A stretch of 64,000 nucleotides of DNA, taken from NCBI GenBank assembly GCA_963736005.1, contig CAVTNB010000001.1, positions 480,001 to 544,000 on the forward strand, written 5' to 3'. This DNA is from an uncultured Pseudomonadota bacterium (GTDB taxonomy: Bacteria; Vulcanimicrobiota; Vulcanimicrobiia; Eremiobacterales; Eremiobacteraceae). The notes below the pieces were generated by a model. That model ran no database searches. It saw only the letters and a program-made list of their open reading frames with translations, and was not told the origin of the DNA. Position numbers and translations under genes: made by a program. This document shows, in pieces, positions 1 through 64,000 of this stretch. Numbering within the stretch: position 1 is the first letter of the stretch; every line of letters begins with the position of its first letter.

Positions 1-72
1 GGAATTGTCGGAAGCCACGCGGCCGATCTGCATCTTGCGCACGCTGCGCGCCTTGGTCTGGTTCTCCGTCAT
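1..72 (-). CDS. rpsQ: 30S ribosomal protein S17, N-terminal part (runs off window start)
   Basis: Manual translation [27 protein letters not shown] overlaps the rpmC TGA; expected position after rpmC. Confidence 0.8.
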   Translation of the reverse strand, partial: MTENQTKARSVRKMQIGRVASDNS

Positions 73-296
73 CGCTTCTTCCATCGTCTACCCAGCCAGC
101 CTCCGCTCGCCAAAAGCGTGTACAGTTGCGCGATGTCGCGCCGCAGCTTGCTCACCGTGGCGTGATCCTCCAGATGCCCGGTGACAAGCTGGAAGCGCAA
201 ATTGAACAGCTCTTCCTTGGTGGCAGTGAGCTTCTCTTCGAGCTCGCGCGTGGTCAACTCGCGCAGGCTGCGCAGTTCGCTAGACTTCAAACGCAA
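69..296 (-). CDS. rpmC: 50S ribosomal protein L29
   Basis: [15 protein letters not shown]...LRRDIA motif; TTG start; C-terminus possibly garbled. Confidence 0.9.
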
Positions 297-716
297 TCAC
301 CCGCCCTTTCGCGACGGACAATACTTTCGTGCGGATCGGCAACTTGAAAGCGGCCAGCGTAAGCGCTTCCTTGGCGACGAGTCGGCTCGACGCCGGACAG
401 CTCGAAAAGGATGCGGCCCAGGGCGCACCACAGCGACCCAGCCCTCGGGCGCGCCTTTGCCCGAACCTTGCCGCGTTTCTGCAGGCTTCTTCGTGTACGA
501 TTTGTCGGGGAAAATCGTGATCCACACTTTTCCGCCGCGCTTGATATGGCGCGTCATAGCGATACGAGCGGCTTCGATCTGGCGGTTGGTGATCCACGCC
601 GGCTCGAGCGCCTGCAAGCCGTACTCGCCGAAGTGCGAGCAGTTGCCCGATCTGGCGCGGCCCTTCATTCGTCCGCGCTGCACTTTGCGGTGCTTGACGC
701 GTTTTGGCATCAACAT
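297..716 (-). CDS. rplP: 50S ribosomal protein L16 (apparent frameshifts near C-terminus)
   Basis: [16 protein letters not shown]...[11 protein letters not shown]...[14 protein letters not shown]; the terminal [16 protein letters not shown] is in another frame. Confidence 0.93.
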
Positions 717-719
717 CGA

Positions 720-1612
720 TTACTGTGCTCTCCGCGGCGGGCGCCGCTCGTGCGGTTCGCACGCGAGGGGCCCCGCGGGCTGCTTCCGTCGTGACGGTGC
801 GGCCCGGGGTTCCACCACCAAGCCGTTTCCGGCGACGGTTGCTCGCTCGGCGCAACGGGCGAACCGAAGCTTCAGCGACCGCCTCCGTGGCCGCTGCTCT
901 GGGCGCGCCGTGCGTTGACAGGCACCCGGGCGCTCCGCGCAGCCATGGGCGCGGCGACTTTCCGGTTTCGCCTTGGCCGTCGGGCAGCACTTCGCCCAGA
1001 TAGATCCACACTTTGACGCCGATGCGGCCGAACGTGGTGTAGGCCTCGACGTGCGCGTAGTCGATGTTGGCGCGCAGCGTGTGCAGCGGCACCTTGCCCT
1101 CGAAGTTGCGCTCGACCCGCGCGATCTCAGCACCGCCGAGGCGGCCGCCGCACTTGCACTTTGATGCCTTTGCGCGCCGGCCTTCATGGTGCGCTGAATC
1201 GCCTGGCGCATGGCGCGCCGGAACGCGATGCGCTTCTCGAGCTGATCGACGATGTTGTTGGCGACGAGCTTCGCGTCAAGCTCCGGGTGCTTGATCTCGA
1301 CGACGTTGACGTTGACCTGTTTGCCCGACTACTCTCTCGAGCTTGCTTGCGAAGTTCTTCGATGCCGGCGCCGCGCTTGCCGATGATGATGCCCGGCTTG
1401 GCTGTGTTGATGACCACGCGGACCTGGTTGGCGCGCCGCTCGATCTCGATCGTGCGACACGGCGGCGGAGCGCGACGAGGCCGTCCACGATCTCGCGCAT
1501 GCGCAGATCTTCGTGCAGGCGTATCCCGATATTGCTTGCCTTCGAACCAGCGCGAGTCCCACGTACGCGTGATGCCGAGCCGGAAGCCGATGGGGTTGAC
1601 CTTCTGGCCCAT
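720..1612 (-). CDS. rpsC: 30S ribosomal protein S3 (multiple apparent frameshifts, long C-terminal tail)
   Basis: [16 protein letters not shown] motif [13 protein letters not shown] and [11 protein letters not shown]...GVKVWIY are spread over several frames. Confidence 0.92.
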
Positions 1613-1613
1613 G

Positions 1614-1956
1614 CTATGCGTCCTCTCCGTCGGACACGGTGATCGTCACGTGTGACATCCTTCTTCCTCTTAAAGCCGGCCTGGCCGCGAGCGCGCGCCT
1701 CGACCGTTTGAACGATCGGACCGCCATCGACCGTCGCGCGCGACGATGACCAGATCGCCGGGCTTCATCCCGTGGTTGTTCTCCGCGTTTGCGGCGGCCG
1801 AGCGCACGATTTTCTGGATCGCCTTCGCCGCCGAGCGGCGAGAAATACAGCAGTCGTCAGCGCGCGATCCACGCGCTTGCCCGCGGATGACGTCGACGAC
1901 GCGGCGCGCCTTGCGCGGCGGCACTCGAGGAACTTGACCGTTGCGTGTGCTTGCAT
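1614..1956 (-). CDS. rplV: 50S ribosomal protein L22 (frameshifted)
   Basis: [33 protein letters not shown] and [14 protein letters not shown] lie in different frames. Confidence 0.88.
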
Positions 1957-1967
1957 CCTGATTCCCT

Positions 1968-1993
1968 GGGCGATTTTCCAATGGCTCCCTACA
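1968..1993 (-). repeat. REP-like palindrome family A, degenerate copy (rpsS-rplV spacer)
   Basis: gggcgattttccaatggctccctaca; matches the 6294 and 9638 copies. Confidence 0.75.
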
Positions 1994-2000
1994 ATAAAGG

Positions 2001-2291
2001 TCATTTGACTTCGACTTTTTCTGGAGGCCGCACCGCTGCCGTGACCGCGGAAGAGTGCGCGTCGGCGCGAACTCGCCCAGCTTGTGCCCAACCATGTTCT
2101 CCTGCACGTAGACCGGCACGTGCTTCTTGCCGTCGTGCACCGCGATCGTGTGGCCCACCATGGCCGGCACAATCGTCGATGCGCGCGACCAGGTCTTGAT
2201 CACGCGCTTTTCGCGCGTCGAATTCATGCGCTCGACTTGCGACGAGCAGATGATCCGCAACGAACGGACCCTTTTTTGAAGAACGGCTCAT
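2001..2291 (-). CDS. rpsS: 30S ribosomal protein S19 (frameshifted)
   Basis: [11 protein letters not shown] and [10 protein letters not shown]...[14 protein letters not shown]. Confidence 0.93.
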
Positions 2292-3123
2292 TTTTTGCCC
2301 CGCCGCTTGACGATGAACTTTGTGGTGCGCTTGGTGCGGCGCGTCTTCTTGCCCATCGTCATCTCACCCCAAGGCGTCGTGGGCGGACGGCCAGCCGTCG
2401 AGCGCGCTTCGCCGCCGCCGTGCGGATGGTCGACCGGGTTCATCGCGACGCCGCGCACGTGCGGGCGGCGACCCAGCCAGCGCGTGCGACCAGCTTTGCC
2501 GACCATTTGGTTCTCGTGATCGACGTTGCCGAGCTGGCCGATCGTCGCGCGGCAAACAACAGCGATCTTTCCGCACTTCGCCCGAAGGCATGCGGATCTG
2601 GGCGTAGTCGCCTTCTTTTGCCATGAGCTGCGCGGCGCCGCCGCGCCGAGCGCACCAGCTTGCCGCCTTGGCCGGGCGAGAGCTCGATGTTGTGGATGAC
2701 TGTGCCGACGCGGGATGTTGGAAAGCGGCAACGCGTTGCCGGTCTTGATGTCCGCTGCCGGGCCCGACACGAGGACGTCGCCTACCGCCAACCCGAGCGG
2801 CGCGAAGATGTAGCGCTTCTCGCCGTCGCGGTAGTGCAAGCAGCGCGATGCCGCGCGGAGCGGTTGGGATCGTACTCGATAGCCGCAACTTTGGCGGGCA
2901 CGCCGTCTTTGTTGCGCTTGAAATCAATCCGCCGGTACATGACTCTTATGGCCGCCGCCGCGATGCCGTACGGTGATATGCCCGTTGAAGTTGCTGCCGG
3001 CGTTTTTCTTGAGCGGTTCGAGTGAGCGATTCTCTGGCTTGCTTCTTGGTGAGCTCCTCGAACGTGGCGATCGCATGCAAAGCGTCGCCCTGGTGACGTC
3101 GGCTTGAATGTCTTTAGCGGCAT
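2288..3123 (-). CDS. rplB: 50S ribosomal protein L2 (multiple apparent frameshifts)
   Basis: [23 protein letters not shown] and [16 protein letters not shown] lie in different frames. Confidence 0.94.
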
Positions 3124-3142
3124 GATCCACCTCGGGCGACGA

Positions 3143-3172
3143 TGTAGTCGCGCGAATTTATTCGCGCGCGCG
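3143..3172 (+). repeat. REP-like palindrome family B (rplW-rplB spacer)
   Basis: tGTAGtcgcgcgaatttattcgcgcg hairpin; further copies at 21172, 35373, 55263 and 55299. Confidence 0.8.
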
Positions 3173-3177
3173 CAGCG

Positions 3178-3494
3178 TTACGATTCAAAGTAGTTCACGC
3201 CACCGAGCTCGATCTTGTCGCCGGCGCGGAGCGTGACGACCGCCTTTTTCCAATCGGTGCGCTTCACCGACGGCCTGCGCGTGCGACGGCGCATGTCGTG
3301 CTTGTGCTTGCCTTTGACCCGCTGACCGTATTGACCCGCAGCACCTTCACTTTGAACAGTTTTTCAATCGCTTCGGCGATCGTGTGTTTGCTCGCCTCAA
3401 ACGACACGGCAAATGTGTATTGCGCGCCTGCGGTTTGCGCGATGGATTTTTCGGTGACGACCGGTTTCACAATAGTGCGACGCGCTTCAGCCAC
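3178..3494 (-). CDS. rplW: 50S ribosomal protein L23 (frameshifted)
   Basis: IVKPVVTEKS...IEKLFKVKVLRVNT and RTDWKKAVVTL...YFES-stop. Confidence 0.9.
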
Positions 3495-4119
3495 CGCACA
3501 CCTCCGCGAGCGCCGCAAGGGCTGCTTTACTGACGACGAGACGATCGAATCGTAGGATGGAATGCACTGAGAGGTCATCGTACGCGCAGACTTTCGCGCG
3601 ACGTAAGTTGCGCGCGGCAAGGTAGATAGCGCGGGCGTGTTTGTCGCCGGTCGCATGAACCGCGAGCAGCACCGAGTCGCCCTGCCCGTCGGGCCACAGC
3701 ACCGCTTGCAGCTCTTTGGTTTTCGTTGGGTTGAGATCGTCCGCGTCGATGACCGACAACGAACCGGCTTGCGCTTTGTCGGCGACAGCCATAGCCAAGG
3801 CGCTGCGCCGTGCGCGCTTGTTCATGCCTTTGGCGTGCGAACGCGGATGCGGGCCAAAGACGACGCCGCCCTTGCGCCACAGCGGCGAGCGGATGCTGCC
3901 GTGCCGCGCGCGGCCGGTGCCTTTTTGGCGCCACGGCTTTCGCCCGCCGCCAGAAACCTCGTCGCGAGTTTTGGTATCAGCCGTTCCTGCGCGACGGTTG
4001 GCGAGCTGGCGCACGACTGCCTGATGCATGACCGAAATCTTCGGCTGCTGTGAGAACACTGCCGGGATCTCGAGCTTGCCCACGGTTTTGCCGGCCTTAT
4101 CGATCTGTAAAGCAGTCAC
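3487..4119 (-). CDS. rplD: 50S ribosomal protein L4
   Basis: [30 protein letters not shown]. Confidence 0.97.
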
Positions 4120-4757
4120 GACGCTTGCACCTTGCGCTTGGCCTTCACGGCGGGTCGTACGAGCACAATGGCGCGCTTGCCGCCGGGCACCGCGCCGCGG
4201 ACCAGCAGCAGATTACGCTCTTTGTCAGCCCCGATCACTTGTAAGTTGAGCGTGGTGATGCGCTCCACCCCGAGATGGCCGGGCCGATGGCTGCCCTTCA
4301 CCGTCTTGGCCGCATTCGTGTCGCCGGCGCTTCCTGGTTGGCGATGAATCATCGAGCCATGGCTTGCGCCGCCGCCCGATCCATTCCAACGCTTCATGAT
4401 TCCGGCAAAGCCTTTGCCTTTTGAGAAGCCCGTGACATCCACAATATCGCCAACCTCAAAGCCTTCGACCGTGACCATATCGCCCGTCTTGGCGTCGCCG
4501 GTCTCGCCTCGGAACTCGTGCAGCACAGCTTTTGGGGCGACATTGAGTTTTTCGAAGCGGCCGCGCATCGCTTTTGTCAGCCCTTTAAATTTGGCGTCCT
4601 CGAATCCCAAGACGACCGCGTCGTAACCGTGTTTGTCGGCGGTCTTGCGCTCGATCACTTGGCACGGCCCTGCAGAAATGACCGTGACGGGAACGATCGC
4701 GCCATCTTGCGCGAAGACGTTCGTCATGCCGAGCTTGCGTCCAATAATGTGTTTCAT
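4116..4757 (-). CDS. rplC: 50S ribosomal protein L3
   Basis: IIGRKLGMT...SKGKGFAG...[11 protein letters not shown]. Confidence 0.97.
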
Positions 4758-4761
4758 ATCG

Positions 4762-5067
4762 TTATGCCTTGAGTTCGATGTCCACGCCGGCCGGCAGGTC
4801 GAGATGCATCAGCGCATCCATCGTTTTCGCCGAAGCTTGGAGGATATCGATGAGCCGTTTGTGCGTGCGAATCTCGAAGTGTTCCCGGCTCTTTTTGTCA
4901 ACGTGTGGGGAGCGCAGCACGCAACTGCGCTCGATCTCCGTCGGCAGCGGCACTGGCCCCGAGACAAACGCGCCCGTGCGCTTCGCTGTTTCGACGATGC
5001 GCTCTGCCGATTGATCGAGGATCTTATGATCGTAGGCCCGCAGCCTGATCCGAATCTTGCCTGCCAT
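4762..5067 (-). CDS. rpsJ: 30S ribosomal protein S10
   Basis: [15 protein letters not shown]...[16 protein letters not shown]. Confidence 0.98.
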
Positions 5068-5071
5068 ATCG

Positions 5072-6269
5072 TTACTCGGTCACCTTGGTCACGACGCCGG
5101 CACCCACGGTGCGGCCGCCCTCGCGAATGGCAAAGCGCAGGCCTTCCTCGCACGCGATGGGCGTGATCAACTCCACCTCCATGCGCACGTTGTCACCGGG
5201 CATCACCATCTCCACCCCTTCGGGCAGTTTGATCGAGCCCGTCACATCCGTCGTCCGAAAGTAAAATTGTGGACGGTAGTTCGAGAAAAACGGCGTGTGC
5301 CGGCCTCCCTCATCCTTCGAGAGCACGTACACTTCGGCTTCGAACTTCTTGTGCGGCTTGATCGAGCCGGGCTTGGCTAACACTTGCCCGCGCTCGATGT
5401 CGTCGCGCTCGATGCCACGCAGCAGCACCCCGATGTTGTCACCCGCAATGCCCTCGTCGAGCAGCTTGCGAAACATCTCGATGCCCGTCACCACAGACTT
5501 GCGCGCCTTATCCACCAAGCCCACGATCTCGACTTCGTCGCCCACTTTCACCCGGCCACGCTCCACCCGACCGGTCCCAACGGTCCCTCGGCCCGTAATT
5601 GTAAACACGTCTTCCACCGGCATGAGAAACGGTTTGTCCACGTCGCGCTGCGGCACCGGAATGTAGGCATCTACCGCATCCATGAGATCGAGGATCTTCT
5701 TTGACCACTCCCCTGGGCTTGTCTCTTCCAAGGCCTTGAGCGCGCTCCCGCGGATCACCGGGATCTCATGACCGGGGAACTTATAGGCCGACAAAAGCTC
5801 GCGCACTTCCATCTCGACTAAGTCGATTAGCTCGGGGTCGTCCACCATGTCCACCTTATTGAGGAACACCACCAAAAACGGTACCCCTACTTGCCGCGCC
5901 AGCAAGATGTGCTCGCGCGTCTGGGGCATGGGGCCATCCGCCGCCGACACAACGAGGATCGCCCCGTCCATCTGCGCCGCGCCCTGTGATCATGTTCTTG
6001 ATGTAGTCAGCATGACCGGGGGCGTCCACGTGGCTGTAGTGGCGCTTTTTGGTCTCGTACTCGGCGTGGTACAGCTGGATCGTTATCCCGCGCTCTTTCT
6101 CTTCCGGCGCGTTATCGATCTGATCCACCACCAACTTCTTGGTGCCCGTACCCGACTCGGCCAGCACCTTTGTGATGGCAGCCGTCAGCGTCGTTTTACC
6201 GTGGTCCACGTGACCAATCGTGCCGATGTTGACGTGCGGCTTCGTCCGCTCGAATTTTTGCTTCGCCAT
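5072..6269 (-). CDS. tuf: Elongation factor Tu (single-base frameshift near 5983, likely sequencing error)
   Basis: [37 protein letters not shown] and [16 protein letters not shown]; the break is an extra G in a short G run. Confidence 0.97.
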
Positions 6270-6293
6270 TTCTTCCTCTTACATTCCGTCTTT

Positions 6294-6320
6294 GGGGCGA
6301 TTTTCCAATCGCCCCCTACA
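6294..6320 (-). repeat. REP-like palindrome family A (fusA-tuf spacer)
   Basis: Minus strand reads TGTAGGGGGCGATTGGAAAATCGCCCC; identical to 9638-9664. Confidence 0.85.
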
Positions 6321-6321
6321 A

Positions 6322-8460
6322 TTAACCCCTTGCTTTGCCTGTGTTCTTCTCGACAATTTCCTCTTCGATGCTCTTGGGCACTTGCGCATAGTGCGCGAAC
6401 TCCATGGTGTACGTTGCACGCCCTTGCGTGCGGCTGCGCAGGTCCGTTGCGTAGCCAAACATCTCGGAAAGCGGCACGTTGGCCTTGATCTTTTGCGTTC
6501 CACCGGGTTCTGGTTCCATGCCAAGCACGTGGCCGCGTCGGGAGTTCAAATCGCCAATAACTTCACCGAGGAAGCCATCCGGCGTGACCACTTCGACTGC
6601 CATGATCGGTTCCTTGATGATGGGGCCTGCCTTGCGAGCCGCTTCCTTGAATGCGATCGAGCCCGCAATCTTAAAGGCCATTTCGTTTGAGTCGACGTCG
6701 TGATAGGAGCCGTCGAACACGATTGCTTTGAAGTCCACCACAGGGTAGCCGGCCAGCCCGCCCGATAGCGCGGCCTCGCGCAAACCAGCTTCGATCGGTT
6801 TGATAAATTCCTTCGGAATGGCGCCCCCGACGATCTCACTCTCGAACTCCACGCCGGATCCAGGCGGCAACGGCTCCACGCGGATCCAAGCATCGCCATA
6901 CTGCCCCTTGCCGCCGGTCTGCCGCACGTAGCGGCCCTGCGCCTCGGCCGTTTTCGTGATTGCTTCTTTGTACGCCACTTGGGGCTTGCCGACGTTGGCT
7001 TGCACCTTGAACTCGCGTAGCAGCCGGTCGACAATGATTTCCAAGTGGAGCTCTCCCATGCCGGAAATGATTGTTTGCCCGGTTTCTTCGTCGGTGTACA
7101 TCTTAAAGGTAGGGTCTTCTTCGGCAAGCTTCGCAAGCGACTGGCCGAGCTTTTCTTGATCGACCTTGGTTTTTGGTTCAATGGCCTGGCTGATGACCGG
7201 CTCCGGGAACGTAATGTTCTCCAAGATGATCGGGTGCTTCTCATCGCACAACGTGTCGCCGGTGGTTGTGTTCTTCAGGCCCACGGCAGCCGCGATATCG
7301 CCCGCTTCCACGCTGTCGACGTCCTCGCGGTGGTTCGCGTGCATGCGCAAGATGCGGCCGATGCGCTCGCGCTGGCCCTTGGTTGAGTTGTAGACGTACG
7401 AACCCGCCGTCAGCTTGCCGGAGTACGTCCGGAAGAAGGTCAGCTTACCTACGAAGGGATCGGTCATGATCTTGAATGCCAGCGCGGAGAAGTATTCGTC
7501 ATCGGATGGCTTGCGTGAAACTCTCTGCCCCGGATGGTCCGGGTCGTCGCCCGCTACGTCGGCCAAGTCAATGGGGGAAGGCAAGTAGTCCACTACCGCG
7601 TCAAGCAGTGGCTGCACGCCCTTGTTTTTGAACGCTGCTCCACACAACACGGGGACAACGATGCCCTTGATGGTCGCGGCGCGCAACGCCTTCGCAATCT
7701 CTGACGCTGAAATGTCTTTGCCTTCGATGAACTTTTCCGTGAGGTGCTCGTCCGTTTCCGCAACGGCTTCGATGAGTTGCGCACGGTGGCGCACGATCAA
7801 GTCTTTCATATCGTCCGGCACCGACGTGGCGGTCATGGTCTTGCCGAGGTCGTCGGTGTAGATCGTCGCTTTGGTGTTGAGCAGGTCGACGAATCCGACG
7901 AACTTGTCTTCGGCGCCGATGGGGAGCATGATGGGCACGGCGCGCGCTCCTAGGCGCTCTCGGATCCTGTCGACGCTATTGTAAAAGTCAGCACCGGTGC
8001 GATCCATCTTGTTGATGAAGATGATGCGCGGAACCCGGTATTTGTTTGCTTGGCGCCACACTGTCTCGCTTTGCGGTTGCACGGCGGCCACGGCATCAAA
8101 AAGGGCAATCAATCCGTCGAGCACCCGCATGGAGCGCTCCACTTCGACGGTAAAGTCCACGTGGCCAGGCGTATCAATAATATTAATTCGCGTGTCGCGC
8201 CAAATGCACGTCGTCGCGGCCGACGTAATCGTGATGCCGCGCTCCTGCTCTTGTTCCATCCAATCCATGGTCGCGGCGCCCTCGTGCACCTCGCCCATCT
8301 TGTGCGTGCGCCCGGTATAGAAGAGAATACGCTCGGTCGTGGTCGTCTTGCCCGCATCGATGTGGGCCGCGATGCCGATGTTTCGAGTGTTCGCCAGCGA
8401 GTATTGACGTGAAGACGTGGTGGCCTTCTTTTCGCTTTGTTGCGTGCTTGACATTACCAT
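6322..8460 (-). CDS. fusA: Elongation factor G
   Basis: [30 protein letters not shown]; intact 712 aa. Confidence 0.98.
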
Positions 8461-8924
8461 CGATAGTGCGCGAATGCTTTGTTCGCCTCAGCCATGCGGT
8501 GCGTATCCTCGCGCTTCTTCACCGCCGCACCCTGGTTGTTCGCCGCGTCCAACAACTCAGCCGCGAGGCGCTCTTCCATCGTGCGACCCGGGCGATTGCG
8601 TGCGAAGCTGATCAACCAGCGCATGCCCATGGCTTGACGCCGGTCCGGACGAACTTCCATCGGCACCTGATAGGTGGCTCCGCCGACGCGCCGGGGACGA
8701 ACCTCGACGAGCGGCATGACGTTATTGAGTGCCTGAGTAAAAACGTCCATAGGATCTTTTTGTGTCTTGCCCTTGAGAATCTCAAACGCCCCATACGTGA
8801 TGCGTTCGGCCGTGCTCTTCTTGCCGCGCAACATGATCTTATTAATGAAGCGCGCCAGCGTCCGGGAAGCAAAACGCGGATCTGGAAGTACCTGACGTTT
8901 GGAGGCAGGTCCCTTGCGTGGCAT
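8454..8924 (-). CDS. rpsG: 30S ribosomal protein S7
   Basis: [11 protein letters not shown]...[15 protein letters not shown]. Confidence 0.98.
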
Positions 8925-8927
8925 CGT

Positions 8928-9368
8928 TTACGCCTTCGGCCGCTTGGCGCCGTACTTCGAGCGCCCTTGCTTGCGGTTTTGAACGCCCTGTGCATCCAGG
9001 GTACCGCGGATGATGTGGTAGCGAATGCCCGGCAAATCTTTCACCCGGCCGCCGCGAATGAGGACAACCGAATGCTCTTGCAAATTGTGGCCGATGCCAG
9101 GGATGTACGCCGTCACTTCGATGCCATTGGTGAGTCGCACGCGGGCGACTTTGCGAAGCGCTGAGTTAGGTTTTTTCGGCGTCACCGTTTTGACTTGCGT
9201 GCAAACGCCGCGGCGTTGCGGATTACCCTTTGCGATAAACTTCGTGCGTTGGGGCAAATCGGGATGACCCGGCTTGGCTCCCGTGAGCGACACGAGAAAC
9301 GCCGGCGACTTCGATTTCTTTCTTATCTGTTTGCGACCAGTTCGCACGAGTTGGCTAATTGTCGGCAA
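8928..9368 (-). CDS. rpsL: 30S ribosomal protein S12 with N-terminal loop insertion
   Basis: [30 protein letters not shown] start. Confidence 0.97.
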
Positions 9369-9391
9369 CCAAAAACCTCATCAAAAGTAGG

Positions 9392-9416
9392 TGGAGCAGC
9401 GGACCTCAGCAGTCCG
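9392..9416 (+). repeat. REP-like palindrome family C, degenerate copy in rpsL leader
   Basis: tggagcagcggacctcagcagtccg resembles tgtagcagcggacctcctgagtccgct at 60109. Confidence 0.55.
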
Positions 9417-9550
9417 ATTTGGGGATTCTGCGCCCAGGCGCAGCGACGGAGACGGCGCCAAACCGCCCCCTCGAGGACATCCGCGGTACGAACTGGGAGA
9501 AAAAACCGCCCGGAAACCGGGGTTCCCGAAAGGAGACCCGCAACCAACGT

Positions 9551-9580
9551 ATTTTACCAGACGGTACGCCGCAGCGTCAA
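9551..9580 (-). promoter_or_regulatory. Sigma70-type promoter of the str operon
   Basis: TTGACG-18 nt-TAAAAT with an extended -10 TG, about 180 nt upstream of rpsL. Confidence 0.7.
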
Positions 9581-9637
9581 GGCCGCCCGCGTGGCCAAGT
9601 CGCGCCGTGCGTGCATTTGCGGCATCGAGAACGAGAT

Positions 9638-9664
9638 GGGGCGATTTTCCAATCGCCCCCTACA
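9638..9664 (-). repeat. REP-like palindrome family A (downstream of rpoC)
   Basis: ggggcgattttccaatcgccccctaca; exact copy of 6294-6320. Confidence 0.85.
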
Positions 9665-9685
9665 GGGCCCCCGTTATAGGTCCCG

Positions 9686-12600
9686 TCATAGTTCGAGGTC
9701 TGAGGGTGGGGCGGGTTCTGGCTCCGGTTCGGTTATTGGATCCACCATCGATTCTCCGGCATCCGTCACCACAGCGTCTGGCTCGCTCAGCCCTACTCCA
9801 ACTGGTTCTTCTTCGCTTTGCTGCGTTTCCGAAGGTGGAAGTTCCGGATCCCAGCCATCGCGGTTTATCTCTTCCGCGACTCGTTCGAACGCAGACTCGG
9901 TAGGCTCCGCCACCTCGGGCTCGGATGCAACGACTGACTCCGCCACGGCAAGGTCTTCGGCTGCTCCCAACTCGCTCGCCAACGGCTCCTCAGGAATGTC
10001 AGAGAAGATATCCGATTCCCGGAAGGCCGGGCGTCCACGGACTGTCGTTTGTGCAGAACGATACCGTGGCATGCCCGTACCCGCGGGAATCAACTTCCCG
10101 ATGATGACGTTTTCTTTCAACCCAAGCAACGGATCGTATTTGCCTTCGATCGCTGCCTGCGTGAGCACGCGAGTCGTTTCTTGGAATGAGGCCGCTGACA
10201 GAAACGATTCCGTGGCAAGCGACGCCTTGGTCACCCCCAACAGCACCGTATCAGCTTTGGCCGGTTCCAGACCACCCGCAACCGCCTTGGCGTTTTCCTC
10301 GAGGAACTTCTCTGCATCCATCATCTGACCGGGCAAGAGGCTGGTCTCGCCGAAGTCTGTCACCTTCTTTTTCCGCAACATGCTGCGGACGATGACTTCG
10401 ATGTGCTTGTCGTTGATATCCACACCCTGGCTCCGGTAAACCTTTTGCACTTCTTGCACGAGGTAATTCTGCAACGCAGTTTCACCTTTGATGCGTAAGA
10501 TATCGTGAGGGTTCACCGACCCTTCGATGAGCTGATCGCCCGCCACGACCCGATCGCCATCGTGGACGGTGAGGTGCACGTTGAACGGAATCTCGTAGAT
10601 ATGTTCTTCGCCTTCCGAGTCTGTGACCACCACCTCGCGGATGCCCTTCTCCTCTGTGATATGCACGGAGCCGGCCTCTTCGGTGATGATCGCTTGTCCC
10701 TTGGGCTTACGCGCCTCGAAAAGCTCTTCCACGCGCGGCAAACCAGTAATGATGTCTTCGGACGCGACGCCACCAGTATGGAAAGTTCGCAGCGTTAGCT
10801 GCGTGCCCGGTTCGCCGATGCTCTGCGCCGCGATAATGCCCACCGCTTCGCCGATGTCCACGACTCCGCCGGTCGCCAAGTTGCGCCCATAGCACACCGC
10901 GCACACGCCGACGCGTGCGTCGCAGGTGAGCACCGAGCGAATCCAAACCTCTTTGATGCCGGCAGCAATGATGCGCGCTGCTGCGTCTTCATCGATTTCT
11001 TGACCGGACTTCACCAAGAGCTCAGATGGATTCGCCGGATCCTTGATGTCGTGCAACGCGTAGCGCCCAACGATGCGGTTGACGAGAGGCTCGATGATCT
11101 CTTTGCCCTCGGCAATGTCGCTGACCGAAATCCCGCGCTCGCTGTTGCAGTTTTCTTCCCGCACGATGACATCTTGGGCAACGTCGACCAGCCGCCGCGT
11201 TAGATAGCCTGAGTCAGCGGTTCGCAGTGCTGTGTCGGCGAGTCCCTTGCGCGCTCCATGGGTCGAGATGAAGTACTCGAGCACGGTCAGGCCTTCTTTG
11301 AGGTTGGCCTTAATCGGAATGCTCAAGATGCGACCCGAGGGGTCTGCCATCAGGCCACGCATGCCGGCGATCTGTTTCACCTGCGCGATGGAGCCTCGAG
11401 CGCCCGATGTCGCCATCATGAAGATGGAGTTCAGCCGGTCTTGCTCCTCAAGCATCGCCTGCGTCACTTCTTCGCCCGTCTTGGTCCAGACGTCGATCGT
11501 CTTATTGTACTGCTCGTCATCCGAGAGCAGGCCTTCTTTATACAGGTCGTTGATTTGCACGACCTGCGCGTCAGCCTTTGCGATGAGCGAGGCCTTCTTC
11601 TTGGGAATGACGATATCGCTGATCGACACCGTCGTACCTGACACGGTCGCAAAGCGGAAGCCGAGCGCCTTGATCGAATCGAGAAAACCCGCCGTTTCCG
11701 CGTTGCCGTAGTGCCGGTAGCAGTCTGCGATCAACTGCGTCAGGCCCTTTTTGTCCACGGTTCGGTTGACGAATGGATGCTGCCACTCAGCCGGAAACGC
11801 GACATTGAAGATGACACGCCCGACGGTGGTCTCGACGAGCTGACCGTCGCGCCAACGGACGCGGATCGGTTCGTGGAGCGAGATGGCATCCGCGTCGTAC
11901 GCAATCTGCGCTTCCTTGTCCGAGAAGAAAGCACGCAGTTCCACACGGCCGTCCTTGCGCGGTGCGTTTGGCGTCGCGCCGGCCGTCTTGGAATCGATGG
12001 TCAGATAGTACAGTCCAAGCACCATGTCTTGCGTCGGAATCGATACGGGGTTGCCGTACGACGGCTGCAAGATATTGTTGCTGCTGAGCATGAGGATGCG
12101 AGCCTCTGCCTGCGCACCGGCAGACAGCGGCAAATGGACGGCCATCTGGTCGCCATCGAAGTCGGCGTTGTAGGGCGTGCAGACGAGTGGATGGATCTGA
12201 ATCGCCTTGCCCTCGACGAGCACCGGTTCGAACGCCTGAATGCCCAGGCGGTGAAGCGTTGGCGCGCGATTGAGAAGCACCGGATGATCCTTGATCACTT
12301 CATCCAGAACGTCCCACACTTCCGGTCGCACGCGTTCGACCATGCGCTTGGCGCTCTTGATGTTATGCGCTTGACCGCGGTCGACGAGCTTCTTCATGAC
12401 GAATGGCTTGAAGAGTTCGAGCGCCATTTCTTTTGGCAACCCGCACTGATGCAGGCGCAAGTTCGGCCCGACGACGATCACCGAACGGCCCGAATAATCG
12501 ACGCGCTTGCCGAGCAGATTCTGGCGGAAGCGACCTTGTTTACCTTTGAGAATGTCCGACAGCGACTTGAGCGGGCGGTTATTTGGCCCTGTGACCGGTC

Positions 12601-13506
12601 GCCCACGCCGTCCATTGTCGATGAGCGCATCGACTGCTTCTTGCAGCATGCGCTTCTCATTCTTAATGATGATCTCCGGAGCGGATAGCTCGAGCAGCCG
12701 CTTCAGCCGGTTGTTGCGGTTGATGACGCGGCGATACAGATCGTTGAGGTCCGAGGTGGCAAAGCGGCCGCCGTCGAGCTGCACCATCGGACGCAACTCG
12801 GGGGGATGACCGGCACCGACGAGAGGATCATCCACTCGGGCTTGTTGCCGGAGTGAAGAAATGCCTCAACCACCTCGAGCCGCTTGATCGCTTTGATTCG
12901 CTTTTGGCCGGAGGTCTCTTGAAATTCTTTGCGGAGCTCGGTCTGCAGTTTGTGCAGGTTGAGGTCGCGCAAAAGCTCGCGTACCGCCTCGGCTCCCATG
13001 CCGGCGCGAAATGCGTTGCCATACTTTTCGCGATGCTCGCGATACTTTTGCTCGGTGAGGATCTCACGCTTCTCGAGTGGCGTTCCACCGGGATCGATGA
13101 CGATGTACGCCGCGAAGTAAATGACCTTCTCGAGTTGGCGCGGCGACATGTCTAAGAGAATGCCGATGCGACTCGGCACCCCTTTGAAATACCAAATATG
13201 CGAAACGGGTGTCGCCAGCTCGATGTGGCCCATGCGCTCGCGCCGTACTTTCGCGCGGGTGATCTCAACGCCGCAGCGATCGCAGATCATCCCTTTGAAG
13301 CGAATGCGCTTGTACTTGCCGCAATGGCATTCCCAATCTTTGGTTGGGCCAAAGATCTTTTCGCAAAACAAACCGTCACGCTCGGGTTTGAGCGTGCGGT
13401 AGTTGATCGTTTCCGGCTTTTTGACTTCGCCGAACGACCACGCGCGGATCTGTTCCGGGCTCGCAAGCCCGATCCGCATCGCGTCGAAGTTATTTACATC
13501 TAACAT
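9686..13506 (-). CDS. rpoC: RNA polymerase beta' subunit (one frameshift in a homopolymer at about 12800-12805)
   Basis: N-terminal zinc-binding CHCGKYK...CDRC, catalytic [15 protein letters not shown]; the two ORFs join at [10 protein letters not shown]. Confidence 0.97.
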
Positions 13507-13577
13507 TCATTAATCCCATCGGTTCGGTCGTAGTAATCGACGCTCCAATATCTTATTCGTCTGTCGAAATGTTGTGC

Positions 13578-17443
<3,866 letters not shown>

Positions 17444-17726
17444 TCTTTTGGTCTTACCTTCGCAGCAAACCGCGCGTGAATCTGGAGCGCGCGGCGGGTG
17501 TTAGCTTTCGTGTTCCTGCCCGTTTGCGTACCTTGGTCAATTCGCGTCGATGGTCGGCGCTGTTTGATCGCTGCGCAGCAGCGATAGATGGAGAAAAGCG
17601 TTGGGCGTTTGAGCCCGCGAAACAAAATCGGACGATTCCGCTTTGGGGTCCGGGCGGTTAGAGTGGGCCGTATCCTCTAACGAGATCCGGGAAGCCAGCG
17701 TTCGTCCAGGTTGGGCACAGATAAAC

Positions 17727-17754
17727 ATTATAGCACAAAGGTTCGCCTAGTCAA
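17727..17754 (-). promoter_or_regulatory. Sigma70-type promoter of rpoBC
   Basis: TTGACT-16 nt-TATAAT with an extended -10 TG, about 280 nt upstream of rpoB. Confidence 0.75.
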
Positions 17755-18049
17755 TATTGGCCATGCAAACCTAGTCGACGCGAAATCTCGTCCCGGAATA
17801 TTGCTATGCGGTACAGCCGAGAGACTTGGAGCTGACCGGAAGCCTCACTTGACTGACCGGTCCAGTTTGTCGCCCACTCTTCCGGTTAGTTCAGCGCACT
17901 TTGCTTTGGGCCCCTATGCCTCAGCGACACTATTCGCAGGCAATGCACCTGGGCCTTGGGCGTTGGCATCTCGATTGCGTCGCGAGTTATGTACAAACGC
18001 CAACACCAACCACGCACAGCTCGCAAATACGTGCGGCGGTGTTCGCTGG

Positions 18050-18922
18050 ATGCGTGGTGGAGGAAACCTTCCCATCGCGCCGCACACAGCTCGCGTGGAT
18101 GCTCGGCTTTTTATTGGCTGCACGCCGCGGACAGGCAATCTGTGGTTTCGACGATTGCTCTCGGGTGCTCTCGGCCTACCGGAATATGCGGCACACGAGA
18201 CCGAGGAGATCGCTTGGCAAGACTTGCCGCGCGCGTGCATCGTTTCGATGCACGCTCATCCAACGCCAGAATTTCGACAGTTTCTCACAGATCGTCAGTT
18301 TCGCTTCCTTACGATCATGAGACATCCGCTGGATGTCCTCATTTCAATTCTCCAGTTTTCCAAACGCGAACCGGCGACGGCGCGCTGGCTCGGGGGCGAA
18401 GGCGGTGACGAATCCGCACTCGCGAATGCGACTCCTCTCGACCAGGTATTCCTCGACTATTCCACGAGCGAACGAGCGTCTGCGCTCTTGGGAGTGAGCG
18501 CCCAGTGGCTTCCGCTCGCTGATGCAGTTGCTCACTATGAAAAACTCGTCGCGAACACCACGACGGAGTTGTCGACGCTCCTCGAGCGCCTGCGGCTTGC
18601 CCCCACGCATGCACTGCGCCAAGTGATCGAACAAAATAGCATCAAGAGCTTACGTACCAGCCTCGCGACCTACAGCCGCCACTTTTGGCGCGGCGAGCCC
18701 GGACTGTGGCGGCAGTTGCTCCCGCCGCAGATCGCTCTCCCAATCGCGACGCACCATCAAAGATTATTCGAGCAACTCGGTTATGTGTGCGACGTTGATC
18801 CGCACCTCACCGCACAACAGGCCCTTGGCAATTGGCTCGAGCTTTGTTCGCCTGAACCGACCGAAGACACCGCGAAGCCAAGAGCGACCTGGCGCACGTT
18901 GTTCCGGCGCCGGACGAGCTAA
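18050..18922 (+). CDS. Sulfotransferase-family protein
   Basis: 5'-PAPS-loop-like FIGCTPRTGNLWFRRLL, 3'-PB-like IMRHPLDVLIS, AHYEKLV and FWRGEPGLW; start uncertain (18050 ATG or 18095 GTG). Confidence 0.75.
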   Translation: MRGGGNLPIAPHTARVDARLFIGCTPRTGNLWFRRLLSGALGLPEYAAHETEEIAWQDLPRACIVSMHAHPTPEFRQFLTDRQFRFLTIMRHPLDVLISILQFSKREPATARWLGGEGGDESALANATPLDQVFLDYSTSERASALLGVSAQWLPLADAVAHYEKLVANTTTELSTLLERLRLAPTHALRQVIEQNSIKSLRTSLATYSRHFWRGEPGLWRQLLPPQIALPIATHHQRLFEQLGYVCDVDPHLTAQQALGNWLELCSPEPTEDTAKPRATWRTLFRRRTS

Positions 18923-19048
18923 AACACCTTAAATCCTCGGCGCCGAGCAGTCTGAAGGCAACCCTTCATTGTTGCGCTATATAATGGAAGCGAAGCGCTC
19001 TGACTGGGTTGGATTTGCCGTCCCACTTCCGAATGGTCAACGCTTACA

Positions 19049-20107
19049 CTACGCCAGACCGCTAGAGGCGAAAGCTCGTTCGAGGACCGTCAACGTCTGC
19101 TCGGCCGTTCGCTGCCAAGTCCGCTCTGCGGCGTGCTTTTGACCTCGACCTCGCAAGTCTTCGACCACACTGGGCGCCGATGCGACCGATCCGATCGCAG
19201 CGGCCAGCGCCGCAGCATTGGACGGTGGCACGTACAGCGCCGCCGAACCACCCGCTTCTCGCGAGCTGGACGTATCCGAAGCGATCACCGGCGTGCCAAC
19301 CGCCATGGCCTCGAGGATCGGCAAACCAAATCCCTCGTATTCCGAGGGATACACAAGGGCGAGCGCATGACGATAGAGGCTCGCAAGTGTCATGTCGTCC
19401 ACCCAACCTACCGATCGGACTCGAACCGACTCTGGCGTTGTCGGCAGGGGATACTGCCCGCCCGCGCCCGCCACCACCAACTCGAGGGATTCGCGTAGCT
19501 GCGCGGGCAACTGCGCGATGGCTTCCAAGAGCACCGGTAATCCCTTTCGACGCTCGGGCTCGCCCACGAAGAGCAGATACCGCAGACCTTCCGTACCCGA
19601 TGGTGATTCACCGCGGGCGAATGTTGCGCTCACTCCAAGATAGATGACATCGATCGTATCTGGGTTTATGTCGAGATAGCGGACGAGTTCGGTCTTTGAA
19701 AACTCCGAATCGGTGATGATCCGACGCGCCTGAGTCGCTGCGACGCGAAACGGACGCTGTTCTCGCTCTCTCACCAGCGGATCTTGCGGTGGGCAGGCAA
19801 ACAGACTCGCGTCATGCAGCGTGGCGACCATGGGAAGCGAGGCAGCCCAGCTGACCCCGTTCCATGGATACCAGGCGAGGTCGAGGTCGTGCTTTGAGCG
19901 GCGATAACGAACCGGCATGTCGAGTCCGATTTCTCGCAAGTACTTGCTCCGGGCCATAAAGGTCGCTCGCTCCGGCACAAGCAGCACCGGCCGAACGCGC
20001 TCCACTCCAAATGCGTCCCAACACCGAACGACCTCTCTCACATATCGTCCTATCCCGCGACGGTCGCCTAGCAAGTTCCATGCGTCAATGCCAACTCGAA
20101 GGGACAT
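19049..20107 (-). CDS. Glycosyltransferase family 4
   Basis: RVGIDA...GIGRYV, RRKGL and YPSEYEGFGLPILEAMAVG (EX7E). Confidence 0.9.
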   Translation of the reverse strand: MSLRVGIDAWNLLGDRRGIGRYVREVVRCWDAFGVERVRPVLLVPERATFMARSKYLREIGLDMPVRYRRSKHDLDLAWYPWNGVSWAASLPMVATLHDASLFACPPQDPLVREREQRPFRVAATQARRIITDSEFSKTELVRYLDINPDTIDVIYLGVSATFARGESPSGTEGLRYLLFVGEPERRKGLPVLLEAIAQLPAQLRESLELVVAGAGGQYPLPTTPESVRVRSVGWVDDMTLASLYRHALALVYPSEYEGFGLPILEAMAVGTPVIASDTSSSREAGGSAALYVPPSNAAALAAAIGSVASAPSVVEDLRGRGQKHAAERTWQRTAEQTLTVLERAFASSGLA

Positions 20108-20224
20108 GGCAATCGTCTTGCGCCGTTTGCCTTCGCCAACCTTTCTGTCTGTGTTGCGGATATCGCGTTTGGGATTGGCCTCACAAGGAGGCGCGTATGG
20201 TTCGCGGGCAATTGTCCTTTTTGC

Positions 20225-21175
20225 GTGGCAAGCAACAGCATCGTCGCTCACATGATCATTGGCGCAAAACCGGAGATGTTTCTTCCGTGTGCGCTCGAGT
20301 CAATTGCGCGCGTTTGCGCACACGCCGTTATCAACGATACTTCTGGCGAAGTGCAGGGAGCCAACGCGATGGTTATTGCCCAGTCTGCTTTTGCACGCGA
20401 AGCCAGGCTTACCGTCATACGATCGACGTTCTCTGATTTCGCAACAGCACGGAACGCCTGTATCGACGCGACGCCCGCCCAGTTTTCCAACGGCTGGGGG
20501 CTGATCGTTGACGCCGATGAGGTTCACGGGCCGGCGCTCGCAAGGATGGCTGGGCTGCTGGATCGTTTTCCCGAAGGCGTGGACGCAGTGGACGGCTACT
20601 TGCGCCATTTCGTCGGGTCATTTGCGTGGTGGATAGACTTAAATCGAACGCGCTGCTTTTTTCGTCTTCGCCCCGCGGTGCGCTGGGAGAATAGAATTCA
20701 CGAGCGCCTCGCGCCGATTTCGAGACGCATCGCACTGCCGGGTGTGTGGTTCCACTACGGGCACGTCATTACGCCGCGCGAAGAGGCCGAGAAGGGGCGC
20801 CTGTATGCGTCGCTTGGCCAACCGGATCCGGCCCCGACCGAAGCGCAGCTGCAGCGCGCCAGCCCAGCAACCGTCTGGCCGCTCTTGCTGCGCAAGGCCA
20901 ACCGATTCACAGGATCGCATCCAGATGCTGCACTGTCCACGATCGCGGCCCTGTCGATAGAGCGAGCCGCGCTGTTTGCCGAGGTCGACGCGCTTGCCGC
21001 GCAGCAAACTTTCTCCCAACGGGTTCGCAACGCCACGCGACGCGTGAACTCAGAACGACTTCTGCTGTGGCGCTCCCTCGAGGCGTGGCTGCGCTGGGGC
21101 TGGCGAAGCAAGGCGCTAAGCGAGGCGTCGGCTGCGACGATGCGGCCTCAGTTGGAACAAACAAAACGGACGTAG
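20225..21175 (+). CDS. Glycosyltransferase family 2 (GT-A)
   Basis: DFATARN, WGLIVDADE (DxD), WENRIHE, FHYG. Confidence 0.8.
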   Translation: MASNSIVAHMIIGAKPEMFLPCALESIARVCAHAVINDTSGEVQGANAMVIAQSAFAREARLTVIRSTFSDFATARNACIDATPAQFSNGWGLIVDADEVHGPALARMAGLLDRFPEGVDAVDGYLRHFVGSFAWWIDLNRTRCFFRLRPAVRWENRIHERLAPISRRIALPGVWFHYGHVITPREEAEKGRLYASLGQPDPAPTEAQLQRASPATVWPLLLRKANRFTGSHPDAALSTIAALSIERAALFAEVDALAAQQTFSQRVRNATRRVNSERLLLWRSLEAWLRWGWRSKALSEASAATMRPQLEQTKRT

Positions 21176-21202
21176 CGCGCGCGAATAAATTCGCGCGACT
21201 AC
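21172..21202. repeat. REP-like palindrome family B between convergent genes (possible bidirectional terminator)
   Basis: GTAGcgcgcgcgaataaattcgcgcgaCTAC. Confidence 0.8.
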
Positions 21203-22281
21203 ATCAGTGCGATCTGATAAGCACGCTGGGTTTCCTCGGCGGCGTGACGCCAGGTAAGCTTGCGAATCCTCTGGTCAAGGGAATCGCCTCGCGCGCGCGG
21301 CGGTCTTGCGAACGCCCGCAGAACCGCAGCGCGGATTGACTTTGGGTCTGCTGGGTCCGCATATTCCGCATCGTCACCAAAGTACTCAACTTCCGCGCCA
21401 CGATCTGCAACGACGATCTTCGCACCGGCAGCTGCGGCCTCAAGCGTTGCGATGCCGGCGGTCTCACACCAGGATACAAGAGCGTGCACGGACGCACGCC
21501 CGAGCATCTGCAGCATCTGCTCTTTTGGCACGCTCCCGTGGAAGCTCGCCCTTGGGCACCAGCGCAGACACGCCTTTGCCAAGTTGGCATGATAGATGGC
21601 GCCGACGAGGTCTATTTCCATGTTGTCGTCGCGCATCGCGTAGAGCAAACCGGTTTGGTTTTTTCGGGTCTCGATGCGGCCAATTGCCAACAAACCGCTG
21701 CGCTCTGCTCGCCAGTACTGGGCGGGCTCGAGCGTGGCAGGTATGGGCACAACCACCATGGGCCTGTCGCGCACCCCAAGCTGCAACAAGCAATCGCGCG
21801 CCTCGATGGCACTGTTCGGCAGGAGCACAGCGGCGCGCTCGAGGAGCGCCTTCTGCTGCGCTAAGCGAACCTCAAGGTGTCGCCGTTGGCGGCCATTGAG
21901 AAACCAGTTCGAATCTCGTTTGAGATACTTGGCGAGCACCTTATCGACGCTTGCGCTTGTCGAGCCCCGAACAAAGAGCCGCTCGTACGCTGCCGCGCGC
22001 CCAAAAAACTCCCGCAGGTCAAGCCACACGGGAGAAAGCGCAACCGGAACACCCGCTTGTTCGCACGCATCCATCTGTCGCTTGCAAACGTCGGGCTGGC
22101 CGACATTGAAAATATGAGCGATGTCGTAGCCGCGCGGATCCGGTCGATCGGTCTCTACGAGCTCCGCGGCGACGCCCAGCTCCTTCACCGCCTCGAAGTT
22201 GTTGCGCGCCAGCGTGATGTCGCCGCCGAACTTACTGCTGGCGTCAGGACGCACCACAAAGAGGACGCGCAGAGGTTTCAC
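21199..22281 (-). CDS. Glycosyltransferase family 4
   Basis: FGGD, GRIETRKNQ and SWCETAGIATLEAAAAG. Confidence 0.85.
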   Translation of the reverse strand: MKPLRVLFVVRPDASSKFGGDITLARNNFEAVKELGVAAELVETDRPDPRGYDIAHIFNVGQPDVCKRQMDACEQAGVPVALSPVWLDLREFFGRAAAYERLFVRGSTSASVDKVLAKYLKRDSNWFLNGRQRRHLEVRLAQQKALLERAAVLLPNSAIEARDCLLQLGVRDRPMVVVPIPATLEPAQYWRAERSGLLAIGRIETRKNQTGLLYAMRDDNMEIDLVGAIYHANLAKACLRWCPRASFHGSVPKEQMLQMLGRASVHALVSWCETAGIATLEAAAAGAKIVVADRGAEVEYFGDDAEYADPADPKSIRAAVLRAFARPPRARGDSLDQRIRKLTWRHAAEETQRAYQIALM

Positions 22282-22301
22282 TCAAGGCCGACCATCGTCA
22301 G

Positions 22302-24077
22302 CTAGAAATTGCTGGCCGGCTGATGGAGCATTTGCGTGCGATAGAGCTTCGCATAGACGCCGCCGCGTGCCAAAAGATCGGCGTGCGTTCCATGCTCGAC
22401 AACCTTTCCCTCAGACATGACAAGGATCTTTGTCGCCCGGCGGATGGTCGAGAGCCGATGCGCAATGATAAATGTCGTGCGGCCCACGAGCAGCCGATCG
22501 AGTGCCTCGCTGATCAGCACTTCGGACTGCGCATCCAAACTCGATGTCGCCTCATCCAAAATCAGAATTTTTGGATTGCGTAAAATAGCTCGGGCGATGG
22601 CGATGCGCTGACGCTCGCCGCCTGACAGGCGGAGGCCGCGCGATCCGACGGTCGTGTTGTATCCCTCTGGAAAATTCTGAATGAACTCGTGCGCATTGGC
22701 AAATCTGGCCGCATCTTCGATCTCGGCCTTCGTCGCATCCAGTCGACCATAGCGGATGTTTTGTTCGATCGTGTCTGAGAAAAGCTGGGGATCTTGGGGG
22801 ACGATGGCGATCGACTCCCGCAGCGAGGCAAGCGTCACCTCGCGCACGTCATTGCCGTCGACGCGCACGATGCCGGACGTGGGAATGTAAAATCGAGGAA
22901 TCAGGTTGACCAGCGTTGTCTTCCCGGCGCCCGAAGGCCCAACGAGCGCGATGATTTCACCTGGCTGCACCTCGGCGGACACGCCGTTGAGCACTTCGTT
23001 CGTGCCATCGTAAGCGAAATGCACGTTTTCGAAGGCAACCTCGCCGAGCACGTTGTGCAGCTTGCGTGCACCGGGTGCTTCGTGCTCCTCAATCGGCAGG
23101 TCAAGGATCTCGAAGATGCGGCGCGCGCCGACGATTGCTTTATTGAGCTCGCCGAAATAATTTGTCAGCTGGTTAATCGGGTTGCTGGCAACAATTGCCA
23201 CGGTGAGAAACGCCGCGAGCTCTGCGGGTGTCTTGCGCCCGGTGACAAGTTCGTAAAACGACACGCCGGCGAGCACCAAGAGACCAACGGTGACCAAAAA
23301 ATCGATCACGGGGATTTGAGTCAGCGAGATCTGGGCAAGTTTCATGGCCGAACCCAAGTAGGCATCGTTGCGTTCCGTAAAGCGCTTCACTTCGTAGGAC
23401 TCGCGCCGGAAGGCTTTGATGGGGCGCATCGATTCGAGGGCTTCTTGCAGCGCAGCGTTGACGTCGGCAATCCGTGAGAGCGAAACCTTCGTCGCGCTCC
23501 GGACGATGAGCGAGAAGCGAAAGACGGCGAACGAGACAAGCGGCGCAACCGCCAACGTGACCAGCGTAAGGACCCAGTCGAGGTAAAACATGTAAATCAG
23601 CGCCCCCACCAACGTGATAATGGCGCTCGTGAACAGCGGTAACGAGGTCACCCCGACCACCATGAGCGAGACGTCGTTATCGAAGCGCGAGATCAATTCA
23701 CCACTTCGCCAGCGGTCGAAGACTGGCAGCGGCAGGAACTGGATGCGGGTAAAAAGATCGCCGCGGACGCGGGCGACAACCCTCTGTCCGACCGTGGTCA
23801 TGGTATAGCCGCCAGCATATTGTGCGATATTCTTCACGATGTTGAGCGCCAAGCCGCCGAGCAGCGCCAACAGCAATGCGTGCAGGCTGTGCTGCTGTAC
23901 CGAACCGATGAGCCCTTTGACCGCGAATGCGTAGCCGATGGTCGCAAGCGATGCGACGCCCATGAGGCAGACGCCGACCAGCATCTGTGGAATGGATGGC
24001 CGCGCATAGGCCATGAGCCGGCGGTAAACCATTGGCGGCGTGGTCTTAGGGGGTACGCCCTTCAAATCCCGCCCCAT
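22302..24077 (-). CDS. MsbA-like ABC exporter (TMD-NBD fusion)
   Basis: Multi-helix hydrophobic N-terminal domain; GPSGAGKT, LSGGERQR, ILILDEATS, IAHRLST; start uncertain. Confidence 0.9.
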   Translation of the reverse strand: MGRDLKGVPPKTTPPMVYRRLMAYARPSIPQMLVGVCLMGVASLATIGYAFAVKGLIGSVQQHSLHALLLALLGGLALNIVKNIAQYAGGYTMTTVGQRVVARVRGDLFTRIQFLPLPVFDRWRSGELISRFDNDVSLMVVGVTSLPLFTSAIITLVGALIYMFYLDWVLTLVTLAVAPLVSFAVFRFSLIVRSATKVSLSRIADVNAALQEALESMRPIKAFRRESYEVKRFTERNDAYLGSAMKLAQISLTQIPVIDFLVTVGLLVLAGVSFYELVTGRKTPAELAAFLTVAIVASNPINQLTNYFGELNKAIVGARRIFEILDLPIEEHEAPGARKLHNVLGEVAFENVHFAYDGTNEVLNGVSAEVQPGEIIALVGPSGAGKTTLVNLIPRFYIPTSGIVRVDGNDVREVTLASLRESIAIVPQDPQLFSDTIEQNIRYGRLDATKAEIEDAARFANAHEFIQNFPEGYNTTVGSRGLRLSGGERQRIAIARAILRNPKILILDEATSSLDAQSEVLISEALDRLLVGRTTFIIAHRLSTIRRATKILVMSEGKVVEHGTHADLLARGGVYAKLYRTQMLHQPASNF

Positions 24078-24122
24078 TCCAAGGACTGCCCGCGCACACC
24101 CCACAATGATTCACGAGCAACG

Positions 24123-24908
24123 ATGCATCGTCTGCTTCATCCTATTTTTTTCATGCACGTCCCTAAGTGCGCGGGCAAGTCGGTCTTCTCCATTCTCAGC
24201 CGGAAATTTGACCGCGCGCAAATTTGCCCGCAACCCCCCTATGGCACGTGGCAGTGGAAGGCTAGTGAAGTCCGCGGATACAGTCTGTACTCCGGACACT
24301 TTTCATCGGACTTCGTGGAAGAGATGGCAACAGGTGGGTCCAAACTCGTGATCATGAGGCATCCGTTGAGTCGCATCGTCTCGTTATATGATTTTTGGCG
24401 GTCGTATCGTTGGGATTACATCCGCTCGTCGCTACCACCACCTCCTTTCAACGGACCCGCGCTAGCAAAATCCGGCTCTCTCATGGACTTTCTCGAGACG
24501 ACCTCAGAATTTGGAGTGACTCGAATCTACAACACAGTGGCGCGGCAAGTGCTTGGCCGCCGGTTTGCGCAACTCTGGCCGAACGAGGACGCCATCATTT
24601 CGGAGTCGATCGGTGCGCTGCGCGGCTTTGCGTGGGTTGGGATAAGCGAGCTTTTTACTCCGTCGGCGGCGCTGCTGTGCGCGATGCTGCAACAGCCGGT
24701 GGCCAGCCCGGAGCCCCTCGAAGGGGTCACGCACGACGTCAGCACCGACCCTCACCGCGAAATGGTGTCGAAGTCGAAGGCGACGGCATTGGAAGCCGAA
24801 CGCATTCTCGAGGGTAATCGCGTCGACTTGGCGCTCTACGAGGAAGGCCGCAAGATTTTGCAGGAGAGGATCGGCCAAACGCTCGCGGATCCTTCCACTT
24901 CCGGTTGA
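24123..24908 (+). CDS. Sulfotransferase family 2 protein
   Basis: FFMHVPKCAGKS, SGHF, MRHPLSRIVSLYDF, NRVDLALYE. Confidence 0.82.
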   Translation: MHRLLHPIFFMHVPKCAGKSVFSILSRKFDRAQICPQPPYGTWQWKASEVRGYSLYSGHFSSDFVEEMATGGSKLVIMRHPLSRIVSLYDFWRSYRWDYIRSSLPPPPFNGPALAKSGSLMDFLETTSEFGVTRIYNTVARQVLGRRFAQLWPNEDAIISESIGALRGFAWVGISELFTPSAALLCAMLQQPVASPEPLEGVTHDVSTDPHREMVSKSKATALEAERILEGNRVDLALYEEGRKILQERIGQTLADPSTSG

Positions 24909-24917
24909 GCAATTCTC

Positions 24918-25952
24918 ATTAACGTCCTCGTGGTGACAAGCCAGGTGCCGTTCGTCCACGGCGACGCGCACGACGTGGGTACGCATCTTGTGGATCATTT
25001 GCGGCGTCACGGTGCCGAGGCGGAGGCTCTACGGCTGCCCGTTTGTTGGACGCCGCCCGAACGTCTTATCGAAGAAATGCTCATCGCTTGCACCTTACGT
25101 CTGTGGAATGTGGATCGAGTGATCGCGCTCCGGTTTCCGTCGTATCTCATCTCTCACCCAGACAAGGTGCTCTGGGTCCTGCATCAATATGGTGACGCCT
25201 ACGAGATGTGGGACCAAGGACGAACACCTCTTTGCGCCAAGCCGCGGGGCAAGCAGATCCGAGATGCCGTCGTGCGTGCCGACAGCCTCGCCTTCGCGCA
25301 GGCACGGCGCATCTATGCCAGCACTCGCAGCATCGCAAACAGGCTGCATCGCTACAACGCAGTGAGGGCGCGAGTGTTATGCCCACCCTTGCATGACCCG
25401 GAATTGTTCACGGGAGGTGAAAACGAGGGATACATCATCGCTCCGGGGACGGTCGACTCGACCAGGCGTCAGACGCTTTTGGTTCAAGCCTTGCGCCACG
25501 CGCCTGGTGCTCATTTGGTCATCGCCGGTCCACCGAGCACGCCTACTGATGCCGAACTGTTAGAGCGTCTCATCGAGCAAGAAGGCATGAGCGATCGCGT
25601 CCGCTTGGATTTTCGAATCCTGACGCGCGCGCAACTCGCCGACCTGATCAACCGCTCGCTGGCCGTGGCGTACCTGCCGCAGGACGACGACGGTACGAGC
25701 AGCGTGCCCATGGAAGCGTTCCAGGCAGGCAAACCGCTCATCACAACGTCGGACTCCGCAGCGGTGCTTGAGGTGGTCGAGTGCGGTCGCACCGGGCTCG
25801 TGGCGCAACCCAATCCGGAAAGTTTGGGAGAAGCGTTGAGGCTTGCAAGCAGTGCCTTGGCAAGAACCGTCAGCATGGGTCTGGCGGCACGGCAGCAACA
25901 AGAAGCTCGGGGAACAACGTGGGCAAGAGTCGTGGAGTGCCTCCTAGCATGA
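24918..25952 (+). CDS. Glycosyltransferase family 4, divergent paralog of 27785-28822
   Basis: Aligns by eye with the 27785-28822 protein; the start may be ATT at 24918 or GTG at 24930. Confidence 0.75.
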   Translation: MNVLVVTSQVPFVHGDAHDVGTHLVDHLRRHGAEAEALRLPVCWTPPERLIEEMLIACTLRLWNVDRVIALRFPSYLISHPDKVLWVLHQYGDAYEMWDQGRTPLCAKPRGKQIRDAVVRADSLAFAQARRIYASTRSIANRLHRYNAVRARVLCPPLHDPELFTGGENEGYIIAPGTVDSTRRQTLLVQALRHAPGAHLVIAGPPSTPTDAELLERLIEQEGMSDRVRLDFRILTRAQLADLINRSLAVAYLPQDDDGTSSVPMEAFQAGKPLITTSDSAAVLEVVECGRTGLVAQPNPESLGEALRLASSALARTVSMGLAARQQQEARGTTWARVVECLLA

Positions 25953-26689
25953 GCCTGCGCATTGTTTGGGGCGGGCCGTGGAACCAGCAATCCGCCGCGG
26001 CGCGGAAGGGCTTGGACATCGTCTTGGAGCTCTTGTCGCGCGGGCACCTGATCGACGTGCTGCGAACCGAAGTAGGAAGGGCTGCAAAGCTTGCCTCTCT
26101 TTCATCCGTGGTCACTGCTCACTTGTGGAACGACGTTTCGACTCCCGACGTGCTGCGCAACGCAGATGCGATCATCGTCAACGTCGGTGATGACTACAAC
26201 CTGTATGGCGGGATGTTGAACAGTTTTTCACAGCTTGGCGCCGTTGCAATCTTTCACGACTCTCTCTTAGCCAATCTCGTGTACGCTTGGGCTATTGCGT
26301 CCGGCCCAGGCACAGAAGCCGAGCGTTTCGAGTCCGCCTTCCAAGCCGTAACCCACACCCGTGCGATTCTGGAATGGTTCGCGAGCGGCGCGATTGGCGC
26401 CGTGCTGCACACCCAACAGGACTTCGATTGCGTACGTGAAGCCTGCGCAGGGCCGGTCGCCGTGATCCCACCCCCAGTCGCAGGATGTCGCACGCTTGTC
26501 TCACGCTATGTGGATAGGCTGCTCCCAATTGTTGCTTCGGCCATCTCCGATCGACCGGTGCTCCTGGCCGAACAGGCCATTGGACGAACGCTCGGCGCGT
26601 TTGGTCTCGATGTCGCGGACCCGGCAATCGAGCGCATCGCAACGGTATTTGATTCTTTGTACACAAGTCAGGATACGGTAAGCGAATGA
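25949..26689 (+). CDS. Glycosyltransferase-like protein, apparently N-terminal GT-B domain only
   Basis: MSLRIVWGGPWNQQSA...AIFHD; ATGA-coupled on both sides; no EX7E C-terminal domain. Confidence 0.55.
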   Translation: MSLRIVWGGPWNQQSAAARKGLDIVLELLSRGHLIDVLRTEVGRAAKLASLSSVVTAHLWNDVSTPDVLRNADAIIVNVGDDYNLYGGMLNSFSQLGAVAIFHDSLLANLVYAWAIASGPGTEAERFESAFQAVTHTRAILEWFASGAIGAVLHTQQDFDCVREACAGPVAVIPPPVAGCRTLVSRYVDRLLPIVASAISDRPVLLAEQAIGRTLGAFGLDVADPAIERIATVFDSLYTSQDTVSE

Positions 26690-27783
26690 GCGCGCACCGC
26701 ATTCCGCTCTATCAACCGGATCTGTCGGGCAACGAGCGCCGTTACGTGCTCGAGTGCATCGATAGCACGTGGATCTCTTCGATTGGCGAGTTCATCCCGA
26801 AGTTTGAAAGCGCGATCGCTAAGGAGACGCAGGCACAGCATGCGATTGCGGTTTGCAACGGAACGGTCGCGTTGCACTTGGCGTTGCATTGCTTGGACAT
26901 TGGCCCCGGCGATGAGGTGATCGTTCCGACATTCACCTACATCTCGTCCGTGAACACCATTGCCCAGACAGGCGCAACGCCTGTTTTTGCCGAGTCGAAA
27001 CAGGCCGACTGGAATCTGGATCCGACCGACATCGAGCGGCGAATCACCCCCCGCACCAAAGCCATTGTGGCCGTGCATCTCTATGGTACGTCCTGCGATA
27101 TGCCAGCCATCAAGGCGCTCGCCGACGCCAGAGGATTGCGGATCGTCGAGGATTGCGCTGAAGCGCTGGGCACGCGTCTCGGGGGCCGACACGTCGGCAC
27201 CTTCGGCGACGTTGGAACGTTCAGTTTCTTCGGCAACAAGACCGTCACGACTGGCGAGGGCGGCATGGCGATTACCAATGACGATCGATTGGCGGCAAAG
27301 TTACGGCTGGTGAAAGGACAAGGTCAGTCGGCGACGCGCCGCTACTGGCACGAAGTGCTCGGCTTTAACTACCGCATGACCAATATCGAGGCCGCGCTCG
27401 GCCTCGCTCAGATGGAGAGGTTGCCCCACATCTTGGCTCGCAAGCGCGACATTGCCGCACGCTATCGAGAGCTACTTGCCACCCACCCCGTGACGTTTCA
27501 GTATGCAGCGTCTGAGGTTGAAAGCTCTAATTGGCTCGTCAGCCTCTTGCTACCGCCCTCCGCTAACAGAGAATCGGTCATGGCGCACATGGCCGAGTTG
27601 GGGGTTGAGACTCGCCCGGTGTTTTATTGCGCTCACCAAATGCCCATGTATAAGAGCGCCGAAGCCTTCCCAGTGGCAATGGACATCGCGGCACGGGGTA
27701 TTTCGCTGCCAAGTTACCCGACGCTCTCCCCCGCCGACATCACGCGGGTGACCGAGTCTTTGACCAGCGCTTTGCAAAACTAG
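26686..27783 (+). CDS. DegT/DnrJ PLP aminotransferase, GDP-perosamine synthase-like
   Basis: WISSIG, NGTVALHLAL, IVEDCAEA, SFFGNKTVTTGEGGM, RYWHEVLGFNYRMTN. Confidence 0.9.
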   Translation: MSAHRIPLYQPDLSGNERRYVLECIDSTWISSIGEFIPKFESAIAKETQAQHAIAVCNGTVALHLALHCLDIGPGDEVIVPTFTYISSVNTIAQTGATPVFAESKQADWNLDPTDIERRITPRTKAIVAVHLYGTSCDMPAIKALADARGLRIVEDCAEALGTRLGGRHVGTFGDVGTFSFFGNKTVTTGEGGMAITNDDRLAAKLRLVKGQGQSATRRYWHEVLGFNYRMTNIEAALGLAQMERLPHILARKRDIAARYRELLATHPVTFQYAASEVESSNWLVSLLLPPSANRESVMAHMAELGVETRPVFYCAHQMPMYKSAEAFPVAMDIAARGISLPSYPTLSPADITRVTESLTSALQN

Positions 27784-27784
27784 C

Positions 27785-28822
27785 TCACGCGAGCAATCGG
27801 TCGAGGACTCGCTCCCACGTGATACCCAATTTTTGCAATTGCTCGTGCGCCGATTCACCCATCTCTCGCGCGAGAGCCCTGTCGGCAAATAGCCGGTCAA
27901 ATGCTTGAGCAAGAGCTTCGGGATCGGGCGGTAGGACGTATCCGTTCTCGCCATCGGAGACAAACTCCAACACGCCCCCCGCATCGGAGAGCGTCACCGT
28001 GCAGCGGTGGGCTTGGGCCGCCTCAATGGTTGAATAGCCATAAGAATCTTCGTCCAATGGGACATATGCGGTCGCAAGCGCTCCTGCGAACCGCGCGATC
28101 TTGTCTTCCTCGCTGATCCATCGATCTTCGATCGCAACTTTGTCGTTCAGGCCTGCGCGCTCGACCAGTTCGTGCAGCGAGCTGGCGTATTCGGGGCTCG
28201 TGCTGCTCCCACACAAGCGCAGCCGCACTGCACTGCGAGTGTGACGCATGGCCTCCACCAGCAGATGTTGGCGCTTGTGGTGCTCCAAGCGACTGATACA
28301 CACAACTTCATCACCGTAGGGGCCGGAAACGAACGACTCCGGCCGGAGAACCGGCGGATAGAGCACTTCGCTCCCTATCCCATTAAAACGTAAGAGACGC
28401 TCGCCGACGATTCGCGAATTGGAAAAGATCGTGCGCGCTTCGAGCAGCGCAACGGTATCCGCGCGCATGACGGCGGCGCGGAGTGCTCGCCAGCGCGCCG
28501 TGTCCGGCATCGGGCTATATGGCGTATTCCATAGATCGTAGTACATGCGGATATGGTGAATGAACCAAACCACTTTGACCGGGTGCGGCACCACATGCGC
28601 GGGCGGACGAAAGGTGATGATGCGATCGAAGAAGTCGTCCAGGCGAAGGAGGCGAAAGGCCGCCATTTGCTCCAAGATGGTGTCCGGCGTGTCGGTATTG
28701 GGGATGTAGACGATCTCCGACTGTTGTCCGTTCTCCAAGAGTTTGGCGTGCAACCACTCGACGATGTTACGGCCGCCCCCGTACACGAGCGGAACGCATG
28801 AAGATACCAGACCCACTTTCAT
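27785..28822 (-). CDS. Glycosyltransferase family 4
   Basis: VPLVYGGG, SRLEHHKRQ, PLDEDSYGYSTIEAA. Confidence 0.88.
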   Translation of the reverse strand: MKVGLVSSCVPLVYGGGRNIVEWLHAKLLENGQQSEIVYIPNTDTPDTILEQMAAFRLLRLDDFFDRIITFRPPAHVVPHPVKVVWFIHHIRMYYDLWNTPYSPMPDTARWRALRAAVMRADTVALLEARTIFSNSRIVGERLLRFNGIGSEVLYPPVLRPESFVSGPYGDEVVCISRLEHHKRQHLLVEAMRHTRSAVRLRLCGSSTSPEYASSLHELVERAGLNDKVAIEDRWISEEDKIARFAGALATAYVPLDEDSYGYSTIEAAQAHRCTVTLSDAGGVLEFVSDGENGYVLPPDPEALAQAFDRLFADRALAREMGESAHEQLQKLGITWERVLDRLLA

Positions 28823-29469
28823 CGGGTGACGTTACCTGTTGAGCGCAATGCGCGAGCCGGCACGCCGCCCACCAACGCGCCATCTGGCACATCGGAAATC
28901 ACCGCCGCCCCCGCCGCGACGATCGCGTCCGAACCAATCGTTACCTTCGGGCAAATTGCGCTGCCCACGCCAACGAGCGTGCGTGCACCAACGCGAACAG
29001 AACCCGCGAGCGAGCAGCCGGGAGCAATATGCGCTGCTTCGCCGATGACATTGTCGTGATCGATAATCGCCCCTGTGTTGACGACCGCAAGTTCGCAAAT
29101 AATTGACTGGGTCCCGATCACAGCGCGGGCCATCACGACCGCACCATCGAGAACCCTGGCCGTGGGAGAGACAAACGCCTGCGGGTGAACGATAGCCGGT
29201 AAACCAAAGCCGAGATCGCGGAGCTTGCGTCCCAACGTCTGGCGCAAGCGATTGTCGCCAACGGCTATCACCGCCGTTCGCACGCCTTTTGACAAAAGAT
29301 CAGGCAGGATGTCATCGCTCCCTACAACGGGGACATCGAGAACGCGGCCTCCCCGCTCGGCCGGGTCGGTGAGACCAACGACGTCAAACCGTTGCAGAGC
29401 CAGCACAGCTTCAAGCACGACTTTCGCGTGAAAACCCGCCCCGACGATGACCAGTTGCGACGCGTTCAT
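28819..29469 (-). CDS. NeuD/PglD/PerB-family hexapeptide sugar N-acetyltransferase
   Basis: IVGAGFHAKVV, AVGDNRLR, VNTGAIIDHD, hexapeptide repeats, GVPAR. Confidence 0.88.
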   Translation of the reverse strand: MNASQLVIVGAGFHAKVVLEAVLALQRFDVVGLTDPAERGGRVLDVPVVGSDDILPDLLSKGVRTAVIAVGDNRLRQTLGRKLRDLGFGLPAIVHPQAFVSPTARVLDGAVVMARAVIGTQSIICELAVVNTGAIIDHDNVIGEAAHIAPGCSLAGSVRVGARTLVGVGSAICPKVTIGSDAIVAAGAAVISDVPDGALVGGVPARALRSTGNVTR

Positions 29470-30449
29470 GCGAACGCAACGTTTGGGTAGCTGCTCGGGG
29501 GGCGCCGCAAAAAGAGCAGGTTGATCGAAAAGACTTCATCGAGTCCAGTGGTACGAAGCACGCGGCACTGGCCTGTTGCTTCATCGATCTCATAGCCAGT
29601 AAAACCATCTGACACAAACGGTTCCAACCATGCCGCGATGGTTACGCCGGCGCGCACCAGATGCGTCGGGCCGAATTCAACGATGACGGCCACATCGGGA
29701 TTCTCCCCAATGATGCGGTGCATTCCTCGCCACACGGGTAGCTCGTAACCTTCGGCGTCGATCTTGACAAGCGATACTCGCGTGTGCTCGGGAACGGATT
29801 CATCTAACGTGCACAGCGGAACTTCGAGCGTGCGAACCTCGCCTTCAAGCGGAAGCAACGAGCTATGGCCGAGAATTTTTGCGGCATGCATCGTTGCGAT
29901 CCCGGATTGGTCGCCGCAGGCGGCGGCCACGACGGAAACGCGATCCGCTACTCCGTTGAGGTACATGCTTCTGCGCAGCACATCGGCCAGCCGCGGAAGC
30001 GGCTCAAAGGCCATGACCGATCCCGTGGCGCCGACTCGCTGGGCGGCAGGTAGCGTGAGCAAACCAATATTTGCTCCAACGTCCACGACCAGGTCGCCCT
30101 CGCGGATCAACTGCGTCATCACGGTCGTCGTGCCCGGCTCCAGCACACCGGTGTCCAGCAGTGCGGTGAGCAGCACGTCGTCTTCTGCCGGAACGATCAA
30201 CCGTCCGTAAGGCGTTTTTACCAAGACTTCTTGACTTGCGAGTTGCACGGTAGTGGACGCTAGCTTGTCGATGCGTGAATCTCGCAATGCTGGATGCGCT
30301 GCCACCCAAGCCGGCCCGAACAACGAGCGGATCGCTTCAAGCCCGCGGCGGGCCGACAGACGCGCGCGCGAAGACAGCTGCGCGACGACCTTTCGCCCCG
30401 GTGGGCCCACCCGCCCCAGCCGAACACCTGCCCTGATTGCCTTTGCCAT
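29466..30449 (-). CDS. FkbM-family methyltransferase
   Basis: VDVGANIG, AFEP, LVKIDAEGYE. Confidence 0.88.
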   Translation of the reverse strand: MAKAIRAGVRLGRVGPPGRKVVAQLSSRARLSARRGLEAIRSLFGPAWVAAHPALRDSRIDKLASTTVQLASQEVLVKTPYGRLIVPAEDDVLLTALLDTGVLEPGTTTVMTQLIREGDLVVDVGANIGLLTLPAAQRVGATGSVMAFEPLPRLADVLRRSMYLNGVADRVSVVAAACGDQSGIATMHAAKILGHSSLLPLEGEVRTLEVPLCTLDESVPEHTRVSLVKIDAEGYELPVWRGMHRIIGENPDVAVIVEFGPTHLVRAGVTIAAWLEPFVSDGFTGYEIDEATGQCRVLRTTGLDEVFSINLLFLRRPPSSYPNVAFA

Positions 30450-30484
30450 GCACGTTCACTTCTTCGCCGAGCGGCAATTGTCCA

Positions 30485-31891
30485 TCACGAGCGGTGACGA
30501 TAGGCTTGATATTTGCTCAAGAATTCACGTGCGGCTTGTTCGTGATCGACGATCGGGCATGGGTATTGTTCTGGCGTAAAAAAACCAAGCTCGGTTTGCT
30601 GCGACGCGCCGATCGCCCACGGCGCCAACGCCGCCGCCGTCGGCAGCTTGGCCAGTTCGCGACAGTACTTGCGCACGTACATCGCTTGCGCGTCAAAGAG
30701 TTGCGCCTGGCGTACTGGATTGTAGATGCGCGGATAGGCCGCTTGGTCCGAACCGATGCCCGCGATGCGCTGCCAGTTGCCCACGCACAGCGCCTCATCG
30801 GCTTCGAGCAGTTCTCGCATCCACAAGTCTCGTCCAATGCGCCAGTCCAACCCCAAGTCGGCGGTGCAAAACGAGGCCGCAACGACCGCACCGCGCTGGT
30901 GCACGTGTCCGTACATGCACAGCTGGCGCATCGCTGCGTCAACCAACGGGTACCCCGTCTTCCCCGATGTCCAGGCTTTGATCATCCGCTCGTCATGGGA
31001 CCATTCGAAACCGCGCATCTTGGTCTGCAGTGGTTCGTCGTACACTTCGGGCGCGAAATATGCCAGGTGAATAAAAAAATCGCGCAACGCAAGCCGTCGC
31101 AGAAAGGCGCTCATCGATAAGCGCTCTTGTGCGAGGGTCCAGGTACGAGCCATTTTCTCAGCAACAGCGTGGAAAACCGTGCGCGGGCTCAGGAGTCCAA
31201 AGCGCAGGTACGCCGCGAGATCCGACGTCCCCACGCGGCCCGGGTACTCTGCATTCGTGCTGTAATCGGCGACGCGTGCAGAGACAAATCTTGCAAGGGC
31301 CGCCAGAGCCGCCGCTTCGCTTGGCTCGGGCATGTCGCGCGCCGGATCTTGCTCTTCGATTGGGCCTGGGTCGGGATCGCGGCCTGTCGGAAGGGCGGTT
31401 GGCAGAGATCGCTCGACGGGCGTTGCTTTCCAGGCCTGATAAAACGGCGGAAAGACTCGGTAACCAGTGCCGGGTGCTTGCTTGCGTTGCGCGATCGCTT
31501 CCGGCTCGTGAACCACGCCGCCACCTAACGAGCGCAGCTCAATGCCCGCTGCGCTGAGGTGCGCTCGTACGTCTCGTTCGAGCTCGAGCTCTGTGCGGTC
31601 GAACGCCCGCGCGCAAAAAACTCGCGTCGCGCCTAAGCGCTTTGCCGCCGCTTCAAGAGCGACCGCCGGATTGCCGGCGAGCATGCTCAACGAGGCATCG
31701 GCTTTGCCAAGCGCCAGCTTGAAGCTCTGTAGTGCTGCAGTCGTAAACCGGCGCTGACGCGGATTGAGCTGTTGCGACGTCTGAGCACAATAAACGCCAT
31801 ACACCGTCTTGGATGACGTCATGGCGCTCGACAGCGCCGCGTTGTCGTTGAGCCGCAGGTCTCGGCGAAACCAGTGGAGGCTAACGCTCAT
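30485..31891 (-). CDS. Photolyase/cryptochrome-family protein with non-canonical active site
   Basis: WFRRDLRLNDN, GKTGYPLVDAAMRQL, DWR, RIYNP, YPCPIVDH. Confidence 0.9.
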   Translation of the reverse strand: MSVSLHWFRRDLRLNDNAALSSAMTSSKTVYGVYCAQTSQQLNPRQRRFTTAALQSFKLALGKADASLSMLAGNPAVALEAAAKRLGATRVFCARAFDRTELELERDVRAHLSAAGIELRSLGGGVVHEPEAIAQRKQAPGTGYRVFPPFYQAWKATPVERSLPTALPTGRDPDPGPIEEQDPARDMPEPSEAAALAALARFVSARVADYSTNAEYPGRVGTSDLAAYLRFGLLSPRTVFHAVAEKMARTWTLAQERLSMSAFLRRLALRDFFIHLAYFAPEVYDEPLQTKMRGFEWSHDERMIKAWTSGKTGYPLVDAAMRQLCMYGHVHQRGAVVAASFCTADLGLDWRIGRDLWMRELLEADEALCVGNWQRIAGIGSDQAAYPRIYNPVRQAQLFDAQAMYVRKYCRELAKLPTAAALAPWAIGASQQTELGFFTPEQYPCPIVDHEQAAREFLSKYQAYRHRS

Positions 31892-31900
31892 ATCTTTTTG

Positions 31901-31939
31901 GAAAAGCGAAGGGCGCCACGGTGTTACCCAGCGGCGCCC
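31901..31939 (-). terminator. Putative intrinsic terminator after the cytochrome c gene
   Basis: GGGCGCC...GGCGCCC stem followed by TTCGCTTTT on the minus strand. Confidence 0.4.
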
Positions 31940-31963
31940 GATGCTTTCGTCCTAGCGAGTTCG

Positions 31964-32413
31964 CTATTTTAGCGAGGCGACGTAGGCGGCGACGTCTGCA
32001 ACCTGCTTGTTCGTCAGCGGCAACTTCGGCATGCCCGAACTCTTGTCGACGCCTTGCGGATTGAGAACCATGTAGGCGACTTGGCCCGCCTTCAGACCCG
32101 CCCCCGCGAGCGTCGGGCCGACTTGCCCGTTCTTCCCGCCCGCGCCATGGCAGCTTGCGCAATTCGCCGCAAACACTGCCGCCCCGGCGGTCGCATTACC
32201 CGGAGCGACTTTCGCGGAGGGCAATTTTGCCAGCGGGATAGGCAGGCTGGCCTGTGCCGCCACCGTGTTTCCTGACGATGCCATCGTCGCCGCGTTTGAA
32301 GACGACGACATCGAAGTTGCGCCAGTGTCCGACGAGTTTTGGCTCTTCGCGCATGAAGTAAAGGCAAATCCAGCAACGATGAGGGCGATGAACAGAAGAA
32401 ACAAATTTTTCAC
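31964..32413 (-). CDS. Lipoprotein monoheme cytochrome c
   Basis: Signal peptide with lipobox-like FTSC, Ser-rich linker, CASCH, distal Met in SGMP; GAGGAG SD before GTG. Confidence 0.85.
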   Translation of the reverse strand: MKNLFLLFIALIVAGFAFTSCAKSQNSSDTGATSMSSSSNAATMASSGNTVAAQASLPIPLAKLPSAKVAPGNATAGAAVFAANCASCHGAGGKNGQVGPTLAGAGLKAGQVAYMVLNPQGVDKSSGMPKLPLTNKQVADVAAYVASLK

Positions 32414-32455
32414 GGCAGCTTTTCTCCTCAAATAGAGCGCTGAACTCACAGGCGG

Positions 32456-33697
32456 TTACCCGGTTTGCTCGGCCAATCCTCCCTTTTCTTCGCGAACGAA
32501 CGCGAGAGCGATGGCCCCGACGGTAACGAAGATCGCTATGAGAGCGAAGAGCAAGCGGTAACCGAGCGCAAGATCGCCAGAAGCGATGCCAACGCGATCG
32601 ACGAGGAGGCCACCGATGATTGGTGCCGCAACTTGGGGACCTGAGGCACCGATGTTCCAGATCGCCATGAGCGCCCCAGCCCTGCCTGGAGGGAGCAAGA
32701 CACACGCCAGGGCCCAGTCGACGGAATAGTATGCACCCCAGCCGATCCCGAGCAGCGCGGCTAACGGCAGCAAGCCATTCATGCCGCGAATGAGGCTCAC
32801 AGCCGCGGCACCCACGGCCAGCATCGCGAGTGCGCCATAGAGGATGCGCTTCTTTGGCACTTTGTCTCCGGCGATGCCCGCGGGCACGGTGCCGATAAGC
32901 GCACAGCCCGTCATGATGAGAAGCAAATTCAAACTCGTTGCGAGATAGGCGCTCACGTGCTGCGCAAAGCGAAGATAGAAAGCAAAAAATGGGAGAATCA
33001 AATACAGGCCCATGCTGACCGCCGTGCGTGAGCCGATCAGCCACGCGAAACTCGTGCGTGCCGGCCATGTGGCAGGGAGGTCTGTTGGTTGTTCGGGGTG
33101 ACGGTGTGCGGGAATGCCGAGCAACGTGATGCAGAGCGTGACCAAAAGGACGATTGAAAGCGCGCTCACCAAATGAACGAGCCCAGCCGTGAACATCGCA
33201 GCACTGACGGTGGGCCCCGGCTGGCGGATGAACACGCGCGCGAGCAGCAGGCCGGCAGCGCTGCCGCCCAACCGGAAAAAGCCCATGTACGCAGAGGCTC
33301 GGCTGCGCGAACCCGCGGCAACGCGCGTTGGCATCAGCGCCTGGTAAGGTCCACCTGCGACATTGAAGGCGATCTGCACGACTGCGAAAGCCACGAGGAC
33401 GTAGAAAAATGATGGGGCCAGCGCGAATGCGTACAAGCCAACAATATTGACGATCGTTCCCGCTGCGATCAACAGCTTGTGATGACCACGTCGATCGGAG
33501 AGCCTGCCAGCCCCGTACTGGGAGAGAATGGACAGCAGCGCTCCAGAGCCGGACAGGACAGCGGTCGCCGTACCAATGCTCGTGGGAGGGAAAAAGCGCG
33601 CGATCTGTCCCTGCAGCGCGGCGCCAAGCAGCGCCGACCATTGCAATTCCCACGCGAACCAAAAGACGGACAGGGAAAAGAAGTTCTCTCTACGCAC
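32456..33697 (-). CDS. MFS transporter
   Basis: About 12 hydrophobic segments; GRLSDRRG motif A; GTG overlaps the upstream TAG. Confidence 0.85.
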   Translation of the reverse strand: MRRENFFSLSVFWFAWELQWSALLGAALQGQIARFFPPTSIGTATAVLSGSGALLSILSQYGAGRLSDRRGHHKLLIAAGTIVNIVGLYAFALAPSFFYVLVAFAVVQIAFNVAGGPYQALMPTRVAAGSRSRASAYMGFFRLGGSAAGLLLARVFIRQPGPTVSAAMFTAGLVHLVSALSIVLLVTLCITLLGIPAHRHPEQPTDLPATWPARTSFAWLIGSRTAVSMGLYLILPFFAFYLRFAQHVSAYLATSLNLLLIMTGCALIGTVPAGIAGDKVPKKRILYGALAMLAVGAAAVSLIRGMNGLLPLAALLGIGWGAYYSVDWALACVLLPPGRAGALMAIWNIGASGPQVAAPIIGGLLVDRVGIASGDLALGYRLLFALIAIFVTVGAIALAFVREEKGGLAEQTG

Positions 33698-34451
33698 GGC
33701 GCTCGAGCACAGTTCCATGTTTTTGCACGTAGTCGACGTCGAGCACGGAGTCGCAGTCCATCGCGAGCTCAGGGTACGCGCCCAAAACTGCAACAGCTTT
33801 GCCGCCCGTGAGTCGGGAAAGCCGCTGCACCACATGCTCCACGCTCAAGCGACCGAACATGTGGCGCGCCAGAATCGGCAAGCCCAGAAGCGACGCCATG
33901 GCAACCTGACTTCGCCTTGCGGCGAAGCAACTGCGCAGCATTTGTTCGTTCGCAAGGGCGAGCTCGGTCGAGACAACGCAAAGACTTCCGCCGGTCCAGT
34001 ACGCATCGCCAACACGCGCGAATTTGCTCCTGCCGCCCGGAAACGCGGCGAGAAACTCCTCACGCTCGTAAATCGGATAGGCAAAGTCAGCGTCATCCGG
34101 CACGCGCGAAAGAAAATCGTCGACGTGGGACGCCGTTACGAATGGCAGGTCCGAAGCGCAAAGCAGGGCTCTGCGCGTTCCAGCTTCACGTAAACCAGCG
34201 AGCGCGTTCTCTTCGCCCGAGCTTCGCTCTTTGAGCCAGAGATCGACGCCGCTCACCATCGTGCGAATGCTGCTTGGCCCGACAACGACGATGCGACGGA
34301 CGTTGGACGCGTGACGAACCGCAGCGAGAATCATCTCGAGCGGCGTCGCGTTGCCGACTCGAATAAGTGCCTTGATCTCGTTGCCCATGCGCGCGGCTTC
34401 ATCACGGCGAAAACGCCCTGCGGCCAAGATAACGGCATCCACCAGTTCCAC
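33690..34451 (-). CDS. MobA-like NTP-transferase-family protein
   Basis: DAVILAAG, KALI, CASDLPF, ELAMDCD; TAGTG overlap with the upstream gene. Confidence 0.75.
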   Translation of the reverse strand: MELVDAVILAAGRFRRDEAARMGNEIKALIRVGNATPLEMILAAVRHASNVRRIVVVGPSSIRTMVSGVDLWLKERSSGEENALAGLREAGTRRALLCASDLPFVTASHVDDFLSRVPDDADFAYPIYEREEFLAAFPGGRSKFARVGDAYWTGGSLCVVSTELALANEQMLRSCFAARRSQVAMASLLGLPILARHMFGRLSVEHVVQRLSRLTGGKAVAVLGAYPELAMDCDSVLDVDYVQKHGTVLERRA

Positions 34452-35008
34452 TATATTCGCGTGAGGTCCAATCCGCCTGAAGATTCCAAAACGCGCGCGA
34501 CATCGTCGACCCGCGCGGATGGTGCGGCCACAATCAATGCAAGCGACCCTTCGTTCATGCCATCGATCAGACGAAAGCCTGCATGAGCTGACTGTTGAGG
34601 CGCAAGCGCCGCACCCAAAACGGACCCGACGAATAGACCCAAAACGAAAAACAAGAGTGCGTTTGCCAGCGGTTGCAGGTCTGCCGGAACGGGAATCTCG
34701 TGGCCTGCTGGCGTGAAGCTCAAGAGGATGCCGGCAACAATGCCGAGCGCTGCTCCCCAAACGCCGGCGCGGTCGACCGCACGCCGCGCGGTCGCCTCAC
34801 CGCTGTACTCACCCATACCGCAAAATGGGTCATCGGCCAGCAGATCTGCAACCACTCCGCTGCGCTGCGCGAGCTCGTTTGCTCGTTCTTGGGGGAGCGC
34901 TCCCACATGCACATCGTGAGGCGCGATGCCGGCGCGCAGCAACAGTTCGACCGCCTCGGTCAACGCCGCCTCGGTAGAAAAGACGCAACCGATAGCGCGG
35001 GGCGTCAA
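34451..35008 (-). CDS. Hypothetical membrane protein (two TM helices)
   Basis: Gly-rich TM pair flanked by alpha/beta segments; coupled to the downstream gene; start uncertain. Confidence 0.6.
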   Translation of the reverse strand: MTPRAIGCVFSTEAALTEAVELLLRAGIAPHDVHVGALPQERANELAQRSGVVADLLADDPFCGMGEYSGEATARRAVDRAGVWGAALGIVAGILLSFTPAGHEIPVPADLQPLANALLFFVLGLFVGSVLGAALAPQQSAHAGFRLIDGMNEGSLALIVAAPSARVDDVARVLESSGGLDLTRI

Positions 35009-35042
35009 AGGAGCTGGCGCACCTTGGCCAAAGTGGGCAGCG

Positions 35043-35366
35043 ATGGATTCCGACAACGTTGAGCACCCCGCACAACCAGATGTGACGCCGCGCAGCGGCG
35101 TTCTCGTCGGCCGAGCCGTAACCATTCGGGCGAGCAACCCGCCCCCACCCTATTTCACCGATGTTCACAGAAGCTGGATCGGCAAAACCGGTCGCGTGCA
35201 CGCGATCATCCCTGCGGTACCACGCGACAACCCGCTGGTCAAAGTCGGCTTTGACGAAGGAACCGAGATCGTGTTCTATCGCCTGAGCGAACTCGACGTT
35301 CATGAGGACACCCCGTCCCAAGATTCACGCAAACACGGGCAGCGCGGGAGCCATCTCCCGGACTAA
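35043..35366 (+). CDS. Small hypothetical protein, SH3/KOW-like
   Basis: VGRAVTI...WIGKTGRVHAI...LVKVGF...VFYRLSEL beta-barrel-like pattern. Confidence 0.55.
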   Translation: MDSDNVEHPAQPDVTPRSGVLVGRAVTIRASNPPPPYFTDVHRSWIGKTGRVHAIIPAVPRDNPLVKVGFDEGTEIVFYRLSELDVHEDTPSQDSRKHGQRGSHLPD

Positions 35367-35372
35367 TGTAAA

Positions 35373-35398
35373 TGCAGGGTCGCGAATTTATTCGCGAC
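35373..35398 (+). repeat. REP-like palindrome family B overlapping the btuF stop
   Basis: tgcagggtcgcgaatttattcgcgac. Confidence 0.75.
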
Positions 35399-36230
35399 GA
35401 GCGTGAATGGCAGAAATGAGCCACGCTAGACCGTCGACCACACGCGGACCATTTCGCTCGACTGTGTCGTCCGAGGGAGGCCGCACGACGCGCCCTGTTT
35501 TCACAGCTCGCATGCTGCGCCACGGTTCTCGCGCCATCACATCCGCGCCGAATTGGGTTTCACGCGCCACAATGATGACGTCGGGATCGGCTTTGAGGAG
35601 CCATTCACTGCTGACGTCTGGATAGGGCTGATCGATGCCGCCGGCGACGTTGACGCCCCCCGCCAACCGAATAAGATCGTCCAAAAAGCTGTGGGCGCCA
35701 GCCGTAAAGCCGGGCAGATCCAACAAGAAGAAAACCTTCGGCCGGTCGCGATACCCCGATGCCACGTGAGCCAGCTCCCCGAATCGTCGATGCAGAGCGG
35801 CAGCTAGGCGGTGCGCGCCCGGCTCATCGCCGCATGCTTTCCCGACCCCATCGATATCCTCAAAAAGATTGTTGAGATCGCGATTGGGAAGATATTGGAC
35901 TGGAATGTGAAGCTGCGACGCAATAGGCGCTGCTTCTCGTTCTTGATCGTGCAGCGCGAGAACGATCGTCGGTGCGAGCACGCTCAGTCGCTCGAGGTCG
36001 ACCGTGACAAGATCCGCAACGTGGGTGAGGCGCCGGGCAGCCACTGGATAGTCATCGAAGGTTGTATCGGCGACGAGCTTTGGACCGCACCCGAGCGCAT
36101 AGGCAATCTCGGTCAGGGATGGCGCGAGGGAGACGACGCGGACGGCCGATCCTACTGTTTGCGATGGCGAGATGCTCGCGCACGCGACGATCGCAACTGC
36201 GCAGGCCACGCGCAGGCGCAGGGATGCCAC
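35388..36230 (-). CDS. btuF: Cobalamin ABC transporter periplasmic binding protein
   Basis: RVVSLAPSLTEIAYALG, DYP, AGGVNV, YP.VS.E, RNGPRVVDG. Confidence 0.85.
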   Translation of the reverse strand: MASLRLRVACAVAIVACASISPSQTVGSAVRVVSLAPSLTEIAYALGCGPKLVADTTFDDYPVAARRLTHVADLVTVDLERLSVLAPTIVLALHDQEREAAPIASQLHIPVQYLPNRDLNNLFEDIDGVGKACGDEPGAHRLAAALHRRFGELAHVASGYRDRPKVFFLLDLPGFTAGAHSFLDDLIRLAGGVNVAGGIDQPYPDVSSEWLLKADPDVIIVARETQFGADVMAREPWRSMRAVKTGRVVRPPSDDTVERNGPRVVDGLAWLISAIHARRE

Positions 36231-38200
36231 TATCGCGTGGACACCCGAATGGAGAAGGCCCTGCCGATGACGGGATAGCCAAGCACATCCTCAGCGCTCG
36301 AGTTGTTTTCCAGATTGTCGACTTGCAGCGTCACGGCAAACCCACTGCTGATCCTCTTTTTGACGTGCACGCTCGTGGTCACGTAGGGCCGCATGAGTTC
36401 GGTATTGGCTTCGTCCGCATAGCGACGCCCGACGAAGACGGTATCCAGCCCATAGGTCCACGTGCCGCGCGCAACCCATGCCGTGGCGGAGGCAGTTGCG
36501 GTAGGTCTGTACAGCAGCCGGTTGCCGGAAAATGCAAGAGCGTAATCCACCGCGCGGAGATAGTCGGTGTACGCGATCGAAGCGTGCGCGAAACGCCCGA
36601 GGTCGTGCGAGATGCTCGACTCTATCCCGCGGACGCGAGCCCGGCTCACGTTGACGGGGTGCACGTCGCCGAACTTGTCGAACGGCACGTTGATGATCAA
36701 GTTGTTCGTATCTGCGCCGAAGTACGCGAGATTGAAATCACCATGCGACCCTCGTGCTCGTACACCCCCATCGAAGGTTGCGCCGTACTCAGGCAAGAGC
36801 GCAGGATCGCCATAGCCTGGATAATAGCGTTCGTCGAGATTCGGATTCCGAAAGGCCCGGGCGTAGTTCGCGACGAGATCAAACGCATCGGACAATTTGA
36901 GAATCGCGCCGGTTGATGGAACACTCACCGGTTTCGTTCCCGCGGACTGTTCGTTTCGAACTCCGGCGCTGACCGAGAAAGGCGAGTTTGGAGCATGCTC
37001 CTCATCTTGAAGGTACAAGGCGCTCGTCGTGTCGCGAGCCACGCAGGGTTTGTTCTTCGTGATGCCCTCACATTGCACCGGAGGTCCGCCGTACGGCACG
37101 CCTGCAAAAGCGAAATCGAACAATGCGGTGTCGTTCCCCGCGTCATAGCCGGTCGTCACGACGTTTGATTGCCCGACCTCCATCGTTGCCCGCAGCGCGA
37201 TCTGCCGAGAATTCGCGTTGCCTTGCGTGTCGTACGCAAAGGGAGGTGTCGGATCGTAAAAATGCAGGCGCCGACCATCCGTTGAGAGTTGCAGTTCGAA
37301 TTCGCTGCGCGCGAGGGGAAGATCGAAGTCCAAGTTCATCCTTTGATAGATGCGCTGCTGGCGGGCGAGCCCACTTGGTTGCGCGGGTCCAAACGGTGAA
37401 AAAACACTTCCCGGAGATCCTATGTTGGATGCATTGTTTTGCAGCGTTGCCGCTGCTAAGACCGCGCCGAGACGGCCATTGAGATTCACGCTCGTATTTT
37501 CTTCTTTCGCGTCGTCATTGGTCCGCACGCCCGTCGGATACAGAGTCCCATAGGCTGGGTAGGCGAACTCGTTGTTGGCGGAGACCGTTTGCACGTCAAC
37601 GCGCCCCAAGAAATTCGGCGCGCCCAGCGTCACGCCCAACCCGCGCGTGAACTCGCCGCGATACCCCCATTGCGCGATCGCCGTCGCGCTCCCAGCGCTC
37701 ACGGGTTCTTTGGTGACTATGTTGATGACGCCGCCCATAGCTGCGCTGCCATAAAGGGTTGACGACCCGCCTTGCACCACCTCAATGTGGTCGATCGTGC
37801 TCGCCGGCAGCGTTGAAAAATCAAACGAACCGGTGTCTGGTTCGTTTGCCGGCAACCCGTTGATGAGAATGAGCGTCTGCGACGTGCTTGCGCCTCGCAG
37901 CGCAACCGTCGCGAGTGAGCCGTAGGCGCCATACTCTTGCACGACCGTGCCCGGTACGAAGCGCAAGGCGTCGGCCGCTGTCGCTGCGCCGAGTCGTTCC
38001 AGATCAGCGGCGCTCAGAATCCAGACATGACGGGAGGTGCGGCCGATGGGCGTCTGGTGGCGTTGCGCGGTCACAACCACGCCGCTCAACTGCTTTGGCG
38101 CTGGCGTCGCGCTCGGGCCTGGTGTTGGCGCAGCCAACGACGGGATCGCTGCGGCAAACCCGACGACGGCAACGACCGTGAGAACGATAAGGGTGCGCAC
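36230..38200 (-). CDS. btuB: TonB-dependent receptor, BtuB-like
   Basis: Signal peptide, VVVTA TonB box, plug LRGA...LILING...IDHIEVVQGGSSTLYG, FRNPNLDERY; lies in a riboswitch-controlled operon. Confidence 0.82.
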   Translation of the reverse strand: MRTLIVLTVVAVVGFAAAIPSLAAPTPGPSATPAPKQLSGVVVTAQRHQTPIGRTSRHVWILSAADLERLGAATAADALRFVPGTVVQEYGAYGSLATVALRGASTSQTLILINGLPANEPDTGSFDFSTLPASTIDHIEVVQGGSSTLYGSAAMGGVINIVTKEPVSAGSATAIAQWGYRGEFTRGLGVTLGAPNFLGRVDVQTVSANNEFAYPAYGTLYPTGVRTNDDAKEENTSVNLNGRLGAVLAAATLQNNASNIGSPGSVFSPFGPAQPSGLARQQRIYQRMNLDFDLPLARSEFELQLSTDGRRLHFYDPTPPFAYDTQGNANSRQIALRATMEVGQSNVVTTGYDAGNDTALFDFAFAGVPYGGPPVQCEGITKNKPCVARDTTSALYLQDEEHAPNSPFSVSAGVRNEQSAGTKPVSVPSTGAILKLSDAFDLVANYARAFRNPNLDERYYPGYGDPALLPEYGATFDGGVRARGSHGDFNLAYFGADTNNLIINVPFDKFGDVHPVNVSRARVRGIESSISHDLGRFAHASIAYTDYLRAVDYALAFSGNRLLYRPTATASATAWVARGTWTYGLDTVFVGRRYADEANTELMRPYVTTSVHVKKRISSGFAVTLQVDNLENNSSAEDVLGYPVIGRAFSIRVSTR

Positions 38201-38217
38201 GCTGTCCGGTCCTTTCC

Positions 38218-38946
38218 TTACGTGGGTAAGCAAATGAGATAGCCCTCGTGCGGATGATGGTGCGTGGAGACGGCGATGCCGTAGGCCTCGCTGAGCGCGC
38301 GGGCCTCGAGCACTTCGTCAGGTGGCCCCATTGCGAGCGCACCGTTCGCAAGCAGTGCAACATCATCTGCAAAGCGTGCCGCAAGCGTCAGGTCGTGAAC
38401 GGCGGCGACGACCGACACGCCCGAGCGAGTCAACTCCCGAAGCATTTTGAGGATCTCGATCTGGAAACGAAGGTCAAGGTGCGTGGTCGGTTCGTCGATG
38501 AGCAGCACGTCGGCGCACGTTGCAAGCGCCGCTGCGATCCAAGCACGTTGTACTTCTCCAGCGCTCATGCTGGCGATGGGATCTTCATACCGTTCCGAAA
38601 GATTGCAGCGGGCGAGCGCCGCGTGGATGCGTTGCTCGTCGTCGGGCGCTAGCGTCCACTGCCAGAAGCGGCGGTTCGCCGCAAGTCCGTACGCGGCAAG
38701 ATCGACCGGTGTTAAATCGCCCGGCGGATCCATAGACGGCGCAATCAGCGCAACTTTGCCTGCGCGACTCACCCGGCCCGCAGTTGGCTTTTGCACTCCC
38801 GCAAGCACCCGCAAGAGCGACGACTTCCCGCCACCATTAGGTCCGATGAGCGCGACAAAGCGGCCCGGCAGCACGGCAAAGTCCACCCCCTCGAAGACAG
38901 GCCTTGCCCCGTACGCAACCGTCAGCCGCTCGCCGCGCAGCATCAT
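38218..38946 (-). CDS. btuD: Cobalamin/iron-chelate ABC transporter ATPase
   Basis: GPNGGGKSS, MSAGEVQR, LLIDEPTTHLD, VHDL. Confidence 0.85.
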   Translation of the reverse strand: MMLRGERLTVAYGARPVFEGVDFAVLPGRFVALIGPNGGGKSSLLRVLAGVQKPTAGRVSRAGKVALIAPSMDPPGDLTPVDLAAYGLAANRRFWQWTLAPDDEQRIHAALARCNLSERYEDPIASMSAGEVQRAWIAAALATCADVLLIDEPTTHLDLRFQIEILKMLRELTRSGVSVVAAVHDLTLAARFADDVALLANGALAMGPPDEVLEARALSEAYGIAVSTHHHPHEGYLICLPT

Positions 38947-40022
38947 CAGAGTTCGACCGGCCGGCGAGCGATCACGAGAAAAAACGGAACGCCGACGAAC
39001 GCAAGCAAAACGCCAAGCGGAACTTCGCTGGGCGGCATCACGGTTCTGGCCAAAAGGTCGGCAATGACCACCACGATTGCACCACCCAGCGCACTGCCGA
39101 TGAGCAACCAGCGTGCATCGCCGCCGATAAATCGACGCAGCACGTGCGGTACCATCAAGCCGACGAAACCGACGATGCCGCTCACGGATACGCACGCCGC
39201 GGTAATGAGCGCGGCCGCCGCGATGATGCGCCAGCGCGCCGCGAAAACGGTCAGGCCAAATCCGAGCGCGGCCGCACTCCCCAATCGAAGGAGATTCAGC
39301 GCGTGCACTTGCGAAAACGCCGCAGCAACGCCAACGCTAAGGTACGCAGTCATGAGGGCCAGATCTGACCAACCGCGCCCGCTGATCCCTCCGGCCAGCC
39401 AGGCGAGAATGTTGAGCCCGCCCGCCTGCTCGCGCTGCAACAAGATGAGGGTCACAAATGCGCTGGCGAGGGCCGAGACCGCCACGCCGGCAAGGACCAG
39501 TCGAAGGCTACCCCCCGGCCCATCCGATGCGCCAATCCAAGCGACGATCGTTGCGCACGCGAGCCCTCCAAAAAACGCGAGCGCTGGGATCAGGGCAAAC
39601 GTCACGCCGAGCGCAAACCCCGCAGAGGCTGCAAGCGCTGCGCCCGCGGCGACACCGGTAATATACGGATCCACCAACGGATTGCGAAACATCGCTTGCA
39701 ACATCGCGCCTGCCATGCCGAGACCGGCACCAACGGCCATTGCGAGCAGGACGCGCGGCAATCGAAGATCCCACACGATGGCATGCGACGTTCCAACCAC
39801 GCTTGGATGGAAAAGCGTGAAGACGATGGCGGAGAGAGGCAGACTGACGCTTCCTATCGATAGGGCGAGCAAGGCTGCGCACGGCACGAGGAGCGCGAGC
39901 ACGATCAAACGGCTTGTTCTGACATTGCGCCGAACGTAGGCGGGGCGGGAGCGTTGCAAGGGCGACGCGCTTGCGCCCCTCGGTGAGGGTGCAGTCCCGC
40001 TTGCCCCAGCGGAATGGATCAT
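38946..40022 (-). CDS. btuC: Cobalamin/iron-chelate ABC transporter permease (FecCD family)
   Basis: LRLPRVLL, FRNPLVDPYITG, GFVGLMVPH, EVPLG. Confidence 0.88.
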   Translation of the reverse strand: MIHSAGASGTAPSPRGASASPLQRSRPAYVRRNVRTSRLIVLALLVPCAALLALSIGSVSLPLSAIVFTLFHPSVVGTSHAIVWDLRLPRVLLAMAVGAGLGMAGAMLQAMFRNPLVDPYITGVAAGAALAASAGFALGVTFALIPALAFFGGLACATIVAWIGASDGPGGSLRLVLAGVAVSALASAFVTLILLQREQAGGLNILAWLAGGISGRGWSDLALMTAYLSVGVAAAFSQVHALNLLRLGSAAALGFGLTVFAARWRIIAAAALITAACVSVSGIVGFVGLMVPHVLRRFIGGDARWLLIGSALGGAIVVVIADLLARTVMPPSEVPLGVLLAFVGVPFFLVIARRPVEL

Positions 40023-40061
40023 CGCATAAACCTCTTGAGCGCGAAGAGGCAGTTGCTAAGA

Positions 40062-40240
40062 ACGGCTGGGCAGGTCTCCTGGCTCTCGGATCAAGGCCTT
40101 CGTGCCGGTGCCTTCCCTTCCGAAACGGAAAGTGGCGCAACCGACGGCTCCCCGATAACAGTGGCGCGACCGCGCCGGATTTTCACCGGCTTCCCTGGCG
40201 CCCGGGCCGTGTGGTGTCGCTGTTCGAATCACCGTACGGT
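40062..40240 (-). promoter_or_regulatory. Cobalamin (B12) riboswitch
   Basis: Minus strand carries AGGGAAGCCGGTGAAAATCCGGCGCGGTCGCGCCACTGT, GCCACT...GGGAAGGC and GAGCCAGGAGACCTGCC, directly upstream of btuC. Confidence 0.93.
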
Positions 40241-40297
40241 GAGCCCTGCACGCACCGTAGGAACTCGCGATTGACCGCAGGAAGGACGGGCGCTCCC

Positions 40298-41144
40298 ATG
40301 CAGTATTTCGAACCGAATTTTGTTGACGAAGCGCTCGTGCTGCTCGATCGATTCGGTTCGCAAGCACGTCTTCTTGCGGGAGGCACGCGCCTGGCGTTCG
40401 CGCTGCGCGGCGATGCGGACAAGGTTGGCGCGCTCGTCAATCTCAAACGGATTAAGGAGCTTTCCACCGTCAGCCTGCGCGAGCCGGCGCTGTATGTCGG
40501 AGCGCTCGCCACCGCCGCAACGCTTGCGTCGCATCCCGCTGTGAGACGACATGTTCCCGTGCTCGCGCAGGCCGCGATAAGCATGGGGGCGCGCCAACTC
40601 CGCAGCGTTGCAACCATCGGCGGCAACGTTTGCTCGGGGGATCCAGCTTCCGATCTTTCCGTTGCTCTCCTAGCCTGCGACGCGCAATGCGAAATCAGAA
40701 GGTCATCGTCAGATCCGGCACTCGTCGTTCCTATCGAGGAACTGCTCCGCAAGGGCCAAAGCGCGCTCGAACCGGGCTCGCTCCTCATTGGCCTGCGCAT
40801 ACCACTTGGGTGGGATCGCTGCGCGTACCAGAAAATGACGACCCGACGAGCATTTGAAATGTCACTTGTCGCCGTCGCCTTTTGCTGTCGCAACGGGCCA
40901 TCTCTGGACGAAGCTCGAGTTGCGTTCGCCGGAGCCGCGCCCACGATTGTCCGCGCCCGCGAGGCCGAAAAAGTTCTGGCCGGGAAAGCGCTTCACGCTC
41001 GGGCGTGCGCGAGATGCCGCACGCGCAGCCGGCGCGCACGATGCCGCACCACAAACTGATTGGCGCGCGAGCGCCGAGTTTCGGCGCCAGCTTGTCGTGA
41101 CGCTCACCGAGCGTGCGATCGTAGCGGCCTGCGGCGAGCGCTGA
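40298..41144 (+). CDS. Xanthine-oxidase-family FAD-binding subunit (CoxM/XdhB-like; one frameshift near 40985)
   Basis: LLAGGT, QLRSVATIGGN, DPASD; the C-terminal DWRASAEFRRQL is in another frame. Confidence 0.87.
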
Positions 41145-41665
41145 TGCAACGAGTTCGTTTACAGGTCAATGGTTCCGTGCGCGAAGCGATGGTCGAGCCG
41201 CAGCTGTCGTTGCTCCGACTGCTGCGCGACGAACTGCAGCTTACCGGCACCAAAGAAGGTTGCAGCGAAGGGTACTGCGGTGCTTGCACGGTCCTCGTCG
41301 ACGGCGAGCCGGTGAATTCGTGCCTTTTCTTTGCAGTCGATGCAGACCACAAAAACGTCACCACAGTGGAAGGATTGGAGGACGCCCAAGGCAAGCCGCA
41401 TCCCCTCCAGTCGGCGTTCGTGCAAGAAGGCGGGCTGCAGTGTGGGTTCTGCACCCCGGGCATGTTGATGTCAGCCGTCGCGCTGCTCGAGACCAACCCA
41501 TCGCCCGGCGAAAACGACGTGCGGCTGGCAATCGCGGGGAACATCTGCCGCTGTACCGGGTACCAGGCGATCGTCAGTGCCGTCGTTGCCGCGGCGGCGG
41601 TTGTGCGCAAGCAAGATGCGCAACGGAGTGCCCGCGAGCGTAAACCCATGCACTCCCGCCCCTAA
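41144..41665 (+). CDS. Xanthine-oxidase-family 2x[2Fe-2S] subunit (CoxS-like)
   Basis: GCSEGYCGACTV...NSC and QCGFCTPG...GNICRCTGY. Confidence 0.93.
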   Translation: MQRVRLQVNGSVREAMVEPQLSLLRLLRDELQLTGTKEGCSEGYCGACTVLVDGEPVNSCLFFAVDADHKNVTTVEGLEDAQGKPHPLQSAFVQEGGLQCGFCTPGMLMSAVALLETNPSPGENDVRLAIAGNICRCTGYQAIVSAVVAAAAVVRKQDAQRSARERKPMHSRP

Positions 41666-41684
41666 TCGCCCCACGGAGAAACCG

Positions 41685-43952
41685 ATGACCGCGATGATCG
41701 GAAAGAAAATCCCACGAGCAGATGCACTAGCGAAGGTGCGCGGTCAAGCTGCTTACGTTGCCGATCTTGCACTCGAAGGATCGCTGGCGGCAACGCTGCT
41801 TCGGTCTCCATACCCATTCGCTCGAATCAAAGCGATCGACGTGACCCGCGCTGCCAAGATGCCGGGGATCGCTGCAATCGCCTTCAGCGGGAACACTCCA
41901 GCCAAGCCGCTGGATTTTGGCATCAAAGACCAGCACCTGTTTCCCCGCGAATACGTACGGTATGCCGGTGAGCCTGTAGCAGCGATCGCCGGCGACACGA
42001 TTGAGCATGCGCGTGCCGCTGCAGCCGCGATCACAGTTACCTACGAAGTGCTCACGCCGGTGCAATCGATCGCGCAAGCTCTCGCGCCGCACGCCCCCCT
42101 CGTTCACCCGGACTGGCAAGCATACGAGAAAGGCGCGAATCGTGTCTTGCGCGGTAATGTCTGCGGTTATAATCGGATCCGGCGCGGCGACGTGGCAAGC
42201 GCCTTCTCCAGCGCCGACGTCGTCGTCGAATCAAAGTTTGAATTCTCTCCAGGCATCCCGGGCTACATCGAGCCGCGCGCGGCCATTGCGCGACGGGAAG
42301 CCGATCTCGGGCTCACCGTCTGGTGCGGTTCGCAGTCACCATATTCCAACCGCGACGACCTCGCGGCGTTCTTTGACCTACCGCAAGAGCGCGTTCGCTT
42401 CATCAACCAATTCGTCGGCGGCGCCTTTGGCGGAAAAATCCTCATGGCGACGGAGTGGTATGCGGCCGCGCTCGCGTTGCAGTGCGACCGTCCAGTGCGC
42501 ATGGTTTGGTCGCGGCACGAAGACGGCCAAAATGTCTTCCCGCGACATGGCGGGACCGCAACGTTTCGCAGCGGAGCCCGAAACGACGGCACGCTGCTGG
42601 CAATGCAGGCGTCCTTCTTCTTCGACACGGGAGCCTACATCGGATACGGGTCGGGCACCGCGTTGATCGCGACGATGCTTGCGTCAGCGCCTTATCGCAT
42701 TCCGAATATCGACCTCGAGGGCACGCTTGTGTACACAAACAAGCAAGTTGCGGGTCCGGTTCGCGCTCCCGGCGGGCCACAGTCAACCTTCGCAAAGGAG
42801 CTGCATCTTGACGAGCTGGCCCGTGCGCTCGCGATAGATCCTTTAGAATTTCGCTTGCACAATGCATGGGAAGATGGCGATGTCAGTCCGACCGGGCAGA
42901 AACTCGCCTCAGTGAGCGTGAAAGAAACGCTGCGGCGAGTCGCTGAGACGATTGGCTGGCACCAAGAGCGCGCAGCACACGAGGGCGTCGGCATCGCCTG
43001 CTCGTGGTGGTTTTCATCGTGCGGGCGCTCGCAAGCGAATGTTGAAGTGCGAGCCGATGGGAGCGTGCACGTCTCCAGCGGCAACCCAGAAGTTGGCACG
43101 GGTTCGGCGGCGGGGGCGATCCCGCTGATCGTTGCGGATCGGTTAGGGGTCGATCCCCACGCAATCGTTCTGACCCTTGGCGATACGGCAACCGGCACCT
43201 ACGATGGCGGCGTCGGCGGCAGCGCCTCGACCTTCTCGGCAGGGCAAGCAGCAAAGATTGCCGCTGATGATGTCCGGGACCAGTTGCTCGCAAGAGCGGA
43301 GGAGTCACTCGAAGCACGGCGCGAGGACATCGAACTTCACGACGGAACGGCCAACGTGCGCGGCGTGCCTGGTCACGCAATTTCCCTCGCGCAGCTCGCG
43401 TCCCAATCCGGCGGCGCGATCTCCGCTACCGGCGAAACCAAAGAAATCAGCGAGCCGGAATTTGATGCTTCGCTCGTGCAGTCGCACGACTTTGCAAGCT
43501 GGCTTGCCCCTTCGTTTACCACGAGCGCCGCTTTGGTGGACGTTGATGCCGAAACCGGCCGCGTCCGGGTCCATCGAATCGTCACCGCCCAAGATGTTGG
43601 CTTTGCCGTTAATCCTAACGGCATCGTCGGCCAAATTGAGGGCGGTGCGGTGCAAGCACTCGGTTTTGCGTTAAGTGAAGAACTGCTCTTCGGCGCAGAG
43701 GGAATCATCAACACTGGTTTCCACGACTACCTCTTGCCCACAGCTGTCGACGCTCCGAAGCTCGATGCCATCATCGTCACGTCGCCATCCAGCGAAGGAC
43801 CCTTTGGCATGAAGGGCGTCGGCGAACCGCCGGTGACGACACCGGCTGGTGCGATCGGCAATGCGATTCGTGATGCCGCAGGAGCGGTTCCTTACACGAC
43901 GCCGATGACGCCGGAGCGAGTATGGCGCGCCTTGCGCGACGCAGATCGCTAA
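41685..43952 (+). CDS. Xanthine-oxidase-family molybdopterin-binding subunit
   Basis: VGGAFGGK, VRAPGGPQ, GQIEGG, KGVGEPP (catalytic Glu). Confidence 0.92.
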   Translation: MTAMIGKKIPRADALAKVRGQAAYVADLALEGSLAATLLRSPYPFARIKAIDVTRAAKMPGIAAIAFSGNTPAKPLDFGIKDQHLFPREYVRYAGEPVAAIAGDTIEHARAAAAAITVTYEVLTPVQSIAQALAPHAPLVHPDWQAYEKGANRVLRGNVCGYNRIRRGDVASAFSSADVVVESKFEFSPGIPGYIEPRAAIARREADLGLTVWCGSQSPYSNRDDLAAFFDLPQERVRFINQFVGGAFGGKILMATEWYAAALALQCDRPVRMVWSRHEDGQNVFPRHGGTATFRSGARNDGTLLAMQASFFFDTGAYIGYGSGTALIATMLASAPYRIPNIDLEGTLVYTNKQVAGPVRAPGGPQSTFAKELHLDELARALAIDPLEFRLHNAWEDGDVSPTGQKLASVSVKETLRRVAETIGWHQERAAHEGVGIACSWWFSSCGRSQANVEVRADGSVHVSSGNPEVGTGSAAGAIPLIVADRLGVDPHAIVLTLGDTATGTYDGGVGGSASTFSAGQAAKIAADDVRDQLLARAEESLEARREDIELHDGTANVRGVPGHAISLAQLASQSGGAISATGETKEISEPEFDASLVQSHDFASWLAPSFTTSAALVDVDAETGRVRVHRIVTAQDVGFAVNPNGIVGQIEGGAVQALGFALSEELLFGAEGIINTGFHDYLLPTAVDAPKLDAIIVTSPSSEGPFGMKGVGEPPVTTPAGAIGNAIRDAAGAVPYTTPMTPERVWRALRDADR

Positions 43953-44749
43953 GATCCTAACGTATACTCTTCGCGATCCAGATACACACCGCTGCACGGC
44001 TGCTCGTGGCACAGCGCCGGACGAAATTTCGACTTGCGAATGCTCAAGACTTCGGCCGCATCGATGTCGACATTGCCGGACGACACGATGACCGAGACGC
44101 CGGTCACTGCGCCAGTCGCCGCAATTTCTGCGCGCACGACCACCACCCCGGACGCTCGCTGTTCCACCGCGCGACGCGGATAGTCTACCGGGTATTGCTG
44201 GAGCAGGCGCGGCGCATGAAACGCTCCGAATGGCTGTGGCGTTCCCACGTAGCCCGCGCGAGCGGCCGCATCGGAGTCGAGAGCCAAAATCTTACGGACA
44301 GCATGGTTCATAAGCTCGAGCACGACGTAGTCGTCACCCACCCGCCACACGCTCGCCACGCCGCCAGGTTCGCGCACGTTCGACGCGCCTGACTTTTGCA
44401 TGGCAGCTTCCGCGCTGGATGCTGACATCTCAAGGTATGGATAAGCGCTCGGCTGAACGAGCGGCGCGGCTTTGTTCCCCAGTGCTTCCGGTCTCGCGAC
44501 CAAGATCTGCCTGGTAGCGAGCGTGTCGTCGGTCAACAAGTCGACGTCGAGCCCACCGGCGCCGAACCAACGCCATTCCTGCCCTTCATCGGTGCTTTCG
44601 ACCAGCCCAGGGGGACCAAGCGCTGCGACGACCGATCCAATCGGCTCTCCGACAGTGACGCCGCCCAGCGTGACAGGCGCCGTTGCCGCGGCAATGGTTG
44701 CAAGAGCGAAAGCGGCGCTGGCGGCGCGCGCAATCCTTGGCAGGTTCAA
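43949..44749 (-). CDS. Exported protein with C-terminal TonB_C domain
   Basis: Signal peptide; YPRRA...GVVVVRAEI..TG.V...SSGN..ID.A...FRPA; TTG overlaps the upstream TGA. Confidence 0.7.
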   Translation of the reverse strand: MNLPRIARAASAAFALATIAAATAPVTLGGVTVGEPIGSVVAALGPPGLVESTDEGQEWRWFGAGGLDVDLLTDDTLATRQILVARPEALGNKAAPLVQPSAYPYLEMSASSAEAAMQKSGASNVREPGGVASVWRVGDDYVVLELMNHAVRKILALDSDAAARAGYVGTPQPFGAFHAPRLLQQYPVDYPRRAVEQRASGVVVVRAEIAATGAVTGVSVIVSSGNVDIDAAEVLSIRKSKFRPALCHEQPCSGVYLDREEYTLGS

Positions 44750-46920
44750 TTTTGTGATGTTCCCTTTTCTCCCGTCGTCTCGAGCGCCGCAAGAAGATCT
44801 TGATCCTTCGCCCATCTCGGGGGCGCGCCAAAGCCTGTGGCGGTTGCGCTCGTGCGGGCGCGGCTCAGACCGTAGGCGAGAGCGCGCTGCTCTTCATCTA
44901 TATATAGCGATTTTGCGCCGAAACGCGCATAGTACCATGCAAACTTCGCTGTTTGGGCCGCCCCGCGAGCCACATTCTCTCGGACGATCAGACCATAGGT
45001 GCGGGAAAATGCCATGGCGTGCGAGGTGTAGATGCGAGGAAAGCGTTCGTGCGCGACGCCGCTGACAAAGACGTGCTCGAAGCGAAGTCCCTTTATCGCG
45101 ACGATGGTGTCCGCCCTGATGGCTCCTTTCACTTGTCGCGCAGGTCGCAACCGAACGCTTTCACGCGCGAGTATCTTTTCGATCTCGTCAAATGTGGCAA
45201 CGCTGTGTGCGGCCACGACCTGCGCGACTGCGGACGCGATTCGTTCGAAATCGTCAGCCAGGCGGGCTCGTTCGTGCGCGGGCGCGGCATGCCAACGATC
45301 GCGAAAGCCGGCCGCATCAGCTAAGTACATCAAACGCACTGTCGCTGACATCCCTGCACACGCCAGGCGCCACTGCTCGAGATCATCGCGCAGCGAGCGC
45401 ACAGCTTGTCGCGCCGGCTCGGAGAGACGCTCATCGGCAAGACCGTCCAGCATGTTGCGGGCGAGCGTGCCCCGCGGAGGACTCGAAGTTGTCGACTCAG
45501 GTGTGGACGCGCCAACGTCGAGGGAGAGCTGCGCCTGTTCGGCCCCCTCGTGGCACAGCGTGCGCAGGCTCGCGTCCGAAAGCCCGGTGATGGGCGACGA
45601 CAGAACTCGCAGCAAGTGAACTTCGTCGAATGGGTCGTCGACGAGCGCTGCCAGCGCGAATAAGTCGGCGATCTCCTTCGGCCGCTGAAGCATTGACGAC
45701 GGCATGAGGATGGGCAAACCGGCCGCTTCGAGTTGGCGCGCATAGAGCAGCGTGGCTTGCGCATTGCGACTGACGACTGCAATCTCTTCAGGCGGGCACC
45801 CTTGACCGATCAGTTCCGCCAACGCCTGCGCAATCCAGGCCGACTCTTGCGCTTCGCTCTCGAAACGCCGCACCTGGACGGACGTGACGGCGGCACTCGG
45901 CGGTAGTTCGATGCGTTCTGTTTCCCCGAGGCCGAAGAGAACCGAGCGGCGCCCTTCGAATCCGTCGACGCGTGCGCCCTCCCATCCCGCAAGCAAAACG
46001 GGAAAAGGTTTGCGGCGGCGCAGCAACCCAACGAGGGCGCCCAACGCGGGTTCGCTGTCTTCTGCGTCGTCGATGACGAGGACGTCAATCGACCCAGCGA
46101 GGCGATCGCACGCCGTTTCATCTTTTGCCAGCCAGCGCGCGGCCGCGCCGATGAGATCTTCTGGCGCGCGAAACGCAAAGCTGGAGGCAGCCCGCTGGTA
46201 TTCCCGATAGAGCTGGGCGAGAATGATCGCGACATCGCGCTCGGCCTTTCGCTGGATGGTCAAACTGGGCCCCGAAGCGCGCAACGCCGCGCGGCCCCGT
46301 TGGCTCGCGACGCGCCGCACGCCTTGCTCCGCAAGCAAGACCAGCGCGCGTTCTGTTTGCTCGCCGTAAAACGCTGCGAGACCGCGCGCGCAGCCTTCTT
46401 CAAATTCCTCCGGAGTGATGCGCGAGCGCGCAAGCAGCGCGAACAGAGATGCCGCCTCATCCAGGAGCGTTTCTGGCTTGCTGAAGTAGGGCAGATCCAA
46501 GTTGATGTCGCTGCGGGCGAACATTGGCCACGTCATGTCGAGCAAGCCGGCCGCCGCGCGGGCAACGATCGCACGCGTGGCTCCTGGTCCACCGACCCAC
46601 AGCACGGGGGTGGTGGCAGCGCTTTGGTATTCGCCTCTCATCCACGCGGCAACATGCTCGGGGAGCGTGGCGATGTTAAAATTCGTCGGGTCTTGGTCGA
46701 GCCTGCGAAGCGCGTCGGCAAAGGCCATGCAACCGGACTCATGAGAGGCGATAACAAGCGCAGTCAGCCTACGATCGCGGCAAGCCGTCGCGTAGGTGGC
46801 CAATGCGGTCGTCTTGCCGCAGCCCGGCGGACCGGTGATCGCGCGAACGTCGCCCGTTCCGAAAGCGCGCTCAAGAACAACGCTGAGCGCTACGCTCGAC
46901 TCTGCTCCACTAACGGGCAA
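44746..46920 (-). CDS. Degenerate UvrD/AddA/AdnA-like SF1 helicase-fold protein without a nuclease domain
   Basis: Walker A GPPGCGKTT, altered Walker B VIDDAED, EIAVVSRN, IKGLRFEHVFV, EEQRALAYGLSRAR. Confidence 0.75.
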   Translation of the reverse strand: MPVSGAESSVALSVVLERAFGTGDVRAITGPPGCGKTTALATYATACRDRRLTALVIASHESGCMAFADALRRLDQDPTNFNIATLPEHVAAWMRGEYQSAATTPVLWVGGPGATRAIVARAAAGLLDMTWPMFARSDINLDLPYFSKPETLLDEAASLFALLARSRITPEEFEEGCARGLAAFYGEQTERALVLLAEQGVRRVASQRGRAALRASGPSLTIQRKAERDVAIILAQLYREYQRAASSFAFRAPEDLIGAAARWLAKDETACDRLAGSIDVLVIDDAEDSEPALGALVGLLRRRKPFPVLLAGWEGARVDGFEGRRSVLFGLGETERIELPPSAAVTSVQVRRFESEAQESAWIAQALAELIGQGCPPEEIAVVSRNAQATLLYARQLEAAGLPILMPSSMLQRPKEIADLFALAALVDDPFDEVHLLRVLSSPITGLSDASLRTLCHEGAEQAQLSLDVGASTPESTTSSPPRGTLARNMLDGLADERLSEPARQAVRSLRDDLEQWRLACAGMSATVRLMYLADAAGFRDRWHAAPAHERARLADDFERIASAVAQVVAAHSVATFDEIEKILARESVRLRPARQVKGAIRADTIVAIKGLRFEHVFVSGVAHERFPRIYTSHAMAFSRTYGLIVRENVARGAAQTAKFAWYYARFGAKSLYIDEEQRALAYGLSRARTSATATGFGAPPRWAKDQDLLAALETTGEKGTSQN

Positions 46921-48994
46921 AGGCGCGTTCTCCTTCGATCGGACGCTCGCGACACGCGGTCGCGTAGGCACAGAAATGGCACGGCGGATCTTCACCCGCC
47001 GCAAAGTGCTCGACGCCTTCGTTCGCTAACAGGTCGCAGTGCGCGAGCAGCGCCGCAAGCGAGGCGTCCAAGTCGTGGCGCGAACAGGCCGCGCGCAACA
47101 CGCCGTCCATTGGCGGGGACTCAGTTGCCGCTTCGCCGTCTGGCAACAGGTCCAGCGCAAGAATCCACACGTCATCTCGGGGATCGCGAATAGAAACGAG
47201 GGCGATTCGAGCTATGTCATCGCCTGCCGCACGACGCATCGCATAGTAGAGCGCGAGTTGTGCCTCGTCGCCTCGACGAACCTTCTCGAGATAAGCGCGT
47301 GGGTCAGAATCGATGCGACCGGTTTTGTAATCGTAGATGGTCACCGGGCCGCCCCCAAGTGGCTTGTCGATGCGATCGATGTAACCGACAAAATCATACC
47401 CGCCAAGTCGCCGCCGCTCGAAGAGCTCGACGCCTGAGATCTCCACCGGCGACCGCGCCGACTCGGCCACGAGCCAGCGCACGTATTGCTCCGCCATCCG
47501 GCGCGCGCGCCAGCGTGAGGATTCATACTCGAGTTGCGTCGCGAAATCTGGCCGCGCTCTTCCGAAGGCTGCTTCAAGCTCTCGGTGCAAGCGGTCGAGA
47601 ATGTAGGCGGGTTCATGGCGGCTCGGGACGCGAACCTCTCGGTGCAGCGCCTCGAGCGCATCGTGCATGACTCGTCCGTATGTCGCATGCAGCGATCCGG
47701 GATCGTCGAGCACCTCGCATAAATATTCATAGAAAAAGCGTCGCGGGCACTTAACATACGAGTTCAGCCGAGATGCAGAAAAGACCATCTTCGGCGCGCG
47801 GAGTGATTCAGCGGCTTCGAGCTGCGGCCAAGAGCGACGTCGATCCGCGCGCACGCGTTCCGCCAAGTACGCAGCGGCGCCGGCAGCACCCTCTGCCTTG
47901 ACTTGGGCCAAGACGCCGCTCGAGTATGCGCGCGATAGGGCATCCGGTTCGCACCCAAGTGCCTGCGCGAATCGCGTTAATGCCACCGGTGCGCACGGCA
48001 GATCATCGAATACTATCGTGCCGAGCCCCGGCTCGCTGCCTGCATATGGCAGGAGCAGTATGTCTTCGAGCTGCACTGCGAGCATGCTATCGACAAAGGC
48101 GTCTACCCGCGAAGATGCATCCACAACGATCCCTGCGATGCTCCAAATCCGATCGGCTGCCTCCGCGCAGCGCAGCAATTCTTCTTCTTCGGCCTGCAAC
48201 GCTGGCTCACGGGCGAACTCCGCCGCGGTCGCTTGGGCCGCAGCAAGGGCCGGCATGAGAGCGAATGATTCACCTGCATCCCCGCGAGCCGAGTCGATCG
48301 CCCGCAAGGCCGCAACGCCTGCGTCCTTCGCATGCCCGCCGCGCAGCCGCACCAAGGCTGCCGACAGCACCTCGCGGGGCGAGCCCGCAAGTCCGGCGAG
48401 CGCTTGGTGAAGGTTGGCTGCTTCGATACAAAATGGGGGCGCGCACAATAACGCGACGAGCTTTATGGGGTCGCCGCAATACGCGGCACTGAGTATGCGA
48501 ACGCCGGCCTGCGCCGGCAGCGGTCTTCCCGCACCGGAGAGAGCGCCAATGAGAAGCCGCGGCGCGACCGCCGCTGTGAGGCCGTGCTGACGCAAAGCAC
48601 CCAACCCGCCCTCGAGGGTCGCGCATCGCTCGGCATGCGCCCTTGAATCCGCCGGCGGGGGCGCTGGCGCCGCCAGCCCCGTCGCTCGCAATTGCAAACG
48701 CGTCGAGTAGGCAACGCGCGCCACGAGACTGGTCGAGCCGTCGACGTCTGCGGCCGCACATGCAAGCATGGCCTCGGAAACGCCCGCGAGGTCGACTGCG
48801 CAAGTGAGCTTGCACAGGTCGTCACAAAAAATCGCGCGGTGCGCAGGGGACCATTGCGAGACGGATGCATCCACCCCCGCGGCGTGCATGACCGATCGTG
48901 CAATGGCAGTGCGGCGCGCCACGGAAAATCGTCGGGTTAGGCTTTGGTCGGCGCGCTTCATGTGGCTATGGTTTCGCTTTTTGTCGGCCGGCAA
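46910..48994 (-). CDS. RecB/AddB-type PD-(D/E)XK nuclease with 4-Cys Fe-S signature
   Basis: FSASRL..YVKCP, G..MH, GYIDRID, IYDYKTG, QLALY, CHFCAYATAC. Confidence 0.85.
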   Translation of the reverse strand: MPADKKRNHSHMKRADQSLTRRFSVARRTAIARSVMHAAGVDASVSQWSPAHRAIFCDDLCKLTCAVDLAGVSEAMLACAAADVDGSTSLVARVAYSTRLQLRATGLAAPAPPPADSRAHAERCATLEGGLGALRQHGLTAAVAPRLLIGALSGAGRPLPAQAGVRILSAAYCGDPIKLVALLCAPPFCIEAANLHQALAGLAGSPREVLSAALVRLRGGHAKDAGVAALRAIDSARGDAGESFALMPALAAAQATAAEFAREPALQAEEEELLRCAEAADRIWSIAGIVVDASSRVDAFVDSMLAVQLEDILLLPYAGSEPGLGTIVFDDLPCAPVALTRFAQALGCEPDALSRAYSSGVLAQVKAEGAAGAAAYLAERVRADRRRSWPQLEAAESLRAPKMVFSASRLNSYVKCPRRFFYEYLCEVLDDPGSLHATYGRVMHDALEALHREVRVPSRHEPAYILDRLHRELEAAFGRARPDFATQLEYESSRWRARRMAEQYVRWLVAESARSPVEISGVELFERRRLGGYDFVGYIDRIDKPLGGGPVTIYDYKTGRIDSDPRAYLEKVRRGDEAQLALYYAMRRAAGDDIARIALVSIRDPRDDVWILALDLLPDGEAATESPPMDGVLRAACSRHDLDASLAALLAHCDLLANEGVEHFAAGEDPPCHFCAYATACRERPIEGERAFAR

Positions 48995-49009
48995 CCCGGT
49001 GTTTCGAAC

Positions 49010-50239
49010 TTATTCCTTTTTCGAGGCCTCCGCGATGAGCCGCTCGAGGCTCGCTTCAACGCGCTCGATCATAAGGGTGAGCAAGATGGACATATCTCCG
49101 CCATCGGCTTGTCGCAAACCGTCATAATACTGCTTGCCGTCTATCAGACGAACGATAGCTGGCGGATAGTTTGCCCAACAGAGAATTAAGTTGGACACCA
49201 GCCGGCCAACCCGGCCGTTGCCATCGAGAAACGGCGAAATGCTCAATATCTTCGCCTGCGCCGCGGTCGCTTTTGCCACGGGATCGGCGGGCGACTCCTC
49301 GAGCCACTCGGTAAACTCGCGCAACAAGGCTGGCACGAGGACACTTTCCGGCGGCAAATAGTCTCGCCCAACCAGGCGTGTGTCGATGCGCCGATAGATG
49401 CCCGCATTTTCGTCGTCAATCGATGCGAAGAGCAGGGCGTGCAATTCGCGGATGCCATGTTCGGTGAGCGGCGCGCCGGAGAGCGCAAGCACTTCTGCCC
49501 GGTCCAACGCGCGATGCAAGTTGACCGCTTCCAGGTGCTCGCGCAACGTGAGTCCCCCAACGGTCGTTCCGCGTGAGAGCACCTCTTCTGTTTGCTCGCG
49601 GTTGAGCCCGTTGCCCCGAACCGCATTGGAATGGTAGATCTCGTCGATGCGCAGCTCGAACCGACACGAAGCCCGCGCCTGCGCCTCGCGCGGGTTTGCG
49701 GCAAACACCAAGGCACGCTCGTGCAGCTGACGGAGACGGTCATCGAGGCCGGCATCGAAGCGCAATCCCGTCGCGTCTTCAGAAGGCCGCTCCGGCCGAT
49801 CGAGTCCAAAGCGTGAGAGGTCTATTCCGTGCTCGCGGAGCCACTCGAGGGCGATTGCCTCAAGTCGGCGCTGACGATAGGCAAGCCAGGAGCGTCGCGC
49901 TCGTGGATACGCTCGCAGAGCTTGAAGGAAGCGAGCGGAAGCCGTGGGGCCTGTCGAGGCTTCACGCAGTTTATCTTCCAGCGCGCCGTCGGCGAGCGTG
50001 GAAATAAAATCAGCAACGATCTCGTGGGCCTCGGCATGGGAAAGCGGTCGGATAAGAATAGCGCTTGTGCGCGCGGACACGTTCGCGACGCTGGGATCGT
50101 CGGATGCATAGGGCTCGACCTTGCCTGAACTGGCCATAAAAAAATAGCGGAACTGCCCGCTTCGGTCGTCCAGGGCATCGGTGAGCTCTTCAAGTATGAG
50201 GTTGCGCACGATTTGGACGTGATGGCCGTTCTCCGCCAA
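49010..50239 (-). CDS. UPF0158-like N-terminal domain fused to a Fic domain with altered catalytic motif
   Basis: N-terminal LEELTDAL...ADFI...RF...SW..YR.RRL..IA.EWL.EHGI; Fic-like YHSNAVRGN, IRELHALL, AGIYR, SPFLDGNGRVGR. Confidence 0.8.
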   Translation of the reverse strand: MAENGHHVQIVRNLILEELTDALDDRSGQFRYFFMASSGKVEPYASDDPSVANVSARTSAILIRPLSHAEAHEIVADFISTLADGALEDKLREASTGPTASARFLQALRAYPRARRSWLAYRQRRLEAIALEWLREHGIDLSRFGLDRPERPSEDATGLRFDAGLDDRLRQLHERALVFAANPREAQARASCRFELRIDEIYHSNAVRGNGLNREQTEEVLSRGTTVGGLTLREHLEAVNLHRALDRAEVLALSGAPLTEHGIRELHALLFASIDDENAGIYRRIDTRLVGRDYLPPESVLVPALLREFTEWLEESPADPVAKATAAQAKILSISPFLDGNGRVGRLVSNLILCWANYPPAIVRLIDGKQYYDGLRQADGGDMSILLTLMIERVEASLERLIAEASKKE

Positions 50240-50557
50240 ACAGGCGACGCCTGGTCCATGGCCTAAACTGAAGAGGCGGCTGGAAGCCTGGCCCGCGCGA
50301 CGGCTGAATGGAAAATCGCCTTCGTCAAAGGCCCTCGGACCGTTCGTGGCCTAAGTCATATTCTTCTGTACCGATAAGGTCCGGCGGCTGGCAACCCGAT
50401 ATTCTATACGTTGGCAAGCTTCGGGACCAAGCACGAGAGCCCGGGGTATCTGTCACACACCCTGCAGAGCGCCTTTTTGGGTGAGACAAGGTTGATGTTC
50501 GGACTCCCACTCGCTGTAACAATCCTCGGTGCCATAAGGTCGTATCACTTAGAGCCG

Positions 50558-51106
50558 GTGTCGAATAATCTCGACGTCGAGCTCATGACCAAGGTGGCCA
50601 ACGGGGACGGCGAAGCCTTTGCGGAGTTAGTCAAACGATACACCCGAATGCTCTACAACGTAGCGTATCGCTACAACGCATCATCGGCCGAGGATTTGGT
50701 CCAGGAGACCTTCCTGCGGGCCTATCAGCATGCCCGGACGTTTTCGGGTCGCAGCAAAGTATCCTCATGGCTGTATCGGATTTGCGTGAACGTTTGTCTG
50801 ACACATCAGACGCGCGCCGGCAGTCCAACAATGGACATCGACGACGTCAACGAAGCCGAATTGCTCGTCCGCGAAGACGAGCGACCCGAAGTCATGGCGC
50901 AACGGGGCGAGACCTTCAGGGCACTGGAGGACGGCCTGCGGGCGCTGCCAAGCCAGCAACGCATGGTGTTCATTTTGAGAGAGTTACAGGGGCTGTCGTA
51001 CGGAGAAATTTCGGACGTTTTAGGTATGAACGAACAAGCTGCGCGAACCAACCTGTGCCGCGCCAAGCGTCGGCTGCAGCTCTGGCTCGATCCGCTTTTG
51101 GTTTGA
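50558..51106 (+). CDS. ECF sigma factor
   Basis: AEDLVQETFLRA, SWLYRICVN, LPSQQRMVFILRELQGLSYGEI. Confidence 0.9.
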   Translation: MSNNLDVELMTKVANGDGEAFAELVKRYTRMLYNVAYRYNASSAEDLVQETFLRAYQHARTFSGRSKVSSWLYRICVNVCLTHQTRAGSPTMDIDDVNEAELLVREDERPEVMAQRGETFRALEDGLRALPSQQRMVFILRELQGLSYGEISDVLGMNEQAARTNLCRAKRRLQLWLDPLLV

Positions 51107-51122
51107 GGACGGGACGCTGAAA

Positions 51123-52034
51123 ATGGAATGCTCTGAAGCGCTCGATCTTCTCTACGAATCGTTTGATGCCCAAATCACCCCGGCGCAAGCGGCGCTGCTC
51201 AATGGGCATCGTCGAACGTGTTTTGCGTGCGCCGGCACGTTAGCAAAAGCTCAGCGCTTCCAAGATCTCATTCGGCGCGTACCACAGCTCACGGTGCCGC
51301 GTGGCCTCGAGGCGCGTGTCATCGAGCGCGTACTGCATAAATCGGCGAGTTCATTCTCGCAGCAGATGAAGGTTATTCGGCCTGCGTTCTCTTGGCGCAC
51401 TGCTTTGCGCCCAGCACTTGCATCCGGTGGCGTTCTCGCCGCTGCCCTGGCCGTGTTCTTCATTGCGCACTCGATGCTCAGCAACACCTTCCACCGGCCG
51501 ACGGACCAAACTGTCGTGGCCACCGTGCAAGGCAGCTTACAAGATGTAGCGCCAAACAACCAAACGAGCGAGATCGACAGTACGGACACGCCCTTGTCCA
51601 CCGGCGAAGTGCTTCGCCCGATTGGCGCGCTGCCGGCCATCGTTTCGATTACTCCCCATCTCGCGTTGATCATGTCGAGCGGGTCGGAAGTGCAGGTCGG
51701 CAAGCTCCACTACGATCAGAGCTCCGGCCTTGCTGACGTCATCTTTTTGAAACTGCGCCGCGGCACGCTACGAGTAAACGAGATTCTTCACCGTGACGTA
51801 TCGCCAGTGCAGGTCGCTACCAGACAAGCCACGTTTGTTCCAACGGGAACGACCTTCTCGGTCGATGCAAAGACAGACGCGACGGACCTGGCCGTCACCG
51901 CCGGCAGCGTTGCGGTGCACATGCCGGGGCGTGTCTTCAGCGTCATCGCGGGTCACGGCGTGCACATCACGGCAACAGACGTCGTACGCAACGTGCTGCT
52001 CGGCAAACACCCGAAGGTCAACCCGCTACCATAG
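51123..52034 (+). CDS. Anti-sigma factor (zf-HC2, TM helix, FecR-like periplasmic domain)
   Basis: MECSEA...HRRTCFAC zinc motif, one TM helix, LRRG...GTTFSV...V.AGSV.V. Confidence 0.8.
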   Translation: MECSEALDLLYESFDAQITPAQAALLNGHRRTCFACAGTLAKAQRFQDLIRRVPQLTVPRGLEARVIERVLHKSASSFSQQMKVIRPAFSWRTALRPALASGGVLAAALAVFFIAHSMLSNTFHRPTDQTVVATVQGSLQDVAPNNQTSEIDSTDTPLSTGEVLRPIGALPAIVSITPHLALIMSSGSEVQVGKLHYDQSSGLADVIFLKLRRGTLRVNEILHRDVSPVQVATRQATFVPTGTTFSVDAKTDATDLAVTAGSVAVHMPGRVFSVIAGHGVHITATDVVRNVLLGKHPKVNPLP

Positions 52035-52047
52035 TCCCAAGACGCCG

Positions 52048-53637
52048 TTAATATCCCGCGGCGGCACCGTCGCTTCGCGGATCCCACCCACCGCTCAAGA
52101 CTCCACTTGATCTGTCGATGAGAATCGCGCCGGCGTGACCCATCGATTCTTCCCACTCACCCAGGATGACCACGTCATGACCGCGAGCGCGCAAGCCTGC
52201 AATGCACGCGTCCTCCAAACGAGACTCAACATGCAGGCGCGCCCGCTCGCATTGATCTGCCCTGGCCCAGCGCCAGCGCGGGCGTTCGATTGCCGCCTGC
52301 GGATTCATGCCCAGGGCGATCGTCGTCGAGAGCTGTAGAGCTATTTGGGGCTGGGCGTCGCCCCCCATCGACCCATACACAAGATGCGGTTTGCCATCGC
52401 GCAAGAGCATGCACGGCATGAGCGTGTGAAAGGGCCGCTTCCCGGGCGCAAGCGAGCGAAGTCTGCCCTCGGAAAGCTCAAACGACGTACCGCGATTTTG
52501 CAAGGTGACGCCCAGCTCTGGCATGACGACACCCGCGCCGAAGCCATGAAAGAGCGACTGAATGAATGAGGCCGCATTGCCGGCGCTATCGACGCAGGCG
52601 AAATATGCTGTATCTCCTCTATCAATGTTCTGCTCGACTTGCGGTCGCGCCATGTAGGGATCGATACGCGCAGCGTGCGCGAGCGCCCGCTCAGGTTGTA
52701 ACATCGCCCTCCATTCGTCGCCGGCGTTTGGGTCGGTCACGACTCCATCTCGATCCTCAATCGCCAGTCGGACGCTTTCGACAGCGCCGTGGACCTGCGC
52801 CGCGCTACCTACTTCGAGCGCTTTGCTATTCGCATAGGCTTCGTACGTTTGCTGCGCGATGAGCAAGGTGAGACCTTGCGAGTTGGGGGGAACGGTGAGA
52901 GACTCAAAGCCGTAAAAATTTCCGGCAACGGGCTCGCAGAATGTTCCGCGGTGTTCGGCAAAGTCTCTCGCCCGCAGTGGACTGCCGATCGCTTCGGCGC
53001 GCTGTGCGATGGACCGAGCGCCGTCGCCTTCGTAGAACCACGACCGTCCAAAGGCAGCGATGGAACGCAGCGTGGCGGCAAGTTGCGGATTCCGAAAGAC
53101 GTCGCCGGTTTGGCTCGGTCCATGGCGCAGGAACAATTCCGTTGCTGCCTCGTCAGCTGCAAGCACTTCTCGCAGTCGCTCGATCGCGCTGACGAAGCTG
53201 CCCGCCGCAGGGGCTCCATCGCCGGCATAGGCGATCGCTGGGCCCAAAATACCCTCCATTTCAAGCGAGCCGAAGCGGCCAGCCAGCGCGAACCATGCAT
53301 CAACGGCTCCAGGAACCGTGAGAGCCGCCGCTGGGCCGCGCTCGGGAATGACGTGATGGCCGGCGCTGCGGTAGTAGTCCAGCGTCGCCAGTCGGGCGGC
53401 CGCTCCAGAACCATTGTAACCTGCAACCTCGCCGCTTTTGGCGTCATAGTAAAGGAAGAACGCGTCGCCGCCAATGCCAGTCATGTGCGGATACAGAACG
53501 GCGAGCACTGCGGCCACGCCGATGATGGCGTCGGCGGCGTTGCCACCATCCCGCAGGATCGCGACACCCGCTTGGGTCGCAAGTGCATGGGGTGCGGTGA
53601 CCATAGCCTCGCAGGCGAGTGTACTCGATTGGGTCAC
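52048..53637 (-). CDS. Gamma-glutamyltransferase-family protein
   Basis: GGNAADA, GIGGD, GDT nucleophile Thr, PGKRPFHTL, MGG, DPRSDG. Confidence 0.9.
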   Translation of the reverse strand: MTQSSTLACEAMVTAPHALATQAGVAILRDGGNAADAIIGVAAVLAVLYPHMTGIGGDAFFLYYDAKSGEVAGYNGSGAAARLATLDYYRSAGHHVIPERGPAAALTVPGAVDAWFALAGRFGSLEMEGILGPAIAYAGDGAPAAGSFVSAIERLREVLAADEAATELFLRHGPSQTGDVFRNPQLAATLRSIAAFGRSWFYEGDGARSIAQRAEAIGSPLRARDFAEHRGTFCEPVAGNFYGFESLTVPPNSQGLTLLIAQQTYEAYANSKALEVGSAAQVHGAVESVRLAIEDRDGVVTDPNAGDEWRAMLQPERALAHAARIDPYMARPQVEQNIDRGDTAYFACVDSAGNAASFIQSLFHGFGAGVVMPELGVTLQNRGTSFELSEGRLRSLAPGKRPFHTLMPCMLLRDGKPHLVYGSMGGDAQPQIALQLSTTIALGMNPQAAIERPRWRWARADQCERARLHVESRLEDACIAGLRARGHDVVILGEWEESMGHAGAILIDRSSGVLSGGWDPRSDGAAAGY

Positions 53638-53654
53638 AGAGGATTAGCTCTCAC

Positions 53655-54401
53655 TTAGGATCGGCCAGGCACAATAATCTGTGACGGCAGACCGCCCGCG
53701 GCCTCTTCGTCGAATGCGGTTCCGTCGACACGTAAGAACTCTTCCATGCTCGCAATACGCTCGCGACGGACGAAAGAATGGTGGCGCGCGACGATCCCCG
53801 CTGTGACATCCGCGACGTTGCGCCCACCAAACGTGACTGGCCAACTCGGATAGACGAAGCCCGGACCCATCGGAAGCGCTCTTAGTGCTAAGGGCGACTC
53901 ATCCTCGATCGTGATGTCTGCGCGCTCGAGCGGCAATACGTCCTTGCTCCCACCATCATCCGGCATGATGGGACGGCAACGAGCAAAACCCGCGGACCAT
54001 TGTTCCAAAACGTAGAGGCGCATGCTGATGCTTTGCCACGTACCGAGCAGCGCGAGCCACGCAGGGGTGACGATCGGACCGCGTTCCGCTAAGTATTCTT
54101 CCACGGCGCTACGTCCATATTTCGCCGGCCGATAATCGAAAATCAAATAATCGAGGAGTCGCGATGCACGCGTTCGGTCGAGCGGAGGCCGCCAAAATGG
54201 AAAGCGTTCCGCGGCGATGGCTTCGGGCGTGACTCCAGCGCGTTGCGTCGCGTAGCGGCCTAATTCGCGCAGCAGCGGCAAGCCCTGTGCTCGTAGCTCG
54301 CGGACAAACTCTTCACGTTGCGCCTCTTGACCGAGGCAGCAGCGCTTGTATTTTTTGCCGCTCCCGCATGGGCACGGATCGTTCCGACCAGGTGTTGGCA
54401 T
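53655..54401 (-). CDS. SEC-C motif protein
   Basis: PGRNDPCPCGSGKKYKRCC at the N-terminus. Confidence 0.82.
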   Translation of the reverse strand: MPTPGRNDPCPCGSGKKYKRCCLGQEAQREEFVRELRAQGLPLLRELGRYATQRAGVTPEAIAAERFPFWRPPLDRTRASRLLDYLIFDYRPAKYGRSAVEEYLAERGPIVTPAWLALLGTWQSISMRLYVLEQWSAGFARCRPIMPDDGGSKDVLPLERADITIEDESPLALRALPMGPGFVYPSWPVTFGGRNVADVTAGIVARHHSFVRRERIASMEEFLRVDGTAFDEEAAGGLPSQIIVPGRS

Positions 54402-54466
54402 CGCGAAAGGCTTCCACCCCGTGCCGATGCTTTTCCCTCTCGCGCAATCCGATAACTCAAAAGCGA

Positions 54467-55252
54467 ATGTATCGGAAGCTCGTGCTCCAGTCGGTGGTCT
54501 GTCTGGCCTGCTGCGCGTTTGGTTGCGGGGTTGCTGCGCGCGGCAACTCGCCCGCATCGTGGCAGCTTGCGCTGCGCTTGTATCATGGCGAGCGGATCAC
54601 CGAGCGGATGTCTGAGAATGACAAGACGGATTGGAAGCTTCCCGAACGCCGGCTGGAGCGATTCCGCAAAGCGGGCGTCATTATCAACGAAGAGGAGCAC
54701 ATTACGAGCCTCATCGCGGCAAACGTCGTATCGGTCGTCGACGGGATCGCACTCCTTCGTGGTACCTCAAGCGTCACCTCATTCGATGTCCCCCGCAATC
54801 ATACGCAGACGTCGCAGCAGCCTTTTACGTCTGCAGTCGCTCCAAACAACATGCCTATCGCTCTTGCGCATATCCCTCTTGAGGATGCTGCGATGGCTCA
54901 ATTACCGGGCACGCCGCTGCGACTCGGCGAGCACTGGCAGACCAGGCTCGCGGTGATAACAAACCTTGGCAGCGGTCATGCAGTGTTCGATCACGAGGTG
55001 ATAACGCTCGACAATGGGCTGCTAGAGATTGCAGTCCATGGCGTCGGCGCGATCACCGGGACCGAGTACCATCTCCCGAAGCTGCTTCCCGGCACGATCG
55101 ACCTCGCCGGGAGTGCCTGGTACGACCCAGCAGCCGGTTTGATCGTCCGAGAAAGCTACTTGGTACGCAATCGCATCATCAAGCCTATGGCCGGCGAGGA
55201 TAGCGGCTTTGACGAGCGTTTAACGGTGGACATCACCACGCGAAAGGTCTAA
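54467..55252 (+). CDS. Hypothetical exported beta-rich protein
   Basis: Signal-like N-terminus; DAAMAQLPGTPLRLGEHW motif shared with 57592-58515. Confidence 0.65.
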   Translation: MYRKLVLQSVVCLACCAFGCGVAARGNSPASWQLALRLYHGERITERMSENDKTDWKLPERRLERFRKAGVIINEEEHITSLIAANVVSVVDGIALLRGTSSVTSFDVPRNHTQTSQQPFTSAVAPNNMPIALAHIPLEDAAMAQLPGTPLRLGEHWQTRLAVITNLGSGHAVFDHEVITLDNGLLEIAVHGVGAITGTEYHLPKLLPGTIDLAGSAWYDPAAGLIVRESYLVRNRIIKPMAGEDSGFDERLTVDITTRKV

Positions 55253-55262
55253 GCGCGTTGTA

Positions 55263-55324
55263 TGTAGTTGTCGCGAATGTATTCGCGACGTTGTACTATG
55301 TAGTGTCGCGAATTTATTCGCGAC
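55263..55324 (+). repeat. Tandem pair of REP-like family B palindromes
   Basis: tGTAGttgtcgcgaatgtattcgcgac and tGTAGtgtcgcgaatttattcgcgac, 36 nt apart, between convergent genes. Confidence 0.85.
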
Positions 55325-55344
55325 GTTTTATGGCGACGTCAGCA

Positions 55345-57561
55345 TCAGGGGCCAGGATAGACGAGCGCAAAGTTTCGGAACCAGAGTGACCCTTGCTCTC
55401 GCGCCGTTTTGTTGGGCTCGACCGCATAAAACCTCGTCCAAACTATCGGCCATGCCGCTTGCCTCGGAATAGCGACACGTAAGGTTCGCCAACCTTGCCA
55501 ATCGACGTTACGCGCAATTGTCACGCTCTCGTTGTTGCCATCCGCATTCTTGTAGCCACCTCGAAGCCACTCTCCGTTTTTGTCGCCGTAAACATCAATC
55601 GACAACGCGATTGGCTGTTGCGGCAAGACAAGAGACGTCTGCGCATAGGCGGCACGGGTTAGTTGGGTCGACGAGAAGTCGTAGGCCAAGCGTAACGCGC
55701 TCGAGCCGTCGGGCGCCGTGCTCGCATCGACGCCGCCCGGCAGCCCATCTGGCCGCGAAGCATAATTCCACTGCCCTGCAGCGGATCCGGGCGCGGGCTC
55801 GGCTTGGAAAATCTGCGTGTGATCGCCGGAAAGCACCACGGCCGATGCGCTCGAGCCACCTGCTCGCGCTATCACGACATTGCGCGCGGCACTCCGCCCC
55901 GCAACGAACGTGCCATCCGCGAGCATCCGACCATCTCCGCCGGACAGGTTCCATGATACCATCGAAGGATCGACCTGGATTGGAATTCCATCTTTGGTCG
56001 CCGCTGCGATTGAAAGATGGACCTGGCCACCGGTGGGCGCCGCTTGATCTGCGCCAACGATCTCTAGTTCGTCAACGTTCGAGACGATGAAGGTATCGAG
56101 CTCGGCCGCACTTTGAGGAATAACCGCGTGAACGCGCACTGGACCTGCATGCTGCGCCCAGAGCAGTCCGTTGCGATCGATCGTCGCGGCGGATGCCGGC
56201 TCAACCGAAAATGCGACGCTTCCCGGCGTGAGCACAACCGGCTGGTCGTTGGCGTCAATGGCATTGGCTTCCATCTGAAGCTTACTCTGTTCGAGCACCA
56301 CGGGAATGGGATTGGTCGGATGCAGCACGAGCATGGTCGGCGGCCCGACCGGGGCAGCATTCAGCACGAAGAAGCCGTCAGCGATCGAGCGCTCGCGCCC
56401 ATCTGAAGGAACGTTGGCAACGCTCGTTCGCTGGTCGCCGAGCGGACGGACGACCATCTCGCTTGAGCCGCCGCTGTCAAACGCCATTGCGGTCGACGCT
56501 CCCAGAGCAGCAAACAATGCGGAGAGTTGTGGGCGCGTTAATCCAATGGAGCGCGACGGCGCTCTTCCGTCAACCACAACGAGCCACAACGTGGCGCCGT
56601 CCTTGGAAACACCCGCACCGGTTACGGGATTGCGCACGTCGGTTTCCTCGGGGGCGGGTGGCGCGGGATCGACAACTGGCTGACCATCCCGAAGAAGCAA
56701 CGGGCCGCCCCCGACGGCAAGCTTGATCGCAGCGAGCGAAGGATCGCTTTGCGTAGTAACGGTCACCGAGTCACCGGGGTGAAAATCTCCCACTAACGCT
56801 TCTGCCTTTCCGCCATGGGCAGCAATGCCGATTTGGCCCGCATCCAAACGATCGAGCATTGCGAGATTGCGATCGATTCGCGCAACCGCGTACGTTCCCG
56901 CGGCCGAAGCAGGAGCGAGCACCATTTCGGTTGCTCCAAAGGCTTTACCGGAACCGAATTCCGGCGTAAGCTCGGCGAGATCGACCGATCCTGACCATTC
57001 GTTCACCGAAGAAAGGTCGAGATGGGCGTTCGAGGTCGAGTCAATGCTTGCGTGCCATGCAATCGGACCCATAGAGATCGCGTTGTGCGCGTCGACCATA
57101 AATGTTGCTGCATTGTCTGGCTGGTGCAGGACGCGTCCATCTGCGATGACGACGCCCAAAGGCGTACCTGTGTCGTTGATATCAAAGTAGTCTGCGTTGA
57201 TGCCAAGCTCGGCGCCAAGCCTGTCCGCCAAGCTGGTCAAACGCTCGCCGGGGCCGATGATCCCGTTGCCGTGCGTGCCCACATCGAACGCGACGTATGG
57301 GTTGCGCAGGTCGATCGTCGCCACGCTCAGTTCCAGCGGTCCATCGCTCGTTGCAAGCTTCCAGCGTTCGTACATCACGCCTGGCCCGATGCGTGCGCCT
57401 TCAACCGTGGAGGTTGTGATCGTGGGCCAGTTTGCTGGCTGCGGGAAATTCGAAATTGCGATGAGTGCGGGCGAAGGCGTCTCCACAGCGCAGACTCGGG
57501 CTGGATTCGCAAAGCCGGTGGCGCATAAGGCGGTGACGAGCGCGAGAACGCGGAATGACAC
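55345..57561 (-). CDS. Exported phosphodiester glycosidase (NAGPA-like) with C-terminal beta-sandwich domains
   Basis: GINADYF, AVGGGPLLL.DG, NPVTGAG, VVVDGR, AMAFDSGGSS; signal peptide. Confidence 0.82.
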   Translation of the reverse strand: MSFRVLALVTALCATGFANPARVCAVETPSPALIAISNFPQPANWPTITTSTVEGARIGPGVMYERWKLATSDGPLELSVATIDLRNPYVAFDVGTHGNGIIGPGERLTSLADRLGAELGINADYFDINDTGTPLGVVIADGRVLHQPDNAATFMVDAHNAISMGPIAWHASIDSTSNAHLDLSSVNEWSGSVDLAELTPEFGSGKAFGATEMVLAPASAAGTYAVARIDRNLAMLDRLDAGQIGIAAHGGKAEALVGDFHPGDSVTVTTQSDPSLAAIKLAVGGGPLLLRDGQPVVDPAPPAPEETDVRNPVTGAGVSKDGATLWLVVVDGRAPSRSIGLTRPQLSALFAALGASTAMAFDSGGSSEMVVRPLGDQRTSVANVPSDGRERSIADGFFVLNAAPVGPPTMLVLHPTNPIPVVLEQSKLQMEANAIDANDQPVVLTPGSVAFSVEPASAATIDRNGLLWAQHAGPVRVHAVIPQSAAELDTFIVSNVDELEIVGADQAAPTGGQVHLSIAAATKDGIPIQVDPSMVSWNLSGGDGRMLADGTFVAGRSAARNVVIARAGGSSASAVVLSGDHTQIFQAEPAPGSAAGQWNYASRPDGLPGGVDASTAPDGSSALRLAYDFSSTQLTRAAYAQTSLVLPQQPIALSIDVYGDKNGEWLRGGYKNADGNNESVTIARNVDWQGWRTLRVAIPRQAAWPIVWTRFYAVEPNKTAREQGSLWFRNFALVYPGP

Positions 57562-57591
57562 GCTGCGCGTGATTCGAGAGGAGCCGGCTCT

Positions 57592-58515
57592 TTGCCCTAC
57601 GCCAAGAAGCATTTCTTACCCGCAAGAACGGCGGCAGCAGTCGTCCTTGCGTTTGCTTGCGTGGCTGCAACCGCCGCGACCAGTGCTCCTCCGTTACATC
57701 TCGCGTGGCGCGCGCCGAATGGCAACGCCCAGTGGAGTGGGCTATCAACGGTTGAGACGACGGTGACGTATCAGCTCAACTCCGTGCTCAAAGCCATGGT
57801 CGGTCATCGCGCGGACCCGGTCTATATCATCGAAGACCGAACTCGAACCTATTCGGGCGCCAGCGCTGCGAACGAGGTCGACGTCAATGACGCGTTTGCA
57901 CGCCGGCACGGTGGGCCAAACCCATCGGATACGACCATCAAGCGGCGCACCCGCAAGCAAATCGTTGCCTTCGACGCGAGCGGCAGGTTCTCGATCGAAC
58001 CCTATTTATGCAAGAACGAGCCTCCGCTCAATGACGCGAATGCAGATCCAAAGACGTATACAGCCTGCGCCGCAAACGAAAGCACGGACGACCACGCATA
58101 TCAGGATCCCGGGGACGCCGCGCTCGCAGAACTCCCCGCAGGGCCTGTTGACGTTGGAAAATCGTGGACGTTCACGCGTCCTGTGACGGTAGGGCGCGAG
58201 TTCGCATCTGGCACGCTCACCTATGTAGACACACTGCAAAGTGTTGAAGAGCGAGGTAACGAGCAAATCGCAGTGGTCGACGTAGCGGCGACAGGAAGAG
58301 TCAACCTTGCTTCTGACTTGCAGGCGAAAGGCTTTCACACGGGCACGATGAGTCTGAGCGGCACTGCGGAGTTCAACGTCACGACGGGGACCCCTGAGGT
58401 GCAACACTACAGCGGCCATGCCGAGTGGCACGCGAGTTTGCTGGGTGCTAACTTGGGCCTCATTCTCGATGAAGTCTATGACGCCAAGCCATGGACGATC
58501 GCAGCGAAGCAGTGA
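57592..58515 (+). CDS. Hypothetical exported beta-rich protein, paralog of 54467-55252
   Basis: Signal peptide; DAALAELPAGPVDVGKSW and GTMSLSGTAEFNVTTG. Confidence 0.65.
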   Translation: MPYAKKHFLPARTAAAVVLAFACVAATAATSAPPLHLAWRAPNGNAQWSGLSTVETTVTYQLNSVLKAMVGHRADPVYIIEDRTRTYSGASAANEVDVNDAFARRHGGPNPSDTTIKRRTRKQIVAFDASGRFSIEPYLCKNEPPLNDANADPKTYTACAANESTDDHAYQDPGDAALAELPAGPVDVGKSWTFTRPVTVGREFASGTLTYVDTLQSVEERGNEQIAVVDVAATGRVNLASDLQAKGFHTGTMSLSGTAEFNVTTGTPEVQHYSGHAEWHASLLGANLGLILDEVYDAKPWTIAAKQ

Positions 58516-59339
58516 AGGCAGCCGATTTCGTTCCCGAGCGCGATCCAAACCTTGATGGCGTCATTCTCGAAGCTCTCGAGATTGCCGGGATCAATGTCGG
58601 GGCTTCGGTGTATCTGAGCGATCTGCAATCGAAGCACTACGGGCAGTGGCGCGCCCGCGAAGACGTCTACCCCGCGAGCGTCATCAAGGTGCCGATTATG
58701 GCGGAAGCATTTCGCCGTTTTGCACAAGGATCGCTAAAACCCGATGACCCGATCGTCGTCAGTTCGAAGAACCAAACGACCACGTCCGGGCCGGCGCCAT
58801 TTTCTCCGGGTTACAAGACGACCATCGGTGAGCTCGTCGACTTCATGATCGTACATTCTGATAACGTCGCCACGAATCAACTCATGGATGAACTCGGTAG
58901 GCAAAACGTGACCGAGTACATGCACGCGCTCCGCATGCAGACGTTTCTCTTGGGCCGTAAGCTGTCGGGCTCCGAACCCCTCATCGAAGATCCCGAGATG
59001 TCGGGACGCAATCGCCTACCGGCACTCGAAGTTGGCAGGCTGTTGGAACTCATCGCGTGTGATGCCATCGATGGGGCTGCCGAGCAACGTGCCATCTTAG
59101 CGCGCTGCGCGGACAATGAAAAACTCGTGCCCGGTCTCGCGCCGGATGATGTGTTCATGCATAAAACCGGGGAGACGTCCTCGGTCAGCCACGATGCGGG
59201 CATTCTCACGACGCCCGGGGGCAGGCAGTATGTTGTCGTGCTGTACTGCGAAGTAGAACCGCGGGCCGACAATTCGGATGCGGCCTGGGTCAACCCCGCG
59301 ATGACCGATTGGATGCGTGCCGTGCGCGAACACTTATGA
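58512..59339 (+). CDS. Class A beta-lactamase-like serine hydrolase without signal peptide
   Basis: ASVIK (SxxK), SDN, HKTG, HDAG. Confidence 0.82.
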   Translation: MKAADFVPERDPNLDGVILEALEIAGINVGASVYLSDLQSKHYGQWRAREDVYPASVIKVPIMAEAFRRFAQGSLKPDDPIVVSSKNQTTTSGPAPFSPGYKTTIGELVDFMIVHSDNVATNQLMDELGRQNVTEYMHALRMQTFLLGRKLSGSEPLIEDPEMSGRNRLPALEVGRLLELIACDAIDGAAEQRAILARCADNEKLVPGLAPDDVFMHKTGETSSVSHDAGILTTPGGRQYVVVLYCEVEPRADNSDAAWVNPAMTDWMRAVREHL

Positions 59340-60097
59340 ATGCCTGGGACTTGACGAACCAAGTCGCGCTACTGACCGGAGGGTCTCGCGGCATTGGCGC
59401 CGCGGCCGTGCGAGCGCTGCATGCAGCGGGCGCGAGCGTCTTCTTTACCTACCAGACTCACGAAGCGCAGGCCCGAGCACTGGAACGCGAATTGGGCGAG
59501 CGTGTTGCGTACGCCCGCTGCGACGTCAGCCAACACGATCGCCTTCCGGACCTTGTCGCGCGCTGCGTCGAACGCTTCGGGCGCATCGACATCCTCGTCA
59601 ACAACGCCGCGGTGTTTGAGGAGAATCCATTCGATGGCCATGACTATGCAGCGTGGCAACGCGGTTGGCAGCGCACGTTTGACGTGAACGTGTTCGGCGC
59701 CGCTCACCTCAGCTGGCTCGTCATGGCGCAATTTCGCCGGCAAGGTAGCGGTGGACGGATCATCAATGTCACCTCACGAGCGGGTCACCGAGGCGAACTT
59801 AGCTTTTCTGACTATGGAGCAAGCAAAGCTGCCCTGGTCAATCTCACGAAGTCCATTGCCCGTTCGTGTGCAAAGGACGGGATTGTCGCGATGTCAGTTG
59901 CGCCAGGATTCATTGAAACGGATATGGCCGCGCACGATCTCAAAACGCGCCGAGCGGAAGTTGAGGGCGAAATTCCCCTCGGCCGTGTAGGTACGCCGGA
60001 GGAAGTGGCGCACGTGATCGCCTTTTTGGCGTCGCCGCTTGCCGAGTACGTCAATGGTGCGACGATTGACGTCAACGGCGGCTCCTACGTACGCTGA
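59336..60097 (+). CDS. SDR-family oxidoreductase
   Basis: TGGSRGIG, NNA, YGASK, PGFIETDM. Confidence 0.92.
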   Translation: MNAWDLTNQVALLTGGSRGIGAAAVRALHAAGASVFFTYQTHEAQARALERELGERVAYARCDVSQHDRLPDLVARCVERFGRIDILVNNAAVFEENPFDGHDYAAWQRGWQRTFDVNVFGAAHLSWLVMAQFRRQGSGGRIINVTSRAGHRGELSFSDYGASKAALVNLTKSIARSCAKDGIVAMSVAPGFIETDMAAHDLKTRRAEVEGEIPLGRVGTPEEVAHVIAFLASPLAEYVNGATIDVNGGSYVR

Positions 60098-60108
60098 TCA
60101 GCCAGCCT

Positions 60109-60204
60109 TGTAGCAGCGGACCTCCTGAGTCCGCTCCGCACCTACGAGCGCACCTAAAGGTGCGCTGCTACATCCCTAGACGCGCTCGAAGGTGCGCTGC
60201 TACA
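60109..60204. repeat. Cluster of three REP-like family C palindromes (BIME/REPIN-like)
   Basis: TGTAGCAGCGGAC... on + at 60109; TGTAGCAGCGCACCT... on - ending at 60172 and 60204. Confidence 0.8.
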
Positions 60205-60247
60205 CATCTTATAGGGCAGAATACCGCGCGCGCTGAAAGGCAGACCC

Positions 60248-63200
60248 GTGCAGACACTCGTGCAAGTCGTTCTTCCCGAAATGGGCGAATCGGTTGCGGA
60301 AGGCTCGGTGACAAGCTGGCGTAAGAAACCCGGCGATTTCGTTGCTGCCGGTGAAGCGCTCGTTGACGTAACGACCGACAAAGTCGATGTGGAAGTCCCA
60401 TCGCCCGCCGCCGGCAAGCTCGTAAGAATCTTCGCCGATGAGGGCAAGACCGTCGCCGTCGGGGCACCGCTTGCCGAGATCGACACGGCGGCGAGCGATG
60501 GCAAACGAGGCGCGACCGAACCGCTGACATCCCAATCGCCCGCGTCAGCCGCGACCGAGAAAGGGGCGATTTTCCAATCACCTCAGGGGGCGACTTTACA
60601 GTCGCCCGCTACAAAATCGAATAATCGCAACACCCTTCGTGCGTCGCCGTCCGCCAGAAAGGCGGCAGCCAAACACGGTATTACTCTCGACCGCGTGACG
60701 CCGGCGATTCCTGGAGAAACAATACGCCGTTCTGATGTCGATCGGGTCGCGCAAGGCATCACAACGCCGATCGCAGCGGAGGGAAAGGCTGTGCGACTGC
60801 GCGGCGCGGCTGCTGCCCTCGCCGATCACATGGAGCGCAGCCTCGGCATTCCAACAGCGACCAGCTTTCGCACGATCGCGGTCGGAACGCTTGACTCGCG
60901 TCGCCGCGAGCTTAATGCGGCGCTCCGTGCAGCTGGCCGAAGCGAAAAAATCTCCTTCACACACCTCATTGCTTTTGCAATCGTGCGAGCTACCGCGACC
61001 GTTCCCGTGATGGCTTCCAGCTTCCGAAGAACGGCCGAGGGACCCGAGCGAGTCGAGCGCGGCGTCCATCTGGGGTTGGCGGTGGACGTGAAACGCGCTG
61101 ACGGTTCCCGAATGCTCGTCGTTCCTGTCATGCGAGATGCCGACAAGCTCGACTTTTTGAACTTCCTTCGGGCCTACGAAGCGCTCGTCGAGAAGGCTCG
61201 CGGCGGCTCGCTCGGACCGGCGGATCTCTCGGGAGCAACCCTCACGCTGACCAACCCTGGCGGCATCGGGACCGTTGCATCCGTGCCCCGGCTCATGTTG
61301 GGTCAAGGCGCGATCATCGCCGCCGGAGCAATTGAATATCCCGCCGGCCTCGCATCGTTGCCTGACGCGACGCTGCGCAGTTTGGGCGTCTCAAAAGTCA
61401 TGACCCTGACGAGCACCTACGACCATCGCGTCATTCAGGGTGCAGAATCGGGCGAGTTCCTACGCCGCATCGATCAGCTACTCGCCGGATCGGACGATTT
61501 CTACGAATCCATCTTCTCAACGCTCGCCGTTGCCGCGCCGACCTCATCCCCAAAACCTGAGTCACTCGGGGTTCCGGTCCAAGGCTCAGCCGACCAAGAA
61601 CTTACTCGCGCGGCGGCCGCCGGTGTCGCGCTGATCATGCGCTACCGCACGCACGGGGTCAACGCCGCCCACCTCGACCCGCTCGCGGATACCTCGCCCT
61701 TCGATCCCGCGCTGGAGCCGGCGAGCTTAGGGCTCGATCACGCGCTCATGCTCCGAGTACCGGCCAGCGTGTTGCGAGTCTACGCGCCCGGAGAAAACTT
61801 GGCTGATGTCATCGAGCGGCTGCGCGATACCTATTGCTCGACGATAGCGTATGAAGTCGAGCACATCAGCAACCACGAGCAGCGCTCGTGGCTGCGTCAG
61901 CAAATCGAGTCGGGCGCTCACCGCCTGCGACTCTCGCGCGAACGCAAGCTCGAACTCCTCGATCGGCTCACGCGCGTGGAATCGTTCGAACGCTACCTCC
62001 GCAAGGCGTTCTTGGGCCAGAAAACCTTTTCCATTGAAGGGCTCGACGTGATGGTCCCCATGCTCGAGGAGATGCTCGTCATGCTCGCCGAGGAGGGCAC
62101 GCCAGAAGTGCGCCTCGGTATGGCGCACCGTGGGCGGCTCGCGGTCATCACCCATGTGGTCGACCGACCCTACGAAGAGGTTCTCGAAGAATTCGAACAC
62201 GCCCAAGAACGAGGTCTCGTGCATCGCGAAGGTGACGTGACTGGCGACGTCAAGTACCACCAGGGTGCATCCGGCACGTACGAGACGCCCACTGGCAAGA
62301 AGATGCGTGTCGTCCTTGCCAACAATCCGAGCCACCTCGAAGCGGTCGATAGCGTCGTGGAGGGTCAGACGCGCGCGGTTCAGACTGACCGCACGAATCC
62401 CGTTGCAGTCGTCGACAGCGCGAAAGCCGCGGCCATCCTCATCCACGGCGATGCCGCATTCGACGGTCAAGGGATCGTGGCGGAAGTCTTCAACATGCAG
62501 GCGCTCGAGGGCTACACGACTGGCGGCACGGTGCACGTGATCGCCAACAATCAAATCGGGTTCACCACCCTTCCGCCCCAGGGACGCTCGACACGTTATG
62601 CAAGCGACCCGGCCAAAGGTTTTGACGTCCCCATCATTCACGTCAACGCTGACGATCTCGAGGCGGCAATCGCCGCGGTCCATTTGGCCGTCGAATACCG
62701 GCGCCGCTTCCATCGCGACGCAGTGATCGATCTCATCGGGTATCGCCGCTTCGGACACAACGAGGCAGACGAACCAGCGTACACCCAACCGCTCATGTAC
62801 GAGCGCATTGCATCGCACCCAAGCGCGCGGGAGATCTTCGCGAAGCGGCTGGTCGAGGAAGGAACGCTGAGCGCTGCCGAGATCGACGCCAGCCTCCAGC
62901 GGGCTCGAGCGCGCGTCGAAGCCGCACACGAGGCGGCAAAGGCCCAGGCAGTTGCAGCCGCACGCGACACAAAGCCGAGGCAGACAGAGCACGCCAACGG
63001 TGCCTTGGTTGAGACGCGTGTTCCAGCCGAAACGCTACGCCGACTCAATGCACAGTTGCTCGAGGTCGAGCCTGGATTTACCATCCATCCCAAGCTTGCG
63101 CGGCAGCTCGAGCGACGCTTGGAGGCGCTTGGGCCAGCAGGCGAGATCGATTGGGGACTTGGCGAAGCGTTCGCGTTCGCGAGCCTTCTCACAGAAGGCA

Positions 63201-64000
63201 TTCCGATTCGGCTGACCGGCCAAGACACCGAGCGGGGAACGTTTAGCCACCGCCACTTGGTCCTTCATGATGCGAAGACCGGCGCGGCTTGGATTCCCAT
63301 GCAGCACCTCTCTTCAGCAAAGGCATCGTTTGAGATTTACAACAGCCCGCTCTCCGAGTATGCGGTTATGGGCTTTGAGTACGGATACAGCGCGGAAGCA
63401 CCGAACGCGCTCGTGTTATGGGAAGCGCAGTTCGGAGATTTCAATAATGGTGGCCAGATCATCATTGACCAATTCATGGCGGCCGGCAGAGCCAAGTGGC
63501 AGCAGACCTCTCGCCTCACCTTACTGCTTCCGCACGGTTATGAAGGCGCTGGGCCAGAACATTCAAGCGCGCGGCTCGAGCGATTTCTGCAACTGACCGC
63601 CGAAGGCAATTTCCGCATCGCCAACCCCACGACCCCGGCGCAATACTTTCACCTGCTGCGGGATCAGGCAAAAGCGCCCTCTGCTCGCCCATTGGTCGTC
63701 ATGACCCCCAAGAGCTTGCTTCGCCTGCGCGCGGCGAGTTCGCGCCTTGCAGATTTCACGGACGGCAGTTTCGCGCCAGTGCTGGACGACCCGCAAGTTC
63801 GCGACCGCGATGCCATCCGACGACTTGCGCTATGCAGCGGAAAGATTTATTACGATCTCACGTCGCATGCGAAACGCAGCGCAAATGTGGAGCTCGCCAT
63901 CGCTCGGGTAGAGCTGCTGGAGCCTTTCCCATTCGATCGCGTGCTCGAGCTCGTCGAGTCGTACCCGAACGTCCGGCAAGTGACGTGGGTTCAAGAGGAA
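60248..64000 (+). CDS. Multifunctional 2-oxoglutarate dehydrogenase: lipoyl, PSBD, succinyltransferase (E2) and E1o in one ORF; runs off window end
   Basis: Manual translation from GTG 60248: LPEMGESV...TDKVDVEVPSP, RASPSARKAA, TYDHRVIQGA, GMAHRGR, HGDAAF...NNQIGFTT, WEAQFGDF, LLLPHGYEG; frame preserved through to WVQEE at the window end. Confidence 0.93.
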   Translation, partial: MQTLVQVVLPEMGESVAEGSVTSWRKKPGDFVAAGEALVDVTTDKVDVEVPSPAAGKLVRIFADEGKTVAVGAPLAEIDTAASDGKRGATEPLTSQSPASAATEKGAIFQSPQGATLQSPATKSNNRNTLRASPSARKAAAKHGITLDRVTPAIPGETIRRSDVDRVAQGITTPIAAEGKAVRLRGAAAALADHMERSLGIPTATSFRTIAVGTLDSRRRELNAALRAAGRSEKISFTHLIAFAIVRATATVPVMASSFRRTAEGPERVERGVHLGLAVDVKRADGSRMLVVPVMRDADKLDFLNFLRAYEALVEKARGGSLGPADLSGATLTLTNPGGIGTVASVPRLMLGQGAIIAAGAIEYPAGLASLPDATLRSLGVSKVMTLTSTYDHRVIQGAESGEFLRRIDQLLAGSDDFYESIFSTLAVAAPTSSPKPESLGVPVQGSADQELTRAAAAGVALIMRYRTHGVNAAHLDPLADTSPFDPALEPASLGLDHALMLRVPASVLRVYAPGENLADVIERLRDTYCSTIAYEVEHISNHEQRSWLRQQIESGAHRLRLSRERKLELLDRLTRVESFERYLRKAFLGQKTFSIEGLDVMVPMLEEMLVMLAEEGTPEVRLGMAHRGRLAVITHVVDRPYEEVLEEFEHAQERGLVHREGDVTGDVKYHQGASGTYETPTGKKMRVVLANNPSHLEAVDSVVEGQTRAVQTDRTNPVAVVDSAKAAAILIHGDAAFDGQGIVAEVFNMQALEGYTTGGTVHVIANNQIGFTTLPPQGRSTRYASDPAKGFDVPIIHVNADDLEAAIAAVHLAVEYRRRFHRDAVIDLIGYRRFGHNEADEPAYTQPLMYERIASHPSAREIFAKRLVEEGTLSAAEIDASLQRARARVEAAHEAAKAQAVAAARDTKPRQTEHANGALVETRVPAETLRRLNAQLLEVEPGFTIHPKLARQLERRLEALGPAGEIDWGLGEAFAFASLLTEGIPIRLTGQDTERGTFSHRHLVLHDAKTGAAWIPMQHLSSAKASFEIYNSPLSEYAVMGFEYGYSAEAPNALVLWEAQFGDFNNGGQIIIDQFMAAGRAKWQQTSRLTLLLPHGYEGAGPEHSSARLERFLQLTAEGNFRIANPTTPAQYFHLLRDQAKAPSARPLVVMTPKSLLRLRAASSRLADFTDGSFAPVLDDPQVRDRDAIRRLALCSGKIYYDLTSHAKRSANVELAIARVELLEPFPFDRVLELVESYPNVRQVTWVQEE
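60563..60613 (-). repeat. Two degenerate family A REP units in frame inside the OGDH linker
   Basis: ggggcgattttccaatcacc and ggggcgactttacagtcgcccgctaca, encoding GAIFQSPQGATLQSPAT. Confidence 0.75.

Follow-up and report, generated by a model that had tools for sequence, protein, structure and literature searches.

The photolyase-like gene and its surroundings

The 64,000-nucleotide stretch of DNA that we analysed, hereafter referred to as the window, contains a photolyase-like gene that is preceded on the same strand by genes for a cytochrome c and an MFS transporter. The features concerned are the following:

22329..24023, minus strand: ABC exporter homologue (tblastn, 48.5% identity over 575 aa)
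30485..31891, minus strand: photolyase-like gene, product P0001, 468 aa (open reading frame with Pfam PF00875 and PF03441; Cys-type member of the Asn-less clade of Eremiobacterota)
30506..31105, minus strand: FAD-binding helical domain, residues 263-462 (PF03441, 203.8 bits)
30773..30790, minus strand: motif L368-C369-V370-G371-N372-W373 (E. coli sites 377-382), with the Cys369 codon TGC at 30785-30787
30887..30889, minus strand: Ala335 codon, at the position of Arg344, which pairs with Asp in the salt bridge behind the flavin (alignment)
31085..31096, minus strand: R266...L269, in place of the lesion-binding E274 and W277 (alignment; sites variable across the clade)
31418..31882, minus strand: N-terminal alpha/beta (antenna) domain, residues 4-158 (PF00875, 114.4 bits)
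31892..31963, minus strand: spacer of 72 nt separating the cytochrome c and photolyase-like genes (consensus scan)
31964..32449, minus strand: mono-haem cytochrome c gene, 161 aa (PF13442/PF00034)
32456..33835, minus strand: MFS transporter gene (PF07690), the stop of which ends at 32456, with 6 nt left to the start codon of the cytochrome c gene at 32449

The open reading frame of P0001 starts with ATG and contains no internal stop codons. The AlphaFold2 model of the protein (pLDDT 94.4, pTM 0.92) matched the class I enzyme of A. nidulans with a TM score of 0.92 and the class III enzyme of A. tumefaciens with a score of 0.89, and since the scores ranged from 0.87 to 0.92 against 1OWL, 4U63 and 1DNP, the fold of the photolyase homology region is present. 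P0001 has no signal peptide. It also lacks a C-terminal extension or tail, as its alignment to 4U63 and 1DNP reaches residue 465 of 468 and the sequence stops with the photolyase homology region. On the antenna side, E109 is retained as E101, and this Glu was found in 93 of 105 Cys-type relatives. P0001 scored below the cut-off of every NCBIfam photolyase and cryptochrome model, for instance 255.6 against 506 for NF007955 and 277.2 against 884.6 for TIGR03556, and NCBIfam proved to have none devoted to the Cys-type, to the Ala-type or to the 'other' CPF type considered below.

In the cytochrome c encoded upstream, a signal sequence with a lipobox-like FTSC is combined with a Ser/Ala-rich linker and the haem motif CASCH, and the protein is predicted to be a periplasmic lipoprotein; with P0001 lacking a signal peptide, this leaves a direct functional link between the two proteins unexplained. 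A simple consensus scan detected no promoter-like or terminator-like site in the spacer, which would fit, if weakly, with co-transcription of the two genes. The scan returned seven terminator-like sites, a number at chance level (4.8 ± 2.3 expected), and no promoter-like sites.

Neighbouring genes were traced across 80 loci by targeted tblastn, where Cys-type and Ala-type denote relatives of P0001 named after the residue at E. coli site 378. The cytochrome c gene was located directly upstream, on the same strand, at all nine Cys-type loci (the window and 8 of 8 others) and at no fewer than 29 of 71 Ala-type loci, as compared with none of 32 canonical photolyase loci. The MFS gene was syntenic at 7 of the 8 other Cys-type loci and at none of the 71 Ala-type loci. 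However, because upstream synteny is conserved generally in the window's own family, with MFS, NTP-transferase and periplasmic-binding-protein genes at 7 of 8 loci, the adjacency of the cytochrome c gene could be plain synteny there. Downstream of the photolyase-like gene, the ABC exporter homologue was encountered at 69 of 71 Ala-type and 7 of 8 Cys-type loci; in the window it is displaced by ∼6 kb relative to the sister loci. Furthermore, an ECF sigma gene was found upstream on the same strand at 47 of 71 Ala-type loci.

Residues at the flavin and in the lesion pocket

We aligned P0001 with E. coli PhrB (from NC_000913) using MAFFT, where the literature numbering equals the residue index minus 1. 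Four functional residues of PhrB are kept, namely W306 (W297 in P0001), W359 (W350), W382 (W373) and R342 (R333), as are the FAD-phosphate contacts Y222, S235, R278 and D374. Replaced are R226 (A214), E274 (R266), W277 (L269), N341 (Q332), R344 (A335), M345 (V336), N378 (C369) and W384 (R375), while TSRLS of PhrB reads TSDLA at residues 222-226. A preliminary description of this DNA had proposed an intact two-domain photolyase-fold frame of 468 residues directly downstream of a cytochrome c gene, in which most repair residues are replaced and a TGC-encoded Cys369 occupies the N378 site. Each of these points was borne out, and all of its residue assignments were reproduced by the alignment. The substitutions are not due to chance, since the same columns are near-invariant in 138 ordinary representatives (N378 in 137, R344 in 138, N341 in 136 and W277 in 134).

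At site 378, Asn was found in 137 of these 138 ordinary representatives but in none of 105 Cys-type and none of 14 Ala-type proteins. Of the 105 full-length relatives, 100 carried Cys at site 378, 100 carried Leu or Ile at site 377 and 103 carried Asn at site 381. According to a 2022 JBC paper (PMC9356274), CPD and 6-4 photolyases, DASH proteins and type II animal CRYs conserve Asn at site 378, whereas type I animal CRYs have Cys. The same paper reports that a hydrophobic residue at site 377 destabilised FADH- and lowered repair in the three photolyases tested, and that Asn at site 381 accompanies a less stable neutral radical. It also notes that N378C and N378D mutants of the E. coli enzyme failed to reproduce cryptochrome behaviour, which weakens any argument from this single site.

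The Arg344-Asp372 salt bridge, described as highly conserved across the CPF (PMC9356274), reads A335 and E363 in P0001 and is thus absent. At site 344, all 105 Cys-type proteins had Ala or Gly, as opposed to Arg in 14 of 14 Ala-type proteins and 138 of 138 ordinary representatives, and the alignments therefore indicate that the bridge is lost in the Cys-type only, the Ala-type keeping Arg344. Loss of Arg344 also removes a positive charge that would favour any anionic reduced flavin. In addition, the terminal Trp306 is retained by only 79 of the 105 Cys-type proteins, and most Ala-type proteins have Phe there.

Distribution and constraint of the Asn-less clade

We identified 109 relatives of P0001 at 49-93% identity, followed by a gap down to ≤41%. 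In a tree without animal sequences, the Cys-type (15 rows) and the Ala-type (21 rows) formed one clade with an SH-aLRT support of 99 and a stem of 0.59, branching outside the sampled class I-like and class III-like rows; each type by itself was also supported at 99. Both types share the derived residues F366W, F396P, F399Y, R457A, E363R and G381N, which are absent from canonical proteins. A PF03441 match was present in all 9 genomes of the window's own family and all 71 of the sister family. The Cys-type signature was read in 9 genomes, that of the window included, so that the window's family has Cys in 9 of 9, while sister lineages of the same class carry at 71 loci the orthologous Ala-type, in which Asn378 is replaced by Ala. 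By these alignments Cys369 is a family-level variant and the class-wide feature is the loss of Asn. Since the orthologue elsewhere in the class has Ala, the core function does not depend on the thiol. The idea that Cys at this position marks Drosophila-type proteins accordingly holds for type I animal CRYs (as stated in PMC9356274), but within the clade Cys is limited to one family and Ala takes its place elsewhere.

If the gene had decayed recently in this one genome, or if the substitutions were artefacts of its assembly or sequencing, relatives would be expected to differ, yet Cys recurs in 100 of the 105 full-length relatives, at identities as low as 49%, and dN/dS was 0.09-0.30 in 36 of 36 pairs. 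The frame is intact, the model has a pLDDT of 94, and the same Cys codon is present on independent metagenome contigs: a contig from run X3 is identical over 30556-30793, which spans the codon, and a 14-kb contig from run X1 shows mostly third-position changes. Compared over 2.1 kb with a 96%-identical strain, third codon positions accounted for 30 of the 37 differences listed within the frame, with 36 further differences beyond those listed. Orthologue conservation, dN/dS and the independent contigs together refute decay or error, to which we assign a negligible probability.

The earlier suggestion of a possibly undescribed clade was thereby substantiated. No description of it was found in the literature on photolyases or cryptochromes of Eremiobacterota, WPS-2, Vulcanimicrobi, Eremiobacter or Baltobacter, or in that on CPF classification. 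Within the sequences sampled, this previously unflagged subfamily is restricted to a single class of Vulcanimicrobiota (Eremiobacterota, WPS-2).

The lesion pocket and the flavin site differ in their constraint. Seven lesion-pocket sites that are near-invariant in 170 canonical proteins are replaced in the clade, and the mean entropy of the pocket rises from 0.28 bits in canonical proteins to 1.21 bits in the Ala-type and 1.06 bits in the Cys-type, values that match the protein-wide means of 1.18 and 1.12 bits, respectively. Flavin contacts, on the other hand, averaged 0.34 and 0.36 bits in the clade, and the two inner, flavin-proximal Trp residues W382 and W359 are essentially invariant. The preliminary description had spoken of a rebuilt pocket. 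This did not hold, as the pocket sites vary about as much as the protein does on average; their entropies indicate a relaxed pocket, which has lost its special constraint and in which no new conserved pocket has formed.

These data bear on whether P0001 might still use light to repair DNA (or RNA), its diverged pocket accommodating another lesion or nucleic-acid form, and serve as the sole photolyase in most genomes of the class. Its fold, FAD contacts and inner Trp pair are retained. Moreover, a canonical class I/III photolyase was absent from 53 of 80 genomes (8 Cys-only, 44 Ala-only and 1 with Ala plus the 'other' type), so the Asn-less protein could be the sole photoreactivating enzyme there; the window's own genome, which is 84% complete, had no further PF03441 or PF04244 match. 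True photolyase genes, too, are known that stand under ECF sigma control (PMC5241685). Against these points, Asn378 is gone in all clade members, hydrophobic residues at site 377 lowered FADH- stability and repair in the photolyases referred to above, and an enzyme with a new substrate should have acquired a new conserved pocket, which the lack of constraint at the pocket sites argues against. In 27 of the 80 genomes a canonical photolyase, recognised by the signature REWWNRRMWDxNGWW, is kept beside the Asn-less protein, showing that the two are not redundant. We therefore regard a repair function as improbable.

A candidate light or redox sensor and its relation to known systems

Our preferred reading, to which we give a rough probability of 0.55, is that P0001 belongs to a conserved subfamily of non-repair flavoproteins and acts as a sensor of light or redox state or as an effector of photo-oxidative stress; it is probably a light or redox sensor rather than a repair enzyme. 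A non-repairing light/redox sensor had been suggested before, and the undescribed clade, the vanished repair residues and the agreement with type I animal CRYs at sites 377, 378 and 381 speak for it, whereas the sensor function itself, like FAD binding, photochemistry and the absence of repair, is what we infer from sequence. The gene context likewise favours this reading, with the cytochrome c and ECF sigma genes upstream, and V. cholerae is documented to place CPF genes under ECF sigmaE-ChrR when stressed by blue light (PMC5241685). The subfamily keeps the class I/III fold, the contacts to the phosphate and ribityl groups of FAD and, from the electron-transfer chain, the two Trp residues nearest the flavin. 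It has lost the Asn forming a hydrogen bond to flavin N5, along with the residues for holding a flipped-out pyrimidine dimer and repairing it. In members of the window's family, N5 would face Cys, flanked by Leu (377) and Asn (381), with the Arg-Asp bridge gone. The protein would bind FAD that rests in the oxidised state, and blue light would drive electron transfer via Trp373 and Trp350. Without the proton-donating Asn, and with a hydrophobic site 377, the flavin would halt at the anionic semiquinone instead of the FADH- needed for repair, and the protein, proposed to be expressed together with the periplasmic lipoprotein cytochrome c, would serve sensing of light or redox state or the photo-oxidative stress response, not DNA repair.

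Some observations do not sit easily with this scheme. With Arg344 replaced, an anionic semiquinone would be less likely to be stable in the Cys-type, and Trp306 is often not Trp in the clade. In animal and plant cryptochromes a C-terminal extension transmits the signal, and P0001 has no extension of this kind. The same features, together with the relaxed pocket and the location of the gene beside redox (cytochrome c) and stress (ECF sigma) genes, would also suit a light-independent protein built on the photolyase fold, which might be a redox enzyme, a regulator that binds flavin or nucleotides, or a scaffold (pseudoenzyme); mammalian type II cryptochromes exemplify such a light-independent reuse. 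Yet the flavin contacts and W382/W359 are conserved far above the protein average, and F366 has become Trp in both types, all of which points to retained flavin photochemistry. We thus consider a light-independent role rather unlikely, though to be taken seriously.

A bolder form of the sensor reading, which we hold to be doubtful, is that the clade constitutes a true bacterial cryptochrome independent of those of plants and animals: a class-wide blue-light/redox receptor that forms an anionic semiquinone and feeds an ECF sigma/anti-sigma stress circuit together with the periplasmic cytochrome c, one input per membrane side. The window's family would then have converged on the insect-type Leu-Cys-x-x-Asn pattern without the Arg-Asp bridge. 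Cys369 may even form an adduct with the flavin under light, in the manner of LOV domains, or act beside it as a redox-sensitive thiol switch.

Plants, animals and the bacterial NewCRY group, which has been little studied, provide known cases of repair being lost and signalling gained, and the clade would represent a further independent lineage. With a match in every genome sampled from two families, its gene is a core gene of a whole bacterial class. The natural Ala/Cys pair at the N5 site, and a family devoid of the otherwise universal Arg-Asp bridge, give photobiologists naturally occurring variants with which to study what determines the redox end state of the flavin. P0001 is also a candidate light or redox sensor for the Eremiobacterota (Vulcanimicrobiota), a phylum reported to include aerobic anoxygenic phototrophs (PMC9758169). 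As a published similarity network filed one member under class I, the current annotation of the clade as 'deoxyribodipyrimidine photo-lyase' is probably mistaken throughout.

Among solved structures, the best matches of P0001 were the class III enzyme PhrA of A. tumefaciens (PDB 4U63) and the class I enzymes of A. nidulans (1OWL/1TEZ) and E. coli (1DNP), with 229, 216 and 197 bits, respectively. P0001 shares with class I/III photolyases the length, the two-domain fold without extensions, the FAD-phosphate contacts and W382/W359. It departs from them in that Asn378, Glu274, Trp277, Asn341 and Met345 are replaced in the clade, as are Arg226 and Arg344-Asp372 in the Cys-type, and in a genomic context of its own, the upstream cytochrome c gene being absent from the 32 canonical loci examined. 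With the Cry-DASH model TIGR02765, P0001 scored 158.6 bits against a cut-off of 317, and it has Cys instead of Asn at site 378. Plant cryptochromes likewise arose from class III/I photolyase stock, lost repair and changed the N5-proximal residue, but they differ from P0001 by Asp at site 378 and by a long extension of the C-terminus; P0001 reached 209 bits with TIGR02766, for which the cut-off is 604.

The VcCry2-like NewCRY/NCRY proteins of bacteria and haloarchaea also lack E274 and N341 (R266 and Q332 in P0001). Members were once annotated as CPD photolyases and are described as likely to signal and not to repair (Emmerich 2020, PMC7736829; Vicedomini 2022, PMC9016551). P0001 has neither an N- nor a C-terminal extension, and its Cys-type orthologue DLM53_08590 (P0035, 62% identical) is coloured 'classI' and not NewCRY, the group of VcCry2, in the Table S1 network of PMC7736829. 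Within the same phylum, the divergent 'other' CPF type has an N-terminal extension, is 27% identical to P0001, forms its own long branch and is widespread, with at least 591 loci in a scan of genome contigs; this type may be NewCRY.

With type I animal (Drosophila-type) CRYs, finally, P0001 shares a hydrophobic site 377, Cys at 378 and Asn at 381 (L368, C369 and N372), a trio tied in PMC9356274 to the anionic semiquinone and low FADH- stability. Descent is not shared: dCRY chains scored ∼95 bits, and dCRY and 6-4 chains together 95-136, against 197-229 for class I/III. P0001 also lacks their C-terminal tail and the salt-bridge Arg, and its sister lineages carry Ala. The Cys likeness, as judged by these comparisons, is convergence in one family only.

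The photolyase-like gene and its relatives

The photolyase-like protein is encoded by a minus-strand ORF whose two Pfam domains bear out the two-domain photolyase fold of the preliminary description.

Features of the window around the photolyase-like gene
22329-24023, ABC exporter homologue
26686-27783, plus strand, DegT aminotransferase (block 24100-30449)
27785-28822, minus strand, GT1 glycosyltransferase (same block)
28819-29469, minus strand, PglD-like acetyltransferase (same block)
29466-30449, minus strand, FkbM methyltransferase (same block)
30485-31891, minus strand, photolyase-like ORF, 468 codons, ATG start; residues 4-158, PF00875 (first photolyase homology region domain); residues 263-462, PF03441 (second such domain)
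Ending 72 nt upstream of the photolyase-like gene, same strand, cytochrome c gene (PF13442/PF00034)

When the protein was aligned with the E. coli K-12 phr product and 256 relatives, the residue equivalences proposed earlier were all reproduced (site numbers follow the E. coli literature and equal the residue index minus 1). The electron-transfer Trp triad W306/W359/W382 was indeed retained as W297/W350/W373, and R342 as R333. The substitutions relative to E. coli were R226>A214, E274>R266, W277>L269, N341>Q332, R344>A335, M345>V336, N378>C369 and W384>R375, and TSDLA was found where E. coli has TSRLS. The Cys369 codon is TGC at 30785-30787, as first described. According to excerpts of PMC9356274, site 378 holds Cys in type I animal cryptochromes, in keeping with the Drosophila-type likeness previously noted, Asp in plant ones and a conserved Asn in repair enzymes. 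Below, relatives lacking this Asn are called Cys-type or Ala-type, and ordinary photolyases canonical.

Among 5.8 billion proteins, a word-indexed search picked out 109 relatives at 49-93% identity, after which identity fell to 41% or less; those with names were labelled Candidatus Eremiobacteraceae, Eremiobacter antarcticus or Eremiobacteraeota, and one Acidoferrales. At the N5 site, the 105 full-length relatives had Cys in 100 cases, Ala in three, Ser in one and a gap in one. Among 1.84 billion cluster representatives at 50% identity, searched exhaustively, one full-length representative stood for the group (P0066), beyond which full-length matches, fragments aside, had at most 40% identity. 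For nine Cys-type genes from genomes, dN/dS was 0.09-0.30 in all 36 pairs, the least saturated pair having a dS of 0.65 and a dN/dS of 0.093. A contig from public run X3 was identical to the window over 30556-30793, the Cys369 codon included, while a 14-kb contig from run X1 showed 96% identity over the 2.1 kb compared, with third codon positions accounting for 30 of the 37 listed ORF differences (another 36 differences were unlisted); X1 or X3 is possibly the very sample behind the window assembly. Given the Cys in 100 of 105 relatives, dN/dS values of at most 0.30 and the agreement of the public-run contigs, recent decay and sequencing or assembly error were rejected.

Distribution and phylogeny of the Asn-less proteins

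A PF03441 search covered 151 genomes of the phylum, the window's own among them. Matches occurred in 9/9 other genomes of the window's family and in 71/71 sister-family genomes, and most remaining families had none. Scores were distributed bimodally; 86 lower-scoring matches were taken with 6-kb flanks, and 15 key sites were read in each.

Photolyase-like types in the phylum
Cys-type: signature ARLWQRAVWELCNWR-like; window's genome and 8 others, all of its own family
Ala-type: N378>Ala (rarely Gly or Ser), N341>Pro, M345>Ala, E274>Ala/Ser, D372>Glu, R344 retained; 71 loci in sister lineages
Canonical: signature REWWNRRMWDxNGWW; beside an Asn-less protein in 27/80 genomes

The 27 co-occurring genomes comprised 24 with Ala-type and canonical proteins, two with these and another type, and one with Cys-type and canonical proteins. 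Of the 80 genomes that encode an Asn-less protein, 53 showed no canonical enzyme, which would suit a divergent enzyme that still repairs DNA. One sister-family genome (G077) had the canonical enzyme only. The tenth genome of the window's family, G128, was counted by its canonical locus, its second PF03441 match being left out of the readings. The 32 canonical loci, the 170 canonical ('rest') rows and the five 'canonical only' genomes each include G128; no conclusion rests on this locus. Among the matches listed, named public genomes held at least two Cys-type loci (titled Vulcanimicrobiota), at least seven Ala-type loci titled Vulcanimicrobiota, Eremiobacteraeota, Elarobacter or Baltobacteraceae, and at least two titled Acidiferrales or Acidoferrum. 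Among those listed from other phyla, 61 of the 62 readable loci (of 69) had Asn at site 378, the exception being a haloarchaeal Glu. The Asn-less clade is class-wide, and the insect-like Cys is the variant of one family within it. Two loci may represent pseudogenes or assembly errors: the Ala-type gene of G036 (L074) is broken into two ORFs of 117 and 634 aa stop-to-stop, and the canonical photolyase of G121 (L029) has an in-frame TGA.

A tree of 77 rows (IQ-TREE, LG+C20 PMSF, quick search, SH-aLRT only) was rooted on a third, divergent type of the cryptochrome/photolyase family (CPF) in the phylum; it contains no DASH, 6-4, plant or animal sequence, and rows that scored best against the NCBIfam plant-cryptochrome model stood in for class III. 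The Cys-type (15 rows) and Ala-type (21 rows) proteins each received a support of 99 and were united with the same support, their common stem measuring 0.59. The class III-like rows were monophyletic at 100, and their union with the class I-like rows (among them the E. coli enzyme and the canonical ones of Eremiobacterota) reached only 83. Given the divergent root, the tree does not fix where the Asn-less clade falls with respect to classes I and III; long-branch effects are possible. Both Asn-less types share the derived residues F366W, F396P, F399Y, R457A, E363R and G381N, which almost never occur in canonical enzymes. The AlphaFold2 model of the window's protein (90-row alignment; pLDDT 94.4, pTM 0.92) matched, in Foldseek order, the class I enzyme of A. 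nidulans (TM 0.92), class III of A. tumefaciens (0.89) and E. coli (0.87).

Constraint at the lesion pocket and flavin site

Mean column entropy (bits) over 170 canonical, 84 Ala-type and 113 Cys-type rows, in that order
Seven lesion-pocket sites: 0.28, 1.21, 1.06
Eight flavin-contact sites: 0.54, 0.34, 0.36
All columns: 2.16, 1.18, 1.12

Since its entropy is close to the all-column mean in both Asn-less types, the lesion pocket no longer carries special constraint, and it has not given way to a new conserved pocket. The pocket had been thought rebuilt, but its sites have relaxed to the clade average (1.21 and 1.06 against 1.18 and 1.12 bits). W382 and W359 were essentially invariant in the clade and W306 was variable; the alignments indicate that the flavin site and this inner electron-transfer pair remain under strong selection. 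The loose pocket and tight flavin site are our chief argument that a flavin-dependent function probably persists and that lesion binding probably does not. This pattern also makes the divergent repair enzyme improbable, despite the many genomes that lack a canonical one. A light-independent protein is somewhat unlikely, given the strong conservation of the flavin contacts and of W382 and W359.

Nearly all members of the clade have Leu or Ile at site 377, Ala or Cys at 378 and Asn at 381. As reported in parts of PMC9356274, a hydrophobic residue at site 377 speeds FADH- oxidation and lowers repair in three photolyases; dCRY has Val415 there, and its replacement by a polar residue makes reduction past the anionic semiquinone possible. 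In type I animal cryptochromes, according to the same source, site 381 is Asn, a residue associated with a less stable neutral radical. It also calls the Arg344-Asp372 salt bridge highly conserved. Sites 377, 378 and 381 suggest that the resting flavin of the clade would be oxidised and that photoreduction would end at the anionic semiquinone. Two points call for caution: the E. coli N378C and N378D mutants show no cryptochrome-like behaviour (PMC9356274, in part), and Cys-type proteins, lacking Arg344, would have one charge fewer to stabilise an anionic flavin. Speculatively, E363R, common to both types, might offset this loss.

Judged by sequence, the window's protein belongs to a conserved, class-wide clade of Asn-less, photolyase-like putative flavoproteins whose lesion pocket is relaxed. 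We assign a probability of roughly 0.55 to the leading reading, in which it does not repair DNA and serves as a light/redox sensor or a stress effector. Of the non-repairing cryptochrome-like sensor of a possibly undescribed clade proposed in the preliminary description, the conserved clade and the replaced repair residues stand; the Cys proved to be only one family's variant.

Gene neighbourhood and known systems

The cytochrome c gene noted beside the photolyase-like gene was confirmed. Scored as a CxxCH ORF ending -60 to +250 nt from the gene start, it was present in the window, in 8/8 fetched Cys-type and in 29/71 Ala-type loci (two more lay at 285 and 343 nt), and in 0/32 canonical loci. 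In many Ala-type loci its stop lies ~15 nt or less from the point where homology starts; Cys-type loci have a gap of 70-141 nt. The cytochromes should be periplasmic, as their signal sequences are lipoprotein-like, and no signal peptide was found on the photolyase-like protein. Upstream order in the window's family (MFS, NTP-transferase, periplasmic binding protein) was conserved in 7/8 loci, so that synteny alone may account for the adjacency there.

An ECF sigma gene (Sigma70_r2 + r4_2) lay upstream on the same strand in 47/71 Ala-type loci, with an anti-sigma-like ORF in between (carrying a TonB_C domain in one example, L045), and 63/71 had a sigma or cytochrome c gene; no sigma gene adjoined the Cys-type gene in the window's family. 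In L045 (3275-4809) and its equivalents among the 47 loci, the sigma and anti-sigma-like ORFs lie directly upstream of the cytochrome c and photolyase-like genes on the same strand, and the anti-sigma-like ORF of L052 has an HxxxCxxC-like motif. These Ala-type genes may form a stress-responsive operon.

Downstream, an ABC exporter was found in 69/71 Ala-type and 7/8 Cys-type loci. The immediate downstream neighbour in 67/71 and 6/8 is a convergent gene for a Cys-rich membrane protein without a Pfam match; a search of the window at E 1e-4 did not find it. Its product (e.g. L073:5349-5966) comprises ~200 aa, in which a Pro-rich linker joins an N-terminal CxxC...CxxC segment to a C-terminal membrane domain. 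In the window, the sugar-modification block separates the exporter homologue from the photolyase-like gene; since the exporter follows within ~1 kb in 7/8 sister loci, block 24100-30449 looks like a strain-specific surface-polysaccharide cassette insertion. Two further minus-strand ORFs of the window, 33690-34760 (MobA-like NTP transferase) and 34451-35137 (no Pfam match), overlap by ~300 nt; as both have homologues in 7/8 sister loci, the former probably starts at a codon downstream of the listed TTG.

The literature searched held no description of an Eremiobacterota photolyase-family protein, nor of any bacterial family member whose N5 site is Cys. In V. cholerae, CPF genes are under ECF sigmaE-ChrR control in blue light (PMC5241685, in part). 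The nearest described concept, in the portions of PMC7736829 and PMC9016551 available, is NewCRY/NCRY, bacterial CPF members without E274 and N341, of which VcCry2 binds FAD and does not repair. The third CPF type of the phylum (L036, L037, L041, L062 and L075, from G090, G070, G138, G018 and G039) has an N-terminal extension, the signature MRWEFRRAWDIHQAM at the 15 key sites and 27% identity to the window's protein; no solved structure is close to it (best 138 bits), and it is widespread (at least 591 loci; Verrucomicrobiota, Planctomycetota, Proteobacteria). It may be the published NewCRY group. By the published network, the Asn-less clade lies apart from NewCRY: Table S1 of PMC7736829 gives the Cys-type orthologue DLM53_08590 (P0035) the colour 'classI'.
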